Source: Trichodesmium erythraeum IMS101 (GTDB lineage: Bacteria; Cyanobacteriota; Cyanobacteriia; Cyanobacteriales; Microcoleaceae). Taken from it: a stretch of DNA of 32,000 nt. Below the pieces are notes generated by a model. It made no database searches and was not told the origin of the DNA. It saw nothing but the letters and a program-made list of their open reading frames with translations. Made by a program: the position numbers and the translations under genes. The stretch covers positions 7,080,001 through 7,112,000 of the forward strand of contig NC_008312.1 in assembly GCF_000014265.1 (NCBI RefSeq). The letters run 5' to 3'. Shown in pieces: positions 1-32,000 of the stretch (positions within the stretch are counted from its first letter, which is position 1; every line of letters starts with the position of its first letter).

Positions 1-179
1 TGATACTAGGAGAAAACGAGGGCATTGAATCTGCATTACGTCGATTTAAAAGACAGGTTTCTCAAGCGGGAATATTCCCAGATATGAAAAAGCATCGTCA
101 CTTTGAAACGCCGATTGAAAAACGGAAGCGTAAAGCAATGGCATTACAGAAGCAAAGGAAGAGACGTTCTCGCTATTAA
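1..179 (+). CDS. rpsU: 30S ribosomal protein S21, C-terminal part (5' end lies outside the window)
   Basis: Frame 3 reads [58 protein letters not shown], with stop TAA at 177-179. This is the typical basic S21 tail. It is absent from the ORF track because it is open at the window edge. Confidence 0.85.
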
Positions 180-269
180 GAAAAAAGTTTATTTTCAGCG
201 ATCCCCACCCTAAATTGGTGACTTTATAAGTCGATAGGCGATACTTGAAGGTATTAAAAAAGCTTGTTT

Positions 270-291
270 GGAGACGCAGATAGGCGTCTCC
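270..291 (+). terminator. GC-rich hairpin downstream of rpsU (GGAGACGC-6 nt-GCGTCTCC)
   Basis: Perfect 8-bp stem with a 6-nt loop, read directly. There is no clear U-tract, so it may instead be a member of the short cyanobacterial hairpin-repeat class. Confidence 0.35.
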
Positions 292-765
292 TATGGCGCT
301 AAAAATATCAAGCTACATATTGAAATATTGTACTTAATACAAGTGCTTTTGTATTATTATTTAACTATCCTAATTAGGGCTTGTATACTGAAGTTTTATC
401 AGTGAGGATAGCTGATAAGATATTGAGGCATAGAGGTATAGAAAATATAAATTACAGAGGACATGCTCGAAAGTATTTTATTTCAATTTTTATCCCCTTA
501 ATAGCTAAAAATCCTCTATTATTATCGAACTTAGTAATAACTTATTATATATTTTTCTCACAAAAAAAGTACTTAGTAATATTTAAGTAAATGCGTTTAG
601 TTTTTTTCAGCTAGTCCTAATTACTTGAGTCCATAAGAAGGTTAATAATTTAGCTTATATGGATGTGTTATTAATTTGTAATAACTACTTATAACTAATT
701 TTCTGTTAAATTTAAGATTAATTTAATTACTGAATCTAACCCTATATTTTGATAGAGAAAAAACT

Positions 766-1446
766 ATGGTTGTAGATCAGCAAGCAATTGATATTGCTCC
801 TTTTATTGACCACTCCTTATTAACTATTACTGCTACCCCAGAGGAAGTGTCAAAATTTTGTATTGAAGCTGACAAATTTCGATTTCCATCAGTTTGTGTA
901 TACCCTTGTCATGTAAGAAAAGTAGTAGATTTACTTAGTACTAAAAGTCCTAAAGTTTCTACAGTAATTAATTTTCCAAATGGTACTGCTACTAGTAAAA
1001 CAAAACTATATGAAGCTTTAGAAGCGGTAGAAAATGGAGCTTCAGAATTAGATGTAATGGTTAATTTGACTTATATTAAAACAGGTGAAATGTCCCAATT
1101 ACATCGGGAAATAGCTGAAATACGTGAAGAAACTGGTAAAACAGTTAAAGCTATTTTAGAAATGGCTTTGCTTACCAAAGATGAAAAGTATTTAGTGATA
1201 GAGGTTTTGATGGATGCGGGTGTAGCTTTTATTGCCACAAATACTGGGTGGTATGGTGGGGCAACAGTGGCAGATGTAAAACTACTCAAAGAAATAACTA
1301 AGGCTAATGTTGGAATTAAAGCGGCAGGAGGAATTAAAACCTACGAGCAAGCAGTAAGCCTAGTTTTGGCTGGTGCGACTAGGTTGGGTACATCCCGTGG
1401 TCTAGAATTGCTCAACCAACAAAATAACCAGTCGGAATTGGAATAA
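766..1446 (+). CDS. deoC: deoxyribose-phosphate aldolase
   Basis: 226 aa. DHSLL...[32 protein letters not shown] and GIKAAGGI...GATRLGTS blocks match the class I DeoC TIM-barrel pattern. Confidence 0.85.
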
Positions 1447-2008
1447 GTCAAAACTCAGAATTAAAAAGAGGTGAAGGTAGGAAAGCTCATAAAAGTTTCC
1501 CTATTTTTTCAACTTGGGACATTTAATCATATCGAATTGTTCTCTCCCCAAGGGTTGGGTCTTTTCCTTGAGCCATCTCTAGTATGTCCTGCGCTATAGT
1601 TTAAACCTGAAAAAAACTTTGATTCTCTGTTACTTGTTGCTTAGAGCAATTATTACTACAAGTATTATAAATCGAACCCCATAGCTCTAGTTTAATAGGT
1701 GCAAACACTAAAGTTATGTACCCGCTTGTTTTTAAAGCTGTTTAGGATGATATTTTGATTCAGTCCAACCCTACTTAGGCTAATGTTGATATTTATAATA
1801 CTCGCCTTAGTTTCCTGAGCCCAAACCATACACCTGGGAAGTATTAGCACTAAGTATTTAGGGTGTACACACTGATTTTAATCATTTTTGGGGAAAATTT
1901 CCGCACCTGTGCACCTGAGTCATAAATTAATTTTGACTTTCGAGTTGTGAGTAGTACTATAGTTACTCTCTCATCTCTAATGCCCTACTCCTAACTTCTA
2001 CTAATTAT

Positions 2009-2875
2009 ATGGCCAAACTCTATAAAGCAACAGGAATAAACCTCAAAGCTATGGCTTTAGGAGAATCAGACCGTTTATTAACTATCTTAACTCCAGAATA
2101 TGGCTTGATTCGAGTAGTAGCTCCCGGAGTGAGGAAACAAAAATCTAAACTGGGGGGTAGAGGTGAACTATTTGTAGTAAATCAATTATTAATATCTAAA
2201 GGGCGATCGCTTGACAGAATTAACCAAGCAGAAACCATAACCTCTTACACTGGCCTTAGTCAAAACCTGGGAAAACTAGCGGCAGGTCAATATTTAGCAG
2301 AATTAGTTCAACAAATAGCTCTGAAGGAAAATCCTCAAACTGAACTTTTCCATCTACTAAACGAACACTTGGAACGTATAGAACAACTACAACATAAAAC
2401 TGACAGACTCTGGTCAACCCAACTCATAGCATTTTTAGCTCATGGTATCTATCATTTACTCGCCATAGAGGGAATAGCACCCCAAGTCCATCAGTGTTGT
2501 GCTACAGGAAATGAATTACAGCCAGATTTTAATAATTCTAAATGGCAAGTCGGATTCAGTATAGATGCAGGAGGAATTATTAAAGTTGATGAGACTTCTG
2601 TTGTACAATCTTTCTGTAAAGATTTGTCAGACTATTACTTAAGTACCAAAATTAACACTCTCATTAATGCTAATCAACTTTCACTACTTCAGCAGCTACC
2701 ACAACCTCAACTTCAGACTATAGTTAAACTTACTTCTTATCAAGATTGGGTAAAAGTGGAACAACTTTTAAGAAAATATACCCAGTATCATTTAGGTTAT
2801 TCTATTCGCTCTGCAGAATTGATTGATACTTATTTAAAATCCATATCTCCTTTAATAAACAATGCAACTATCTGA
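2009..2875 (+). CDS. recO: DNA repair protein RecO
   Basis: 288 aa. The N-terminal OB-fold signature YKATGINLKAMALGESDRLLTILTPEYGLIRVVAPGVRK...GELFVVNQLLISKGRSLD is typical of cyanobacterial RecO. Confidence 0.85.
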   Translation: MAKLYKATGINLKAMALGESDRLLTILTPEYGLIRVVAPGVRKQKSKLGGRGELFVVNQLLISKGRSLDRINQAETITSYTGLSQNLGKLAAGQYLAELVQQIALKENPQTELFHLLNEHLERIEQLQHKTDRLWSTQLIAFLAHGIYHLLAIEGIAPQVHQCCATGNELQPDFNNSKWQVGFSIDAGGIIKVDETSVVQSFCKDLSDYYLSTKINTLINANQLSLLQQLPQPQLQTIVKLTSYQDWVKVEQLLRKYTQYHLGYSIRSAELIDTYLKSISPLINNATI

Positions 2876-4250
2876 TTCAGATTTAACAAATAAACCAAAA
2901 CAACTTAAAAAAGAAAACTCATCTAATACAGAACCTATTTCTCCAGCATTATTATCAGTTAAAGAACCCGAACGTGGGTTTTTACCAGTTCTGAAAAATA
3001 GTAAATTCTTAATCCTCTGGGGCGGTCAAGTATTTTCTCAACTGGCAGACAAAGTTTACCTGGTATTAATGATTACTATTATTGCTAATCAATTCCAAGC
3101 AACAGACCAAACTATAAGTGGGTGGGTCTCAGCAATTATGATTGCTTTTACTATTCCCGCAGTATTATTTGGAGCTGCAGCTGGTATCTATGTGGATAGG
3201 TGGCCAAAAAAAGCTGTTTTAGTTGTGACAAATATTGTCAGAGGTGGTTTGGTTCTGATCTTACCAATGATATTGTGGCTATCTAATGATTTTAATCTAG
3301 GTAATTTACCTTTGGGATTTTGCCTAATGTTACTATTAACTTTTTTGGTTTCTACTCTGACTCAATTTTTTGCCCCTGCGGAACAAGCAGTTATTCCTCT
3401 AATTGTGGAAAAGCCATATCTACTTTCGGCAAATTCCCTTTACACTACTACAATGATGGCTTCTGTAATTATTGGCTTTGCAATGGGAGACCCTTTGTTA
3501 GAATTTGCAGATAAAATATTTGCCCAAATTAGTTTTGGGAAAGCTTTCGGTAAAGAATTTGTGGTAGGGGGAAGTTACGCGATCGCTGGTTTACTATTAA
3601 TTTTACTCAAAACTGGGGAAAAGAAAGACAGGACAGAAAAGGAAAAAACCCATATTCTGGAAGACTTGCGAGATGGCTTGCGTTACCTGAAAAATCATCA
3701 TCGAGTTCGTAATGCCATTATTCAGCAAATTATTTTATTTTCGATTTTTGCAGCTTTGGCGGTCTTGGCAGTACGTTTGGCAGAAATTATTCCTGGTATG
3801 GAAGCTGAAGAATTTGGGTTATTATTAGCTGCTGCTGGAGTGGGTTTGGGTATTGGTGCTGGAATAGTAGGTCAACTTGGACATTGGTTATCTCATTTCC
3901 AACTTAGTTTGATAGGGTCTATGGGAATGGCAGTTTCTTTAGTTGGTTTATCTATATTTAACCAAGAGTTTTGGGCAGCTATGGTGTTAATTGGTATTTT
4001 AGGAATGTTTGGTGCAGTAGTAGGAGTGCCAATGCAAACTACTGTTCAGGCTGAAACTCCTGAAGAAATGCGGGGAAAAGTATTTGGTCTCCAGAATAAT
4101 GTAGTTAATATTGCTCTGAGTTTACCTTTGGCTTTAGTGGGAGTGGCAGAAACTTTTCTAGGTTTATCTACTGTTTTGCTTGGGTTAGCAGGAGCTGCAA
4201 TAACAGCTGGTATTTTCTTCAGTCTCTTTTCTATACCGACTTTAGAATAG
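2862..4250 (+). CDS. MFS-type transporter
   Basis: 462 aa with a multi-TM hydrophobic profile. It has a DRWPKK loop after TM2 (the MFS D-R-x-x-R-like motif) and a charged central loop. It overlaps the recO stop by 14 nt. Confidence 0.7.
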   Translation: MQLSDSDLTNKPKQLKKENSSNTEPISPALLSVKEPERGFLPVLKNSKFLILWGGQVFSQLADKVYLVLMITIIANQFQATDQTISGWVSAIMIAFTIPAVLFGAAAGIYVDRWPKKAVLVVTNIVRGGLVLILPMILWLSNDFNLGNLPLGFCLMLLLTFLVSTLTQFFAPAEQAVIPLIVEKPYLLSANSLYTTTMMASVIIGFAMGDPLLEFADKIFAQISFGKAFGKEFVVGGSYAIAGLLLILLKTGEKKDRTEKEKTHILEDLRDGLRYLKNHHRVRNAIIQQIILFSIFAALAVLAVRLAEIIPGMEAEEFGLLLAAAGVGLGIGAGIVGQLGHWLSHFQLSLIGSMGMAVSLVGLSIFNQEFWAAMVLIGILGMFGAVVGVPMQTTVQAETPEEMRGKVFGLQNNVVNIALSLPLALVGVAETFLGLSTVLLGLAGAAITAGIFFSLFSIPTLE

Positions 4251-4343
4251 TTGTTATAGCAATCCTATTTTATTTGTGTATAAAACAACTCGACGCTGAC
4301 CTATCAGTAGAGCGCGCGACTACTCGACGGAATAGCTAAATAC

Positions 4344-5301
4344 CTATAAACATTCATTTAATCCATCCCAAATTTGATTATTATCTAAATAAAAACTAAT
4401 AAATACTAACTGATTTTTGTTAGGTTTTAAACAAGTTTCATCTGCTTCTAATGTCTAGTTTTGTCACTAATTTGAAAGATATGTCTAAACTCAATATCAT
4501 CTAACCAAAGAATACCTTTTGCTCGGAATAAATCACCCCAAATATGTTAGAGAAACTTTTCAAACTTAAATACATTTATGGGGCGATCGCTCTCAAAAGA
4601 TACAGCAATAAATCCATCATTTTCTAAATGCTCAGACTGATATTTTTGAGACTGAATATATTCCGACACAGGTATCAAACCTACATCTAAAATTTAGGGT
4701 AATAGCAGTTGACTATACTCAGTCTGCAATATCTTTGCTTTCTCTTTTATCAATTTAATATTTGACTCTAACTCCCCTAGTCTTTTTGCAGAAAATAAGT
4801 CAGTTTTATTCAGGAAAACAAGTCGGCAAAAGCAATCTATTTTAAAGCCGCTTCACTGTCAAAATAATTGGGAAAAAAAGTTTCAGCATCCACCACAGTC
4901 AAAATCGAATTTATTCTATTTAATTCTCTCAAATCTGTCTCCAAAAATGTCAAAATAATTGGAAAGAGGTCAGCTATTCCCGTAGTTTCTATTACTAAAT
5001 AATCAATCTTTTTATCTATACCTAAAGCTAATACTCAATAAACCGCTTCTACTAAACCATGATTTAGACTAAAGCAAATACAACCATTATTGAGCTAAAC
5101 CATATCCTCTTCAATAGATATCAGAAGTTGACTGTCTATATCAATATCTCCAAACTTATTGACGAAAACAGCAACCCTTAAATCTTATTTATTTTGAACA
5201 ATATGATTGAGTCATATTGTTTTCCCACTACCAAGAAAACCAATAATAATACTAACAGGTATTCCCTCTTGAAGGAATTCTCCTATTTCTTTTTTGGTCA
5301 T
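4344..5301 (-). pseudogene. decayed COG0523/CobW-family G3E GTPase
   Basis: The minus-strand translation from ATG 5301 reads MTKKEIGEFLQEGIPVSIIIGFLGSGKTI*LNHIVQNK*DLRVAVFVNKFGDIDIDSQLLISIEEDMV*LNNGCICFSLNHGLVEAVY*...IDYLVIETTGIADLFPIILTFL... It is collinear with the intact paralog at 16147-17130. At least 5 in-frame stops fall in the first ~160 codons. The CxCC motif is degraded to CICFS, and frameshifts appear further on. No ORF appears in the track. Confidence 0.85.
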
Positions 5302-5313
5302 TAGAATTTCTTC

Positions 5314-6330
<1,017 letters not shown>

Positions 6331-6340
6331 CTAATAATTT

Positions 6341-6388
6341 TGATAGTGATTAATCATAATCAAAAATTCACATCTAGTCAATAGAGAT
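6341..6388 (-). promoter_or_regulatory. putative sigma70-type promoter of hemB overlapped by a Fur-family (Zur-like) box
   Basis: The minus strand reads TTGACT (6381-6376), a 17-nt spacer, then TATGAT (6358-6353). The plus strand GATAGTGATTAATCATAATC (6342-6361) matches the 19-mer Fur box GATAATGATAATCATTATC at 17/19 if one inserted T is allowed. A 36-bp core (6353-6388) is about 33/36 identical to 17378-17413. Confidence 0.55.
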
Positions 6389-6640
6389 AAGGGATAATCT
6401 CCATCCGATCTCAAATTAAGTAGGATCATATAATTATTGCTCTGCTGATTAACTATGAAATCATTTATAGATAAAAGCTTTAGTGTTTATGAGTAGAAAA
6501 AAGTACATGTTTTGCGATTGCTCATAGCTACAAAAAATCAGCATTTTTATCAGACAATGGCGATAAAATTAATGAAAAAATATATAAGGCTAATTCCTCA
6601 TTTTTTGGGAAAAAATTAACTTTTTTTTCAACTAAATAAG

Positions 6641-7372
6641 CTATGTATTTTTATAAGTTACGCTTCTAAAGGAAACCTCATTAGTATTAGGGTTATAAAG
6701 AGTATAAGTAGCATTTCCCGGCAAACTTCCCACATTACCTACCCCTATAACCTGATAGGGTGTCGTCAAAGTTTGAGTAGATGATGTTGTCTCAATAGCA
6801 CCAACTTCAGCTCCCAACTTTGTCACTCCACTACTCACCGAACCATTTTCCAACTGATATTTAAAAGCTAAACCGGAGCGACCACAAAATAAATTATTAA
6901 CGCCAAAACGCATTAATCTATCTAACATTTGTATCGGTGGAGTATCGGGAGTCAATTTATCGCTGACCCCCAGAGTGCTACCATGAATTAATAAACAGTC
7001 AAGTTCAGAAAAACCAAAGGGCAAACTTCTTAACCATTCTACTGTTTCTCTATCCACATTGTCCCATAATATTTTCACAGTATTCATACCATATTCTGCT
7101 ATTAATTCTGTTGGTTCGGCTGTGGTAGTTAATCCATGTAAAATTAAACATTGTTCTTCCCACCATCCCATACATACTTTGGGTTTAAGTTCGTTTTGTT
7201 TTGGATAACGTACTCGCTCTACTAATTTTTTGCAATCTATATTTAGCCCGACAATATCCCCCAAAATATATAAGTCTTCTACCAAATACTTCTGCTTTTT
7301 TATATCAGCTATTACAGCATCATAAGCTGTTATATTTCCTTCTATCTTAGTTAAAATTGCCCAGTAACTCAT
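6641..7372 (-). CDS. degenerate metallophosphoesterase-fold protein, paralog of 8372-9187, probably catalytically inactive
   Basis: 243 aa, collinear with the 271-aa paralog. The calcineurin-fold motifs are lost: TKIEGN for DxH, MGWWEE for GNHD/E, CGRSGL for GHxH. Only GD (LGDIVG) and IHGS remain. Confidence 0.6.
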   Translation of the reverse strand: MSYWAILTKIEGNITAYDAVIADIKKQKYLVEDLYILGDIVGLNIDCKKLVERVRYPKQNELKPKVCMGWWEEQCLILHGLTTTAEPTELIAEYGMNTVKILWDNVDRETVEWLRSLPFGFSELDCLLIHGSTLGVSDKLTPDTPPIQMLDRLMRFGVNNLFCGRSGLAFKYQLENGSVSSGVTKLGAEVGAIETTSSTQTLTTPYQVIGVGNVGSLPGNATYTLYNPNTNEVSFRSVTYKNT

Positions 7373-7482
7373 ATAATTTTTTGCTTTTTTTTTAGATTAG
7401 ATAAAGTGACATTAATTAGTTTTTATCAGCCATAAAACAATAATACTTGTTTCAAAAAATATTGCTTTGCTTGGTTATAAGT

Positions 7483-7584
7483 CAATACGGTTCAGATAAG
7501 ATTCAAACTCTTATGATTTCATACCATAAGAGTAAATATTCAGATTACCGAAATGTCAAAAAAATTCTTAACTTAACCTTATCG
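7483..7584. repeat. MITE-like ~100-bp element, copy C
   Basis: The left end is CAATACGGTTCAGATAAG. An internal AAACTCTTATG...CATAAGAGT hairpin follows. The right end is CAAAAAAATTCTTAACTTAACCTTATCG. It is the same family as 8059-8160 and 20681-20788. Confidence 0.5.
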
Positions 7585-7589
7585 TTATT

Positions 7590-8275
7590 CTAACTAACTC
7601 CTAAAACATGAATAACCATGGGTTGATTTTCATCAATAAAATAATCTATGGGTTTTAATCCTCCTTTTATAGCCTGATTTTTAAAATAACCTACGGGATA
7701 TTTATAATAACTTAATAGATGAAATTTTGTGCCTTTCTTAATATTTATCGGAATGCCATCTAGAACAAAGTTGTGTTCTTCAGTTGCTCTGACATTATGT
7801 TCTAAACAATGAGTTTCAGCTACCCAATTAAAATCATAATTAAATGTAGTTGGATCGAACCCATAAACTGGTAGATCGCCATTGATCAAATATCAAATAC
7901 TAAGTATCAACTTTGCCATTTTTCTATCATTATAAGCTTTTCTTAATGACGACTAATTTTGATTAGTATCCTGTTTCCTAAAAATAGAAATTTTGCATCA
8001 GAAAGGCATCAGGCATTAAAATCTATCATAATATTTGCTCTTGAGATACACTAAAGCTCAATACAGTTTAGTTAAAACGAAAACTCATAAGAGATGGAAT
8101 GATTATATAGAATTTTCCAACTACAAAAATGCCAAAAAAATCCTTAAGTGAACCGTATTGAAATATAAGTTTTAGTTAGTAAGTGGACTGTAACTATCTT
8201 TGCCTGAATTTCCTAGAATTTTATCTTCAGATAATTTATAAATTGTTTTTGGGGCTTTGCTTTCCAAACTCTCAA
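7590..8275 (-). pseudogene. EgtD-like (histidine N-alpha-methyltransferase family) SAM methyltransferase relic
   Basis: The 99-aa ORF (TTG start, 7590-7889) reads FDPTTFNYDF...CLEHNV...GTKFHLLSYYKY...GGL...IDEN, matching the C-terminal EgtD pattern FDxxxFxHxA...IEMxL...GExxxTExSxKF...AGL...TDE. Upstream out-of-frame pieces read LRKAYNDRKMAKLILSI* (AYND..GVT..FN block) and FLMQNFYF* (FLGSSIGNF-like). A MITE-like copy is inserted at 8059-8160. The 5' limit is uncertain. Confidence 0.45.
8059..8160. repeat. MITE-like ~100-bp element, copy A (inside the EgtD-like relic)
   Basis: The left end is CAATACAGTTTAGTTAA. Internal AAACTCATAAGAG follows. The right end is CAAAAAAATCCTTAAGTGAACCGTATTG, whose reverse complement (CAATACGGTTCAC) mirrors the left end. 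Confidence 0.5.
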
Positions 8276-8331
8276 GTTAAATTAGCATCTTTTTTTTCAT
8301 AATCTAAAATAGATAGCACTTTCAACTCAAA

Positions 8332-8350
8332 ACTTGTAATAATTACAAGT
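8332..8350 (-). terminator. palindromic hairpin directly after the metallophosphoesterase stop
   Basis: ACTTGTAAT-N-ATTACAAGT is a 19-nt perfect palindrome lying 22 nt past the stop. On the minus strand it is followed by TTTGAG, a short U-tract only. Confidence 0.4.
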
Positions 8351-8371
8351 CAACAACCAACTCCTAATTAA

Positions 8372-9187
8372 TTATCTCTCACAAATATGAGTAGGATCAT
8401 CAGCTTTTTCAGCATATTCTAAACCCTTTGCCAAACGCCAAGCAAAAATTTCTGGCAACCCCTTATTAACTATAGCTTCACAAGTAAGTTGATAATCATA
8501 GGGAATCTCTCGAATATTTACTTCCCCTGTTTCATTATCATAAATAACATAAGTAGCATTCGGTCTGCCATGGCGAGGTTCTCCTACAGAGCCAACATTA
8601 ACAATTTTTTTCATAGGAGCAATACAAGTATTTGACTCTAAATTTTCCCTCCCAAAACTACTAACTTTAACTGATAGTTGACTAGCATCAAGAGTACGAA
8701 CATAAGGCACATGAGTATGACCGCAAAACAACACATCAGCACCACTACTAACTACCCTTTCAACTGCTAAAAATCCATATAAATCTGGTAATAAATATTC
8801 ATGGTTACTATGAGGACTACCATGAACAAAACACATATTTTCCTCTTTCAAACTATGAGGTAAAGACCCTAAATATTCTCGAGTTTCTGGGTGAATTTCT
8901 TGATTAGTCCATTCGTGGGCTAACTTGCCACGTTTCTCTGCTAATAAAGAAGGATAACTACATTCACAAGAATTTAATCCCTCCACAATATCCTCATCCC
9001 AACAACCTAAAACTGTGGGAATATCTAAACTGCGAATTTGCTCGACAACCGCATTAGGATGGGGACCATAACCGACCAAATCTCCCAGACAGAAAATTTT
9101 CTCTGCTTTCTGTTTTTCTATATCTATTAATACAGAATTTAAAGCTTCATAGTTACCATGAATGCAAGACATAACTGCAATTTTCAT
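8372..9187 (-). CDS. metallophosphoesterase-fold protein with Cys-substituted metal ligands
   Basis: 271 aa. The motifs are MSCIHGN (Cys where Asp of DxH is expected), LGDLVGYG, GCWDED (in place of GNHD/E), VHGSP and CGHTHV, plus an extra CECS cluster. The start overlaps the upstream stop as ATGA (9184-9187). Confidence 0.75.
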   Translation of the reverse strand: MKIAVMSCIHGNYEALNSVLIDIEKQKAEKIFCLGDLVGYGPHPNAVVEQIRSLDIPTVLGCWDEDIVEGLNSCECSYPSLLAEKRGKLAHEWTNQEIHPETREYLGSLPHSLKEENMCFVHGSPHSNHEYLLPDLYGFLAVERVVSSGADVLFCGHTHVPYVRTLDASQLSVKVSSFGRENLESNTCIAPMKKIVNVGSVGEPRHGRPNATYVIYDNETGEVNIREIPYDYQLTCEAIVNKGLPEIFAWRLAKGLEYAEKADDPTHICER

Positions 9188-9957
9188 ACTAATTCTTCCT
9201 CTGTAATTCCTAATGTTTCTTTCACTTGTTGTTGATAAGCTAAAATTGTTGCATCAGGCAAACAACAATCTTGTAAACTTTCCGCCAAAGCTTTTTGATT
9301 TAAGTTATGACCAAAAACTTCAATTCCACTAAAACGTTCTGGTCTACCTTTTAGCCACCTTGGTAAATTTAATTCTTGATATTCTGTCTCTTTTCCTAGT
9401 ACAAAATCAAAGTAAAAAGCACGTCCATCAGCAATATCAAAAATTGCTTTAGCACGAATTATTTTACCATAAGCACCTGCGGTTAATTCTTCATACCAAA
9501 AAATATCTACACTGGCCGGATCAATTACTTGACCCTGGGTAGGCGATCGCCAGATCTGACAGTTATTAGTATTGCTCTCAATAGCCAACCCTTCTACAGT
9601 TTCGTTTGCCCACTGATGCCATTCACTATTTTTTGTTCCTGGTGGGATAATGGCAATACGACTGCTAGGAATAGTATCAAGCAGTGATGACATTGCATCT
9701 AATTCTAAATAAAATCCTAATTCGACAAAAGCAACTGCACCATTAGCAAGATATTCTATGAGCTGTGACTCTTGAGCATCAGAAATAATTTTTAGATGGG
9801 GAAATTCTGTAGCCAGACAGGTTTGGTCAATGGGAACATTGCCGGTACCAGGGCTAAAATAGACAGCGGAATTAGCTTTAGGGATTTGTTTTCGAATAAA
9901 ACTTGTTTTGCCGACACCCGGTGGGCCAGCTACTACAGTAATTATAGGTTTTGACAT
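9184..9957 (-). CDS. divergent P-loop GTPase with a CobW_C-like tail (G3E-like)
   Basis: I chose the start at ATG 9957 (MSKPIITVVAGPPGVGKTSF...), which removes the 115-nt overlap of the longer track ORF with the upstream gene. It has Walker A GPPGVGKT and a C-terminal IIRAKAIFDIADGRAFYFDFV block resembling the CobW C-terminal domain. There is no CxCC motif. Confidence 0.65.
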   Translation of the reverse strand: MSKPIITVVAGPPGVGKTSFIRKQIPKANSAVYFSPGTGNVPIDQTCLATEFPHLKIISDAQESQLIEYLANGAVAFVELGFYLELDAMSSLLDTIPSSRIAIIPPGTKNSEWHQWANETVEGLAIESNTNNCQIWRSPTQGQVIDPASVDIFWYEELTAGAYGKIIRAKAIFDIADGRAFYFDFVLGKETEYQELNLPRWLKGRPERFSGIEVFGHNLNQKALAESLQDCCLPDATILAYQQQVKETLGITEEELV

Positions 9958-9971
9958 TTTTCTTCCATAGC

Positions 9972-11165
9972 TCAACTTTTCAATGCTGATACAATGCGGC
10001 CACTTGCCATTCTTGCCCCCGATAGGTTTCTGGCGACAGGCCCTACTTGCAAAGCAGCTAGCCCACCCATAATAAATAGTTCGCAACCAGACCAGCGCAA
10101 ATATTCATCTAATACTGGTAAACCATTCACTATTTCTAGTGGGTGGGTATGCAAAATTTCTTTTAAGATAGGTTGTTTTCTAACATCAAGTTTTGTACCT
10201 GTTGCTAACCAGATACGATGGTATTCTCTCATCATTCCATCATCACATTTTAATTGCCAGCGATCGCTGACAAACTCAGCACTTATTACTTGACATTCCT
10301 CAAAAATAGATAACTCATCTTGATGTTGGTAACGGCGTAACTTAGTCATTACTGCTGGTGTCATAGAACCGCCATCTCGTGCTTCTTGAATTAACTGCCA
10401 TCGTTTTTGCCAGTCAGTTTCGGCGCTAAAACCTTTTAAATATTTTGGACCTAACCAACCGGGTTCCGCATCAAATAATTTCTCTTTGAGGTGACGTCTG
10501 ACCATCAAGGTTACATTTGCGCCTCGTTTTAAGGCTCCTAATGCTAAGTGACCGCTAGTTAAGCCCCCACCGATAATTAGCACTTTTTCACCTCTGAGTC
10601 GCAAGCCTCGCAGGTCTACTTGGTGGGAGTGACAAAGGCATTGGTTTGGATAGGGAGTAGGAGTTTTTTTCGCCCATTCTGGAAGTTGAGGTTTTCCCCC
10701 ACCATTGGCCATAATTACTTGACCAGCTATGGTTGAGTTGCCATCATCTAATTCAACTCGAAACTGAGGGTTCCCTCGGTAGGTTATGGGAACAATGTTT
10801 GTCACTGATGCTTTGTATACTTTGTCTTCTAACTGCCAGCGACTAACTACATCTTGGGAAAATTCTTGAAATAGTTTTGTTCCAGGTAAGTCGTAGGGGG
10901 GGAATAGTTCGTTTGGGCGATTTTCTGCAAACCGACGCAGGGAATAGGGATCTGGGTCTGGATGGTGAACGGCGGGGGATCGCAAGTGGGGTATTTCTTG
11001 GGCTGCAAACTGCTGTCGCCACTGACTCATCCAAGTGGCACTGGGGTCAAATACTATTATTTTATGGTGATACTTTTTCCGTTTTTGCAACAGATGAGTT
11101 ACCAAAGTTAGGGCATGGGGTCCCGCACCTACAATGGCCATCTTGGTTTGTATTGGTAAGGACAT
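9972..11165 (-). CDS. FAD/NAD(P)-binding oxidoreductase (two-dinucleotide-fold, N-hydroxylating monooxygenase-like)
   Basis: It has IVGAGPHALT (GxGxxG, FAD) near the N-terminus and a second VLIIGGGLTSGHLALG (NAD(P)H) fold. The track ORF begins at a TTG (11180). The first ATG is 11165, and ATG 11141 (MAIVGAG) is also possible. Confidence 0.7.
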   Translation of the reverse strand: MSLPIQTKMAIVGAGPHALTLVTHLLQKRKKYHHKIIVFDPSATWMSQWRQQFAAQEIPHLRSPAVHHPDPDPYSLRRFAENRPNELFPPYDLPGTKLFQEFSQDVVSRWQLEDKVYKASVTNIVPITYRGNPQFRVELDDGNSTIAGQVIMANGGGKPQLPEWAKKTPTPYPNQCLCHSHQVDLRGLRLRGEKVLIIGGGLTSGHLALGALKRGANVTLMVRRHLKEKLFDAEPGWLGPKYLKGFSAETDWQKRWQLIQEARDGGSMTPAVMTKLRRYQHQDELSIFEECQVISAEFVSDRWQLKCDDGMMREYHRIWLATGTKLDVRKQPILKEILHTHPLEIVNGLPVLDEYLRWSGCELFIMGGLAALQVGPVARNLSGARMASGRIVSALKS

Positions 11166-11187
11166 ACAATTAAAAAACAATAATTTT

Positions 11188-11206
11188 AAGAATGATTATC
11201 ATTCTT
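11188..11206. promoter_or_regulatory. perfect 19-bp palindrome resembling a Fur/Zur operator, directly upstream of the oxidoreductase-GTPase-phosphoesterase operon
   Basis: The minus-strand reading is AAGAATGATAATCATTCTT, a 9-1-9 perfect palindrome. It matches GATAATGATAATCATTATC at 15/19 and TGATAAT-N-ATTATCA at 12/14. It lies 22 nt from ATG 11165. A TATAAT-like sequence lies just upstream on the minus strand. Confidence 0.6.
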
Positions 11207-11238
11207 TTTTTTATTAATTATATATATACCTGTAAGGA

Positions 11239-12598
11239 CTCGCAAAGTAGATTTTTTCCCTGGTTATACTGCGTCAACAGCTCACATTAGTTACAAATAA
11301 GTTGTAAGCTTTTTGATGCCTAGACTAAAAACTGTGATACACTCCCGACTTTGATACAAGCTACAAAGCCAGCTTTTCAGCGCCTCTACTATGTAGACAT
11401 AAACTGAACTAACAAGGAATGCCTTACCTCTCCAATTGATGCGTAAATAGGCTCAATTGAAACCTTTGTAGAATTAAAATTTGATTGGTGGTAGCAAATC
11501 TTTAATTAATAGTTTTGCTCTATTTTTGATGTTAATTGCAGCATTTAAGTCTCTACCAATTGATAAATTACAGTTAGGATATTGGTACTGTTTTTGAGCC
11601 AAAGTTTTATTGAATTTATCCCCACAGTTACTGCATTTAGTTGACGTTCTATGAGGTTTAATTTCTACAACTAACTGACCAGCTTTTTCGTCTTTGTTAG
11701 TTAAAATAGTCTGGAAATTTCTCTATCCTGCATCATCATATATAGACTTAGCTAATCTAGATTTAGCCATATCTTTTATATTTAGCTTTTCTACTGCAAT
11801 AATGTCATATTTATATGACAAATTATTAGCAGTTTTCAAGGGTAAATATTTTCCGGTATGAGCTAGTTTTCTATGTTTGTTAGCTAAATGTTTAATTGAC
11901 TTTTGTCTACGTTTATAACCTTTCTTTCTTCTAGATACTTTCTTTTGTGCTAGCTTGAGTTTTCCTTCAGACTTTATCAAGTATTTAGGAGCTGCAACTG
12001 ATTCATTATTATAAATAACAAAAAAAAATTATAAGACCAACATCTACAGCTTATTTCTCAAATATTTTGCTAGTTTTTTTTGACGCTATAAGACTATAAA
12101 CATTTTTATTAATTAAATTACTAATTACGTTAATATCTATTATATTTACTATTTATACCTAGAGCTAAATAATGTTGTAATTATTGATATTTAAAACCTT
12201 TTCATCTAAAATTTTAGTCAATTGATTCTGGGTTTTTTTATCAACTTTATAAGGAAAAATATTTCTGTAAATTGCATTGTTAATACATATTTAAAAAAAT
12301 AACAATATAAGTAAATAATAAAGTCATTAATGTTTCATATATAGAGGGTATATATATTCAATATATATATACTGATTAATGAAGAAAAAAAATTTTTATA
12401 TATATATTATTAACTAGAGAAAGCAAATCAATTAGGAATAACACTAGCTTTTACTATCAAAAAGGCAATGAATTGGACATTATATGGCCAACAATTAGCC
12501 AAAAACACTGTAATACTTTCTCTGTCAAGGTCATAGACTATTTGCTGTTAATGTGAGCCGTCTGGGCAGTATGATCCAGGAAAAATTCTGTTTGCGAG
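11239..12598 (-). mobile_element. decayed TnpB-only insertion sequence (IS200/IS605-family, IS891/IS1341-like size, ~1.36 kb) bounded by ~50-bp imperfect inverted repeats
   Basis: 11239-11289 reads CTCGCAAAGTAGATTTTTTCCCTGGTTATACTGCGTCAACAGCTCACATTA. The reverse complement of 12549-12598 reads CTCGCAAACAGAATTTTTCCTGGATCATACTGCCCAGACGGCTCACATTA, about 75 percent identity. tnpB relics lie between them. The interior 12050-12420 is AT-rich low-complexity sequence including (TA)n. Confidence 0.55.
11474..12050 (-). pseudogene. tnpB: tnpB (OrfB, RuvC-like RNA-guided nuclease family) relic
   Basis: The minus-strand pieces in order are AVDVGL (RuvC-I, 12033-12050), a frameshift, then VAAPKYLIKSEGKLKLAQKKVSRRKKGYKRRQK...DIIAVEKLNIKDMAKSRLAKSIYDDAG. 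A TAG replaces the expected Trp. It continues NFQTIL...HRTSTKCSNCG...NCNLSIGRDLNAAINIKNRAK to stop 11474-11476. Weak N-terminal traces reach about 12560. Confidence 0.8.
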
Positions 12599-13355
12599 CT
12601 GGCGCAAATAATCTGAGTTTGTTTGTATATTGTTTTAAGTAAGTAATTTTTTTTATCATATAGTTATAAATAAGTCAAACAATTATAAGGATAACTTAGA
12701 AAAATTAGTTCACCATCGTTAAATCAACATGAGGAGATCCCCTGCCTAAACAACGAAATAGTTATTGTTGAGGCTTGAAAATCTTTTTAGGTACTAAACT
12801 CCATTACTTGAGAGTACAAAGTTCTCGTAAAAAACTATTGGCTTTAAAGGCTAAAAGTATTATTGGAATTTGCTTACAGCATTTATCGTTTTTTGAGAAA
12901 GTTTCTAACCTTGAGATAGCTATAAGTCTTAGCTAGCAATAGCTCTTTCTCGAAATTCCCACTTTCTAGTCCATTATTTCCTTCATTTATATAGCCATAG
13001 AAAAGTCGAAACTGTTGAAATTCTGTGACCTATTTTAGGAATTTTTTGCCTTTTTTTGTCAGAGATTGATGACAAAGTAAAAAAAGAATTAAACTAGAAG
13101 TAAAAATTAATAGTTAAAACCTTTAATTTTGGCGATCGCTGAAATAATGAATGAAGATTAAATTAAATACAGAAAAAATATGAGATTCTATCTGTCCTAA
13201 CCCATGACTCCTGACTCATTAATAATGACTCCTGACTAATAGCTAGACTTATCTAACTTTTTAGATAACAGATGGTATTATTTACACACCCGAGATGTTT
13301 TTTTGTCTGTCCACGATAAAAATCACTCAATAATAATATCTGCCTGTTCATCTGA

Positions 13356-14504
13356 ATGCATATTGCTTGGCTTGGAAAAAAATATCCTTTTTGTGGCAAC
13401 GTTACCTACTCTAGAGAAATAACTAATGCTCTCTTAGATAGAGGTTATCAGGTAAGCTTCCTTCACTTTGCCACTGATGATGCTGACCTGGAAAAATGGC
13501 CTGTATGTGAAGAAGTACATCTACCTTGTATCTACAAGTCTCAAGGTTATACGATACCAAGTTTTAAATCTAGCAAAGTCTTAAGTCAGGCTCTACAAAA
13601 ACTTAAGCCCGATATTGTTCATGCATCTCTGACCCTCTCTCCTTTGGATTTTTTGTTACCCGAAATTTGTGAGGAATTGAATATTCCTTTAGTAGCTACT
13701 TTTCATGCCCAATTTGATAGTAAACCACGGAATATTAAATCTGGAACCCAATTTTTGGCCTATCAACTCTATGCTCCTTTTCTGGCAAATTATGACCGAG
13801 TAATTATTTTTTCAGAAATACAGAAAGATTTACTAATAAAATTGGGGGTTCCGCGCAAAAAGGTTGCAGTTATTCCTAATGGGGTAAATATAGATAAGTA
13901 TTCTCCTGGTGTCTCTAGTCTAAAAACTAAGTTAAATGCTAGCCTGATATTTCTATATTTGGGCCGTATATCTACAGCTAAAAATATTGAATCTCTGCTC
14001 AAAGCTTGGAAACATTCCGATATGGCTAATGATAGTTGTCTAGCGATCGTTGGAGATGGGCCATTAGCTCCTTCTCTACAAATGTTTTATGGAGATGTTA
14101 AAGGAGTTAGTTGGTTTGGGTATGTGAGTGATGAGCAACGACGAATAGAAATTTTGCGTGGTGCTGATGTATTTATTTTACCTTCTCTAGTGGAGGGTTT
14201 ATCTTTGGCTTTACTGGAGGCAATGTCTTGTGGTTTAGCTTGTATAGCTACAGACGCAGGTGCTGATGGTGAGGTTTTGGAAAAAGGGGCTGGTATAATT
14301 TTGAATACTCATAATGTTACTAGCCAATTACAAACTTTATTTCCTTTATTTAGGGATCATCCTGAGTTAAATATTCTTTTGGGGCAAAAAGCTCGCCAAA
14401 GGGTTTTGGAGCGTTATACTCTGAGTCGAAATATTACTCAATTGGAAATGCTTTATAATGAAGTTTTGCAAGAAAGAAATTTGGAATTGAAAAGTTTAAT
14501 TTAA
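13356..14504 (+). CDS. glycosyltransferase, GT4 family (GT-B fold, group 1)
   Basis: 382 aa. The C-terminal E-x7-E region LPSLVEGLSLALLEAMSCGLACIATDAGADGEV is typical of retaining GT4 enzymes. Confidence 0.8.
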   Translation: MHIAWLGKKYPFCGNVTYSREITNALLDRGYQVSFLHFATDDADLEKWPVCEEVHLPCIYKSQGYTIPSFKSSKVLSQALQKLKPDIVHASLTLSPLDFLLPEICEELNIPLVATFHAQFDSKPRNIKSGTQFLAYQLYAPFLANYDRVIIFSEIQKDLLIKLGVPRKKVAVIPNGVNIDKYSPGVSSLKTKLNASLIFLYLGRISTAKNIESLLKAWKHSDMANDSCLAIVGDGPLAPSLQMFYGDVKGVSWFGYVSDEQRRIEILRGADVFILPSLVEGLSLALLEAMSCGLACIATDAGADGEVLEKGAGIILNTHNVTSQLQTLFPLFRDHPELNILLGQKARQRVLERYTLSRNITQLEMLYNEVLQERNLELKSLI

Positions 14505-14759
14505 TGATGTGTAATAGTAAAATTTTTTGGGAAAACAAACAAACAAAAGTGTTATCTAACAAGCAACAGTGGAATATTTGATTAGTAGTAAATAAGTAGG
14601 TCTAATTCAATGTTTTAAGTGTTGAAAAAACTACAGGTGAGAGTTTAATTAAAGACTTAACATAAGTAAAATGTAGTCTGTTAAACTCGCAATAACCTCG
14701 TAACATTGACTTATGGGCAACTACTGAGCAAGTAAGTCGGTGTTGAAATTTTTCCCTCT

Positions 14760-14927
14760 TGGCAACTATGGCTTGCTAAAGATCGATTTGAAGAGCATCG
14801 TCTTCCTAGGTATTTGCCTCAAAAAAACTTAACCCCTGAAAAGATGGCATTATCAATGTTGAGACTTTTACTTGATATTATAACTCCTGCTAAAACTACC
14901 AAACCTCTTGAAAAATCGACTGATTAG
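14760..14927 (+). pseudogene. C-terminal relic of an IS701/IS4-like DDE transposase
   Basis: It translates WQLWLAKDRFEEHRLPRYLPQKNLTPEKMALSMLRLLLDIITPAKTTKPLEKSTD*. A lysine-rich continuation (KKVKKTKKYKKTVIL*SKKTKKYHQKKPK) runs to about 15025. This resembles the conserved tail ...LWLA...PWE.YLP...IGTPA..PKPRGKSPG..KG... of cyanobacterial IS701-like transposases. No upstream catalytic domain is present. Confidence 0.4.
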
Positions 14928-15212
14928 AAAAAAGTTAAAAAAACTAAGAAGTACAAAAAAACCGTGATTTTGTAGTCAAAAAAAACGAAAAAATATCACC
15001 AAAAAAAGCCGAAAATCAGATAACATAGACTCAATTTTTGGTTAATTACCTTCTTTTTTCACAAAAAAATATTCAGAAATTTTGTCTTAACTCCAGTGAG
15101 TAAGTCGCTCAAACCAATTCTTAAAGTATGGAACAAAAAAATCTCGTCTTTTCTCATCTAATTTGAGTATTAGCGTCTTTTATTCTGTCCTCATGAGAAA
15201 TTTTAATATTAA

Positions 15213-15330
15213 CAGGACTTATGGAGACAGATCGAAATATACACCGTCTGTAGGGGTTAAACGTTCTTACACCCTATAAAGGCATTTTACCTTTAACCCC
15301 CCTAGATATAGTATTTCTGTATAAGTCCTG
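15213..15330. repeat. 118-bp long imperfect hairpin (nested inverted repeats), MITE-like or structured RNA
   Basis: The outer arms are CAGGACTTAT / ATAAGTCCTG. The middle arms are GGAGACAG / CTGT. The inner arms are GGGGTTAAA (15253-15261) / TTTAACCCC (15292-15300). It carries the CTGTAGGGGTT motif also seen at 17555 and 22603. Confidence 0.45.
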
Positions 15331-15388
15331 AATAAGCAACTTTTACTTATTGTCGCTTAACTTGGGTTCATCACTTAACTTAAAAAAA

Positions 15389-16027
15389 CTAATGGAAATT
15401 ATGACTATGTTTAATTAAACTCATAAATTCTTGACGAGTTTTCACGTCATCAGCAAAAACACCACGCATAGCGCTAGTAGTTGTCCAAGAACCAGTTTTT
15501 TGTACTCCACGCATGACCATACACATATGAGTTGCTTCAACAACTACAGCAACACCTAAAGGTCTAAGTAACCCTTGAAGTGCATCAGCTATTTGTGCTG
15601 TTAGACGCTCTTGAACTTGTAAACGTCGGGCATACATTTCACAAATTCGAGCAATTTTTGATAGCCCAATAACTTTTCCATTGGGAATATATGCTACATG
15701 AGCGCGACCAATAATAGGGAGAATATGATGCTCGCAAGAGCTAAAAAGATCGATATCTCGAACTAAAACCATCTCTGAGGTATCTTCACTAAAAACAGCT
15801 CCATTGAGCAGTTCATCTAGAGATTGATTATAACCTGAAGTGAGAAATTTTAGTGCTTTTACCACTCGTTTAGGAGTATCTAATAACCCTTCTCGATCTG
15901 GGTTTTCTCCTAGTCCTATTAATAAAGTTCTTACCGCTTGCACCATTTCAGCTTCTGTAACCGAAGTCTGATATTTCGTTTTCAAGTCATTGGGAGAAAC
16001 AAAATCTGGAACTGTTGGTAAATTCAT
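15389..16027 (-). CDS. folE: GTP cyclohydrolase I (type IA, Zn ligands retained)
   Basis: 212 aa. The blocks [39 protein letters not shown] and [10 protein letters not shown] are canonical FolE with the Cys/His/Cys Zn site. Confidence 0.9.
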
Positions 16028-16146
16028 AGTTGAAAGGCTTTAAGCTTAATGTTTTGTTGAACGGTTTGACAGATATTTTCCCTCATAAAGTTTAGATGAA
16101 CTATAAGGACTATTATCTGTGTTTATGAATAGCCAATATTAATTTA

Positions 16147-17130
16147 TCACATAGTTAGACAATTTGTTAAGTTTTGTTGAATTATTAATGGATCCAAATT
16201 TCGCCCAATTAATACTAGCTGATTTGTCGGAGTGGTTGACCATTCATCTATTTCCATCTCATAGCGCTTACCACTCAATTGAAATATATGTTTTGATTCA
16301 CTTTCTTGGAACCAAAGAATTCCTTTGGCTCTAAATACATTATCTGGCAATTCCTCTATAAAATTATGTTGGAATTTCAGGGCAGAAAAAGGTCTTGTAC
16401 TTTGGAATGAAACAGACATAAAACCATCATTTATCAGATGATCTTTAGGATTTTTTTGTAGTTTTGAGTGATCGTTATTGTCCTCTAGAGAATAAGGCTG
16501 AAGCCTTGATATATTTACATCTAAAATTAAGTATGATGGTATATTACTGTGCTCACTTCTTAAAATCCTAGCTCCACTTCTTATAGTTTTAATATAAGAG
16601 TCTAAATAATCTACTTTATCTTGGGAGGCTAAATCTATTTTATTGAGTATAATAATATCCCCATAAGCAATCTGTTTAAAAGCTGCTTCACTATCGAAAT
16701 GGTCTGGTGTAAAATTTTCACAATCCACTAAAGTCAGTACAGAATCTAAGTGAGTTAAATCTTTTAAATCTGTACTCAAAAAAGTTAAAATAATTGGCAA
16801 AGGATCTGCTACACCAGTAGTTTCTATAATTAAATAATCTATTTTTTTATCGCTTTCTAAAACTTGATATACTGCATCTACTAATCCTTCATTGATAGTA
16901 CAACAAATACAACCATTACTAAGTTCTATCATATTATCGTTCATATCTGTTAATAACTGGGTATCTATATTAAGATCCCCAAATTCATTAACTAATACTG
17001 CGACTTTTAAATCCTGCTTATTCTGCAAAATTTGATTTATCAGGGTTGTTTTACCACTACCTAAAAATCCGGTAATAATAGTAACTGGCATCCCTCTTTT
17101 AGGAATATTTAATTCTAGTGAATTATTCAT
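16147..17130 (-). CDS. COG0523/CobW-family G3E GTPase (putative Zn metallochaperone class)
   Basis: 327 aa. It has GFLGSGKTT (Walker A), the GCICCT CxCC metal motif, ETTGVADP, NKIDL, and the CobW_C block RAKGILWF. It lies 119 nt upstream of folE on the same strand. Confidence 0.85.
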   Translation of the reverse strand: MNNSLELNIPKRGMPVTIITGFLGSGKTTLINQILQNKQDLKVAVLVNEFGDLNIDTQLLTDMNDNMIELSNGCICCTINEGLVDAVYQVLESDKKIDYLIIETTGVADPLPIILTFLSTDLKDLTHLDSVLTLVDCENFTPDHFDSEAAFKQIAYGDIIILNKIDLASQDKVDYLDSYIKTIRSGARILRSEHSNIPSYLILDVNISRLQPYSLEDNNDHSKLQKNPKDHLINDGFMSVSFQSTRPFSALKFQHNFIEELPDNVFRAKGILWFQESESKHIFQLSGKRYEMEIDEWSTTPTNQLVLIGRNLDPLIIQQNLTNCLTM

Positions 17131-17141
17131 TACTGCTAAAT

Positions 17142-17237
17142 TTATTTACGAGGGTAGCTACTCAAACAAAAACCTTGTTTATCATGAATAATACGATTGA
17201 GTAAGGTGGTTTTGTCACTAACAAGAAAACCTGTCAT
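17142..17237 (-). pseudogene. N-terminal relic of a further COG0523 GTPase gene in the leader of the intact one
   Basis: A 31-codon ORF reads MTGFLVSDKTTLLNRIIHDKQGFCLSSYPRK*. GFLVSDKTTLLNRI is a mutated GFLGSGKTTLLNRI Walker A region. It lies between the promoter (17361-17413) and ATG 17130. Confidence 0.55.
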
Positions 17238-17360
17238 AATAATTGTCAATTATCCTTATAGATGAGTTACTAACTAGCTAGGTAGAAAATTTATATTTAT
17301 AGTTTATTCAAGAGATTCTATTGGCTGATTTTCCTTAATTATGGCCATTAAGCCTATAAA

Positions 17361-17413
17361 TTATTGCAATAATTATTATCATAATCAAAATATTACATCT
17401 AGTCAATAGAGAT
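17361..17413 (-). promoter_or_regulatory. putative promoter of the COG0523-folE unit overlapped by Fur-family (Zur-like) boxes
   Basis: The minus strand reads TTGACT, a 17-nt spacer, then TATGAT (-10 at 17383-17378). The minus-strand TGATAATAATTATTG (17381-17367) matches TGATAAT-N-ATTATCA at 12/14. The plus-strand AATAATTATTATCATAATC matches the 19-mer Fur box at 15/19. A 36-bp core (17378-17413) is shared with 6353-6388. Confidence 0.6.
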
Positions 17414-17441
17414 TCTGGAAAATCTTCATTGAATAGTAATA

Positions 17442-17725
17442 AATCACTCAATCTAATTTTTGAATAACTGTTTGTTAAGCTATATACATATTAACCCTAA
17501 GAGATGATATTTGATTTTCAGAAAGATGGAACGCACTCCTAAGCACAAAAACTATTGTAGGGGCGTTCTATAGAACATCCCTACTAATGCCTACCTCAGT
17601 TAAGACTAAATATAAAGTTCGTTGTTTTATCAACTAAAAAATCGTGAAAAATTTTGCTATCTTAAGGATTATAGTTATTGGACTTGGAAGGATGAAATTA
17701 TTGCTCTGTCTTAGATTGAGTGATT
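17442..17725. repeat. 284-bp segment bounded by a perfect 15-bp inverted repeat (MITE-like)
   Basis: AATCACTCAATCTAA (17442-17456) and TTAGATTGAGTGATT (17711-17725) are exact reverse complements. The interior contains the hairpin GTAGGGGCGTTCTATAGAACATCCCTAC (about 17556-17583). Confidence 0.45.
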
Positions 17726-17892
17726 ATTTTATCTATTTAAGGATTACTGTATAGTATTTTCAAATTTTGACAAATACTCTTAAATATGCATCTCCGAGAT
17801 TTAGTAAAACTAGAGTATATATTTAAGTTATAGAGACTATATGTTTAAATATTAGGTATGTTCAAATATTACATTTTTCATACATAAGTCTA

Positions 17893-18228
17893 TTAATTCC
17901 AACGGTTTTCTGCCTGTTTCAATACATAGGCTGATACTGTTTGTATCTCTATTTCTGTTAAACGGTCTTTGTAAGCTGACATATTATTTTTCCCATTCTT
18001 AACTAAGTAAGCTATCGCCTCAACAGAATCTAATTTATTTCTTTTCAAAGTTCTTATTTTTAAGTTCTTCCACCATTTAACAATATTGCCTCCTTTGGCA
18101 TGACAACCTGCACAATGAATCTGAAAAACTTCTGCGCCTTGTGTTATTTCTGTTGCTAATACAGTGGGTATTTTAATAATGTTTATTAATATAAATATTA
18201 ACAAGCAAACTGTAATTATTTTTTTCAT
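17893..18228 (-). CDS. class I c-type cytochrome, cytochrome c6-like (c6B/c6C/PetJ2-type)
   Basis: 111 aa with an N-terminal signal or anchor. It has the heme motif CAGCH followed by GGNI, plus NGKNNMSAY (Met axial ligand) and VSAYVLKQAE. Confidence 0.75.
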   Translation of the reverse strand: MKKIITVCLLIFILINIIKIPTVLATEITQGAEVFQIHCAGCHAKGGNIVKWWKNLKIRTLKRNKLDSVEAIAYLVKNGKNNMSAYKDRLTEIEIQTVSAYVLKQAENRWN

Positions 18229-18412
18229 TTTTACCTTAATAAATTTAGACTAATTTCAGTAAGTAAGAGAAATAGTTTTAAGAATTTTATACAAACATAG
18301 GAATTATTACTATATATCTTGGTAGCAAACCTTACTCTCTACTTCCTACTCACATTAGCTAAAAACTGTTAAATTTATGACTATTAATAACCGAGGTTAA
18401 TCTAAATTTTGG

Positions 18413-18913
18413 TCACCAAAAATCAATTTTTTCAAATAATTGACGCCATTCTTTCACAGCAAATATAGGTACTACTATTTCAGCTATACTAGAATCTTGT
18501 AAAGATAAATGTAGTCGCAGTGGAGTATCATAATCTAAATTTTTCATGACCTCAAGAAAATTATATTCTGCAACATTAGGAGGAAAAGATGAGTCTAACA
18601 AAACATTATCTGCTTTCCATACCTTACCAGTGCCAGTCGTAATTTGCAATTTTTGGGAATTAGCTAATTTTATCATTCCAGGAAAACCTACTAGTCGTAA
18701 ATTTAAATTTTTTAATTGACCAGATTTGATTCTTTTGTATAATACTGCTTGCCATGCCCGGTCTGAAATATCTCGCAAACTTTGTTGAGAACGATACATT
18801 ATTTGTATAGAAGATTCAGGGTATTTATGAATAGAAGCTAGGGCATTCTGAGGATTAAATATTATTAAATATAGGGATAATATTAGGGTGAAAATTAAAG
18901 TAATTTTTCTCAT
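18413..18913 (-). CDS. secreted hypothetical protein (cyanobacterial DUF3122-like)
   Basis: 166 aa with a signal peptide (cleavage near ALA-S). RAWQAVLYK...LRLVGFPG...NVAEYNF resembles my recollection of the DUF3122 pattern. No catalytic motif is seen. Confidence 0.5.
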   Translation of the reverse strand: MRKITLIFTLILSLYLIIFNPQNALASIHKYPESSIQIMYRSQQSLRDISDRAWQAVLYKRIKSGQLKNLNLRLVGFPGMIKLANSQKLQITTGTGKVWKADNVLLDSSFPPNVAEYNFLEVMKNLDYDTPLRLHLSLQDSSIAEIVVPIFAVKEWRQLFEKIDFW

Positions 18914-19416
18914 TTTTTGATTAATTACTTGATAATAATTAAGGTTACAAGTTAACTAGCCCAAGGGGTTAAGTAAAAATTACAATTCAAAGTTAACCTA
19001 TTCAAAGGTTAAAATTTAAATTTGATATTTTCAGGGCTAAAAATTTTAATTAAAAGTGAAAATTTACCTATTTAAAATTTAAAAAATCTCCCCCTTTGTC
19101 TCCCATCAAAAGGTGGAAATTTAAAAGTTAAATCTTTAGGGTTCAAAGCTTTGGTGCTACAGTAATTTAAGTCTTTCATAGCAAATTTTTAAAGTCTAAA
19201 AAATGCTAAAATATCTATGCTTTAATACTTTTATATTTAATCAACAAGCCCTAAATAAAGTTTTTATTACAAACAAAAAGTAATAGATGTTTGGCTACGG
19301 AACATGAAAAATATATTTCCGACCAAGGAGGCTAGCTGAGGACTAAATGCTGATCATAGCCAATAACTTTCAATATTAAGAAACTTTTGAAAGATATTGG
19401 CTAAAACAAATTAATA

Positions 19417-20196
19417 CTAATGAGTTAATACTCGTTCTTCTAACTCCAATTCAAAACGTTCTCCTGGTTTGGGTTCGATAATTTTTGTTGCTAAATTACT
19501 TTTAACCAACTGAGACTGTATTTCTTTAATATTTCCTTTTTCTTTGAGGAAAAATATTAATAGTCCTTGAAAGTCTATATCGCCCCCTGCTGCTGTAGGT
19601 AGCATAATTTGAGGTTCTAACCATTGAGCTACTTGTAATGCACTTTCATTTCCTTTAATTATTGGCCCGACTAATGGTAAGTTCAAACTGATAACTGGGG
19701 AAATGACAACATCTACAGGTGCAAATTCTTTGATTTTTTCAGAATGGCTGCCATGGGGCTCATAATATATTGTGTTCCCAGTGCTCAGGTCTTTGAGAAT
19801 ATAACCATTTTCTACTAAAGTTGGGCCCACTAGTGAGCCGGGAACTGCTCTAATTTCAATGCTATTTTCAAAAGCATAGGTATGGCCATGCTCAAGTGTA
19901 ATTACTTGAGAGTAACCTAACTCTTGCACTACTTTTGCTGCGGCCGGAGAGGCAACAACAGGAATGTTTTTGTCTAGCTGCTTAAGAGTTTCTGGGTGAG
20001 CGTGGTCTTCTAGTCCTTGAGATAATACAATAAGGTCTACTTTTTCTGGAATATTACGGGGTGTGAGTCTTTCTCCTTTAAACAACCAAGATAGATTTCC
20101 GAAAACTAGGGGGCCAACGAGCCAAGGATCTATGAGTATTTGTTTACTTCTAATTTCAATTAGCCAGGAATTACTGTCTAACCAAGTTAAGTGCAT
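19417..20196 (-). CDS. MBL-fold metallo-hydrolase family protein
   Basis: 259 aa. The N-terminal beta-lactamase-fold pattern is LTWLDSNSWLIE...ILIDPWL, with the motif region SQGLEDHAHPE and later HG / EPHGSH histidines. Confidence 0.6.
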   Translation of the reverse strand: MHLTWLDSNSWLIEIRSKQILIDPWLVGPLVFGNLSWLFKGERLTPRNIPEKVDLIVLSQGLEDHAHPETLKQLDKNIPVVASPAAAKVVQELGYSQVITLEHGHTYAFENSIEIRAVPGSLVGPTLVENGYILKDLSTGNTIYYEPHGSHSEKIKEFAPVDVVISPVISLNLPLVGPIIKGNESALQVAQWLEPQIMLPTAAGGDIDFQGLLIFFLKEKGNIKEIQSQLVKSNLATKIIEPKPGERFELELEERVLTH

Positions 20197-20532
20197 AGTG
20201 TTTATATGAGTTACGCTTTATCATTATTATTGTAACGATTTATTACAAAGGCAGTAAGTAGGGGGGTTATGACAGGGGAAAATATTGGGTAATGATAATG
20301 AACAGAATAGTGGTTGATTTTTAATGCCTTTTAGGAAGTGATGGTTTTGTTATGAGTGCAAATAGATTTCCTAAATTAAAATCAAAGACTGTGGAGGTGT
20401 GAATAATTTACTAAGATGTATATTTTGTTCTCCATATTTAAGGCGGGTATTTAACTAATGTTGAGTTCAAAATTATTAATTTTAACTTGGCTAAAGGGAA
20501 GAAAAAGGTGATTTTATTTGTACTAATTATTG

Positions 20533-20602
20533 AATAGCTAATGTTTAATAGCTAATATTTAATAACTAATATTTAATAACTAATATTGAATCACTAAAGT
20601 TT
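20533..20602. repeat. 14-bp AT-rich tandem repeat, about 5 copies
   Basis: AATAGCTAATGTTT, AATAGCTAATATTT, AATAACTAATATTT, AATAACTAATATTG, AATCACTAAAGTTT, read directly. Confidence 0.7.
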
Positions 20603-20680
20603 GATAAAAAGTTAACATTAATGTATTCAAGTTTGTATAAGTCACCTTTGAGAGGGTAGCTAATAATAACAGGTATAACC

Positions 20681-20788
20681 CAACACAGTTCAGTTGAGAT
20701 CAGAGCAAAACTCTTGTAGTGTGGAAGCATGAGATCAGCTTTTCAAATTACAAAACTACAAAAAAAAATCTTTAACTGAACCATATTG
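20681..20788. repeat. MITE-like ~100-bp element, copy B
   Basis: The left end is CAACACAGTTCAGTTGAG. Internal AAACTCTTGTAG follows. The right end is CAAAAAAAAATCTTTAACTGAACCATATTG. It is collinear with 8059-8160 and lies 20 nt downstream of the hemC stop. Confidence 0.5.
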
Positions 20789-20808
20789 TTTTATGGATAA
20801 CTTCAAAA

Positions 20809-21771
20809 TTAACTACGGTTAATTTCTGCTAAAATTTGATCTAAGATTTCTTGGGCGCCTTGTTTTCTTAGTTTTTGAGCTAATTCGATGCCTATTTGTT
20901 CTGCATCAGCAGTGGCTCCAGTTACAATATCCTTAACTAATTTCTTACCATCTAAACTAGCGACTAAACCAGTTAAAGTTAGTTGTTCTCCTTCTATTTG
21001 GGTGTTAACACCAATGGGAACTTGACAGCCTCCTTCTAATTCTCTCAGAAAAGCACGTTCGGCATAACATCTCTGAGCAGTGGCAGTATGTTCCAGACTT
21101 TTCAATAAATTGAGAATATTATTATCTCCGGCACGACATTCTATTCCTAAAGCACCTTGTCCAACGGCATGAAGAGAAATTTCTGGAGGTATAATTTGAT
21201 GAATGCGATCGCTCATCCCCAACCTATGCAAACCAGCAAAAGCCAATATTAGAGCATCATACTCACCAGCATCTAATTTTGCTAGTCTAGTATTCAGGTT
21301 ACCACGAACATCTTTAAATTCTAAGTGAGGGAAGTGGTAGCGCAGTTGTGCTAAACGTCTTAGGGAAGAGGTACCAATGACAGCACCTTCTGGTAAAGTC
21401 TCAAGTTGTTTATCTTTTAATTTTTCATGGAGGACTAAAGCATCTGCAGGGTTTTCCCGTTCGGTGACGCAACCGAGAATTAGACCTTCTGGTAAGTTTG
21501 TGGGTAAGTCTTTTAAGGAATGAACTGCTAGGTCAGTTTCATTTTGCAGCATTCCTAATTCTAGTTCTTTAGTAAAAAGCCCTTTATCTCCTATTTTTGC
21601 TAAAGCTACATCTAGAATTTTATCTCCTTGGGTAGACATTTTGTGGACTTCAAATGTAATATTTGGGAAATTTTTTTCAAGTTTTTCTTGGACCCAGTAG
21701 GTTTGAATTAAGGCGAGTTGACTTTTGCGTGAACCGATCCGAATGGTAGGAGTAGAGGCAGATATTGTCAT
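20809..21771 (-). CDS. hemC: hydroxymethylbilane synthase (porphobilinogen deaminase)
   Basis: 320 aa. [49 protein letters not shown] and [17 protein letters not shown] are canonical HemC. Confidence 0.92.
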
Positions 21772-21868
21772 ATCTTAATGTTGAAATAAATAAGTTTGAT
21801 TGTTCTTTCTAGACTACCTTAAATTGAGGCTTAAATATTTGAAATCAAAAGTCAAAAGTTAAAAGCTA

Positions 21869-22599
21869 ATGTTGGAAGGAAGACTAAAAAAACGAATGTC
21901 ATAAACCCAGGAATTCTGATTTACCTAAAGATTTACCTTCTGAGTCTACAGCCTTTTGCCATTACAAACAGTGGGGTTATCAAGGAATTATAGAGAAGAT
22001 TCCAGACCTTTTGCATGGCCAAGTATCCCAATAGGTAAAAAAAACCAAATGGGCAACTCTTATGATCGTCGCTCCAGAGGCAGTGAAAAATACTTGTAAT
22101 GCTAGTGTAGACTCTAAAGGTTTTTGTTTTTACGAGGCCACTAACAGAATTAAGAGACATAAGGCGATGGATGGTCTCGGTTTTCCCTTTTTTGCCCATT
22201 GTACAAAAGGATCCGTTTCTGATGAAGGACGGGCTATTGAAATGTTATAAGACAACATTGATTACTTTAAATCTAAATCAGTTAACATTGCTAAAGTTAC
22301 TATGGCGAGTTGACAATGGATACCACCCCGAAAAGGTAATAGAAAAGAAAATTTATCCGGCATATATTTGACCAAAATTCGGTTTTAACTATTCCTATTA
22401 CCATCAAAGTTGGAGAAAGAAAATTTGGGAAAAACAGGTTAAGTTTGCGTTAAAGTTAGATGGGCCAATAAATGAAGCAACTCCTGGATGGAAAGATGTT
22501 GAAATAACCAAAAACTTTGAAAGGACTCTTAATAAAGCTACAACCAAGATTAATCTGTGTTTGATCCGACTGATGCTTAAGAGGTTGGGGACCCCATAG
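21869..22599 (+). pseudogene. IS5-family (DDE) transposase relic with internal deletion, stops and frameshifts
   Basis: The pieces are MLEGRLKKRMS*; RNSDLPKDLPSESTAFCHYKQWGYQGIIEKIPDLLHGQVSQ*VKKTKWATLMIVAPEAVKNTCNASVDSKGFCFYEATNRIKRHKAMDGLGFPFFAHCTKGSVSDEGRAIEML*; and, in other frames, SNSWMERC* and FERTLNKATTKINLCLIRLMLKRLGTP*, with stop 22597-22599. Confidence 0.75.
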
Positions 22600-22602
22600 A
22601 TA

Positions 22603-22720
22603 CCTGTAGGGGTTCTATATATAGTAGTCCTAAATAGGTTGCGACCAATCAAAAGTAAATAAAACTGTTAAAACTCTTACCTACTCTCTGTTCCCTTTTC
22701 CCTGTTCCTTAAAAAGCAGT
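22603..22720 (+). repeat. ~118-bp repeat module, copy 1 (immediately after the IS5 relic)
   Basis: CTGTAGGGGTTCTATATATAGTAGTCCTAAATAGGTTGCGACCAATCAAAAGTAAATAAAACTGTTAAAACTCTTACCTACTCTCTGTTCCCTTTTCCCTGTTCCTTAAAAAGCAGT. It ends in heptamer-like CTGTTCC repeats. Confidence 0.7.
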
Positions 22721-22855
22721 ATGATTTTTGCTACGAACACTAATCTAGAAAATTTCAAAAAAATAATCGGGACAGGGCAAAAAAATTACTCTTAAGAAAA
22801 AACAAAGAAGAAATAACTTGTATACAATGCCTGGTAAATTAGGAAGTGATTTTTA

Positions 22856-23027
22856 AAACGTATGTAGGGTATGTAAAAGTCCTAGATAAGTTGCGAAAAA
22901 TCAAAAAGTAAACGTATGTAGGGTATGTAAAAGTCCTAGATAAGTTGCGAAAAATCAAAAAGTAAATAAAACTGTTAAAACTCTTACCTATTTTCTATCC
23001 CCTGTTCCCTGTTCCCTAAAAAGCAGT
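22856..23027 (+). repeat. repeat module, copy 2, with an exact 54-bp internal tandem duplication
   Basis: Units 22856-22909 and 22910-22963 are identical (AAACGTATGTAGGGTATGTAAAAGTCCTAGATAAGTTGCGAAAAATCAAAAAGT). They are followed by AAATAAAACTGTTAAAACTCTTACCTATTTTCTATCCCCTGTTCCCTGTTCCCTAAAAAGCAGT, which is collinear with copy 1. Confidence 0.8.
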
Positions 23028-23137
23028 CGTCCAAAATTGGATTATTACATACCAAACTATTGCTTCTCTACTCTATGAAAAATACCAAGTAGTTGAATAA
23101 GGAACTAACTAACAGATCTTTTTATTCTTTCTGACAA

Positions 23138-23908
23138 ATGACAATTAACACAGTCAAAGAACTTAACTTTTCGACAACTTATATACAGGCGAAGTACGTG
23201 AAAAATGTGGAAAACTATCACATTCATAACCGAACTATCGTCATCAACCCCGAAGAGACAGATGCTTACCTTGAAGAAACTGATGCTTTCTTCAAGAGAA
23301 AAGTTAAAGGCATTGAAAAACATAAAAGCATTATTCCAGCTTTCTCGTCGACTATTCTCAATGATATAGTCGTTGAAAGAGCAAAATCTCTACTTTTGCT
23401 TGAAGTAATAAAGACGAGAAACATTGCTAAGATTATTTTTGAAGAAGGGTGGGCTTTATTGGGCAATTCCCCTGATTCTGACTTTCCTAAAGATGTACCC
23501 CTTTGGAAATCTCCCCAATATACAGCAGGTAGGATATCAGTAGATCCATTCTTTTTGACAAGGCAATCACCACATCCAACTACTCAAGAAGATTTTACTC
23601 TTAAAGTAAACCTATGGTATGCTCCTTCCCATACTGATTGTCTTATTCATGATGAACATGACTTTTTGGAAATTCATACACAAATCTTTGGACAGGGACG
23701 GATGCAAAAGTTCAAAGATCACAGTTTTGATAGTCTCTATGAAGATCTGCTGATGACTGAGGGATACACTCAAATTGTTGCCTTTTGTCAAATCAATGCG
23801 CAAGGAGAATATATTTATCCCTGGCATCAGTATTATTCAGAGACTGATTGCATCTGGATGGCGATCGAATATCATCCTGTGGCTAGAGAATTGTCCAGTC
23901 CAAACTAA
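23138..23908 (+). CDS. hypothetical protein with a C-terminal cupin-like motif
   Basis: 256 aa. CLIHDEHDFLEIHTQIFGQGRMQKF fits the cupin motif 1 style (H-x-x-H...E...G). YPWHQYYSETDCIWMAIEYH is a possible motif 2. It lies 138 nt upstream of the GH31 gene on the same strand. I cannot assign a family from sequence alone. Confidence 0.5.
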   Translation: MTINTVKELNFSTTYIQAKYVKNVENYHIHNRTIVINPEETDAYLEETDAFFKRKVKGIEKHKSIIPAFSSTILNDIVVERAKSLLLLEVIKTRNIAKIIFEEGWALLGNSPDSDFPKDVPLWKSPQYTAGRISVDPFFLTRQSPHPTTQEDFTLKVNLWYAPSHTDCLIHDEHDFLEIHTQIFGQGRMQKFKDHSFDSLYEDLLMTEGYTQIVAFCQINAQGEYIYPWHQYYSETDCIWMAIEYHPVARELSSPN

Positions 23909-24046
23909 CCTTAAGAAGAATATAACTTACGCAGTAACACTAAAATTATATAGTGTACTTTGAGTTATGACTTTTGTTAACGCAAAACTCTATCAAGTTA
24001 AGTCAGATTTGCAATTTCAGTTGTCAAAAATTCAAGGAGTAAAACA

Positions 24047-27000
24047 ATGCCGAGTGAAATTTTTAAAAGTGATCGCCTCTATAAATTTATCAAAGTCGAA
24101 GAATACTTCGATCACTACCAAGAATGGGATAAACTGGGACCTGCAAAAAATCCTGTGTTCGACGGGAAGTACACTTTAAGCCTTACCTTTGATAAGGCCG
24201 GCGGAGGTGAGTGCTCAATGTTGCTTGAGATCACTCAGAACGATGTCTTACGGATGCGCTTTAACCCCAACAAAAAATTAGCAGGGGATTATGCAAGGGG
24301 CACTCGCGTGGATAATGATGAAACAGATGAAGAGATCAAAAGGAATAATCAACGTACTGTAACTTACAGACAAGTTAAGGATATTAAGTTAGGAGATCAG
24401 GTTATATTGACGGCAAAAAGCAATTATAACCAGGTTGGTCGTAATACACCCTTCAATATGGAAGTAGTGATCACTTTAAATCCATTTGGTATCAAAGTAT
24501 TCAACAAGTCCGAATCGAATTCAGAGTATGCCAATATTCCTGTCTGGGAAACCGCAAACACTTCAATTTACTATACCGCTAATGGCACAGATGATTATGC
24601 CATCATTCAGTCGGTCAAGAAGTCGGCCGATGCCAAATATATTGGTTTTGGGGAACAGGGGGGAACTAAACTCAGCAAAAATATGGATCAGTTGAATTAT
24701 TTCAACTTTGATAATATGCGCTATCGACAGGTCTATAATCGTGGACCTTTAGATAACCGCGAACCTCTTTACCACTCTGAGCCTTTCTTTTATGAGTTCA
24801 ATGGCGTTCCTGGTAGCGACAATGTTAATGCAGTTCTAGTGGATAACCCAAGTCAAGTATTCATGGACATAGGCTATAGTAATTCTGGTCGCTATATGTT
24901 TGGGACTCGCTTTGGTGATCTTGACTATTATGTGTTTTTTGGAGAAGACCCGAAGAATATTTTAGATAGCTATACGGCCGTGATCGGTCGCCCAGAGTTG
25001 AAACCGCGCTATGCTTTGGGATATCACCAAGGTTGCTATGGATACGAAAAGCGGAGTGACTTAGAATGGGTTGTGGCGCGATATCGGGATTGGGGTATAC
25101 CCATTGATGGTCTCGCTGTTGATGTTGACTTACAAGCAAATTATCGGACTTTTACTATCAACATCAATAATTTCTGGGAACCAGATAAAATGTTTGATAA
25201 CTTGCGAAAGCAGGGGATAAAATGCTGTACGAACATTACTCCCGTGATCAGCAGTCAAGATAAGCTTGGCAAGACAGATTATGACTACTCAACCTACGTT
25301 GAGGGAAAGAATAACAACTACTTTGTTGTTGATAAGCGCTACGATCCATATAATCCAATTAGTAAAGAGTATCAGATCTATAATGGGGGTATTGAAGATC
25401 GTTCCAACAAAGATGATAATTCCGATCCCGAAGGGTTTGATAGTAGTGAGCCTTACATTGGCGAAGTATATTACGGCAAGGATGCCAATGGTAAAGAGCT
25501 GGGAAGCCCTGGTCATTATCCTGATTTAGGCCGTCAAGAAGTACGCGAATGGTGGGGCAAGCAATATCAATATCTGTATGAAATGGGACTAGAATTTGTC
25601 TGGCAGGATATGACTACCCCAGCTATCCGTGACTTCCGTGGGGATATGAAAGGTTTCCCCTTCCGTCTGTATGTGACTGACGACTTCTATCCCTCGGATG
25701 TCAAACTAACCCCAGCTCTGAAAGTTTGGAATTTGTATTCATACAATTTGCACAAAGCCACCTACGAAGGACTCAATAACCTGTACAAACTATCCAAAGG
25801 ACTAGAGTGGCGCGAAAACAAGCGCAACTATATCATCGGACGAGGGAGTTTTTCTGGTTCTCACAGATATTCTGGTTTATGGACTGGGGATAACTCTTCC
25901 GAATGGGCTTTTCTTCAGATGAATATCTCTCAGGTTCTGTCTCTAGGCATGAACGCTTTGGCAGTTACCGGGCAAGATATCGGAGGTTTCGAGCAAGAAT
26001 ATGGTAACGACAAACAGCAGTGGGCGAGTCCGGAACTGGTAATTCGCTGGACTGCTGCAGGTGCCTTCTTACCATGGTTCCGTAACCACTATGTCCGTAA
26101 GGGTCGTAAAGAATTCCAAGAACCATTCCAATATATAGAGTGGTTTGAGACATGGAACAAGCCAATTCCCGAGCCCCAGGACTTGTACAGGATGGTGCCA
26201 GAGATTTGTAAGCATTATATTGAATTGCGCTACCGTCTGATGCAGTTATTCTACGACACATTGTTTGAGAACACTCTGGATGGTCTGCCTATCTGTCGTC
26301 CTTTGTTCCTCAACGATCCCCAGGACAAGTCTCTTTACAATGATAAAGACGAATTTTTAAACAACGAATTTTTCGTAGGCAAGGATTTTCTCGTTGCTCC
26401 GGTATTGCTTCCTCAGAGTGAAACCAATGGTGGCAAGCGGGATATCTATTTACCTAAGCCTAGCTACTGGTACAACTTTGTCAACAACGTTATGCCTCTT
26501 AATAATGCTTTGGAAGGGGGAACAACGATACGAGATTTTGATGCTAATATCAATACTCGTGACCAGCACATTAACTTTATTGTACCCATCTACGTTCGCT
26601 CGGCAGCAATTATTCCCACAATTGAGTTGGAACAATATGTGGGAGAAAAGAACGCCAAAGGAGAAAAAAATCCTATTACCCTGAATATCTATCCAGACTA
26701 TCAGAAGGAGAATGGAGGAGAATACCACATGTACTTGGATGATGGGGAGAGCCGTTCTTCTGCCCCGAAATCACAAGTGGACGATCCCAAGGCAAACGAC
26801 GAATATCGCGAGATTTTGATTACTAATAAATACACTGGGGAAAAGACCAGAGAGATTAAAGTTAATCGTGTTCACGATGGATATACGCCTATGGAAGACT
26901 TTTTCTTTGTGGCAATATTGCACGATCCTACTGAACAAAAGGGAGAACACGGCCCTTTGCAGGAGGTGACTATGGAAGGTAAACCGCAACAGATGGTTAG

Positions 27001-27124
27001 TGACAATGGTGCCCTCTGGGGTAGCCCTAACAACGCATGGTACTATAATGCAGACATCAATATCAGTTTTATCAAGGTGTTTGATAATATGCCTAAGACA
27101 ACTATCATGTTAGGTTATGTCTAA
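24047..27124 (+). CDS. glycoside hydrolase family 31 protein, alpha-1,4-glucan-lyase-like variant
   Basis: 1025 aa. The GH31 blocks are GLEFVWQDMTTPA (nucleophile Asp block, with T-T-P where hydrolases have N-E-P), GRGSFSGSHRYSGLWTGDNSSEW, GQDIGGF (acid/base Asp) and FLPWFRNH. Confidence 0.8.
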   Translation: MPSEIFKSDRLYKFIKVEEYFDHYQEWDKLGPAKNPVFDGKYTLSLTFDKAGGGECSMLLEITQNDVLRMRFNPNKKLAGDYARGTRVDNDETDEEIKRNNQRTVTYRQVKDIKLGDQVILTAKSNYNQVGRNTPFNMEVVITLNPFGIKVFNKSESNSEYANIPVWETANTSIYYTANGTDDYAIIQSVKKSADAKYIGFGEQGGTKLSKNMDQLNYFNFDNMRYRQVYNRGPLDNREPLYHSEPFFYEFNGVPGSDNVNAVLVDNPSQVFMDIGYSNSGRYMFGTRFGDLDYYVFFGEDPKNILDSYTAVIGRPELKPRYALGYHQGCYGYEKRSDLEWVVARYRDWGIPIDGLAVDVDLQANYRTFTININNFWEPDKMFDNLRKQGIKCCTNITPVISSQDKLGKTDYDYSTYVEGKNNNYFVVDKRYDPYNPISKEYQIYNGGIEDRSNKDDNSDPEGFDSSEPYIGEVYYGKDANGKELGSPGHYPDLGRQEVREWWGKQYQYLYEMGLEFVWQDMTTPAIRDFRGDMKGFPFRLYVTDDFYPSDVKLTPALKVWNLYSYNLHKATYEGLNNLYKLSKGLEWRENKRNYIIGRGSFSGSHRYSGLWTGDNSSEWAFLQMNISQVLSLGMNALAVTGQDIGGFEQEYGNDKQQWASPELVIRWTAAGAFLPWFRNHYVRKGRKEFQEPFQYIEWFETWNKPIPEPQDLYRMVPEICKHYIELRYRLMQLFYDTLFENTLDGLPICRPLFLNDPQDKSLYNDKDEFLNNEFFVGKDFLVAPVLLPQSETNGGKRDIYLPKPSYWYNFVNNVMPLNNALEGGTTIRDFDANINTRDQHINFIVPIYVRSAAIIPTIELEQYVGEKNAKGEKNPITLNIYPDYQKENGGEYHMYLDDGESRSSAPKSQVDDPKANDEYREILITNKYTGEKTREIKVNRVHDGYTPMEDFFFVAILHDPTEQKGEHGPLQEVTMEGKPQQMVSDNGALWGSPNNAWYYNADINISFIKVFDNMPKTTIMLGYV

Positions 27125-27297
27125 GTTACCGATAAGTTTGACGGAAAATCTTTGAATACCAAGCACTATAGTCTGATTTTGATGGTTAAGTTGTGTAAGT
27201 TCCAATAGGGATTTTTTGACTTTGTGTACTTAAAGTTGTCTATGATCATTACGTTTTGAGCTGGTTAATTTAAATATATAAGTAGTCAACATAGGTT

Positions 27298-27336
27298 GGG
27301 GGTGAGTGTAAACTATCTGCGTTTGCACTCACCCCC
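27298..27336 (+). terminator. strong stem-loop downstream of the GH31 gene
   Basis: GGGGGTGAGTGTAAAC-TATCTGC-GTTTGCACTCACCCCC gives a 16-bp stem with one G-U pair and a 7-nt loop. It is followed by a T-rich tract, TTCTATTATC. Confidence 0.6.
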
Positions 27337-27743
27337 TTCTATTATCAATAAGTTTTATCTACTGCTTGAATTTTTATTCAATTCTATTTACTGCTTCATA
27401 AAACTGATATAATATTAGGTTTGGTAGAATTAGCTTTGGTATAATTAGATTGCTAATTACGACTCAGGAGCCGGGAGTTATAGGAGTTAACAATTCAGTC
27501 AATATTTATACTTAAGGTTTCCCTGAGAAAAGAAAGGCAGAGGGCAGAATGTTTTTTCTTATTTGGCTTCATTTTGGGGCAGAAAGGGGGGCTTTTGGGA
27601 TAAAGGAGGAGCTTAAATTGTTAATGGATGACTTCTGTGAAAGGGTATAAGTCTTATCTATATAATTTGCTTATGACTAAAAAAATTAGGTTGATGGCCC
27701 TCTGCTGTTACTAACAACTAATTACTAATAATTATTGATAATT

Positions 27744-30700
27744 ATGGAGAGAAAATATTTAAGGGAAGCTTTAGTAGTTGGAGTTAACCGTTATCCTATG
27801 TTGAAAAATAAAAAAGTAGGAGATTCGAACCTTAAGGCTGCTGCTAAGGATGCTGAAGCTATTGCTAATATGTTGGAAAAATATGGTAAATTTCGAGTTC
27901 AACGTTTGCCAAAAAAATATGATGAGGAAGGTAAAGAAACTTGTGACCATGAGGGAATAGTTAAGGTTGATGATCTTAAAAAAGCAATTATTAATCTATT
28001 TACACCTCCTGGAAAAAATGAAACTCCTGATGTGGCTTTACTGTTTTTTGCCGGGCATGGTTATGTTAATATAGAAGAAGATATTCGAGAGGGTTTTTTG
28101 GCTACTAGTGATGCTAAGTTTGCGAAAAAGCTCTCGAATAATGAAGATATTTTTGGTGTTCCTTTAAGTTGGTTAAAGGATTTATTGCAAAAGAGTCAGG
28201 TTCAAAAACAAATTGTTTGGTTAGATTGTTGTTTTAGTGGTGAATTATTGAATTTTGACGGGGTAGCTAACCTCAATACTCAAGAAAAAAAGGTCAGTCG
28301 CTGTTTTATTACTGCTTCTCGTTCTTTTCAAACTGCTACAGAAAAAATTGATGGAGAACATGGTTTATTTACTGATAATTTGCTGGAATGTTTAAACCCA
28401 GAAAATTATGTTGATGGTTGGGTAGATAATCATGTTTTGACGGAATCTATTCAAGAAAAGATGTCTCAGACATCTCAAGCACCTATGTGTGATAATTCCG
28501 GGGATACAATTATTCTGACTACTAATAGTCTGAATGAACCTCTGGATGAACGTTGGAAAAATGATCCTCCTTATCGGGGTTTATCTTATTTTCGGCAGCA
28601 GGAGAATGATGGGGTATTTTTTCATGGTAGAACTTCGTTAACTGATAAGTTAATTGAGCTAGTAAAAGATAATAATTTTGTGGCGGTTTTGGGGGCTTCC
28701 GGGAGTGGGAAATCTTCTTTGTTACGGGCGGGTTTGTTATATCAATTGAAGCGGGGGCAGAAAATATCGGGAAGTGATAGATGGTTTTATATTGCTCCTT
28801 TTACTCCGGAGGAGTCTCCTCTGAAAAGTCTGCTGAAAAGTCTGGGGAAAAGTCTGGGGGAAATTAAGATTAAGGGGGAAAAAGTTGAAGGTTTAATTCA
28901 GTTTGTTGATCAAACAGAGGCGGAACAAACAGAGGGGAAAAAGGTCGATTTTTTAACTAAGGAATTAATTGAAGAGAAATTAATTGAGTTTATTGATGTG
29001 GTTGAGGCGGAAAGAGTAATTATGGTGATGGACCAATTTGAAGAGTCTTTTACTCTCTGTAAAACTCACGAAGAACGACTGGATTTTTTTGATTGTTTTT
29101 TGGCTGTTTTGGAAAGGCGAGGTGAGAAGTTTTGTGTGGTGTTGGGAATACGGGCTGATTTTCTGGGCCGCTGTTCTGAATATGGAGGGTTGGCCAATAA
29201 AATTCAGGGACATCAATTATTAGTTACTCCTCTGGACGAGGGTGAAATAGAGGAGGTGATCAAAAAACCGGCGAAATTAGTGGGTATGGATGTTGAGCCC
29301 AACTTGGTTGCCAAAATGAGGGAAGATTTTTTGCGTAACCCTGGTAGTTTACCTCTGCTGGAATATACTTTGGATGCTCTGTGGAGTTTTGCGACTCAAG
29401 GGGAGAATAAAAGTCCATATTTAACTCTGGAAAATTATACAAGTTTGGGTGAAATAGAGGGTGCTTTGACGAAGCGAGCTGATGCGGTTTTTGAGAGTTT
29501 GAATGATGAGGAAAAGTCGGTGGCAAAGAGGATATTTTTAGAGTTGGTTCAGCCTGGGGAAGGGAAAATAAGTCCGGGGAAAATAACGGATACTCGGCGG
29601 CGGGTAATTTTGGAAAAGTTGCCTAATGAACGACATAGTTTAGAGCTTTTGTCTGCAGTTAGTGATAGGTTGGCTGACAAAAATAACAGGTTAATGACTA
29701 AGGATAGGTCGGAGGCGGGAATATTATTGGATATTGTTCATGAGGACTTAATTAGAAGTTGGAAAACTTTGAGGAAATGGGTGGAGGAATATCAAGAGGC
29801 TTTGCCGGTGGAAAGAAAAATTGAGGCTGATGCGGCTGACTGGGAAAAAGAGGGGAAAAGTGAGAATTTGTTGTTACGAGCTGGTCGGTTAACTAAGGCG
29901 GAAGAATATCTGGAAAATTATGGTGAAATGGCTTTATTGGATGGGTTGGCTTATGAGTTTATTGAGGCGAGTCGGGAGTTGAAAATTCGTGAGGAAGAAA
30001 AAGAGAAGGAGCGGCAAAGAAAAGAGAAGGAGCGGCAAAGAAAAGTAGAGGAACAAGCAGCAAGAATATTAGGAATGCTTTCTGACTCAATGATCAGACA
30101 AAAGCTATCTTTACTTGATAAAGGTGTATTACTGAGCGTGGAGTCAATGAAGCAATACTTTGATATCAAAAAACGTTATGGAAAAGCTGACTCGGGCCTA
30201 CTTGTTGAACTGGATCAAACTCTACGGAATGGAGTAAGTCAACTACCCAAGCATCTCTATACTCTCAAACACCAGTCCGATGTATATGCAGTAGCCTTTA
30301 GCCCCGACGGCAAAACCATTGCAACTGCAAGTTTAGACAAAACCGCCCGCCTCTGGGATACTGAGAATGGCAATGTATTAGCTACTCTCAACCACCAGTC
30401 CTCGGTAAATGCAGTAGCCTTTAGCCCCGACGGCAAAACCATTGCAACTGCAAGTTATGACAAAACCGCCCGCCTCTGGGATACTGAGAATGGCAAAGAA
30501 TTAGCTACTCTCAACCACCAGGACTGGGTAAATGCAGTAGCCTTTAGCCCCGACGGCAAAACCATTGCTACTGCAAGTTATGACAAAACCGCCCGCCTCT
30601 GGGATACTGAGAATGGCAAAGAATTAGCTACTCTCAACCACCAGTCCTCGGTAATAGCAGTAGCCTTTAGCCCCGACGGCAAAACCATTGCTACTGCAAG

Positions 30701-32000
30701 TTCTGACAAAACCGCCCGCCTCTGGGATACTGAGAATGGCAATGTATTAGCTACTCTCAACCACCAGGACTGGGTAATAGCAGTAGCCTTTAGCCCCGAC
30801 GGCAAAACCATTGCAACTGCAAGTTCTGACAAAACCGCCCGCCTCTGGGATACTGAGAATGGCAAAGTATTAGCTACTCTCAACCACCAGTCCTCGGTAA
30901 ATGCAGTAGCCTTTAGCCCCGACGGCAAAACCATTGCAACTGCAAGTTCTGACAAAACCGCCCGCCTCTGGGATACTGAGAATGGCAAAGTATTAGCTAC
31001 TCTCAACCACCAGTCCTCGGTAAGAGCAGTAGCCTTTAGCCCGGACGGCAAAACCATTGCAACTGCAAGTTATGACAAAACCGCCCGCCTCTGGGATACT
31101 GAGAATGGCAATGTATTAGCTACTCTACTCCACCAGGACTTGGTAATAGCAGTAGCCTTTAGCCCCGACGGCAAAACCATTGCTACTGCTAGCTGGGACA
31201 AAACCGCCCGCCTCTGGGATACTGAGAATGGCAAAGTATTAGCTACTCTCAACCACCAGTCCTCGGTAAGAGCAGTAGCCTTTAGCCCGGACGGCAAAAC
31301 CATTGCAACTGCAAGTTCTGACAAAACCGCCCGCCTCTGGGATACTGAGAATGGCAAAGTATTAGCTACTCTCAACCACCAGTCCTCGGTAAATGCAGTA
31401 GCCTTTAGCCCCGACGGCAAAACCATTGCAACTGCAAGTTCTGACAAAACCGCCCGCCTCTGGGATACTGAGAATGGCAAAGTATTAGCTACTCTCAACC
31501 ACCAGTCCTCGGTAAGAGCAGTAGCCTTTAGCCCGGACGGCAAAACCATTGCAACTGCAAGTTCTGACAAAACCGCCCGCCTCTGGGATACTGAGAATGG
31601 CAAAGTATTAGCTACTCTCAACCACCAGTCCAGGGTATTTGCAGTAGCCTTTAGCCCCGACGGCAAAACCATTGCTACTGCAAGTTCTGACAAAACCGCC
31701 CGCCTCTGGGATACTGAGAATGGCAATGTATTAGCTACTCTCAACCACCAGTTCTGGGTAAATGCAGTAGCCTTTAGCCCCGACGGCAAAACCATTGCAA
31801 CTGCAAGTTCTGACAAAACCGCCCGCCTCTGGGATACTGAGAATGGCAAAGTATTAGCTACTCTCAACCACCAGTCCAGGGTATTTGCAGTAGCCTTTAG
31901 CCCCGACGGCAAAACCATTGCTACTGCAAGTTCTGACAAAACCGCCCGCCTCTGGGATACTGAGAATGGCAAAGAATTAGCTACTCTCAACCACCAGTCC
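27744..32000 (+). CDS. caspase-like (peptidase C14) - STAND P-loop NTPase - WD40 repeat protein, 3' end beyond the window
   Basis: The frame is open from ATG 27744 (in-frame TAA at 27729) to the window end, more than 1418 codons with no stop in my manual translation. The caspase dyad is FFAGHGY (His codon 28056-28058) and WLDCCFSG (Cys codons 28227-28232). The STAND entry motif is DPPYRGLSYF...VFFHGR, with Walker A GASGSGKSS and Walker B VIMVMDQFEE. A charged linker (EKERQRK x2) precedes at least 14 WD40 units from 30255. It is not in the ORF track because it has no stop in the window. Confidence 0.9.
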   Translation, partial: MERKYLREALVVGVNRYPMLKNKKVGDSNLKAAAKDAEAIANMLEKYGKFRVQRLPKKYDEEGKETCDHEGIVKVDDLKKAIINLFTPPGKNETPDVALLFFAGHGYVNIEEDIREGFLATSDAKFAKKLSNNEDIFGVPLSWLKDLLQKSQVQKQIVWLDCCFSGELLNFDGVANLNTQEKKVSRCFITASRSFQTATEKIDGEHGLFTDNLLECLNPENYVDGWVDNHVLTESIQEKMSQTSQAPMCDNSGDTIILTTNSLNEPLDERWKNDPPYRGLSYFRQQENDGVFFHGRTSLTDKLIELVKDNNFVAVLGASGSGKSSLLRAGLLYQLKRGQKISGSDRWFYIAPFTPEESPLKSLLKSLGKSLGEIKIKGEKVEGLIQFVDQTEAEQTEGKKVDFLTKELIEEKLIEFIDVVEAERVIMVMDQFEESFTLCKTHEERLDFFDCFLAVLERRGEKFCVVLGIRADFLGRCSEYGGLANKIQGHQLLVTPLDEGEIEEVIKKPAKLVGMDVEPNLVAKMREDFLRNPGSLPLLEYTLDALWSFATQGENKSPYLTLENYTSLGEIEGALTKRADAVFESLNDEEKSVAKRIFLELVQPGEGKISPGKITDTRRRVILEKLPNERHSLELLSAVSDRLADKNNRLMTKDRSEAGILLDIVHEDLIRSWKTLRKWVEEYQEALPVERKIEADAADWEKEGKSENLLLRAGRLTKAEEYLENYGEMALLDGLAYEFIEASRELKIREEEKEKERQRKEKERQRKVEEQAARILGMLSDSMIRQKLSLLDKGVLLSVESMKQYFDIKKRYGKADSGLLVELDQTLRNGVSQLPKHLYTLKHQSDVYAVAFSPDGKTIATASLDKTARLWDTENGNVLATLNHQSSVNAVAFSPDGKTIATASYDKTARLWDTENGKELATLNHQDWVNAVAFSPDGKTIATASYDKTARLWDTENGKELATLNHQSSVIAVAFSPDGKTIATASSDKTARLWDTENGNVLATLNHQDWVIAVAFSPDGKTIATASSDKTARLWDTENGKVLATLNHQSSVNAVAFSPDGKTIATASSDKTARLWDTENGKVLATLNHQSSVRAVAFSPDGKTIATASYDKTARLWDTENGNVLATLLHQDLVIAVAFSPDGKTIATASWDKTARLWDTENGKVLATLNHQSSVRAVAFSPDGKTIATASSDKTARLWDTENGKVLATLNHQSSVNAVAFSPDGKTIATASSDKTARLWDTENGKVLATLNHQSSVRAVAFSPDGKTIATASSDKTARLWDTENGKVLATLNHQSRVFAVAFSPDGKTIATASSDKTARLWDTENGNVLATLNHQFWVNAVAFSPDGKTIATASSDKTARLWDTENGKVLATLNHQSRVFAVAFSPDGKTIATASSDKTARLWDTENGKELATLNHQS
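30255..32000 (+). repeat. 123-bp (41-codon) tandem array, 14 full units plus a partial one, encoding WD40 blades
   Basis: The exact period of 123 was verified from GCAGTAGCC at 30288, 30411 and 30534. The unit is LATLNHQxxVxAVAFSPDGKTIATASxDKTARLWDTENGxx. The DNA is nearly identical between units. Confidence 0.95.

Follow-up and report, generated by a model that had tools for sequence, protein, structure and literature searches.

A candidate Zur operator in front of an oxidoreductase-NTPase-metallophosphoesterase operon of Trichodesmium erythraeum IMS101

Genes and features of the locus

The window (the whole stretch of 32,000 nucleotides that was analyzed, positions 7,080,001 to 7,112,000 of contig NC_008312.1, with a G+C content of 36%) carries, on its minus strand, three closely packed genes encoding a flavoprotein (OXR), a P-loop NTPase (labelled GTP, NTPase hereafter) and a metallophosphoesterase-fold protein (MPE), preceded by a perfect palindrome and followed, after 1 kb of spacer that holds a pseudogene fragment, by the paralogue MPE2 (Table 1). 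The gene spacing described in an earlier, sequence-only reading of the locus agrees with the coordinates: 14 nt separate the OXR stop (9972) from the NTPase ATG (9957), and the NTPase and MPE genes overlap by ATGA (9187-9184). The hairpin behind MPE is likewise present, but does not seem to close the unit as had been proposed, since MPE2 follows and the stem is not terminator-like, folding no better than shuffled sequences (z = -0.62). The OXR gene was taken to run from 11165 to 9972, because the ATG at 11165 is conserved in 11 relatives and the next one (11141) is ATT in most, and the resulting 397 aa agree with the length of the homologues. Elsewhere in the window lie a canonical COG0523 gene (GCICC, NKID), followed by folE and showing two Zur-like boxes, and hemB, whose product is of the zinc-independent type. 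A degenerate Zur-like array (TGATTATGATTAATCA) overlaps the hemB promoter, which is 82% identical to the promoter plus operator of the COG0523 gene.

Table 1. Features of the locus, numbered within the window
Feature	Position	Strand	Basis
hemB, porphobilinogen synthase, cysteine-less type	5314..6315	-	motif, Pfam
hemB promoter (predicted), TTGACT, 17 nt, TATGAT	6353..6381	-	promoter scan
MPE2, 243-aa degenerate full-length MPE paralogue	6641..7372	-	hhalign
A+T-rich perfect palindrome/hairpin after MPE	8332..8350	-	9-bp stem
MPE, 271-aa metallophosphoesterase-fold protein	8372..9187	-	Pfam, motifs
NTPase, 257-aa COG0523-derived P-loop NTPase	9184..9957	-	motifs, profile alignment
OXR, 397-aa FAD/NAD(P)H flavoprotein	9972..11165	-	Pfam, AF2/Foldseek, orthology
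Candidate Zur box AAGAATGATAATCATTCTT, perfect 9-1-9 palindrome	11188..11206	-	sequence and core conservation
Predicted sigma-70-type promoter of the OXR operon	11217..11245	-	promoter scan and conserved hexamers

The two-Rossmann FAD/NAD(P) oxidoreductase recognized earlier is corroborated by two GxGxxG motifs and by Pfam matches to NAD_binding_9, Pyr_redox_3 and Lys_Orn_oxgnase. The top Foldseek matches of the OXR AF2 model (pLDDT 73.5) were SidA, lysine 6-monooxygenase, PvdA and DesB (E about 1e-17, TM 0.6-0.67), sequence identity to N-hydroxylases being only 13-16%, and the modelled structure suggests an N-hydroxylase-like flavin monooxygenase, i.e., one with the N-hydroxylating (class B) fold. 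Its orthologues are all4724 in Anabaena and G0132 in Synechococcus PCC 7002.

The NTPase retains Walker A, an ExG Walker-B-like motif and a CobW_C-like C-terminal domain, the match to the latter being sub-threshold (19.8 bits vs a cut-off of 22) in this protein and CobW_C being found in 18/22 family members; the P-loop, the CobW_C-like tail and the lack of CxCC had all been read correctly from the sequence. Alignment with COG0523 (92.7% probability, E = 5.8e-8, 222 columns) indicates homology at both ends, which upholds the former designation “G3E GTPase” in part, but the protein has no CxCC, no NKxD and no match to the Pfam cobW domain, so that it cannot be presumed either to be GTP-specific or to carry metal. 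Foldseek with the NTPase model returned no COG0523 structure, its matches being generic P-loop folds at TM about 0.3.

MPE matches Metallophos_2 at 71 bits, as expected of the calcineurin-fold phosphoesterase reported before; the fold thus stands, but motifs I and III lack their canonical Asp, Asn and His. Its metal-site motifs, SCIHGN and GCWDED, are thiolate-substituted: Cys takes the place of the Asp in motif I and of the Asn in motif III, and Trp that of the catalytic His, and a protein devoid of that His is perhaps no hydrolase. These substitutions are invariant across orders; C74xC76 and the retained GHTH, HGS and five of the seven canonical metal ligands are invariant too, and there is a C-terminal HxC tail, in a protein whose median identity across cyanobacterial orders is 76%. 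Cysteine also occurs in motif I of Dbr1, and in YfcE it replaces the His of GNH. MPE2, alignable with MPE at E = 1.5e-29 (hhalign), has lost its metal and catalytic residues (IEGN, GWWEEQ, CGRSG), and none of the 13 members of its family has a Pfam match.

The palindrome and its probable regulator

The perfect 9-1-9 palindrome AAGAATGATAATCATTCTT of the sequence-only reading was found on the minus strand, 22 nt upstream of the conserved ATG, and its match to the classical E. coli Fur 19-mer was recomputed at the same 15/19, which places it nearer to that 19-mer than are many validated Zur sites. Two overlapping 7-1-7 sites are contained in it, each fitting TGATAATNATTATCA at only 12 of the 14 specified positions. 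The box begins 10 nt past the -10 hexamer of the predicted promoter (-35 TTGCGA at 11245-11240, 17-nt spacer, -10 TATAAT at 11222-11217), over the expected transcription start. This promoter is the top-scoring promoter-like site of the region (10/12), with both hexamers kept in Okeania, Dapis and Trichodesmium relatives; the scan showed no enrichment over shuffles.

Might such a palindrome be a chance product of an A+T-rich sequence, devoid of any regulatory role? At 36% G+C, the window holds three perfect 9-1-9 palindromes (0.26 expected), at least one appears in 23% of shuffles, and such a palindrome is thus not rare by itself here, while AAGAATGATAATCATTCTT at up to three mismatches would be expected 0.04 times. 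In a comparison set of 80 related cyanobacterial loci (Nostocales, Oscillatoriales, Coleofasciculaceae, Leptolyngbyaceae), however, the core AATGATNATCATT (at most two mismatches) precedes the first gene of the cluster at a fixed distance in 76 loci from several orders, and the box changes place together with the promoter when the gene order differs, which effectively refutes chance and makes its probability negligible. Across these loci (849 kb), 45 exact and 88 one-mismatch copies of AATGATNATCATT were counted, shuffled sequences giving 0 and 2. The 300 nt upstream of OXR contain a box in 30/32 cases, those upstream of the NTPase gene in 63/79, of hemB in 19/22 and of the canonical COG0523 gene in 15/24; for MPE (3/77) and MPE2 (2/73) such boxes are few, as expected of operon-internal genes.

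The sequence and its distribution make the palindrome very probably an operator for the zinc regulator Zur (a FurB-type Fur paralogue), with a zinc-responsive operon behind it, and its regulation would, in that case, be essentially known biology. The AAGAATGATAATCATTCTT core is the same as that of the Zur site predicted for Prochlorococcus znuC<>znuA, is close to the EMSA-validated Anabaena all4725 and all3515 sites and recurs in the Zur sites that Haas et al. predicted for cyanobacteria. Mutation of zur in PCC 7002 derepresses G0131, G0132, hemB-II and folE-II, and TPEN induces them as well, whereas the phosphoesterase remnants G0129 and G0130 show no derepression (Ludwig et al. 2015, PMC4628125). 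The Anabaena all4725-all4721 low-zinc cluster, which we located via published EMSA oligonucleotides, is bound by Zur according to Napolitano et al. 2012, as cited in PMC6103462 and PMC10957091, the former also quoting Kd values. Control of hemB2 by Zur is common to Anabaena and PCC 7002. The PCC 7002 locus is homologous to the present one, with an OXR 56% identical and a perfect TGATAATTATTATCA in the OXR<>NTPase spacer; the copy bearing G0129/G0130 is decayed, and in PCC 73109, the sister of PCC 7002, the triad of NTPase, MPE and MPE2 is intact.

A+T-rich boxes are cross-recognized by Fur paralogues. Binding of the box by the iron regulator FurA (or PerR/FurC) rather than Zur, with an operon that answers iron or oxidative stress, would accord with the 15/19 match, with the cross-regulation reported among Anabaena Fur paralogues, with the FeoB-like genes that accompany the sister-clade Cys-type MPEs and with the iron-stress genes also induced by TPEN in PCC 7002 (PMC4628125). 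This reading is nevertheless very improbable: the Anabaena FurA consensus AAATAAATTCTCAATAAAT fits the box at 11/19 only, the identical core is seen upstream of znuA/znuC, canonical COG0523, hemB2 and thrS2, derepression of the orthologous OXR/NTPase locus in PCC 7002 is specific to the zur mutant, and an EMSA-validated Zur site precedes Anabaena all4725-all4724 (hemB2 and the OXR orthologue). The earlier proposal of a Fur-family operator over the promoter of metal-starvation genes can, given the comparative and literature data, be narrowed to zinc and Zur.

The conserved unit and its possible function

The NTPase and MPE genes are adjacent in 77/80 loci (median gap 17 nt), and MPE2 follows MPE in 73/80, completing the triad; in other genomes the unit runs on into a fourth gene. 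NTPase, MPE and MPE2 thus likely form one conserved functional unit, and the neighborhood check proposed with the sequence-only reading splits its trio: the NTPase-phosphoesterase pair holds, MPE2 had been overlooked, and OXR is found within 6 kb of the triad in only 32 loci, in three arrangements. That the GTPase services the adjacent metalloenzyme is retained as functional coupling, not as GTP-specific metal delivery. The role of redox partner once assigned to OXR has to be given up in view of its N-hydroxylating fold, its own box in 30 of those 32 cases and the Anabaena orthologue, which sits between hemB2 and thrS2 in the operon of these two genes; OXR would rather be an independently Zur-controlled gene merely recruited to the operon front in the Okeania/Trichodesmium lineage. 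With hemB near the triad in 26 loci, this gene is a recurrent neighbor and probably a fellow regulon member.

The same distribution bears on the idea of a zinc-scavenging metallophore, in which OXR would start a hydroxamate-type chelator to be processed or activated by the other gene products, an idea suggested by the fold being nearest to the siderophore N-hydroxylases, by the database names of OXR homologues (SidA/IucD/PvdA family) and by the TonB-dependent receptors belonging to cyanobacterial Zur regulons. The low identity to N-hydroxylases, the 48/80 loci where the triad has no OXR within 6 kb, the hemB2/thrS2 setting in Anabaena, and the lack of any conserved NRPS, NIS synthetase, acyltransferase or exporter near the loci leave this idea highly unlikely.

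The best overall explanation, and a quite probable one, is a Zur operator controlling a zinc-starvation operon with a conserved NTPase-MPE-MPE2 core. Under zinc-replete conditions, Zn-loaded Zur dimers would occupy both overlapping 7-1-7 sites, which immediately follow the -10 hexamer and cover the transcription start, and so keep the operon off; upon a fall in cytosolic zinc, Zur would leave the DNA and OXR-NTPase-MPE would be transcribed, along with the other Zur-boxed units of the zinc island (COG0523-folE and, probably, hemB). MPE and MPE2 may then form a heterodimer, which the NTPase, driven by nucleotide, may assemble or metallate (a chaperone role that is an extrapolation, because the Pfam cobW domain is missing), and the thiolate-rich MPE site may take up or hold on to a soft metal (Zn or Fe), allowing hydrolytic activity to go on at scarce zinc. 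This enzyme-with-chaperone part is put forward only tentatively and is rather doubtful.

MPE might, alternatively, be a non-enzyme, i.e., a thiolate-rich cytosolic protein that stores, buffers or transfers metal on a phosphoesterase scaffold, with nucleotide-gated partners, which we consider unlikely. The lost catalytic His, the hard ligands turned into Cys, the extra invariant CxC, the C-terminal HxC or CxC tails and a partner NTPase without its own CxCC metal site all point that way, as do the sister-clade Cys-type MPEs, translationally coupled to FeoB-like GTPase permeases beside FUR-family genes. Such a store would be partnered by the COG0523-like NTPase in cyanobacteria and by a FeoB-like permease elsewhere. 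Against it speak the invariance of the remaining ligands, GHTH and HGS, the conservation level of MPE, like that of a core enzyme, e.g., hemB, the dead paralogue partner, typical of active enzyme/pseudoenzyme pairs, and the relatives with a CGC insert and canonical ligands, whose place in pst and ars operons is what one expects of ordinary hydrolases.

Comparison with known systems

MPE agrees in fold and length with ApaH/SapH/YfcE-type proteins (Metallophos_2; nearest solved structure 3rqz, E = 1.5e-35) and keeps motif II (GD), HGS, GHTH and GS, but it has SCIHGN for SDxHxN in motif I and GCWD for GNHD in motif III, adds the CxC insert and the C-terminal HxC tail, and is invariably accompanied by a paralogue without the ligands. 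The NTPase resembles COG0523/G3E GTPases (YjiA, ZigA, ZagA, Zng1, CobW) in its P-loop, NEFGxxxID-like segment, ExG and CobW_C-like end, as well as in its predicted Zur control beside a putative metalloprotein gene; it differs in lacking CxCC, NKxD and Pfam cobW and in being shorter by about 70-100 residues, while a canonical COG0523 protein with every such motif is encoded 6 kb off in the same window. OXR shares the predicted fold, the two GxGxxG motifs and an ATG motif with the N-hydroxylating monooxygenases SidA, PvdA, IucD and DesB, but has a family-specific invariant low-confidence insert (residues 44-89, IPHLRSPAVHHPDP...), no siderophore-synthesis neighborhood and, as far as the operator predicts, control by zinc rather than iron.

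The window box and the classical Fur box GATAATGATAATCATTATC have the same hexamer-array architecture of overlapping 7-1-7 sites, whereas the distribution and gene associations of the former are those of a cyanobacterial Zur regulon, not of iron. Zur (FurB, All2473) of Anabaena sp. PCC 7120 has the same type of operator, 7-1-7 and TGATAATNATTATCA-like, near the start codon and over the promoter, albeit as one near-perfect 7-1-7 instead of a perfect 19-bp palindrome with two overlapping 12/14 sites; hemB2, COG0523, folE and all4724 are low-zinc genes in common, OXR lying between hemB2 and thrS2 in Anabaena and heading the operon with NTPase and MPE here. The pAQ7 cluster of PCC 7002 (hemB-II, folE-II, G0131, G0132) likewise places folE and hemB beside OXR and NTPase, but there the NTPase is truncated, MPE lost, MPE2 a fragment and OXR divergent from NTPase, whereas in the window OXR and NTPase are co-directional.

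Operon layout and conservation

The first gene of the operon is OXR, a gene for an FAD/NAD(P)H flavoprotein, and its start codon (ATG at 11165), together with the MSLPIQT segment that follows, is conserved in 11 relatives, most of which have ATT in place of the second ATG (11141); the gene therefore runs from 11165 to 9972 and encodes 397 aa, the same length as its homologues. The tight spacing described by the sequence-only reading, namely a 14-nt gap between OXR and the second gene (NTPase, GTPase-like) and an ATGA overlap between the latter and the third (MPE, of phosphoesterase fold), was found just as described. The end of the unit, however, had been placed one gene too early, as MPE2, a full-length but degenerate paralogue of MPE (hhalign E = 1.5e-29, no Pfam match for MPE2), was overlooked, and the hairpin thought to close the unit, although present, is A+T-rich, fails a terminator scan and folds no better than shuffles.

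Features of the window (window positions)
Feature	Position	Strand	Remark
hemB	5314-6315	-	
hemB promoter	6316-6400	-	
MPE2	6641-7372	-	
EgtD-like ORF	7590-7889	-	99 aa
Hairpin	8332-8350		
MPE	8372-9187	-	
NTPase	9184-9957	-	
OXR	9972-11165	-	
Box (9-1-9 palindrome)	11188-11206	-	before OXR
Sigma-70-like site	11245-11217		
TnpB fragment, IS200/IS605 type	11723-11980	-	85 aa
Third perfect 9-1-9 palindrome	12350-12368		intergenic, A+T-rich stretch
GT4 glycosyltransferase	13356-14504	+	
folE	15389-16027	-	follows COG0523; zinc ligands kept (SSCEHH, HMCMVMRGV)
Canonical COG0523 gene	16147-17130	-	~6 kb from operon; GCICC, IIETTG, LNKIDL
Zur-like boxes (two)	17234-17248, 17367-17387		before COG0523-folE
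COG0523 promoter	17345-17429	-	
Cytochrome c	17893-18228		beside COG0523-folE
DUF3122	18413-18913		beside COG0523-folE
Weak Zur-like match	18930-18944		at DUF3122
MBL-fold protein	19417-20196		beside COG0523-folE
hemC	20809-21771		beside COG0523-folE

A scan of one representative genome per species (185,579 species) returned relatives of NTPase at 311 places, the best 80 of which were compared together with their 6-kb flanks; the nearest relatives of the window, with proteins 86-93% identical, come from MAGs and isolates of Trichodesmium, Okeania and Dapis. NTPase, MPE and MPE2 (the triad) occur together in 73 of these 80 loci, the remainder being cut by contig ends, with a median gap of 17 nt between NTPase and MPE (80 loci), so that of the proposed OXR-NTPase-MPE trio the NTPase-MPE neighbourhood stood, with MPE2 added to it, whereas that of OXR did not. 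OXR is found within 6 kb of the triad in only 32 of the 80 loci (co-directional upstream in 17, divergent in 11, downstream in 4), which speaks against its earlier casting as a dedicated redox partner, and it is best seen as an independent enzyme of the Zur (cyanobacterial zinc-uptake regulator) regulon. The MPE-MPE2 spacer is unusually long in the window (1 kb) and holds an EgtD-like pseudogene fragment, whose similarity to EgtD-type histidine methyltransferases is confined to their C-terminal third; this ORF was rejected as a partner, being a C-terminal fragment absent at that position from the 80 related loci. A Crp/Fnr-family regulator gene lies directly after MPE2 in 18 cyanobacterial loci (L015-L045 of the Microcoleus/Tychonema group, and L048), and one such gene likewise follows a Cys-type MPE on an unrelated contig of metagenomic origin (L086, 7917-8591).

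The earlier assignment of OXR as a two-Rossmann FAD/NAD(P) oxidoreductase agrees with its two GxGxxG motifs, GAGPHA for FAD and GGGLTSG for NADPH, in a two-dinucleotide-binding-domain fold. Pfam matches are weak (NAD_binding_9, Pyr_redox_3, Lys_Orn_oxgnase), NCBIfam gave no family-level match above cut-offs, and the sequence-level PDB search was uninformative (FMO at 1.8e-6 and the thioredoxin reductase NAD domain); only the fold search resolved the protein, its AF2 model (pLDDT 73.5) bringing up SidA, lysine 6-monooxygenase (5cqf), PvdA and DesB as the top Foldseek matches (E ~1e-17), with a TM of 0.6-0.67 and 13-16% identity to N-hydroxylating monooxygenases of the SidA/PvdA/DesB type. With no conserved synthetase genes in the neighbourhood, a siderophore or zincophore pathway was discarded as the main reading.

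The operator, its regulator and the surrounding island

The box in front of OXR, AAGAATGATAATCATTCTT on the minus strand, is indeed a perfect 9-1-9 palindrome that agrees with the E. coli Fur 19-mer at 15 of 19 positions and ends 22 nt before the first ATG, all of which the sequence-only reading had right. Such symmetry is not rare in the window, where three perfect 9-1-9 palindromes are observed against 0.26 expected (36% G+C), so the case for the box rests on its sequence and conservation and not on its symmetry; the third of these palindromes reads ATATATATTCAATATATAT. Two overlapping sites for the 7-1-7 inverted-repeat Zur consensus, TGATAATNATTATCA, fit into the box, each matching 12 of the 14 specified positions, and relatives carry perfect 7-1-7 sites at the same position (for example TGATAATCATTATCA in L013, TGATAATGATTATCA in L073 and L078). 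The best sigma-70-like site nearby (TTGCGA, 17 nt, TATAAT), from a scan that as a whole was not enriched over shuffles, has both of its hexamers kept in the Okeania clade, and the box begins 10 nt after the TATAAT in the window and 6 nt after it in the relatives, i.e., directly past the -10 hexamer and therefore over the expected transcription start, a predicted placement that is the classical geometry of steric repression. No riboswitch or other RNA family came up when the window was scanned in full against Rfam. The TnpB fragment lies just upstream of the promoter region of the operon.

The core of the box, AATGATNATCATT (at most two mismatches), keeps a constant spacing upstream of the first gene of the cluster in 76 of the 80 loci, and where the promoter has another place the core has followed it. 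Okeania-clade loci have the core 47 nt before the MAIVGAG segment of OXR (some 22 nt before the OXR start codon), and elsewhere it lies 4-9 nt before the NTPase start; with OXR divergent, it falls into the spacer that OXR and NTPase share. In the 849 kb of these loci, 45 copies are exact and 88 have one mismatch, as opposed to 0 and 2 in shuffles. In the 300 nt upstream of the gene, a box is present for OXR in 30/32 cases, for NTPase in 63/79, for hemB in 19/22 and for the canonical COG0523 gene in 15/24; for MPE and MPE2 the figures are 3/77 and 2/73.

As regards the regulator, the same motif precedes recognised Zur-regulon genes (znu, COG0523, hemB2, thrS2, folE), where it is conserved across species, and in the window it is found upstream of COG0523-folE as well. 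Published cyanobacterial Zur sites have the core in common, an example being the predicted site in the Prochlorococcus znuC-znuA spacer, AAAATGATAATCATTtTCA (supplement to Haas et al. 2009), and the Anabaena Zur EMSA oligonucleotides include TGATAACCATTATCA (all4725) and CGATAATGATTATCA (all3515; PMC10957091 supplement); Zur binding at orthologous Anabaena loci has been shown for Pall4725 and Pall4723. The OXR orthologue P0375 is 61% identical and sits in the gene order ALAD-OXR-ThrRS-COG0523-FolE, and since the ALAD upstream region is the all4725 EMSA probe, OXR corresponds to all4724, within the Zur-bound all4725-all4721 cluster. In Synechococcus PCC 7002, loss of zur derepresses, and TPEN induces, hemB-II, folE-II, G0131 (GTPase-like) and G0132 (FAD oxidoreductase) (PMC4628125); the plasmid locus of that strain is homologous to the window. 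Its G0132 shares 56% identity with OXR and runs divergently from a truncated NTPase, and a perfect TGATAATTATTATCA occupies part of the spacer between the two. An iron-responsive Fur operator, the reading that the match to the E. coli 19-mer might invite, fits less well in that the Anabaena FurA consensus agrees with the box at only 11 of 19 positions, and we conclude that the box is a predicted Zur operator. Publications already cover the type of operator, the regulator and the response of the OXR/NTPase locus to zinc, so that the regulation is essentially known biology, the well-described cyanobacterial Zur boxes being carried over here to a relative of Trichodesmium and Okeania, marine nitrogen fixers for which trace-metal limitation is ecologically relevant. 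The flavin monooxygenase (all4724/G0132) takes its place as a recurrent, independently Zur-boxed member of this regulon.

The PCC 7002 copy (pAQ7, L081) is decayed, with NTPase cut to 165 aa, MPE replaced by an orphan ORF and only the C-terminal half of MPE2 left, which may be the reason why G0129/G0130 show no response in published transcriptome data for the zur mutant; strain PCC 73109 (L095) has an intact OXR<>NTPase-MPE-MPE2 arrangement. Cluster look-ups for alr1197, an Anabaena COG0523-type gene listed as Zur-regulated, as an NTPase orthologue gave no PCC 7120 member, and alr1197 is absent from the supplements of the Zur papers examined.

Recurrent neighbours in the 80 loci, across lineages, are hemB (26), folE (23), canonical COG0523 (23), hisI (13) and a GT4 glycosyltransferase (10), a set that is the signature of a low-zinc island. 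Within the window, COG0523-folE has the look of a ZagA-FolE-type pair of metallochaperone and client, and hemB carries the cysteine-less motif, which we take to be that of the magnesium, zinc-independent type. The hemB and COG0523 promoters are 82% identical over ~75 nt (CTCTATTGACTAGATGT..TTTTGATTATGAT..), the hemB copy having a 2-nt deletion inside its Zur box, and are a duplicated module of promoter plus operator. A glycosyltransferase is listed in a review among the Anabaena Zur targets; the GT4 gene of the window is of the same family as those near the triad, and its upstream region in the window shows no Zur-like box. On plasmid A of Trichormus variabilis ATCC 29413 (L082, 805-8388) the triad ends a long low-zinc cluster, hemB<>thrS-DUF1636-COG0523-methyltransferase-hisI, and as plasmid-borne copies of the triad are also found in Dolichospermum and Picosynechococcus, the zinc island appears to be mobile.

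Motif changes in NTPase, MPE and MPE2

The earlier description of the second gene product as a P-loop GTPase without CxCC and with a CobW_C-like tail stood as to the P-loop (Walker A GPPGVGKTS, with G11, G14, G16, K17 and T18 invariant) and the absence of CxCC; the tail scores below threshold in the window sequence (CobW_C, PF07683: 19.8 bits against a cut-off of 22), although 18 of the 22 family members match that domain at E <= 1e-3 (best 5e-9). No metal-binding CxCC was found between Walker A and Walker B, where the aligned segment reads DAQE or DGQE with no conserved Cys, nor NKxD, the motif for guanine specificity, the matching region being AIIPPG or AVLPP, in contrast to the canonical COG0523 protein of the window with its GCICC and LNKIDL; Pfam cobW (PF02492) likewise matches neither the window NTPase nor any of the 22 members. 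Walker B/G3, assigned by position and inspection, is of the Glu type (hhhhExxG, here FVELGFY), with E79 invariant and G81 nearly so. In a profile-profile comparison with canonical COG0523 proteins from the same loci, 222 columns align at 92.7% probability (E = 5.8e-8), spanning the P-loop, the NEFGxxxID region and the CobW_C domain. The best match of a PDB sequence-profile search was YjiA, which is marginal (residues 1-63 only, E = 0.02), and Foldseek of the AF2 model (pLDDT 80.6) against the PDB gave no COG0523 structure, only generic P-loop folds (guanylate kinase, SRP/FtsY/FlhF, Wzc; TM ~0.3). Judging by the motif, profile and CobW_C results, NTPase is thus a putative shortened COG0523 derivative.

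For MPE, the calcineurin-like phosphoesterase fold proposed earlier is borne out (Metallophos_2 71.4 bits, cut-off 27; Metallophos 41.9 bits; closest structure 3rqz, E = 1.5e-35), but motifs I and III are not canonical. Motif I is SCIHGN instead of DxH, with Cys8 in place of Asp, invariant in 16 sequences and aligned to SDVHAN of 3rqz; motif III is an invariant GCWDED instead of GNH[DE], with Cys62-Trp63 on the Asn-His of the 3rqz GNHD. Motifs II (GDxxxxG with its bridging Asp, as LGDLVGYGP), IV (VHGSP) and V (CGHTHVP), the last two with their His ligands, are kept and invariant, as are C74xC76 and H267xC269, and overall conservation is about at the level of hemB (across orders, the median identity is 76%). 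In MPE2 the ligands are gone (IEGN, GWWEEQ, CGRSG).

The exhaustive search and alignment of MPE relatives, in which the orthologues collapse to one representative, gave a sister clade at 34-43% identity with SCxHGN, GCWD, CGC and a C-terminal CxC in common, and further relatives in which CGC is kept and the ligands are canonical; genes of this canonical CGC type belong to pst and ars operons. In the sister clade, two genes show translational coupling to a FeoB-like GTPase permease and stand beside FUR-family or Crp-type regulators. A MAG contig (L087, GCA_041736645.1) has a perfect 9-1-9 palindrome, ATTGCAACAATGTTGCAAT, at 6860-6880, with a FUR-family gene on one side and an operon of Cys-type MPE and a FeoB-like gene on the other; the palindrome resembles the Mur/Fur-type TGCAA boxes known from alpha-proteobacteria and suggests that Cys-type MPE may be regulated by metal starvation outside cyanobacteria too. 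Among the top 120 MPE homologues, all of them cyanobacterial orthologues, none bears a functional name, and nothing came of literature searches on metallophosphoesterases in connection with cyanobacterial Zur or zinc limitation.

What the triad might do, and known systems

Taken together, the comparison establishes, at the level of sequence, a Zur-type operator over the predicted promoter, the NTPase-MPE-MPE2 unit and its invariant motif changes, and the orthologous genes do belong to Zur-controlled clusters in two model strains. Zur-Zn would accordingly be expected to repress the operon and zinc depletion to induce it; MPE and MPE2 may form a heterodimer, which NTPase would help to assemble or metallate, and the thiolate-rich site of MPE would serve to take up or keep a soft metal, letting a hydrolytic function persist at low zinc. 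A rather improbable alternative is that the Cys-substituted MPE is not an enzyme at all, but represents a so far unrecognised class of metal-handling proteins built on a hydrolase scaffold, which store, buffer or hand over Zn or Fe. The protein may lend itself to this, being thiolate-rich and cytosolic, with a CxC insert, a C-terminal HxC or CxC tail and a ligand-less twin that is always present, and so may its nucleotide-gated partners, which in cyanobacteria are a COG0523 derivative lacking CxCC and in other bacteria a translationally coupled, FeoB-like permease controlled by the Fur family; the kept motifs II, IV and V are those of a hydrolase. Were it true, NTPase would be a chaperone whose metal site has been outsourced to its client.

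The more useful outcome is the definition of a unit that needs explanation. Databases annotate the triad only generically, and its definition, the MPE2 pseudo-paralogue and the motif substitutions of NTPase and of the phosphoesterase are absent from the searchable literature. A metallochaperone-type NTPase devoid of its metal site, a phosphoesterase that has thiolates among its ligands and lacks the catalytic His, and an obligatory pseudo-paralogue lead to testable hypotheses on the ways in which a metal site is rebuilt or protected in cells short of zinc, and bear on the role of the non-canonical members of the COG0523 family. To a specialist this would be a useful and testable lead, not a surprise: the triad and its motif changes amount to a new take on the COG0523-plus-client theme.

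What the first reader, a model, noticed from the sequence alone, without database searches (positions are those of the whole stretch)
23138..27124. GH31 enzyme with a lyase-like WQDMT nucleophile block, paired with a cupin-like ORF: possible anhydrofructose-type glycogen catabolism
**Seen in sequence:**
- The 1025-aa GH31 protein has FVWQDMTTPA where GH31 hydrolases have WxDMNEP. It retains the other family blocks (WTGDN, DIGGF).
- Its size and long inserts are unlike typical 700-800 aa bacterial alpha-glucosidases.
- A 256-aa ORF with a His-rich cupin-like motif lies 138 nt upstream on the same strand.
- A strong terminator (27298-27336) closes the pair.
- The pair sits next to IS5 debris and repeat modules.

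**Established knowledge (as I recall it; needs alignment):**
- Alpha-1,4-glucan lyases of red algae and fungi are ~1000-1100 aa GH31 members. They have a DMT-type nucleophile block and release 1,5-anhydro-D-fructose.
- Downstream anhydrofructose enzymes in fungi include cupin-domain dehydratases or tautomerases.

**Inference:** this may be a cyanobacterial glucan lyase plus an anhydrofructose-converting partner.
Basis: partly seen in the sequence, partly recalled or inferred. Interest (0 to 1): 0.65.

Follow-up and report, generated by a model that had tools for sequence, protein, structure and literature searches.

The report
Cyanobacterial glucan-lyase and anhydrofructose-enzyme gene pair
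Trichodesmium carries a two-gene unit that looks like a bacterial version of the "anhydrofructose pathway" known only from fungi and red algae: an enzyme that probably cuts glycogen by elimination rather than by water, and a partner related to the fungal enzyme that processes the resulting sugar.

Summary
**Observation.** It is real. A 256-aa ORF lies at 23138-23908. A 1025-aa GH31 ORF follows 138 nt downstream at 24047-27124. A strong hairpin terminator sits at 27298-27336.

**GH31 protein.**
- It carries all sequence marks that separate alpha-1,4-glucan lyase from GH31 hydrolases: N396 (GLase N459), the D521 nucleophile in WQDMTTP, Thr instead of the hydrolase Glu at nucleophile +3, and the D644 acid.
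- It falls in a clade holding the crystallised red-algal lyase, apart from 10 hydrolase-type GH31 proteins (bootstrap 84%).
- Its sister group is fungal.

**256-aa protein.**
- It is a confidently modelled bicupin. Its best structural match is the cupin domain of fungal aldos-2-ulose dehydratase/isomerase (AUDH), which converts 1,5-anhydrofructose.
- 32 of 36 family members give weak hits to Pfam AUDH_Cupin.

**Gene context in other genomes.**
- In 50 of 80 genomes the bicupin gene is immediately followed by this GH31.
- In 17 of these genomes a clear homologue of the AUDH beta-propeller (dehydratase) domain sits just upstream (E 1e-67).

**In Trichodesmium.** The third gene is missing. Only a 23-codon relic of a SnoaL-like gene remains.

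**Verdict.** No biochemistry exists. It appears undescribed for prokaryotes in the literature I could search.

The parts
24047..27124 (+). GH31 gene (1025 aa), candidate alpha-1,4-glucan lyase. It has no signal peptide. Key codons: N396 at 25232-25234, nucleophile D521 at 25607-25609, T524 at 25616-25618, acid D644 at 25976-25978.
   Evidence: ORF. Pfam GH31. A single full-length alignment to lyase 2x2h. Signature residues. Phylogeny.
23138..23908 (+). Bicupin gene (256 aa), a stand-alone relative of the cupin (isomerase) domain of fungal aldos-2-ulose dehydratase/isomerase. It carries a Trichodesmium-specific 13-aa insert after residue 50.
   Evidence: ORF. Family alignment. AF2 model with pLDDT 91. 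Foldseek best TM to 4a7y. 32 of 36 members give a weak AUDH_Cupin hit. Insert fixed in the genus.
23909..24046 (+). 138-nt spacer between the two genes. No terminator-like site was found in it, which is consistent with co-transcription.
   Evidence: In relatives GH31 follows on the same strand, starting roughly 50-300 nt past the end of the bicupin match.
27298..27336 (+). Intrinsic-terminator-like hairpin that closes the pair.
   Evidence: 16-bp stem. (-33.1 kcal/mol, z -7.9).
23026..23100 (+). Relic of a SnoaL_2/NTF2-like gene: the last 23 codons plus the stop. This is the third gene of the cluster in the closest cyanobacterial relatives.
   Evidence: tblastn 19/23 identical to the L040 protein, E 1e-6. 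Sequence read. Pfam SnoaL_2 for the intact homologues. The same relic is in 5 environmental Trichodesmium contigs.
22651..23027 (+). Repeat modules that replace the 5' part of the SnoaL-like gene: a 70-nt repeat in 2 copies and a 54-nt tandem repeat in 2 copies.
22062..22250 (+). Transposase fragment (IS4/IS5-type debris) between hemC and the pair.

Best explanation

**Step 1 (inferred from sequence and phylogeny).** The cytoplasmic GH31 protein acts on alpha-1,4-glucan (glycogen or malto-oligosaccharides) as a lyase.
- D521 forms the glucosyl-enzyme intermediate.
- D521, helped by N396, then abstracts the C2 proton. This replaces attack by water.
- The product is 1,5-anhydro-D-fructose.

**Step 2 (inferred from fold, weak profile similarity and gene neighbourhood).** The bicupin is the stand-alone counterpart of the metal-dependent cupin (isomerase) domain of fungal AUDH.
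- It converts an anhydrofructose-derived enone, such as ascopyrone M, into a microthecin- or ascopyrone-type product.

**The intervening dehydration.**
- In many other bacteria it is encoded by the adjacent AUDH beta-propeller homologue.
- In the closest relatives of Trichodesmium a SnoaL-like gene occupies the third place.
- In Trichodesmium that gene has decayed and no propeller gene lies in the 32-kb window.
- This step is therefore either encoded elsewhere, spontaneous, done by the bicupin itself, or missing.
For: **GH31 protein**
- It aligns in one stretch (residues 210-906) to Gracilariopsis lyase 2x2h.
- Among solved structures, the lyase is the top hit per catalytic unit for the family profile: 254 bits, against 213 for Ro-aG1, 200 for sugar beet and 159 for NtMGAM.
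- It has TNIT where the lyase has N459. A review states that N459 hydrogen-bonds the nucleophile and is Ile in hydrolases (PMC12441222).
- All 10 hydrolase-type sequences have I/V/W/Y at that position, plus Glu at nucleophile +3. The window protein has Thr at +3 and the lyase has Val.
- WQDMTTP is present in 120 of 121 family members.
- NJ trees place all WQDMT proteins, including the red-algal lyases, apart from hydrolases (bootstrap 84-85%). The cyanobacterial family is sister to a fungal group that includes Morchella (96-99%).
- It is 37% identical to the Morchella protein over its full length.

**Bicupin**
- The family holds 187 or more relatives with an invariant His/Glu block.
- The AF2 model has pLDDT 91.
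- By TM-score the best PDB match is AUDH 4a7y, at 0.62. The other bicupins shown score 0.25-0.33.
- 32 of 36 members hit Pfam AUDH_Cupin (best E 4e-4). More distant relatives also hit it.

**Gene context**
- GH31 lies directly downstream of the bicupin in 50 of 80 loci from several phyla.
- A 420-480-aa gene directly upstream in 17 of these loci matches AUDH residues 13-427 at E 1.4e-67. It matches Pfam AUDH_beta_propeller at 1e-52 to 1e-56.

**Conservation in Trichodesmium**
- The pair is kept intact in environmental Trichodesmium with catalytic residues unchanged.
Against: - No enzyme of this bacterial clade has been assayed.
- The window's own bicupin gives no Pfam hit. The family profile finds no PDB sequence. 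The AUDH link therefore rests on fold, sub-threshold profile hits and neighbourhood.
- The window lacks the propeller gene and the SnoaL-like gene is a relic, so the pathway here may be incomplete.
- Identity to the crystallised lyase is only 27%.
- I could not show that the Morchella sister protein is the assayed Morchella lyase.
- A subgroup inside the same clade has lost the Asn, so clade membership alone does not fix the function.
- GH31 dN/dS within Trichodesmium is about 0.43, which indicates only moderate constraint. The changes are concentrated in the C-terminal domain.
- The role of Glu-to-Val at nucleophile +3 is recalled from memory (Rozeboom et al. 2013). The paper was not available to read.
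Confidence: 0.62

Rival explanations
1. The GH31 protein is an ordinary alpha-glucosidase, as public records name it, that releases glucose. The upstream bicupin is functionally unrelated or plays an accessory role.
For: - Every source names the family 'alpha-glucosidase' or 'TIM-barrel domain-containing protein'.
- The nucleophile and acid residues are intact, as in hydrolases.
- Hydrolase structures score only moderately below the lyase.
Against: - The protein lacks the Glu at nucleophile +3 and the Ile/Asp pair at the TNIT position. All 10 hydrolase-type sequences have these.
- It groups with lyases in the trees.
- It is tightly linked to homologues of both catalytic domains of the anhydrofructose-converting enzyme AUDH.
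Confidence: 0.1
2. The GH31 protein is a lyase, but the pathway in Trichodesmium is a truncated relic. 1,5-anhydrofructose is the end product or is handled by unrelated enzymes. The bicupin has no substrate or has taken on another role.
For: - The SnoaL-like gene is reduced to 23 codons in all Trichodesmium contigs examined.
- There is no AUDH propeller in the window or in those contigs.
- Propeller relics lie upstream of the bicupin in two other cyanobacteria, which shows repeated loss of the third gene.
- GH31 dN/dS is about 0.43.
Against: - The bicupin is intact, keeps every family-invariant residue, and differs by only 4 nucleotides between strains.
- About 20 other genomes also keep just the bicupin-GH31 pair. 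This argues that the pair is a working unit by itself.
Confidence: 0.17
3. The AUDH-like genes serve a glucosone-to-cortalcerone type route (sugar oxidase plus AUDH). The GH31 protein merely supplies glucose, or it acts on another alpha-glucoside.
For: - From memory, AUDH also converts glucosone.
- Streptomyces loci pair the bicupin and propeller with a secreted BBE-type FAD oxidase and no GH31.
- A true pyranose oxidase exists in Oscillatoria princeps (PMC11650716).
Against: - No oxidase gene is conserved next to the GH31-containing loci.
- The O. princeps locus has none within 10 kb.
- The GH31 active-site signature is lyase-type, not hydrolase-type.
Confidence: 0.08

Closest known systems
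Alpha-1,4-glucan lyase (EC 4.2.2.13), GH31, Gracilariopsis lemaneiformis (PDB 2X2H)
   Same: - About 1000-1100 aa, with the same domain order.
- Full-length alignment to the window protein.
- Identical WQDMT nucleophile block.
- TNIT block with the lyase-specific Asn.
- DIGGF acid and WFRNHY blocks.
- No Glu at nucleophile +3.
   Different: - Only 27% identity.
- The window protein belongs to a different subclade, sister to fungal proteins. The algal enzyme nests among other bacterial proteins.
- Bacterial and cytoplasmic, and encoded in an operon.
- Never assayed.
Aldos-2-ulose dehydratase/isomerase AUDH (EC 4.2.1.110), Phanerochaete chrysosporium (PDB 4A7K/4A7Y)
   Same: - The bicupin matches its two-cupin middle domain in fold (TM 0.62) and, weakly, in profile.
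- In related bacteria the neighbouring gene is a clear homologue of its beta-propeller domain.
   Different: - AUDH is one 900-aa chain: propeller, two cupins and a lectin domain.
- In bacteria the domains are separate genes and there is no lectin domain.
- In Trichodesmium only the cupin part is present.
- Sequence similarity of the cupin part is below Pfam's threshold.
Fungal anhydrofructose pathway (Morchella/Peziza lyases; anhydrofructose dehydratase and ascopyrone tautomerase of Anthracobia melaloma)
   Same: - The same proposed order of reactions: glucan lyase, then dehydration, then isomerisation.
- The Morchella GH31 protein P0359 is the closest eukaryotic relative of the window protein (37% identity).
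   Different: - The fungal genes are not known to be clustered.
- From memory, the Anthracobia enzymes have no published sequences.
- The identity of P0359 with the assayed Morchella lyase is not shown.
Bacterial GH31 alpha-glucosidases (for example Ro-aG1, PDB 3NUK; Thermus, Listeria and Lactobacillus GH31)
   Same: - The same family fold.
- The same nucleophile and acid positions.
   Different: - They are 660-800 aa.
- They have W(N/I/L)DMNEP and I-(I/V)-D-(P/A) motifs.
- They fall outside the clade.
- The ones looked at have no AUDH-type neighbours annotated.

Membership tests
GH31 alpha-1,4-glucan lyase (EC 4.2.2.13) | GH31 catalytic (beta/alpha)8 domain with flanking domains | tested here: met
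   PF01055 at 2e-71 and PF21365 at 1e-13.
GH31 alpha-1,4-glucan lyase (EC 4.2.2.13) | Nucleophile Asp (GLase D553) and acid Asp (D665) conserved | tested here: met
   D521 in WQDMT and D644 in DIGGF, aligned to 2x2h.
GH31 alpha-1,4-glucan lyase (EC 4.2.2.13) | Asn at GLase position 459 (Ile in hydrolases), which supports the nucleophile as base | tested here: met
   N396 in TNIT. It is invariant in the 14-member family alignment. The position is I/V/W/Y in 10 hydrolase-type sequences. Its role is described in PMC12441222.
GH31 alpha-1,4-glucan lyase (EC 4.2.2.13) | No Glu at nucleophile +3 (hydrolase DMNE; lyase DMTV) | tested here: met
   The window protein has DMTT. The functional weight of this position is recalled from Rozeboom et al. 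2013 and was not read here.
GH31 alpha-1,4-glucan lyase (EC 4.2.2.13) | Phylogenetic placement with assayed lyases rather than hydrolases | tested here: met
   NJ trees give 84-85% bootstrap for the clade that includes the Gracilariopsis lyases. The trees use a limited hydrolase sample and a distance method only.
GH31 alpha-1,4-glucan lyase (EC 4.2.2.13) | Releases 1,5-anhydro-D-fructose from alpha-1,4-glucans | not testable with these tools
   Needs an enzyme assay.
AUDH cupin (isomerase) domain, Pfam PF18637 | Two-cupin fold superposable on the AUDH middle domain | tested here: met
   AF2 model with pLDDT 91. Foldseek TM is 0.62 to 4a7y, against 0.33 or less for the other bicupins shown.
AUDH cupin (isomerase) domain, Pfam PF18637 | Sequence match to the family model above its curated threshold | tested here: not met
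   The window protein has no hit. 32 of 36 relatives hit only below threshold, best E 4e-4. The profile finds no PDB sequence. I therefore describe it as a distant stand-alone relative, not as a member of the Pfam family.
AUDH cupin (isomerase) domain, Pfam PF18637 | Metal (Zn) site in the cupin barrel | tested here: inconclusive
   Invariant H174, E178, H180, Q182 and H230 lie in the second barrel. They were not superposed on the AUDH ligands.
Anhydrofructose pathway (lyase + AUDH-type dehydratase/isomerase) | Dehydratase component (AUDH beta-propeller, PF22301) present with the lyase | tested here: not met
   It is absent from the 32-kb window and from 5 environmental Trichodesmium contigs. 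It is present next to the pair in 17 related loci. The rest of the Trichodesmium genome could not be searched.

The most novel reading that the evidence does not exclude
Bacteria, especially filamentous cyanobacteria, own a complete operon-encoded anhydrofructose pathway.
- Its parts are a GH31 glucan lyase, an AUDH-type propeller dehydratase or a SnoaL-like substitute, and a bicupin isomerase.
- It turns stored glycogen into microthecin- or ascopyrone-type antimicrobial or antioxidant enones.
- The fungal and red-algal lyases and fungal AUDH descend from such bacterial genes by transfer between domains of life, with AUDH arising by gene fusion.
- In Trichodesmium, a globally important nitrogen fixer, a reduced two-gene version diverts glycogen carbon into anhydrofructose chemistry.
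Probability: 0.35. Interest if true: 0.82.

Novelty: new variant of a known kind. Interest (0 to 1): 0.7.

Why it matters
- Alpha-1,4-glucan lyase and the anhydrofructose pathway are established biochemically only in red algae and fungi. From memory, anhydrofructose formation has been reported in bacteria without a gene.
- Full-text searches linking glucan lyase with cyanobacteria found nothing relevant. Searches for a bacterial lyase or AUDH-type operon also found nothing.
- A 2024 review of prokaryotic alpha-glucan metabolism does not mention GH31 in the part of its text that is held.
- If the prediction holds, glycogen catabolism in many cyanobacteria has a third, non-hydrolytic and non-phosphorolytic exit. 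It would also apply to cable bacteria and some Paenibacillus, Ktedonobacteria and Acidobacteria.
- That exit would lead to bioactive enones.
- The prediction gives cloned, operon-defined candidates for the sequence-orphan downstream steps.
- It offers an origin for the eukaryotic enzymes.
- It bears on carbon budgeting and colony chemistry in Trichodesmium.
- The whole idea can be tested directly with three recombinant proteins.

Tried and rejected
- **AF2 model of the GH31 protein.** With a 14-sequence alignment the model was poor (pLDDT 52.5). I did not use it or search with it.
- **Bicupin sequence searches.** The single sequence and the family profile found nothing meaningful in PDB. Pfam found nothing for the window copy.
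- **Bicupin profile against 1.84 billion representatives.** It found a small family (233 representatives). None of the 150 listed was a long AUDH-like fusion. The few longer relatives carry TAT signals or DUF6209.
- **Papers not held.** Rozeboom 2013, Okuyama 2016 and the GH31 subfamily paper were unavailable. The CAZy subfamily could not be assigned. One mechanistic point rests on memory.
- **Lyase-like GH31 in Sinorhizobium and Pseudohoeflea.** Their neighbours are unannotated proteins with no AUDH-type domains. They give no extra support.
- **Morchella sister protein.** Source names do not identify it as the assayed lyase. Morchella papers annotate several GH31 genes as lyase by similarity only.
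- **Pyranose oxidase next to the Oscillatoria princeps locus.** Absent.
- **Rfam over the window.** No hits.
- **Reciprocal search with the algal lyase.** The search is word-indexed and therefore biased toward WQDMT proteins. I did not count the absence of ordinary glucosidases in that list as evidence. I built trees with independently fetched hydrolases instead.
- **Apparent cupin-propeller fusions in Streptomyces ORF lists.** These are frame artefacts of high-GC DNA.

Full report
**1. What is there**

The window comes from a Trichodesmium erythraeum-type chromosome. Its proteins are found on a 7,750,108-bp contig, and near-identical copies are named Trichodesmium in MAGs. The layout downstream of hemC (20809-21771, minus strand) is:

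| Coordinates | Feature |
|---|---|
| 22062-22250 | transposase fragment |
| 22651-23027 | 70-nt repeat (2 copies) and 54-nt tandem repeat (2 copies) |
| 23138-23908 (+) | 256-aa ORF |
| 23909-24046 | 138-nt spacer |
| 24047-27124 (+) | 1025-aa GH31 ORF |
| 27298-27336 | 16-bp-stem hairpin, -33.1 kcal/mol, z -7.9 |

- The next gene starts near 27744. It is an unrelated caspase-like/WD40 protein.

**2. The GH31 protein**

*Family and closest structure.*
- Pfam places it in GH31.
- Against solved structures it aligns in a single stretch (210-906) with the Gracilariopsis alpha-1,4-glucan lyase 2x2h.
- A profile of 14 family members scores the lyase highest per catalytic unit: 254 bits. Ro-aG1 scores 213, sugar-beet glucosidase 200 and NtMGAM 159.

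*Diagnostic positions.*
- The PDB numbering offset can be read from the alignment. GLase D553 corresponds to D521 of the window protein. GLase N459 corresponds to N396, in the block TNIT that both proteins share.
- A 2025 review states that N459 hydrogen-bonds the nucleophile so that it can act as the base. It also states that hydrolases have Ile there (PMC12441222).
- I fetched ten hydrolase-type GH31 sequences independently of the motif: MGAM, Ro-aG1, YicI, YihQ, and plasmid-borne enzymes of Thermus, Listeria, Paucilactobacillus, Agathobacter, Haloterrigena and Gluconobacter.
- In all ten, the N459 position is I, V, W or Y. Two residues later they have Asp or Asn instead of Thr. The residue three after the nucleophile is always Glu.
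- The window protein has Asn, Thr and Thr at these three positions. The lyase has Asn, Thr and Val.
- From memory, Rozeboom et al. 2013 showed that changing this Glu to Val in a Sulfolobus glucosidase shifts it toward lyase activity. I could not read that paper.

*Phylogeny.*
- Neighbour-joining trees used 828-868 columns and 200 bootstraps.
- All WQDMT proteins form one clade apart from the hydrolases (84-85%).
- The cyanobacterial family, with cable-bacterium members, is sister to a fungal group that includes Morchella (96-99%).
- The red-algal lyases nest among other roughly 1100-aa bacterial proteins (100%).
- The window protein is 37% identical to the Morchella protein over its full length and 27% identical to the algal lyase.
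- WQDMTTP occurs in 120 of 121 family members.
- The family has more than 600 relatives. Those listed are about 1000 aa, mostly from filamentous cyanobacteria, and are named only 'alpha-glucosidase' or 'TIM-barrel protein'.

**3. The 256-aa protein**

- It belongs to a conserved family without a Pfam domain. There are 187 hits and 233 representatives at 50% identity in 1.84 billion proteins.
- An invariant block IH..H...E.H.Q..G.GRMQKF and a second block YPWHQY..DTDCIW are present.
- The AF2 model is confident (pLDDT 91, pTM 0.89) and all-beta.
- Foldseek finds bicupins. Most superpose on one barrel only (TM 0.25-0.33). Fungal aldos-2-ulose dehydratase/isomerase 4a7y reaches TM 0.62 over the whole query.
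- Sequence evidence is weak but consistent. 32 of 36 family members hit Pfam AUDH_Cupin below threshold (best E 4e-4), and no other family recurs comparably. More distant relatives hit it too.
- The window copy itself gives no hit. It carries a 13-aa insert that is fixed in Trichodesmium.

**4. Gene neighbourhood**

A scan of one genome per species returned 237 relatives of the bicupin, and I kept 80 loci. Results:

| Architecture | Loci |
|---|---|
| GH31 directly downstream of the bicupin, same strand | 50 of 80 (cyanobacteria, a Ktedonobacteraceae MAG, an Actinomycetota MAG, Propionivibrio, Terriglobales); in Paenibacillus GH31 lies upstream |
| AUDH propeller homologue directly upstream, plus bicupin and GH31 | 17 |
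| SnoaL_2-like gene in the cluster, with bicupin and GH31 | 12 |
| Bicupin and GH31 only | about 20 (two carry short propeller relics) |
| Bicupin and propeller without GH31 (mostly Streptomyces) | 23 |

- The upstream gene in the 17 loci encodes 420-480 aa. It matches AUDH residues 13-427 at E 1.4e-67. It matches Pfam AUDH_beta_propeller at 8e-52 and 2e-56.
- From memory of Claesson et al. 2012, AUDH dehydrates anhydrofructose at the propeller zinc site and isomerises ascopyrone M to microthecin at the cupin zinc site.
- The bacterial three-gene unit therefore contains homologues of every catalytic part of the fungal lyase-plus-AUDH route, as separate genes.
- The 12 SnoaL-containing loci are the closest relatives of Trichodesmium: Hormoscilla, Paraprochloron, Oscillatoria SIO1A7, Lyngbya and some Nostoc. 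The SnoaL_2 assignment is from Pfam, and the fold is related to ketosteroid isomerase.
- The Streptomyces loci also carry a BBE-type FAD oxidase, a UDP-GlcNAc 2-epimerase and an acyltransferase.

**5. The Trichodesmium version**

- No propeller gene lies in the window.
- Directly upstream of the bicupin, at 23026-23100, the last 23 codons and the stop of the SnoaL-like gene survive. They are 19/23 identical to the J06633_8 protein. They abut a copy of the 70-nt repeat.
- The same relic, the same hemC-bicupin-GH31 order, and no propeller are found in five environmental Trichodesmium contigs. The loss is therefore old.
- Both remaining genes are intact. The bicupin differs by four nucleotides between strains.
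- The GH31 gene is 96.9% identical between strains, with dN/dS about 0.43. 23 of its 47 amino-acid changes fall in the last 83 residues, and N396, D521, T524 and D644 are unchanged.
- GH31 GC3 (0.44) is well above that of most neighbouring genes.

**6. Interpretation**

- The best reading is a reduced bacterial anhydrofructose module: a cytoplasmic glucan lyase acting on glycogen, plus an AUDH-cupin-type enzyme acting on an anhydrofructose-derived enone.
- *Shown:* the ORFs, the motifs, the fold, the phylogenetic position, the co-conservation and the AUDH-domain homology of the neighbours.
- *Inferred:* the lyase chemistry, the substrate of the bicupin and the product.
- *Open:* how, or whether, the dehydration step happens in Trichodesmium.
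- The rivals are a plain alpha-glucosidase, a truncated relic pathway, and a glucosone/cortalcerone-type route. They are weighed in their own sections.

**7. Novelty**

- Full-text searches linking glucan lyase with cyanobacteria found nothing relevant. Searches for AUDH, microthecin or ascopyrone and for a bacterial lyase operon also found nothing.
- A 2024 review of prokaryotic alpha-glucan enzymes does not mention GH31 in the part of its text that is held.
- The CAZy GH31 subfamily paper was not available. It may already list bacterial members of the lyase subfamily.
- I therefore rate this as a new variant of a known kind rather than categorically new.

Noticed in passing
window 23026-23100 (+); L086-L090 4888-4956: A 23-codon C-terminal relic of a SnoaL_2/NTF2-like gene, cut off by a 70-nt repeat copy. 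It is present identically in five environmental Trichodesmium contigs. Intact homologues are the third gene of the cluster in the closest cyanobacterial relatives.
   Followed up: yes
window 22651-22720, 22958-23027, 22856-22963: A 70-nt dispersed repeat (2 copies, 91% identical) flanks a perfect 54-nt tandem duplication. This looks like a small composite repeat element inserted upstream of the pair.
   Followed up: partly
window 22062-22371 (+): Transposase fragment, 67-71% identical to transposases on cyanobacterial plasmids. One of them is annotated as IS4 family. Pfam gives no hit, so the IS5 label is unverified.
   Followed up: partly
window ~27744-32000 (+), runs off the end: A large ORF opens with a caspase-like domain (FFAGHG ... 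DCCFSG), followed by an NTPase-like region. From 30260 it carries 14 copies of a 123-nt repeat that look like WD40 repeats (not checked against Pfam). In environmental Trichodesmium the gene downstream of GH31 is thiC instead, so this junction is strain-specific.
   Followed up: partly
window 24047-27124: GH31 GC3 is 0.44, against 0.20-0.27 for most neighbouring genes. Between Trichodesmium strains, half of the amino-acid changes fall in the last 83 residues. This suggests a recombinant or fast-evolving C-terminal domain.
   Followed up: partly
P0294-P0342, trees: The red-algal glucan lyases nest among roughly 1100-aa bacterial proteins (40-45% identity; Rhodobacteraceae, Pseudohoeflea, a Clostridiales MAG; more distantly Brenneria, Rhizobium, Sinorhizobium). 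The fungal group is sister to the cyanobacterial family. This suggests two separate transfers between bacteria and eukaryotes.
   Followed up: partly
L043-L080 (Streptomyces and other Actinobacteria): The bicupin and AUDH-propeller genes occur without GH31. They sit with a TAT-secreted BBE-type FAD oxidase, a UDP-GlcNAc 2-epimerase and an acyltransferase_3. This may be a different sugar-derived secondary-metabolite route, possibly cortalcerone-like.
   Followed up: partly
L054 about 130 nt and L068 about 135 nt upstream of the bicupin: Short relics (27-39 aa, 77-78% identical) of the AUDH-propeller gene lie upstream of intact bicupin-GH31 pairs in Calothrix and an Oscillatoriales strain. The third gene has been lost repeatedly.
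   Followed up: no
P0213, P0240 (377 aa): Fusions of DUF6209 with the bicupin, on contigs whose lengths match those of lyase-like GH31 hits P0009 and P0013.
   Followed up: no
P0345-P0354 (~928 aa group): A subgroup inside the WQDMT clade has lost the lyase-type Asn (AIVT or TVVT) and changed GDN to GDT or GDS. This suggests a further change of function within the clade.
   Followed up: no
L036 5314-6711: A cytochrome P450 gene lies 1.7 kb upstream of the propeller-bicupin-GH31 unit in Oscillatoria princeps. A review notes a P450-like step in rhizobial anhydrofructose catabolism. This is a single case and is not conserved.
   Followed up: no

Follow-up and report, generated by a model that had tools for sequence, protein, structure and literature searches.

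A predicted caspase-like protease, STAND NTPase, and WD40 repeat protein of Trichodesmium erythraeum IMS101 with diversified repeat positions

RESULTS AND DISCUSSION

Tery_4625 and its surroundings

The window analyzed here, a 32,000-nucleotide stretch of the T. erythraeum IMS101 genome (NC_008312.1), contains a forward-strand frame spanning 27744 to 32000, where the window ends. Frame inspection gave 1,419 codons without a stop, in agreement with the uninterrupted frame of more than 4.2 kb reported in the preliminary description. The frame opens with an ATG at 27744 (a TTG at 27735 is an alternative start), and the nearest in-frame stop on its 5' side lies at 27729. All of the encoded residues (1419/1419) are identical to those of ABG53597.1/WP_011613914.1, which identifies the frame as codons 1 to 1419 of the 1,510 of the annotated gene Tery_4625, cut at the window end. 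The gene is thus neither missed nor new; its absence from the open reading frame track, noted earlier, arises because the tool omits frames running off the window end. Following the protein past 32000 to its true end added 91 residues, for a total of 1,510 amino acids with 15 WD40 units and a tail of about 60 residues.

A terminator-like 16-bp hairpin at 27298 to 27336 (forward strand), 3' of the upstream GH31 gene, was found once against 0.2 sites expected from shuffled sequences and likely marks a transcription-unit boundary. The weak sigma-70-like promoter candidate at 27637 to 27666 (forward strand) is not significant alone, since shuffles predict 3.0 sites and just one was found.

Tery_4625 occupies a syntenic chromosomal site. 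Its neighbors were housekeeping genes in the three loci compared, with neither a defense island around the gene nor a conserved partner gene across these loci. Given the lack of a conserved partner, the caspase-STAND-WD40 gene may act as a single-gene system. PADLOC returned no Avs or bNACHT match for Tery_4625, and these surroundings did not bear out the role as a suicide or defense switch that had been proposed earlier. They would fit a nonlethal regulatory protease or scaffold, in which the STAND-WD40 part builds a signaling complex and the protease cuts particular substrates as cells acclimate or differentiate. The several caspase-family paralogues found per genome and the housekeeping roles considered possible for cyanobacterial orthocaspases, such as those in Nodularia (PMC5756287), point in the same direction. 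However, we consider a regulatory role of this kind quite unlikely. The all-in-one layout of effector, NOD, and repeats is typical of death and immunity switches (PMC13581612, PMC7159879), and the fast-diversifying contact residues and concerted evolution of the repeats, described below, are hallmarks of conflict recognition rather than of conserved partners.

Caspase-like protease domain

Residues 9 to 250 (27768 to 28493, forward strand) matched Peptidase_C14 (PF00656; E = 8e-13; score, 49 bits; cutoff, 21.4), a caspase-like domain of the orthocaspase/metacaspase type. The N-terminal His/Cys dyad was found where it had been placed before, with AGHG at residues 103 to 106 and DCCFSG at residues 161 to 166. 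The putative catalytic His105, within FFAGHG, is encoded at 28056 to 28058 and Cys163, the second Cys of LDCCFSG, at 28230 to 28232 (both forward strand). In the alignment of 112 sequences from which all conservation figures given here derive, the His was present in 112 sequences and the Cys in 111. A family profile aligned with fungal metacaspase-1 (7qp0, at E = 4e-4, and also 4f6o), pairing FaGHG with YSGHG and DCCysG with DSCHSG, and thereby set both dyad residues in the catalytic motifs of that enzyme.

In the same profile alignment, Asp36 was opposite the Asp of CIND and Asp161 opposite the Asp at Cys-2 of metacaspase-1. These two acidic residues, of which Asp161 (Cys-2) was present in 112/112 sequences and Asp36 in at least 95%, are predicted to lie in the S1 pocket and would thereby favor Arg or Lys at the cleavage site in place of Asp; the prediction draws on these two residues, and the profile match that aligns them is weak (E = 4e-4). 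Orthocaspases refuse Asp at P1 (PMC5756287). A single-sequence search gave no PDB match, and a Foldseek search with the AlphaFold model matched the MALT1 paracaspase with a TM score of up to 0.69 on the target. MALT1, the fungal and protozoan metacaspases, and the Microcystis orthocaspase MaOC1 (clan CD, C14) have in common with the Tery_4625 domain the caspase-hemoglobinase fold, a His/Cys dyad in the same motifs, and acidic S1-pocket positions implying a basic P1, although sequence similarity is very low and detectable only at the profile level. Regulation is predicted to differ, with the fused STAND module taking the place of the Ca2+, prodomain, or Ig/death domains of that group.

STAND NTPase and helical linker

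Residues 276 to 707 (28569 to 29864, forward strand) matched the STAND NTPase family nSTAND1 over nearly its whole length (PF20703; E = 3e-108, 363 bits, profile positions 1 to 378 of 379), covering the predicted nucleotide-binding domain (NBD), helical domain, and winged helix. The entry motif DPPYRGLSYF...FFHGR, the P-loop, and the Walker B motif noted earlier are all present and belong to this match, the first at its N-terminal side (residues 274 to 283 and 292 to 296). The Walker A P-loop GASGSGKSS with Lys323 (residues 317 to 325; 28692 to 28718, forward strand) is invariant at G317, S319, G320, G322, K323, S324, and S325, and Walker B, MVMDQFEE with Asp430, Glu433, and Glu434 (residues 427 to 434; 29022 to 29045, forward strand), is invariant at D430, Q431, E433, and E434. 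A GSLPLL motif at residues 534 to 539 (29343 to 29360, forward strand; P533, L536, P537, and L538 invariant, G534, S535, and L539 in at least 90%) is similar to GLPL/GxP of NB-ARC-type STANDs and may have the corresponding role. By similar motif resemblance, His666 of VHED (29739 to 29741, forward strand; H666 and E667 invariant) is a candidate MHD-like winged-helix histidine. No Pfam match to NB-ARC was reported for Tery_4625 at E values up to 0.01.

The NTPase is joined to the WD40 region by a predicted helical arm and coiled-coil linker at residues 708 to 839 (29865 to 30260, forward strand), modeled as a long helix at 734 to 785 with further helices to 832. An in-frame 21-nt tandem duplication was detected by TRF inside this linker at 29999 to 30045. 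The AlphaFold model of residues 1 to 835 had a pLDDT of 81.6, and its Foldseek matches included Orc1/Cdc6, CED-4, NRC3, Avs4, Avs5, and Dark; sequence-only searches with Tery_4625 gave no solved-structure relative. Peptidase_C14, nSTAND1, and WD40 models all passed their curated cutoffs. With motifs invariant or nearly so and a model matching apoptotic and immune STAND proteins as well as MALT1, the three-module architecture with NLR/Apaf-1-like logic put forward in the preliminary description stands, and Tery_4625 is, as predicted from sequence, a single polypeptide of caspase-like protease, short linker, nSTAND1 STAND NTPase, helical arm, and 15 WD40 repeats.

WD40 array and its diversification

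The WD40 array (30261 to 32000, forward strand) has 14 complete units in the window, starting at 30261 + 123i, and a 15th from 31983, consistent with the earlier count of at least 14 blades. Each unit is exactly 41 amino acids (123 nt), and the units have about 94% DNA identity to one another. The repeat count also fits the two seven-bladed propellers proposed earlier, which are likely on that basis, but the arrangement was not confirmed by the predicted structure of the WD40 region (pLDDT of 42).

Variation among the units is concentrated in codons 6, 7, 9, and 25, with less at codons 3, 38, and 39. For codons 7, 9, and 25, set beforehand as the canonical top-face positions R1-2, R1, and D-1, 8 of 9 nucleotides were variable, compared to 12 of 114 in the rest of the unit (Fisher p ~1e-6). 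The dN/dS was ~5 (5.05) at codons 6, 7, 9, and 25 and 0.28 in the remaining codons. Among 51 distinct WD40 units there were 45 hotspot combinations, and entropy peaked at unit positions 7, 9, 25, and 6 and, less strongly, at 27. Between same-genome paralogues the WD40 scaffold was 100% identical while the remaining parts were 79% identical, and between orthologues 98% identical outside the hotspots, the hotspot residues were completely turned over. The hotspot pattern is common in the family, occurring in 40 of 72 long members. As read from these sequences, the scaffold is homogenized between paralogues and the putative contact positions are hypervariable, matching the fungal HNWD NLR genes.

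A near-identical array could also be an assembly artifact or a decaying pseudogene region with no working sensor. Nearly all close relatives in drafts and metagenome-assembled genomes (MAGs) are partial, with contigs that break off at or close to the array, and just 8 units are present in the MAG_R01 orthologue, compared to 15 in Tery_4625, possibly through assembly collapse. We regard this explanation as exceedingly improbable, as 14 units follow one another in perfect frame, free of indels and stops, the scaffold codons are under purifying selection (dN/dS of 0.28), an identical repeat unit was found in independent assemblies, and the protein is complete in the IMS101 record (1,510 residues, with a conserved C-terminal tail) on a 7.75-Mb contig.

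[quoted passage not shown] Homogenized paralogue scaffolds are a further likeness, as is the difference in repeat number between close strains (15 versus 8, with the assembly caveat given above). The two differ in kingdom, effector (HET or other versus caspase), and NTPase clade (NACHT versus nSTAND1); allorecognition by HNWD has been shown genetically, whereas Tery_4625 was compared at the level of sequence. The parallel would suit an allorecognition or kin-discrimination receptor whose strain-specific arrays sense polymorphic proteins of other Trichodesmium genotypes in mixed colonies, causing incompatible cells to die. We consider this very unlikely. Fungal incompatibility requires cytoplasmic mixing after hyphal fusion, and a comparable fusion of cells is not known from Trichodesmium trichomes. 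Neither a signal peptide nor a transmembrane segment is present in the Tery_4625 model, and a non-self ligand would therefore have to be intracellular; moreover, pathogen sensing predicts the same evolutionary regime equally.

Relation to known families and systems

More than 3,000 relatives of Tery_4625 were found at E values of <1e-10; in the best 120 of these, every named one is cyanobacterial and most have all three modules. Metacaspase-WD40 fusions were already catalogued, as had been stated earlier: caspase-WD40(15) genes of IMS101 have been listed as cyanobacterial metacaspases since 2010, two cbMC-beta genes being given as "WD40(15), WD-40 repeat" (Jiang et al. 2010; PMC2853523). These entries match Tery_4625 in annotation and repeat count, the two features compared. 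A metacaspase-NACHT-WD40 class was described by Asplund-Samuelsson et al. in 2012 (PMC3501461), and a 2026 Nature paper reported bacterial STANDs with Apaf-1-like WD40 sensors in which an N-terminal caspase replaces the CARD (PMC13581612). Tery_4625 is a member of this cyanobacterial metacaspase/orthocaspase-STAND-WD40 group (cbMC-beta; "caspase family proteins" of Pfam nSTAND1), shows no essential difference from it, and is thus of a cyanobacterial design already known. However, earlier Trichodesmium metacaspase catalogues gave WD40 repeats alone for these IMS101 genes, and the NTPase, now matched by Pfam at 363 bits, was undetected. The limited set of literature searched held nothing contradicting the earlier statement that the trigger and substrates of such proteins are undefined.

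With Apaf-1, CED-4, and Dark (AP-ATPase clade of STAND), Tery_4625 has in common an effector-side domain, NBD, helical domain, winged helix, helical arm, and WD40 array; its model matched CED-4 (Foldseek E = 7e-8) and Dark. In contrast to that group, which recruits its protease through a CARD, the protease is fused directly, the NTPase is nSTAND1, and the predicted specificity is for Arg/Lys rather than Asp; the Tery_4625 repeats are nearly identical to one another apart from hypervariable hotspots, whereas Apaf-1 blades have diverged. Avs1 to Avs5 and bNACHT proteins have the same tripartite order of effector, STAND NTPase, and repeat sensor, and a similar activation logic is predicted. Avs4 (8dgf, E = 5e-6) and Avs5 were among the structural matches, but Tery_4625 fits no PADLOC model for them and has no defense island. 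Most prokaryotic STAND sensors consist of TPR-like repeats (PMC13581612), in contrast to the WD40 sensor here.

Proposed mechanism

We think that Tery_4625 is probably an apoptosome-like NLR, in which a ligand on the WD40 face leads to NTPase oligomerization and to activity of the clustered Arg/Lys-specific protease. In the resting state, the WD40 array and winged helix together would keep the NTPase closed, ADP bound, and monomeric. The ligand, a protein, would dock on the propellers at their hypervariable top faces; the way in which the repeats have diversified points to a variable protein of non-self origin, for instance one from a cyanophage. Its binding would release the lock, allowing ADP/ATP exchange and oligomerization of the NTPase ring, which would cluster the N-terminal protease domains and activate them by induced proximity. 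The active protease would then cut cellular targets after Arg or Lys, and the affected cell in the filament may stop growing or die. The same logic has been put forward independently for the caspase-STAND-WD40 architecture (PMC13581612, PMC7159879).

A different trigger would apply if Tery_4625 executed stress-induced programmed cell death, with the WD40 region binding an endogenous damage signal (released when iron runs short, under oxidative stress, or as a bloom declines) as Apaf-1 binds cytochrome c, and the protease bringing about autocatalytic death. Apaf-1, which also has 15 WD40 repeats, does have an endogenous ligand, and the syntenic locus in a housekeeping neighborhood would suit such a function. 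If TeMC9 is Tery_4625, a tentative assignment, the published metacaspase expression data that we traced, which concern TeMC9, apply to it; they deal with iron starvation and the collapse of blooms rather than with phage, and TeMC9 and TeMC4 were upregulated after bloom collapse (PMC5756287). However, transcript induction is a correlation only, and the published "caspase activity" was measured with Asp substrates, which orthocaspases do not cleave (PMC5756287). An invariant endogenous ligand would also leave unexplained the dN/dS at the contact codons, the many hotspot combinations, and the full hotspot turnover between orthologues, and we consider a stress-death function rather unlikely.

For the apoptosome-like NLR that we favor, the value added by this analysis lies in the Tery_4625 repeats, whose predicted contact positions are diversified like those of fungal immune receptors.

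Identity of the open reading frame

The ATG at position 27744 (forward strand) opens a frame that runs through 1,419 codons without a stop up to the final base of the window, and the closest in-frame stop 5' of this ATG lies at 27729. This bears out the single open frame claimed in the preliminary description. The frame is identical at 1,419 of 1,419 residues to ABG53597.1/WP_011613914.1 (Tery_4625, 1,510 aa, annotated as 'WD-40 repeat'). The gene is thus annotated already, and both Pfam and recent STAND surveys recognize its architecture. The additional claim that the ORF track misses the gene proved to be a tool artifact: frames running past the window end are left off the listing of the ORF tool, and the omission is therefore no biological statement. 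Beyond position 32000, the protein continues for 91 more residues, which finish the 15th WD40 unit and add a C-terminal tail of about 60 aa that is kept in the paralogs. The name Tery_4625 was not found in the literature searched, in which papers on TeMC9, which may be the same gene, are without locus tags.

The closest protein clusters to the window frame are from Trichodesmium, and the same genome carries a paralog, Tery_2471 ('peptidase C14', 1,481 aa), with 79% identity over the caspase-STAND part. Species-representative genomes gave no match in a scan for exact 60-mers, and a protein-guided scan of them returned diverged or truncated relatives only. The G+C content is 43.5% for positions 27744 to 32000 versus 36.1% for the whole window.

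The motifs named from the sequence were all in place: AGHG at aa 103 to 106, DCCFSG at aa 161 to 166, DPPYRGLSYF at aa 274 to 283, FFHGR at aa 292 to 296, GASGSGKSS at aa 317 to 325, and MVMDQFEE at aa 427 to 434. The codons of His105 and Cys163 were correctly located at 28056 to 28058 and 28230 to 28232, respectively, and the at least 14 WD40 blades claimed agree with the 14 Pfam WD40 stretches in the window. The preliminary observation is confirmed, and none of the outcomes that it had named as counting against it was found; its interpretation is partly supported.

Caspase-like protease domain

Profile HMM searches detected both Peptidase_C14 and nSTAND1 above their curated cutoffs. Peptidase_C14 (Pfam PF00656) was matched at aa 9 to 250 (E=8e-13, 49 bits, cutoff of 21.4). 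Assignment to the EACC1-associated caspase subfamily was rejected, as the NCBIfam model caspase_w_EACC1 scored 72 bits, under its cutoff of 140. A single-sequence search of PDB sequences for a solved relative of the caspase part gave noise only. A family profile of the domain, built from 17 sequences, matched the fungal metacaspase-1 structures 7qp0 (E=4e-4) and 4f6o. The profile alignment pairs FaGHG with YSGHG and LDCCysG with FDSCHSG of metacaspase-1. In Yca1, the His and Cys of these motifs are the catalytic pair. The dyad described earlier does therefore align with the metacaspase-1 His/Cys motifs, and the alignment identifies the catalytic residues as His105 and the second cysteine, Cys163. 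Conservation was examined in 112 aligned sequences, comprising the query and 111 relatives, the most distant of them at about 40% identity. His105 was present in 112 of 112 and Cys163 in 111 of 112, and Asp161 and Cys162 were invariant or nearly so.

In the same alignment, the metacaspase residue opposite Asp36 is the Asp of CIND, and the one opposite Asp161 is the Asp at position -2 relative to the catalytic Cys. The residues matching Asp36 and Asp161 are the acids of the S1 pocket in both metacaspases and MALT1. From these two acidic S1 positions, we infer a specificity for Arg or Lys, with cleavage predicted after either residue at P1. Asp at P1 is not accepted by orthocaspases (PMC5756287), which fits the predicted specificity.

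An AlphaFold2 model of aa 1 to 835, built with 46 sequences, had a mean pLDDT of 81.6, and both the caspase and the STAND folds found structural matches. For the caspase-hemoglobinase fold, Foldseek (PDB) matched MALT1 paracaspase with E values of 1e-7 to 1e-6 and a TM score of up to 0.69 on the target.

nSTAND1 NTPase module

The second domain, nSTAND1 (Pfam PF20703), was matched at aa 276 to 707 over profile positions 1 to 378 of 379 (E=3e-108, 363 bits) and is followed by the WD40 repeats. Across the 112 aligned sequences, Walker A (GASGSGKSS) is invariant but for A318 (108/112) and S321 (110/112). D430, Q431, E433, and E434 of Walker B (DQFEE) are invariant, with F432 present in 107 of 112. 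Arg470, His666-Glu667, and the PGSLPLL motif show full or almost full conservation. These analyses establish the identity of the domains, the integrity and conservation of the catalytic and NTPase residues, and the predicted fold of aa 1 to 835.

The model shows a nucleotide-binding domain, helical domain, and winged helix for which Foldseek (PDB) matched Orc1/Cdc6 (1e-9) and CED-4 (7e-8). Other matches of the model were the plant NLR NRC3, Avs4, Avs5, and the Drosophila apoptosome protein Dark. By sequence, NB-ARC was absent from the Pfam matches for aa 276 to 839 at E values up to 0.01, which were nSTAND1, AAA_16, nSTAND3, AAA_22, and ABC_tran. No phmmer match to Apaf-1 or CED-4 was obtained in the PDB, and the single-sequence search with the STAND part returned noise. 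An Apaf-1-type AP-ATPase ortholog was rejected on two grounds, the lack of NB-ARC by sequence and the N terminus, which in Tery_4625 is a caspase domain whereas Apaf-1 carries a CARD adaptor. The likeness of the NTPase to such proteins is confined to the fold.

Two short tandem repeats were also observed in this part of the gene. The first, a 12-nt repeat at 28823 to 28863 (3.4 copies, 89% match), encodes KSLLKSLGKSLGE and falls within an NTPase-domain insert of low conservation, at about aa 360 to 420. The second is a 21-nt in-frame duplication at 29999 to 30045 (2.2 copies, 100% match), owing to which the coiled-coil linker carries two copies of KEKERQR; the Trichodesmium MAG_R01 ortholog and Tery_2471 carry one.

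Diversification of the WD40 repeats within Tery_4625

Tandem Repeats Finder detected an array with a period of 123 nt at 30260 to 32000 (14.2 copies, 94% matches, zero indels), in which each of 14 units is exactly 41 codons. The mean pairwise nucleotide identity of the units was 94.3%, and the protein-level shift-identity was 0.95. Under the thresholds for high identity in use (at least 0.7 for HR [Hu 2017] and at least 85% [Dyrka 2014]), the array belongs to the highly internally conserved (HIC/HR) repeats. Only 20 of the 123 nucleotide sites per unit vary. Five of these are isolated and synonymous, and the remaining 15 cluster in codons 3, 6, 7, 9, 25, 38, and 39.

The top-face hotspots of WD40 proteins are R1 and R1-2 of the (V/L/I)-R1-R2-(V/L/I) bulge, together with D-1, which precedes the tetrad Asp (Wu et al., PMC3419727). 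V8-N9-A10-V11 and D26 of the unit place them at codons 9, 7, and 25, and this definition was set before the test. Of the 9 hotspot nucleotides, 8 vary, and of the other 114, 12 do (Fisher p=1e-6). The dN/dS ratio (Nei-Gojobori) was 5.05 at codons 6, 7, 9, and 25, compared to 0.28 over the other 37 codons. The sensor face is subject to diversifying selection.

The full protein has 15 WD40 units, the same number as Apaf-1, in which they form a 7-blade and an 8-blade propeller. The single-sequence AlphaFold2 model of the 15 units had a pLDDT of 42, too low for the arrangement of the blades to be read. Two antisense ORFs are present in the array, at 30578 to 31057 (159 aa) and 31070 to 31990 (306 aa) on the reverse strand; they are most likely by-products of a stop-free periodic repeat rather than genes.

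Homogenization of repeats between loci

We compared the repeats at the DNA level between genomes, using loci from metagenome-assembled genomes (MAGs), and at the protein level only within the IMS101 genome. Between Tery_4625 and Tery_2471, the 33 scaffold positions were 100% identical in all internal units, and identity elsewhere in the proteins was 72% in the caspase domain, 82% in the STAND domain, and 72% in the C-terminal tail. Only two combinations of hotspot residues were common to both proteins. For the paralogous locus in another Trichodesmium genome (L003), the N-terminal DNA was 76.7% identical to that of Tery_4625 (70.5% at 193 fourfold sites), and the scaffold consensus was 99% identical (18/19 fourfold sites). 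The repeats are homogenized between paralogous loci. In the MAG_R01 ortholog (L006), the N-terminal DNA was 98.8% identical, and no hotspot combination was shared with Tery_4625, a comparison subject to the collapse of arrays that short-read assembly can produce. The repeat number was 15 in IMS101 versus 8 in this ortholog, where the short-read MAG may have collapsed repeats.

The edge units are kept by position between the paralogs and the internal units are shuffled. The first unit (30261 to 30383) opens with TLKHQSDVY in Tery_4625 as well as in Tery_2471; NTARLHWAT closes the last unit, which lies past the window end. Conserved edges with a shuffled interior are expected if unequal crossing-over homogenizes only the interior of the array.

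When 51 distinct internal units were pooled, 45 hotspot combinations were found among them, and entropy peaked at positions 7, 9, 25, and 6; position 27 showed a secondary maximum. The shift-identity was at least 0.7 in 40 of the 72 sufficiently long family members, and distant members with a homogenized unit of their own vary in the same register. This homogenized and hypervariable regime thus also occurs outside Trichodesmium. The invariant scaffold DNA had no match in a metagenome scan, and a search of a large protein collection with seven WD40 units yielded so many generic WD40 proteins (35 to 55% identity) that it was uninformative on other architectures with the same cassette.

Podospora HNWD genes, which are fungal NLR genes, exchange repeats within and between paralogs, with codons 7, 9, 25, and 27 under positive selection (PMC1805685; PMC4986451), and the Tery_4625 family matches this regime. 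A diversity-generating retroelement (DGR) is another conceivable source of such variation, and the DGR target reported in the IMS101 genome is a different caspase-domain protein, Tery_2077 (PMC4143802). Repeat shuffling and point substitutions account for the pattern in Tery_4625 without a DGR. IMS101 therefore seemingly has two routes to hypervariable caspase-linked proteins, the DGR of Tery_2077 and the repeat shuffling of Tery_4625. Hu et al. (2017, PMC5587647) described, in general terms, highly repetitive WD40 proteins that are diverse at hotspot sites; with this precedent, the pattern in Tery_4625 is a specific instance and not a new principle.

Three relatives among the closest protein matches (P0117, P0118, and P0092) keep the caspase-nSTAND1 core, with pentapeptide or TPR repeats replacing WD40. 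From this, it seems that the effector-switch chassis stays constant and the sensor module is exchanged.

Genomic neighborhood

Upstream of Tery_4625 lies a gene for a GH31 glycosidase (24047 to 27124), preceded by an ORF of 256 aa on the forward strand (23138 to 23908) that is located just upstream of GH31 and does not adjoin the protease gene. The other upstream genes encode porphobilinogen deaminase (hemC), a metallo-beta-lactamase-fold protein, DUF3122, CobW (cobW), and GTP cyclohydrolase I (folE). A hairpin at 27298 to 27336, between GH31 and Tery_4625, looks like an intrinsic terminator; it is a 16-bp, GC-rich stem followed by a T-rich tail about 175 nt past the GH31 stop codon.

The MAG_R01 locus is syntenic, with the same upstream genes as in IMS101. 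There, hemC directly adjoins the Tery_4625 ortholog, and a convergent TPR gene and rimM lie downstream. The distance from hemC is about 6 kb in IMS101 (21772 to 27743), holding the 256-aa ORF and GH31, and 186 bp in MAG_R01 (L006, 9815 to 10000). Either one lineage gained this segment or the other lost it. In the Scytonema relative (L007), the neighbors are unrelated.

The earlier proposal of a ligand-triggered suicide or defense switch held in its architecture and motifs; the defense-system profiles and the genomic context did not bear it out. No PADLOC model for Avs or bNACHT matched, and the PADLOC output consisted of the generic 'caspase' model (5e-12), a WD40-driven HEAT-ARM_XIII match, and weak P-loop matches only. 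A location in a defense island or mobile element was rejected, given the housekeeping-type neighbors (GH31, hemC, DUF3122, cobW, folE, and others). Nor was a gasdermin or other partner gene present nearby in the window, L006, or L007. The 256-aa ORF showed no gasdermin or defense signal and no PADLOC or Pfam match at E values up to 1; it has the His-rich motifs HDEHDFLEIH and PWHQYY. We conclude that Tery_4625 stands alone, as a single-gene system that is stable in the chromosome and has no visible partner.

Relation to known systems and possible function

Proteins of this type have been catalogued before. IMS101 metacaspases are listed as 'WD40(15), WD-40 repeat' by Jiang et al. (2010, PMC2853523), in whose list the NTPase of these genes went undetected, and 'Metacaspase-NACHT-WD40' is given as widely distributed in the account of Asplund-Samuelsson et al. 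(2012, PMC3501461). Surveys of NLR-like systems of multicellular bacteria include such proteins, and it is stated there that cyanobacteria hold the closest Apaf-1 homologs (Kaur, Aravind, and colleagues, PMC7159879; 2026 Nature survey, PMC13581612). In the passages of these catalogues and surveys that concern caspase-STAND-WD40 proteins, we found no experimental tests of them. Among bacterial analogs of the apoptosome, this family is one of the clearest, and its protease is built in.

If Apaf-1 (PMC4691890) and bacterial Avs proteins are taken as models, the protein at rest would be closed and ADP bound. Docking of a protein ligand on the top faces of the propellers would open it, and nucleotide exchange and ring formation would then bring the N-terminal protease domains together. 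Their proximity would activate these domains, which would cut after Arg or Lys.

Of the analyses made, that of repeat diversification offers the most useful new angle, as it pinpoints candidate ligand-contact residues at positions 6, 7, 9, and 25 of each blade. It provides a concrete lead, namely, that the ligand face is diversifying and evolves in concert between paralogs, and this argues for a variable biotic ligand. A constant endogenous ligand is the alternative, and the substitution pattern favors a variable non-self ligand over it. The weight accordingly moves from 'abiotic stress death' towards an immune-like reading. Trichodesmium death machinery is usually framed by 'metacaspase' transcripts and Asp-directed activity assays, and a protease with these S1-pocket residues would probably be missed by the latter.

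Somewhat doubtful, in our estimate, is the broader reading in which the caspase-nSTAND1-WD40 paralogs of Trichodesmium and other filamentous cyanobacteria correspond, among bacteria, to the fungal HNWD/NLR repertoire. They would be a small multigene family in which repeat shuffling and gene conversion, both inside single paralogs and from one paralog to another, continually reassort the WD40 ligand faces. If this counterpart exists, each strain would have its own set of specificities with which to recognize variable non-self proteins of cyanophages or conspecifics, and the diversification of NLR sensors by repeat shuffling would be older than, or independent of, eukaryotes. Biotic recognition through these receptors, and not abiotic stress alone, would then be at least part of what triggers the 'programmed cell death' of Trichodesmium, and perhaps the bloom collapse that bears on ocean carbon and nitrogen export.

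What the first reader, a model, noticed from the sequence alone, without database searches (positions are those of the whole stretch)
30255..32000. WD40 array is near-identical at DNA level, with differences confined to predicted ligand-contact codons
**Seen in sequence.** The 14 units of 123 bp are almost identical, and amino-acid differences are confined to a few positions.
- The two residues after HQ vary: SS, DW, DL, SR, FW, SD.
- The residue after the next V varies: N, I, R, F, Y.
- The residue before the conserved Asp in AS-x-DKT varies: S, Y, W, L.
- The last two residues vary: KV, NV, KE.
- Outside these positions, only unit 1 (LYTLK for LATLN) and unit 8 (LL for LN) differ.
- Silent differences are rare, for example GCA/GCT.
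- CCC/CCG tracks the SSVR cassette in units 7, 9 and 11.
- Whole cassettes recur: SSVR x3, SRVF x2, SSVN x3.

**Established knowledge.**
- The varying positions correspond to the WD40 top-face hotspot positions, namely the start of strand a and the residue before the b-c turn Asp.
- Fungal NLRs of the HET-E/NWD type show the same signature of highly internally conserved repeats with hypervariable contact codons. There it is attributed to unequal crossing-over or gene conversion plus diversifying selection.

**Inference.**
- This is a recombination-driven, rapidly re-programmable recognition surface in a bacterial NLR-like protein.
- The repeat DNA is about 50 percent GC (62/123 counted). One 60-nt line of the caspase-domain DNA of the same ORF gave about 37 percent. 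This compositional break fits homogenisation or a separate origin.
Basis: partly seen in the sequence, partly recalled or inferred. Interest (0 to 1): 0.85.

Follow-up and report, generated by a model that had tools for sequence, protein, structure and literature searches.

The report
Hypervariable WD40 sensor in Trichodesmium caspase-NLR
The near-identical 123-bp repeats are real: they form the sensor propellers of a known Trichodesmium caspase–NTPase "immune-receptor-like" protein (Tery_4625), and they vary almost only at the predicted ligand-contact residues, a pattern already described for cyanobacterial and fungal proteins of this kind.

Summary
Observation confirmed. Window 30255-32000 holds 14 in-frame 123-bp WD40 units that are 94-95% identical in DNA. 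Amino-acid variation sits at unit positions 8, 9, 11, 27, 40 and 41.

The ORF (27744 to beyond 32000) is identical to the first 1418 residues of Tery_4625 of Trichodesmium erythraeum IMS101. The architecture is caspase, nSTAND1 NTPase, 15 WD40 units and a helical tail.

Positions 9, 11 and 27 are the published WD40 top-face hotspots R1-2, R1 and D-1. Position 8 adjoins them. Positions 40 and 41 lie at the c-d loop, not on the top face.

- Hot codons have pN 0.40, against scaffold pS 0.055 and pN 0.004.
- An ortholog with pS 0.019 in the N-terminal part differs at hot codons with pN 0.56.
- Units are mosaics: all four gametes occur in 32 of 61 site pairs.
- Repeat silent divergence between paralogous arrays (0.05-0.07) matches that within arrays, while N-terminal pS is 0.19-0.38.
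- Paralog Tery_2471 shows a conversion-like tract at the array's 5' edge.

Function is inferred.

The phenomenon is already published for cyanobacteria and fungi. This is a clean new example, not a new kind.

The parts
27744..32000 (+). 5' 1418 codons of Tery_4625 (T. erythraeum IMS101; 1510 aa). The ORF runs off the window end.
   Evidence: The frame is open from 27732, with ATG at 27744. The translation is identical to the first 1418 aa of P0123, which is ABG53597.1 / WP_011613914.1 / Q10VX7.
27768..28493 (+). Caspase-like (Peptidase_C14, orthocaspase p20) effector domain. The catalytic His motif FFAGHGY is at 28044-28064 and the Cys motif WLDCCFSGE at 28218-28244.
   Evidence: Pfam PF00656, E 8e-12, aa 9-250. 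PADLOC 'caspase', E 2.7e-12.
28569..29864 (+). nSTAND1 NTPase (STAND-class oligomerisation module). Walker A GASGSGKSS is at 28692-28718 and Walker B VIMVMDQFEE at 29016-29045.
   Evidence: Pfam PF20703, E 1e-107, aa 276-707.
29865..30254 (+). Helical linker before the array. It contains a perfect in-frame 21-bp duplication (29999-30045, KEKERQR x2). Its last ~120 codons are nearly identical at silent sites to paralog Tery_2471.
   Evidence: TRF. The duplication is polymorphic among orthologs. pS is 0.01-0.04 here, against 0.2-0.35 in the NTPase core.
30255..31976 (+). 14 WD40 units of 123 bp (41 aa), 94-95% identical in DNA. Unit k starts at 30255 + 123(k-1). Each unit is strand d (positions 41 and 1-5), d-a loop (6-9), strand a (10-15), a-b loop (16-19), strand b (20-26), b-c turn (27-29), strand c (30-35) and c-d loop (36-40).
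   Evidence: TRF. Unit table. Pfam WD40, 14 stretches, E 1.9e-164. AlphaFold2 model with pLDDT 91 and DSSP strand map. Best PDB match is 2YMU.
30276..30287 (+). Hypervariable top-face codons 8, 9 and 11 of unit 1. The same offsets (+21..+26 and +30..+32 from each unit start) recur in all 14 units. Codon 9 is R1-2 and codon 11 is R1.
   Evidence: Entropy is 1.1-2.2 bits within the array and 2.3-2.8 bits over 46 Trichodesmium units. Hotspot rule from PMC3419727.
30333..30335 (+). Hypervariable codon 27 (D-1, the residue before the tetrad Asp) of unit 1. The same offset (+78..+80) recurs in every unit.
   Evidence: Residues S, Y, W and L occur within the array. Entropy is 3.0 bits over 46 units.
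30372..30377 (+). Dimorphic codons 40 (K/N) and 41 (V/E) of unit 1. The same offset (+117..+122) recurs in every unit. They lie at the end of the c-d loop and the start of strand d, not on the top face. The polymorphism is shared with arrays of other Trichodesmium genomes.
31977..32000 (+). First 8 codons of unit 15 (LATLNHQS...). Beyond the window, the rest of unit 15 and a three-helix tail follow.
   Evidence: 24 nt left over. Full protein P0123. Model of 15 units plus tail.

Best explanation
**What it is.** The array encodes the sensor of an NLR-like, single-chain death switch. This is Tery_4625, a caspase-like protease fused to an nSTAND1 NTPase and 15 WD40 blades, probably folded as a 7-bladed plus an 8-bladed propeller, followed by a small helical tail.

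**Scaffold and variable sites.** The blade scaffold includes the Asp-His-Ser-Trp tetrad. It is kept almost identical in DNA by frequent recombination: unequal crossing-over and short-tract gene conversion. This recombination acts among units of one array and among paralogous arrays such as Tery_2471. Four residues per blade line the top face: positions 8, 9 (R1-2), 11 (R1) and 27 (D-1). They are kept diverse and are reshuffled as short cassettes. Each allele therefore shows a different binding surface on an unchanged fold.

**Proposed mechanism.** A ligand (phage, foreign cell or stress-derived protein) binds the propeller top face. This releases the NTPase to oligomerise and brings the caspase domains together, leading to proteolysis and cell death.

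**Shown here.** Architecture and catalytic motifs. Where the variation lies. An excess of non-synonymous change at the hot codons. Mosaic units. Decoupling of repeat history from the history of the host genes. Different alleles in near-identical strains.

**Inferred.** Ligand binding at the top face, diversifying selection as the cause, and the immune or non-self-recognition role.
For: **Architecture.**
- Peptidase_C14 (E 8e-12), nSTAND1 (E 1e-107) and WD40 x14 (E 1.9e-164).
- The His and Cys dyad motifs and Walker A and B are present.

**Identity.** The ORF equals Tery_4625 of IMS101, 1510 aa with 15 units.

**Fold.**
- The AlphaFold2 model has pLDDT 91 for 14 units.
- The model of 15 units plus tail has pLDDT 84, with a confidence dip at the unit 7/8 boundary.
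- Best structural matches are the cyanobacterial highly repetitive propeller 2YMU, then Apaf-1.

**Site mapping.**
- DSSP puts positions 6-9 in the d-a loop, position 11 at the start of strand a, and positions 27-29 in the b-c turn.
- V10-N11-A12-V13 fits the (V/L/I)-R1-R2-(V/L/I) rule, so R1 is 11, R1-2 is 9 and D-1 is 27 (PMC3419727).

**Selection-like signal.**
- Within units 2-14, hot codons have pN 0.40 and pS 0.08. The 35 scaffold codons have pS 0.055 and pN 0.004.
- 11 of 18 allele pairs at hot codons differ by 2-3 nucleotides.
- The syntenic MAG_R01 ortholog has N-terminal pS 0.019 and pN 0.010. Hot-codon pN against it is 0.56, with identical scaffold in unit 1.
- Four strains carry four different unit-1 cassettes: SDVY-L, DSVR-Y, DSVF-D and SYVN-S. 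Their N-termini are at least 97% identical.

**Recombination.**
- All four gametes occur in 32 of 61 informative site pairs, including the silent site 69.
- There are no fixed differences and 11 shared polymorphic columns between orthologous arrays.
- Scaffold pS between arrays of paralogs and species is 0.05-0.07, about equal to the within-array value. N-terminal pS is 0.375 against L004 and 0.19 against Tery_2471.
- pS drops to 0.01-0.04 in the ~120 codons before the array and into unit 1 against Tery_2471.

**Codon usage.** The conserved codons are mostly rare ones for this genome, which argues against codon-usage selection.

**Generality.** The same four positions are the entropy peaks over 46 units from five Trichodesmium assemblies.
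Against: - No ligand, phenotype or expression was tested here. The neighbours are housekeeping genes, not a defence island. PADLOC finds only the generic caspase model.
- pN/pS among units that exchange sequence is not a clean test of selection. Homogenisation of the scaffold lowers pS, and old hot-codon alleles can persist without current positive selection.
- All comparison arrays except IMS101 come from short-read MAGs. Their unit order and number may be chimeric or collapsed. L001 keeps only 2 units, and several database proteins break in unit 1.
- I had no model coordinates. The top-face assignment rests on strand topology and a published sequence rule, not on measured exposure.
- Positions 40 and 41 vary although they are not on the top face.
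- Cross-species similarity of the repeats could partly reflect a small true species divergence, which I could not measure with housekeeping genes for L003 and L004.
Confidence: 0.72

Rival explanations
1. Very recent amplification of a single blade (the 'recently amplified propeller' model of Lupas and co-workers). Ordinary point mutation followed, and the changes were tolerated mainly at exposed loop positions. There is no ongoing exchange and no diversifying selection.
For: - Near-identity of the blades.
- The closest solved relative, WRAP / 2YMU, is interpreted in exactly this way (PMC6805158, PMC9218822).
- In WRAP, too, the recurrent change sits at the R1-equivalent position.
- Loops are the least constrained parts of a blade.
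Against: - Neutral change would give pN about equal to pS. Here hot-codon pN is 0.40-0.56, against pS 0.02-0.08.
- Other exposed loops never vary: SPDG in the a-b loop and TENG in the c-d loop.
- 32 of 61 site pairs fail the four-gamete test, including pairs with a silent site.
- Silent and replacement polymorphisms are shared between arrays, with no fixed differences.
- Unlike WRAP, this array has silent polymorphism (pS 0.055).
- Paralogous arrays are as alike as units within one array.
Confidence: 0.12
2. The protein is a stress or programmed-cell-death regulator that binds the cell's own proteins. The blade-to-blade differences are fixed functional specialisation of a large scaffold, not an evolving non-self receptor.
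For: - The gene sits among housekeeping genes.
[quoted passage not shown] The equation TeMC9 = Tery_4625 is from my memory and was not checked.
- WD40 propellers are generic scaffolds.
Against: A fixed scaffold predicts conserved hot residues between orthologs. Instead, orthologs with 98-99% identical N-termini share none of the unit-1 cassettes, and hot-codon pN is 0.56. The two roles are not mutually exclusive, because a non-self sensor can also drive bloom collapse.
Confidence: 0.12
3. Assembly artefact: the number or order of units in the window is wrong because near-identical 123-bp repeats were mis-assembled.
For: - Short-read assemblies clearly fail here. L001 keeps 2 units, MAG_R01 keeps 8, and several proteins are 'partial', ending in unit 1.
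- Published work on fungal HIC repeats shows that Illumina assemblies of such arrays are unreliable (PMC12222747).
Against: - The window is identical to the deposited protein of IMS101, which sits on a single 7.75-Mb contig.
- The reading frame is intact over 15 units.
- Units are distinguishable: 12 of 14 are unique.
- An independent 2010 survey counted 14-15 WD40 repeats in the IMS101 metacaspases (PMC2853523).
- The site-wise pattern (where variation lies) does not depend on unit order.
Confidence: 0.05
4. Targeted hypermutation by a diversity-generating retroelement (DGR), as known for other cyanobacterial STAND sensors.
For: Trichodesmium and other cyanobacteria carry DGRs that diversify sensor domains of STAND proteins (PMC7517822 listed; PMC8195603).
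Against: - No reverse transcriptase is encoded in the 32-kb window.
- With any unit taken as template, only 16-57% of differences fall on template adenines, where a DGR would give about 100%.
- Variable columns include C/G, G/T and C/T changes.
- Known DGR targets are C-type-lectin/FGS folds, not WD40.
Confidence: 0.02

Closest known systems
WRAP domain of Npun_R6612, Nostoc punctiforme (PDB 2YMU; 'recently amplified propeller')
   Same: - It is a cyanobacterial STAND-associated WD40 array with almost identical blades that forms a double propeller.
- It is the best sequence and fold match: E 2e-177, 55-59% identity.
- Its recurrent blade-to-blade change (W/R/N) lies at the position equivalent to our position 11.
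   Different: - WRAP has 14 blades, 10 amino-acid changes and no silent differences, and is read as a one-off very recent amplification (PMC6805158, PMC9218822).
- Here there are 15 units, four strongly hypervariable positions, 5% silent polymorphism, mosaic units and sharing between arrays.
- The caspase is in the same polypeptide.
Fungal HNWD NLRs (HET-E, HET-D, HET-R, NWD family of Podospora anserina)
   Same: - WD40 repeats with 80-100% internal identity are maintained by concerted evolution, including exchange between paralogs.
- A few codons are under diversifying selection at the predicted interaction surface.
- Short-read assemblies are unreliable (PMC12222747).
- Their positions 11, 12, 14, 30 and 32 correspond to our 8, 9, 11, 27 and 29 when aligned on the His, R1 and Asp landmarks. 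This correspondence is my inference.
   Different: - Fungal proteins have a NACHT NTPase and a HET or other effector, against nSTAND1 and caspase here.
- The unit is 126 bp, against 123 bp here.
- Function (allorecognition of HET-C) is demonstrated in the fungus and unknown here.
- Repeat-number polymorphism is proven there and only suggested here.
Apaf-1 and bacterial Apaf-1-like caspase-STAND-WD40 proteins (PMC13581612)
   Same: - Tripartite logic: effector, STAND NTPase and WD40 double-propeller sensor.
- 15 WD units suggest a 7+8 arrangement as in Apaf-1.
- Apaf-1 is the second-best fold match.
[quoted passage not shown]
   Different: - Apaf-1 recruits procaspase-9 through CARD, whereas here the protease is fused.
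- Pfam assigns the NTPase to nSTAND1, not NB-ARC.
- Apaf-1 blades are fully diverged, not near-identical.
Highly-Repetitive (HR) WD40 proteins catalogued by Hu et al. 2017 (PMC5587647)
   Same: - The class is defined by high internal repeat identity and is enriched in cyanobacteria and fungi.
- The authors noted high diversity at predicted hotspot sites.
- Q10VX7_TRIEI and Q111Z3_TRIEI are listed in their supplementary dataset.
   Different: That study is a catalogue at the protein level. It has no DNA-level, dN/dS, recombination or between-strain analysis of this protein.
Antiphage STAND systems (Avs, bNACHT)
   Same: Effector, STAND NTPase and repeat sensor sit in one chain. Activation is by binding a foreign protein.
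   Different: - Their sensors are mostly TPR-like and not internally near-identical.
- Specificity is for conserved phage proteins rather than a diversifying surface.
- There was no match to those PADLOC models here.

Membership tests
WD40 beta-propeller repeat | Repeats of about 40 aa match the WD40 profile. | tested here: met
   PF00400 matches 14 stretches, E 1.9e-164.
WD40 beta-propeller repeat | Four-stranded blades carry the Asp-His-Ser/Thr-Trp tetrad. | tested here: met
   H6, S26, D28 and W34 are invariant in all 14 units. DSSP of the AlphaFold2 model shows four strands per unit, pLDDT 91.
Highly repetitive / highly internally conserved (HIC) WD40 arrays | Internal repeat identity is far above ordinary WD40: more than 60% median in PMC9218822, and 80-100% in fungal HIC. 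| tested here: met
   DNA identity is 94-95%, and 35 of 41 residues are invariant in units 2-14, apart from one change in unit 8.
NLR-like STAND protein (effector, NTPase, repeat sensor) | A central STAND NTPase has Walker A and B motifs. | tested here: met
   nSTAND1 PF20703, E 1e-107. GASGSGKSS and VIMVMDQFEE are present.
NLR-like STAND protein (effector, NTPase, repeat sensor) | An N-terminal effector domain is present. | tested here: met
   Peptidase_C14, E 8e-12, with His (FFAGHGY) and Cys (LDCCFSG) motifs. Catalytic activity was not tested.
NLR-like STAND protein (effector, NTPase, repeat sensor) | Ligand-induced oligomerisation activates the effector. | not testable with these tools
   This needs biochemistry or genetics.
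Fungal HNWD-type evolutionary regime (works like; not the same gene family) | Hypervariable codons lie at the predicted interaction surface. | tested here: met
   Entropy peaks at positions 8, 9, 11 and 27. These are the d-a loop, the start of strand a and the b-c turn, and correspond to R1-2, R1 and D-1. No coordinates were available for a direct exposure measurement.
Fungal HNWD-type evolutionary regime (works like; not the same gene family) | Non-synonymous change exceeds synonymous change at those codons. | tested here: met
   pN/pS is 3.6-5.2 within the hot codons. pN is 0.40 against scaffold pS 0.055. pN is 0.56 against ortholog flank pS 0.019. These are counts only, with no likelihood model.
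Fungal HNWD-type evolutionary regime (works like; not the same gene family) | Concerted evolution and exchange occur among units and among paralogs. | tested here: met
   Four-gamete test, 32 of 61 pairs. Between-array pS is about equal to within-array pS and far below N-terminal pS. A low-pS tract is shared with Tery_2471. Caveat: the comparison arrays come from MAGs.
Fungal HNWD-type evolutionary regime (works like; not the same gene family) | Repeat-number polymorphism occurs between strains. | tested here: inconclusive
   Counts are 15 units (IMS101), 8 (MAG_R01) and 2 (L001). The lower counts come from short-read assemblies that collapse such arrays.
Fungal HNWD gene family (homology) | A NACHT NTPase with a HET or related effector. 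| tested here: not met
   No NACHT or HET hit at E of 0.001 or better. The NTPase is nSTAND1 and the effector is a caspase.
Apaf-1 / AP-ATPase family | An NB-ARC (AP-ATPase) NTPase domain. | tested here: not met
   Pfam gives nSTAND1, AAA_16 and nSTAND3 only. Fold similarity is limited to the propellers.
DGR target | A nearby reverse transcriptase, and a template repeat with adenine-specific differences. | tested here: not met
   No RT in the window. The adenine share of differences is 16-57% for any unit taken as template. The rest of the genome was not searchable.

The most novel reading that the evidence does not exclude
The caspase-nSTAND1-WD40 paralogs of Trichodesmium (Tery_4625, Tery_2471 and relatives in other species) draw on one common pool of 123-bp blade units. 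These units are continually exchanged between loci, and perhaps between species, and top-face cassettes are re-assorted in the process. This would be a bacterial counterpart of the fungal HNWD combinatorial receptor repertoire. Because this orthocaspase is reported to be induced at bloom collapse, allele-specific sensing of phage or foreign trichomes by these propellers could be a trigger of Trichodesmium population crashes.
Probability: 0.3. Interest if true: 0.7.

Novelty: new member of a known kind. Interest (0 to 1): 0.4.

Why it matters
**If the reading is right.** A globally important nitrogen-fixing, bloom-forming cyanobacterium would carry receptors that diversify by repeat shuffling, as fungal allorecognition NLRs do. 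These receptors are wired directly to a caspase-like protease.

**A concrete test.** This makes an old question testable: what triggers metacaspase-linked bloom collapse in Trichodesmium? The four hot residues per blade define the specificity surface. They can be compared between strains and swapped experimentally.

**A practical warning.** Every short-read assembly examined breaks or collapses at this array. Metagenome-derived inventories of such receptors are therefore systematically truncated.

**Limits.** The general phenomenon is already published for cyanobacteria and fungi: highly repetitive WD40 arrays with variable hotspots in STAND proteins. The value here is a well-resolved example with comparative support, not a new principle.

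Tried and rejected
- **Junction scan of metagenome contigs.** An exact-match scan with the unique linker/unit-1 junction, meant to collect more unit-1 alleles, found nothing.
- **Repeat-core scan of metagenome contigs.** This returned one locus (L011), an unrelated STAND-WD40 gene with a different repeat consensus. It was not used.
- **Protein search with seven WD units.** Meant to list paralogous arrays, it returned only generic short WD40 proteins, because candidate selection is word-based. It was uninformative.
- **DNA of IMS101 paralog Tery_2471.** No gene with this product is on record. I used the 100%-identical N-terminal product from the GBRTRLIN201 MAG (L013) instead. This covers only the N-terminus and part of unit 1.
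- **Genome scan.** The scan did not return the window's own genome, so other IMS101 arrays could not be read at DNA level.
- **Model coordinates.** They are not exposed by the tools. Solvent exposure and top-face distance could not be computed, and mapping relies on DSSP topology and the published R1/D-1 rule.
- **DGR hypothesis.** Tested and rejected.
- **Codon-usage selection.** Considered as the cause of silent-site conservation and rejected, because the conserved codons are mostly rare in this genome.
- **Separate origin read from the GC break.** Not decidable. About half the excess GC follows from amino-acid composition, and GC3 rises in steps (0.2, 0.4, 0.5) across the three domains.
- **Literature search for 'Tery_4625'.** It found no paper in the searchable library.

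Full report
**1. What is in the sequence**

Tandem Repeats Finder reports a single array at 30260-32000: period 123 bp, 14.2 copies, 94% matches, no indels.

- 24 of 123 columns vary among all units, and 18 vary among units 2-14.
- Mean pairwise identity is 93.9%, or 94.8% without unit 1.
- Units 6 and 10, and units 9 and 11, are identical in DNA.

This covers the residue sets after HQ, after the next V and before the Asp. It also covers the KV/NV/KE endings, the cassette counts, the CCC/CCG linkage to the SSVR cassette and the silent GCA/GCT site.

Additions:
- Unit 8 carries three private silent changes.
- Unit 1 uses another Leu codon.
- The array continues beyond the window.

**2. The gene**

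The frame is open from 27732, with an ATG at 27744, and runs off the window end.

| Feature | Evidence |
|---|---|
| Peptidase_C14, aa 9-250 | E 8e-12 |
| nSTAND1, aa 276-707 | E 1e-107 |
| WD40, 14 stretches | E 1.9e-164 |
| Caspase His and Cys motifs | FFAGHGY, LDCCFSG |
| Walker A and B | GASGSGKSS, VIMVMDQFEE |

The 1418 translated residues are identical to the start of P0123. P0123 is ABG53597.1 / WP_011613914.1 / Q10VX7, Tery_4625 of Trichodesmium erythraeum IMS101. It is 1510 aa long and lies on a 7.75-Mb contig.

The full protein has 14 near-identical units, a 15th terminal unit and a tail of about 70 aa. A 2010 survey had already listed IMS101 metacaspases with 14 or 15 WD40 repeats (PMC2853523). 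Q10VX7 and the paralog Q111Z3 are in the supplementary dataset of the 2017 catalogue of prokaryotic WD40 proteins.

The neighbouring genes are housekeeping ones: hemB, hemC, folE, cobW, recO and a GH31 hydrolase. There is no reverse transcriptase and there are no defence genes.

**3. Where the variable residues sit**

An AlphaFold2 model of the 14 units has mean pLDDT 91. Its DSSP pattern gives the following map for each unit.

| Element | Unit positions |
|---|---|
| Strand d | 41, 1-5 |
| d-a loop | 6-9 |
| Strand a | 10-15 |
| a-b loop | 16-19 |
| Strand b | 20-26 |
| b-c turn | 27-29 |
| Strand c | 30-35 |
| c-d loop | 36-40 |

By the established WD40 convention, the d-a and b-c connections form the top face. 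Wu et al. 2012 define the top-face hotspots as R1, R1-2 and D-1, with R1 inside the motif (V/L/I)-R1-R2-(V/L/I) (PMC3419727). Here the motif is V10-N11-A12-V13. So R1 is position 11, R1-2 is position 9 and D-1 is position 27. Position 8 is the neighbouring loop residue.

Positions 40 and 41 lie at the opposite end of the blade. The title claim that differences are "confined to contact codons" therefore holds for four of the six variable positions.

A model of all 15 units plus the tail has pLDDT 84. Confidence dips at the unit 7/8 boundary, and the tail forms three helices. This suggests 7 + 8 blades. The best fold matches are 2YMU and then Apaf-1.

**4. Is the pattern more than tolerated drift?**

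Within units 2-14:

| Codon class | pN | pS |
|---|---|---|
| Four hot codons (8, 9, 11, 27) | 0.40 | 0.08 |
| 35 scaffold codons | 0.004 | 0.055 |
| Codons 40 and 41 | 0.16 | no silent change |

Most allele pairs at hot codons differ by two or three nucleotides. Other exposed loops (SPDG, TENG) are invariant.

The strongest comparison is between orthologs. The syntenic gene of Trichodesmium MAG_R01 (L012) has N-terminal pS 0.019 and pN 0.010 against the window. Hot-codon pN between the arrays is 0.56. Unit 1, which is anchored in unique upstream sequence, has an identical scaffold but differs at the hot codons.

Four assemblies with at least 97% identical N-termini carry four different unit-1 cassettes:
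- SDVY-L in IMS101
- DSVR-Y in the ENA contig L001
- DSVF-D in ALOHA_ZT_67
- SYVN-S in MAG_R01

In L001, all 9 nucleotide differences in unit 1 fall in codons 8, 9, 11 and 27.

Over 46 units from five Trichodesmium assemblies, the entropy peaks are positions 27, 9, 11 and 8. Positions 29, 5, 41 and 40 follow.

**5. Evidence for recombination**

- Among 12 informative columns, 32 of 61 pairs from different codons show all four gametes. These include pairs with the silent site 69. The units are therefore mosaics, not a clean duplication tree.
- Short linkage blocks exist: AGA at codon 11 goes with CCG at codon 17, and AGG-TTT goes with GCT at codon 23.
- Orthologous arrays share 11 polymorphic columns and have no fixed difference.
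- An exact-match genome scan with the repeat core found the same unit in arrays of Trichodesmium MAG_R02, R03 (two loci) and R04. More diverged versions occur in Okeania and Dapis.
- Scaffold silent divergence between the window array and those of L003 and L004 is 0.06-0.07, the same as within arrays (0.05-0.06). The N-terminal parts of the same genes differ by pS 0.375 for L004.
- L013 encodes a product 100% identical to Tery_2471 residues 1-834. Against it, N-terminal pS is 0.19 overall and 0.2-0.35 in the NTPase core. It falls to 0.01-0.04 over the last ~120 codons before the array and into unit 1, which carries the same SDVY cassette in both paralogs. This looks like a recent conversion tract.

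The conserved codons are mostly rare for this genome, including CTC, TCC, TCG, AGC, GGC, ACC and CGC. Codon-usage selection therefore does not explain the silent-site conservation.

Caveats:
- All comparison arrays come from short-read MAGs, so unit order and locus assignment may be chimeric.
- pN/pS among exchanging units is only a rough indicator of selection.

**6. The GC break**

The array is 0.50 GC, against 0.36 for the window. Given its amino acids and the local codon usage, 0.435 would be expected. Roughly half of the excess is therefore compositional and half reflects GC-rich codon choice: GC3 is 0.49, against 0.20-0.44 in neighbouring genes.

GC3 rises in steps along the gene: about 0.2 in the caspase domain, about 0.4 in nSTAND1 and about 0.5 in WD40. 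Because one 41-codon unit is simply repeated, the array contributes a sample of one unit. The break is real, but it does not discriminate between biased conversion, an old foreign origin of the STAND-WD module, and chance.

**7. Rivals**

- **Recent amplification with drift.** This is contradicted by the pN excess, the invariant other loops, the mosaicism and the shared polymorphism.
- **DGR.** This is contradicted by the absence of an RT gene and by non-adenine changes. At most 57% of differences fall on template A.
- **Assembly artefact.** It cannot be excluded for unit number and order without long reads. The window matches the deposited protein of the IMS101 genome, the frame is intact, and the site-wise pattern does not depend on unit order.
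- **Endogenous regulatory role.** This is compatible with reports that TeMC9, an orthocaspase with WD40 domains, is induced under Fe limitation and at bloom collapse (PMC5756287). The identification TeMC9 = Tery_4625 is from my memory. This role does not predict the allelic turnover at hot residues.

**8. Comparison with what is known**

- **Cyanobacterial WRAP.** The near-identity of WD40 blades in cyanobacterial STAND proteins has been known since the WRAP work. WRAP is PDB 2YMU: no silent differences, with recurrent change at the R1-equivalent position (PMC6805158, PMC9218822).
- **HR WD40 catalogue.** Hu et al. 2017 defined Highly-Repetitive WD40 proteins, found them enriched in cyanobacteria and fungi, and noted diversity at the predicted hotspots.
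- **Bacterial NLRs.** Dyrka et al. 2020 stated that bacterial NLRs share highly internally conserved WD/TPR repeats with fungal NLRs. They suggested that these might diversify in the same way.
- **Apaf-1-like proteins.** A 2026 survey describes cyanobacterial Apaf-1-like proteins with N-terminal caspase-like proteases and WD40 propeller sensors.
- **Fungal HNWD.** The hypervariable positions (10, 11, 12, 14, 30, 32, 39) line up with ours (8, 9, 11, 27, 29) at an offset of three, when aligned on the His, R1 and Asp landmarks. This is my inference.

By homology, the protein is not a member of the fungal HNWD family (no NACHT, no HET) nor of the AP-ATPases (no NB-ARC). It works like them.

**9. 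Verdict**

This is a well-resolved new example of a known kind. New here, as far as I could find, are:
- the quantitative hot-codon excess;
- the allele differences between near-identical strains;
- the decoupling of repeat history from gene history in Trichodesmium.

I score interest at 0.4.

Noticed in passing
window 21869-27636: A 5.77-kb segment lies between hemC and the caspase gene. It holds a perfect 54-bp x2.1 tandem repeat at 22856-22966, a 256-aa ORF at 23138-23908 with no Pfam hit, and a GH31 glycoside hydrolase gene at 24047-27124. It is absent from two otherwise collinear Trichodesmium contigs (L001, L012), where hemC ends about 190 bp before the gene. Flanks are 99.4% and 98.0% identical to L001.
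   Followed up: partly
window 29999-30045: A perfect in-frame 21-bp duplication (KEKERQR KEKERQR) lies in the linker before the array. It is polymorphic: two copies in IMS101, L001 and ALOHA_ZT_67, and one copy in MAG_R01, strain 21-75 and paralog Tery_2471.
   Followed up: yes
window 28823-28863 (and aa 335-415 of the ORF): An in-frame 12-bp x3.4 repeat (KSLLKSLGKSLG) lies between Walker A and Walker B. The surrounding segment is indel-rich and fast-evolving. Paralog identity there is only 20-55% and pN is about 0.3-0.5, much higher than in the rest of the NTPase.
   Followed up: partly
window 27744-31998: Third-position GC rises in steps along the one gene: about 0.2 in the caspase domain (like the neighbouring housekeeping genes), about 0.4 in nSTAND1 and about 0.5 in the WD40 array. 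GC skew flips from strongly positive to negative at about 30200.
   Followed up: partly
window 30578-31057 and 31070-31990, minus strand: Long antisense ORFs (159 and 306 aa) lie inside the array. They are most simply a by-product of a repeat unit that lacks stop codons in that frame.
   Followed up: no
L001 12512-12880; proteins P0002, P0121, P0122; L012: Public short-read assemblies break or collapse at this array. The ENA contig keeps 2 units, MAG_R01 keeps 8, and several NCBI proteins are 'partial' and end in unit 1. Repeat counts for such receptors in MAG-based surveys are therefore unreliable.
   Followed up: partly
window 20522-20607: An AT-rich tandem repeat (14-bp unit x5.4, also read as 28 bp x3) lies in the intergenic region between the beta-lactamase-fold gene (19417-20196) and hemC (20809-21771).
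   Followed up: no
L004 and L003 (Trichodesmium MAG_R03, MAG_R02): Arrays of the same repeat family in these MAGs contain irregular units, with 3-aa insertions such as KTAQTARLWD and truncated units such as LLYLSAVAFSPDG. These could be real decay or assembly chimeras.
   Followed up: no
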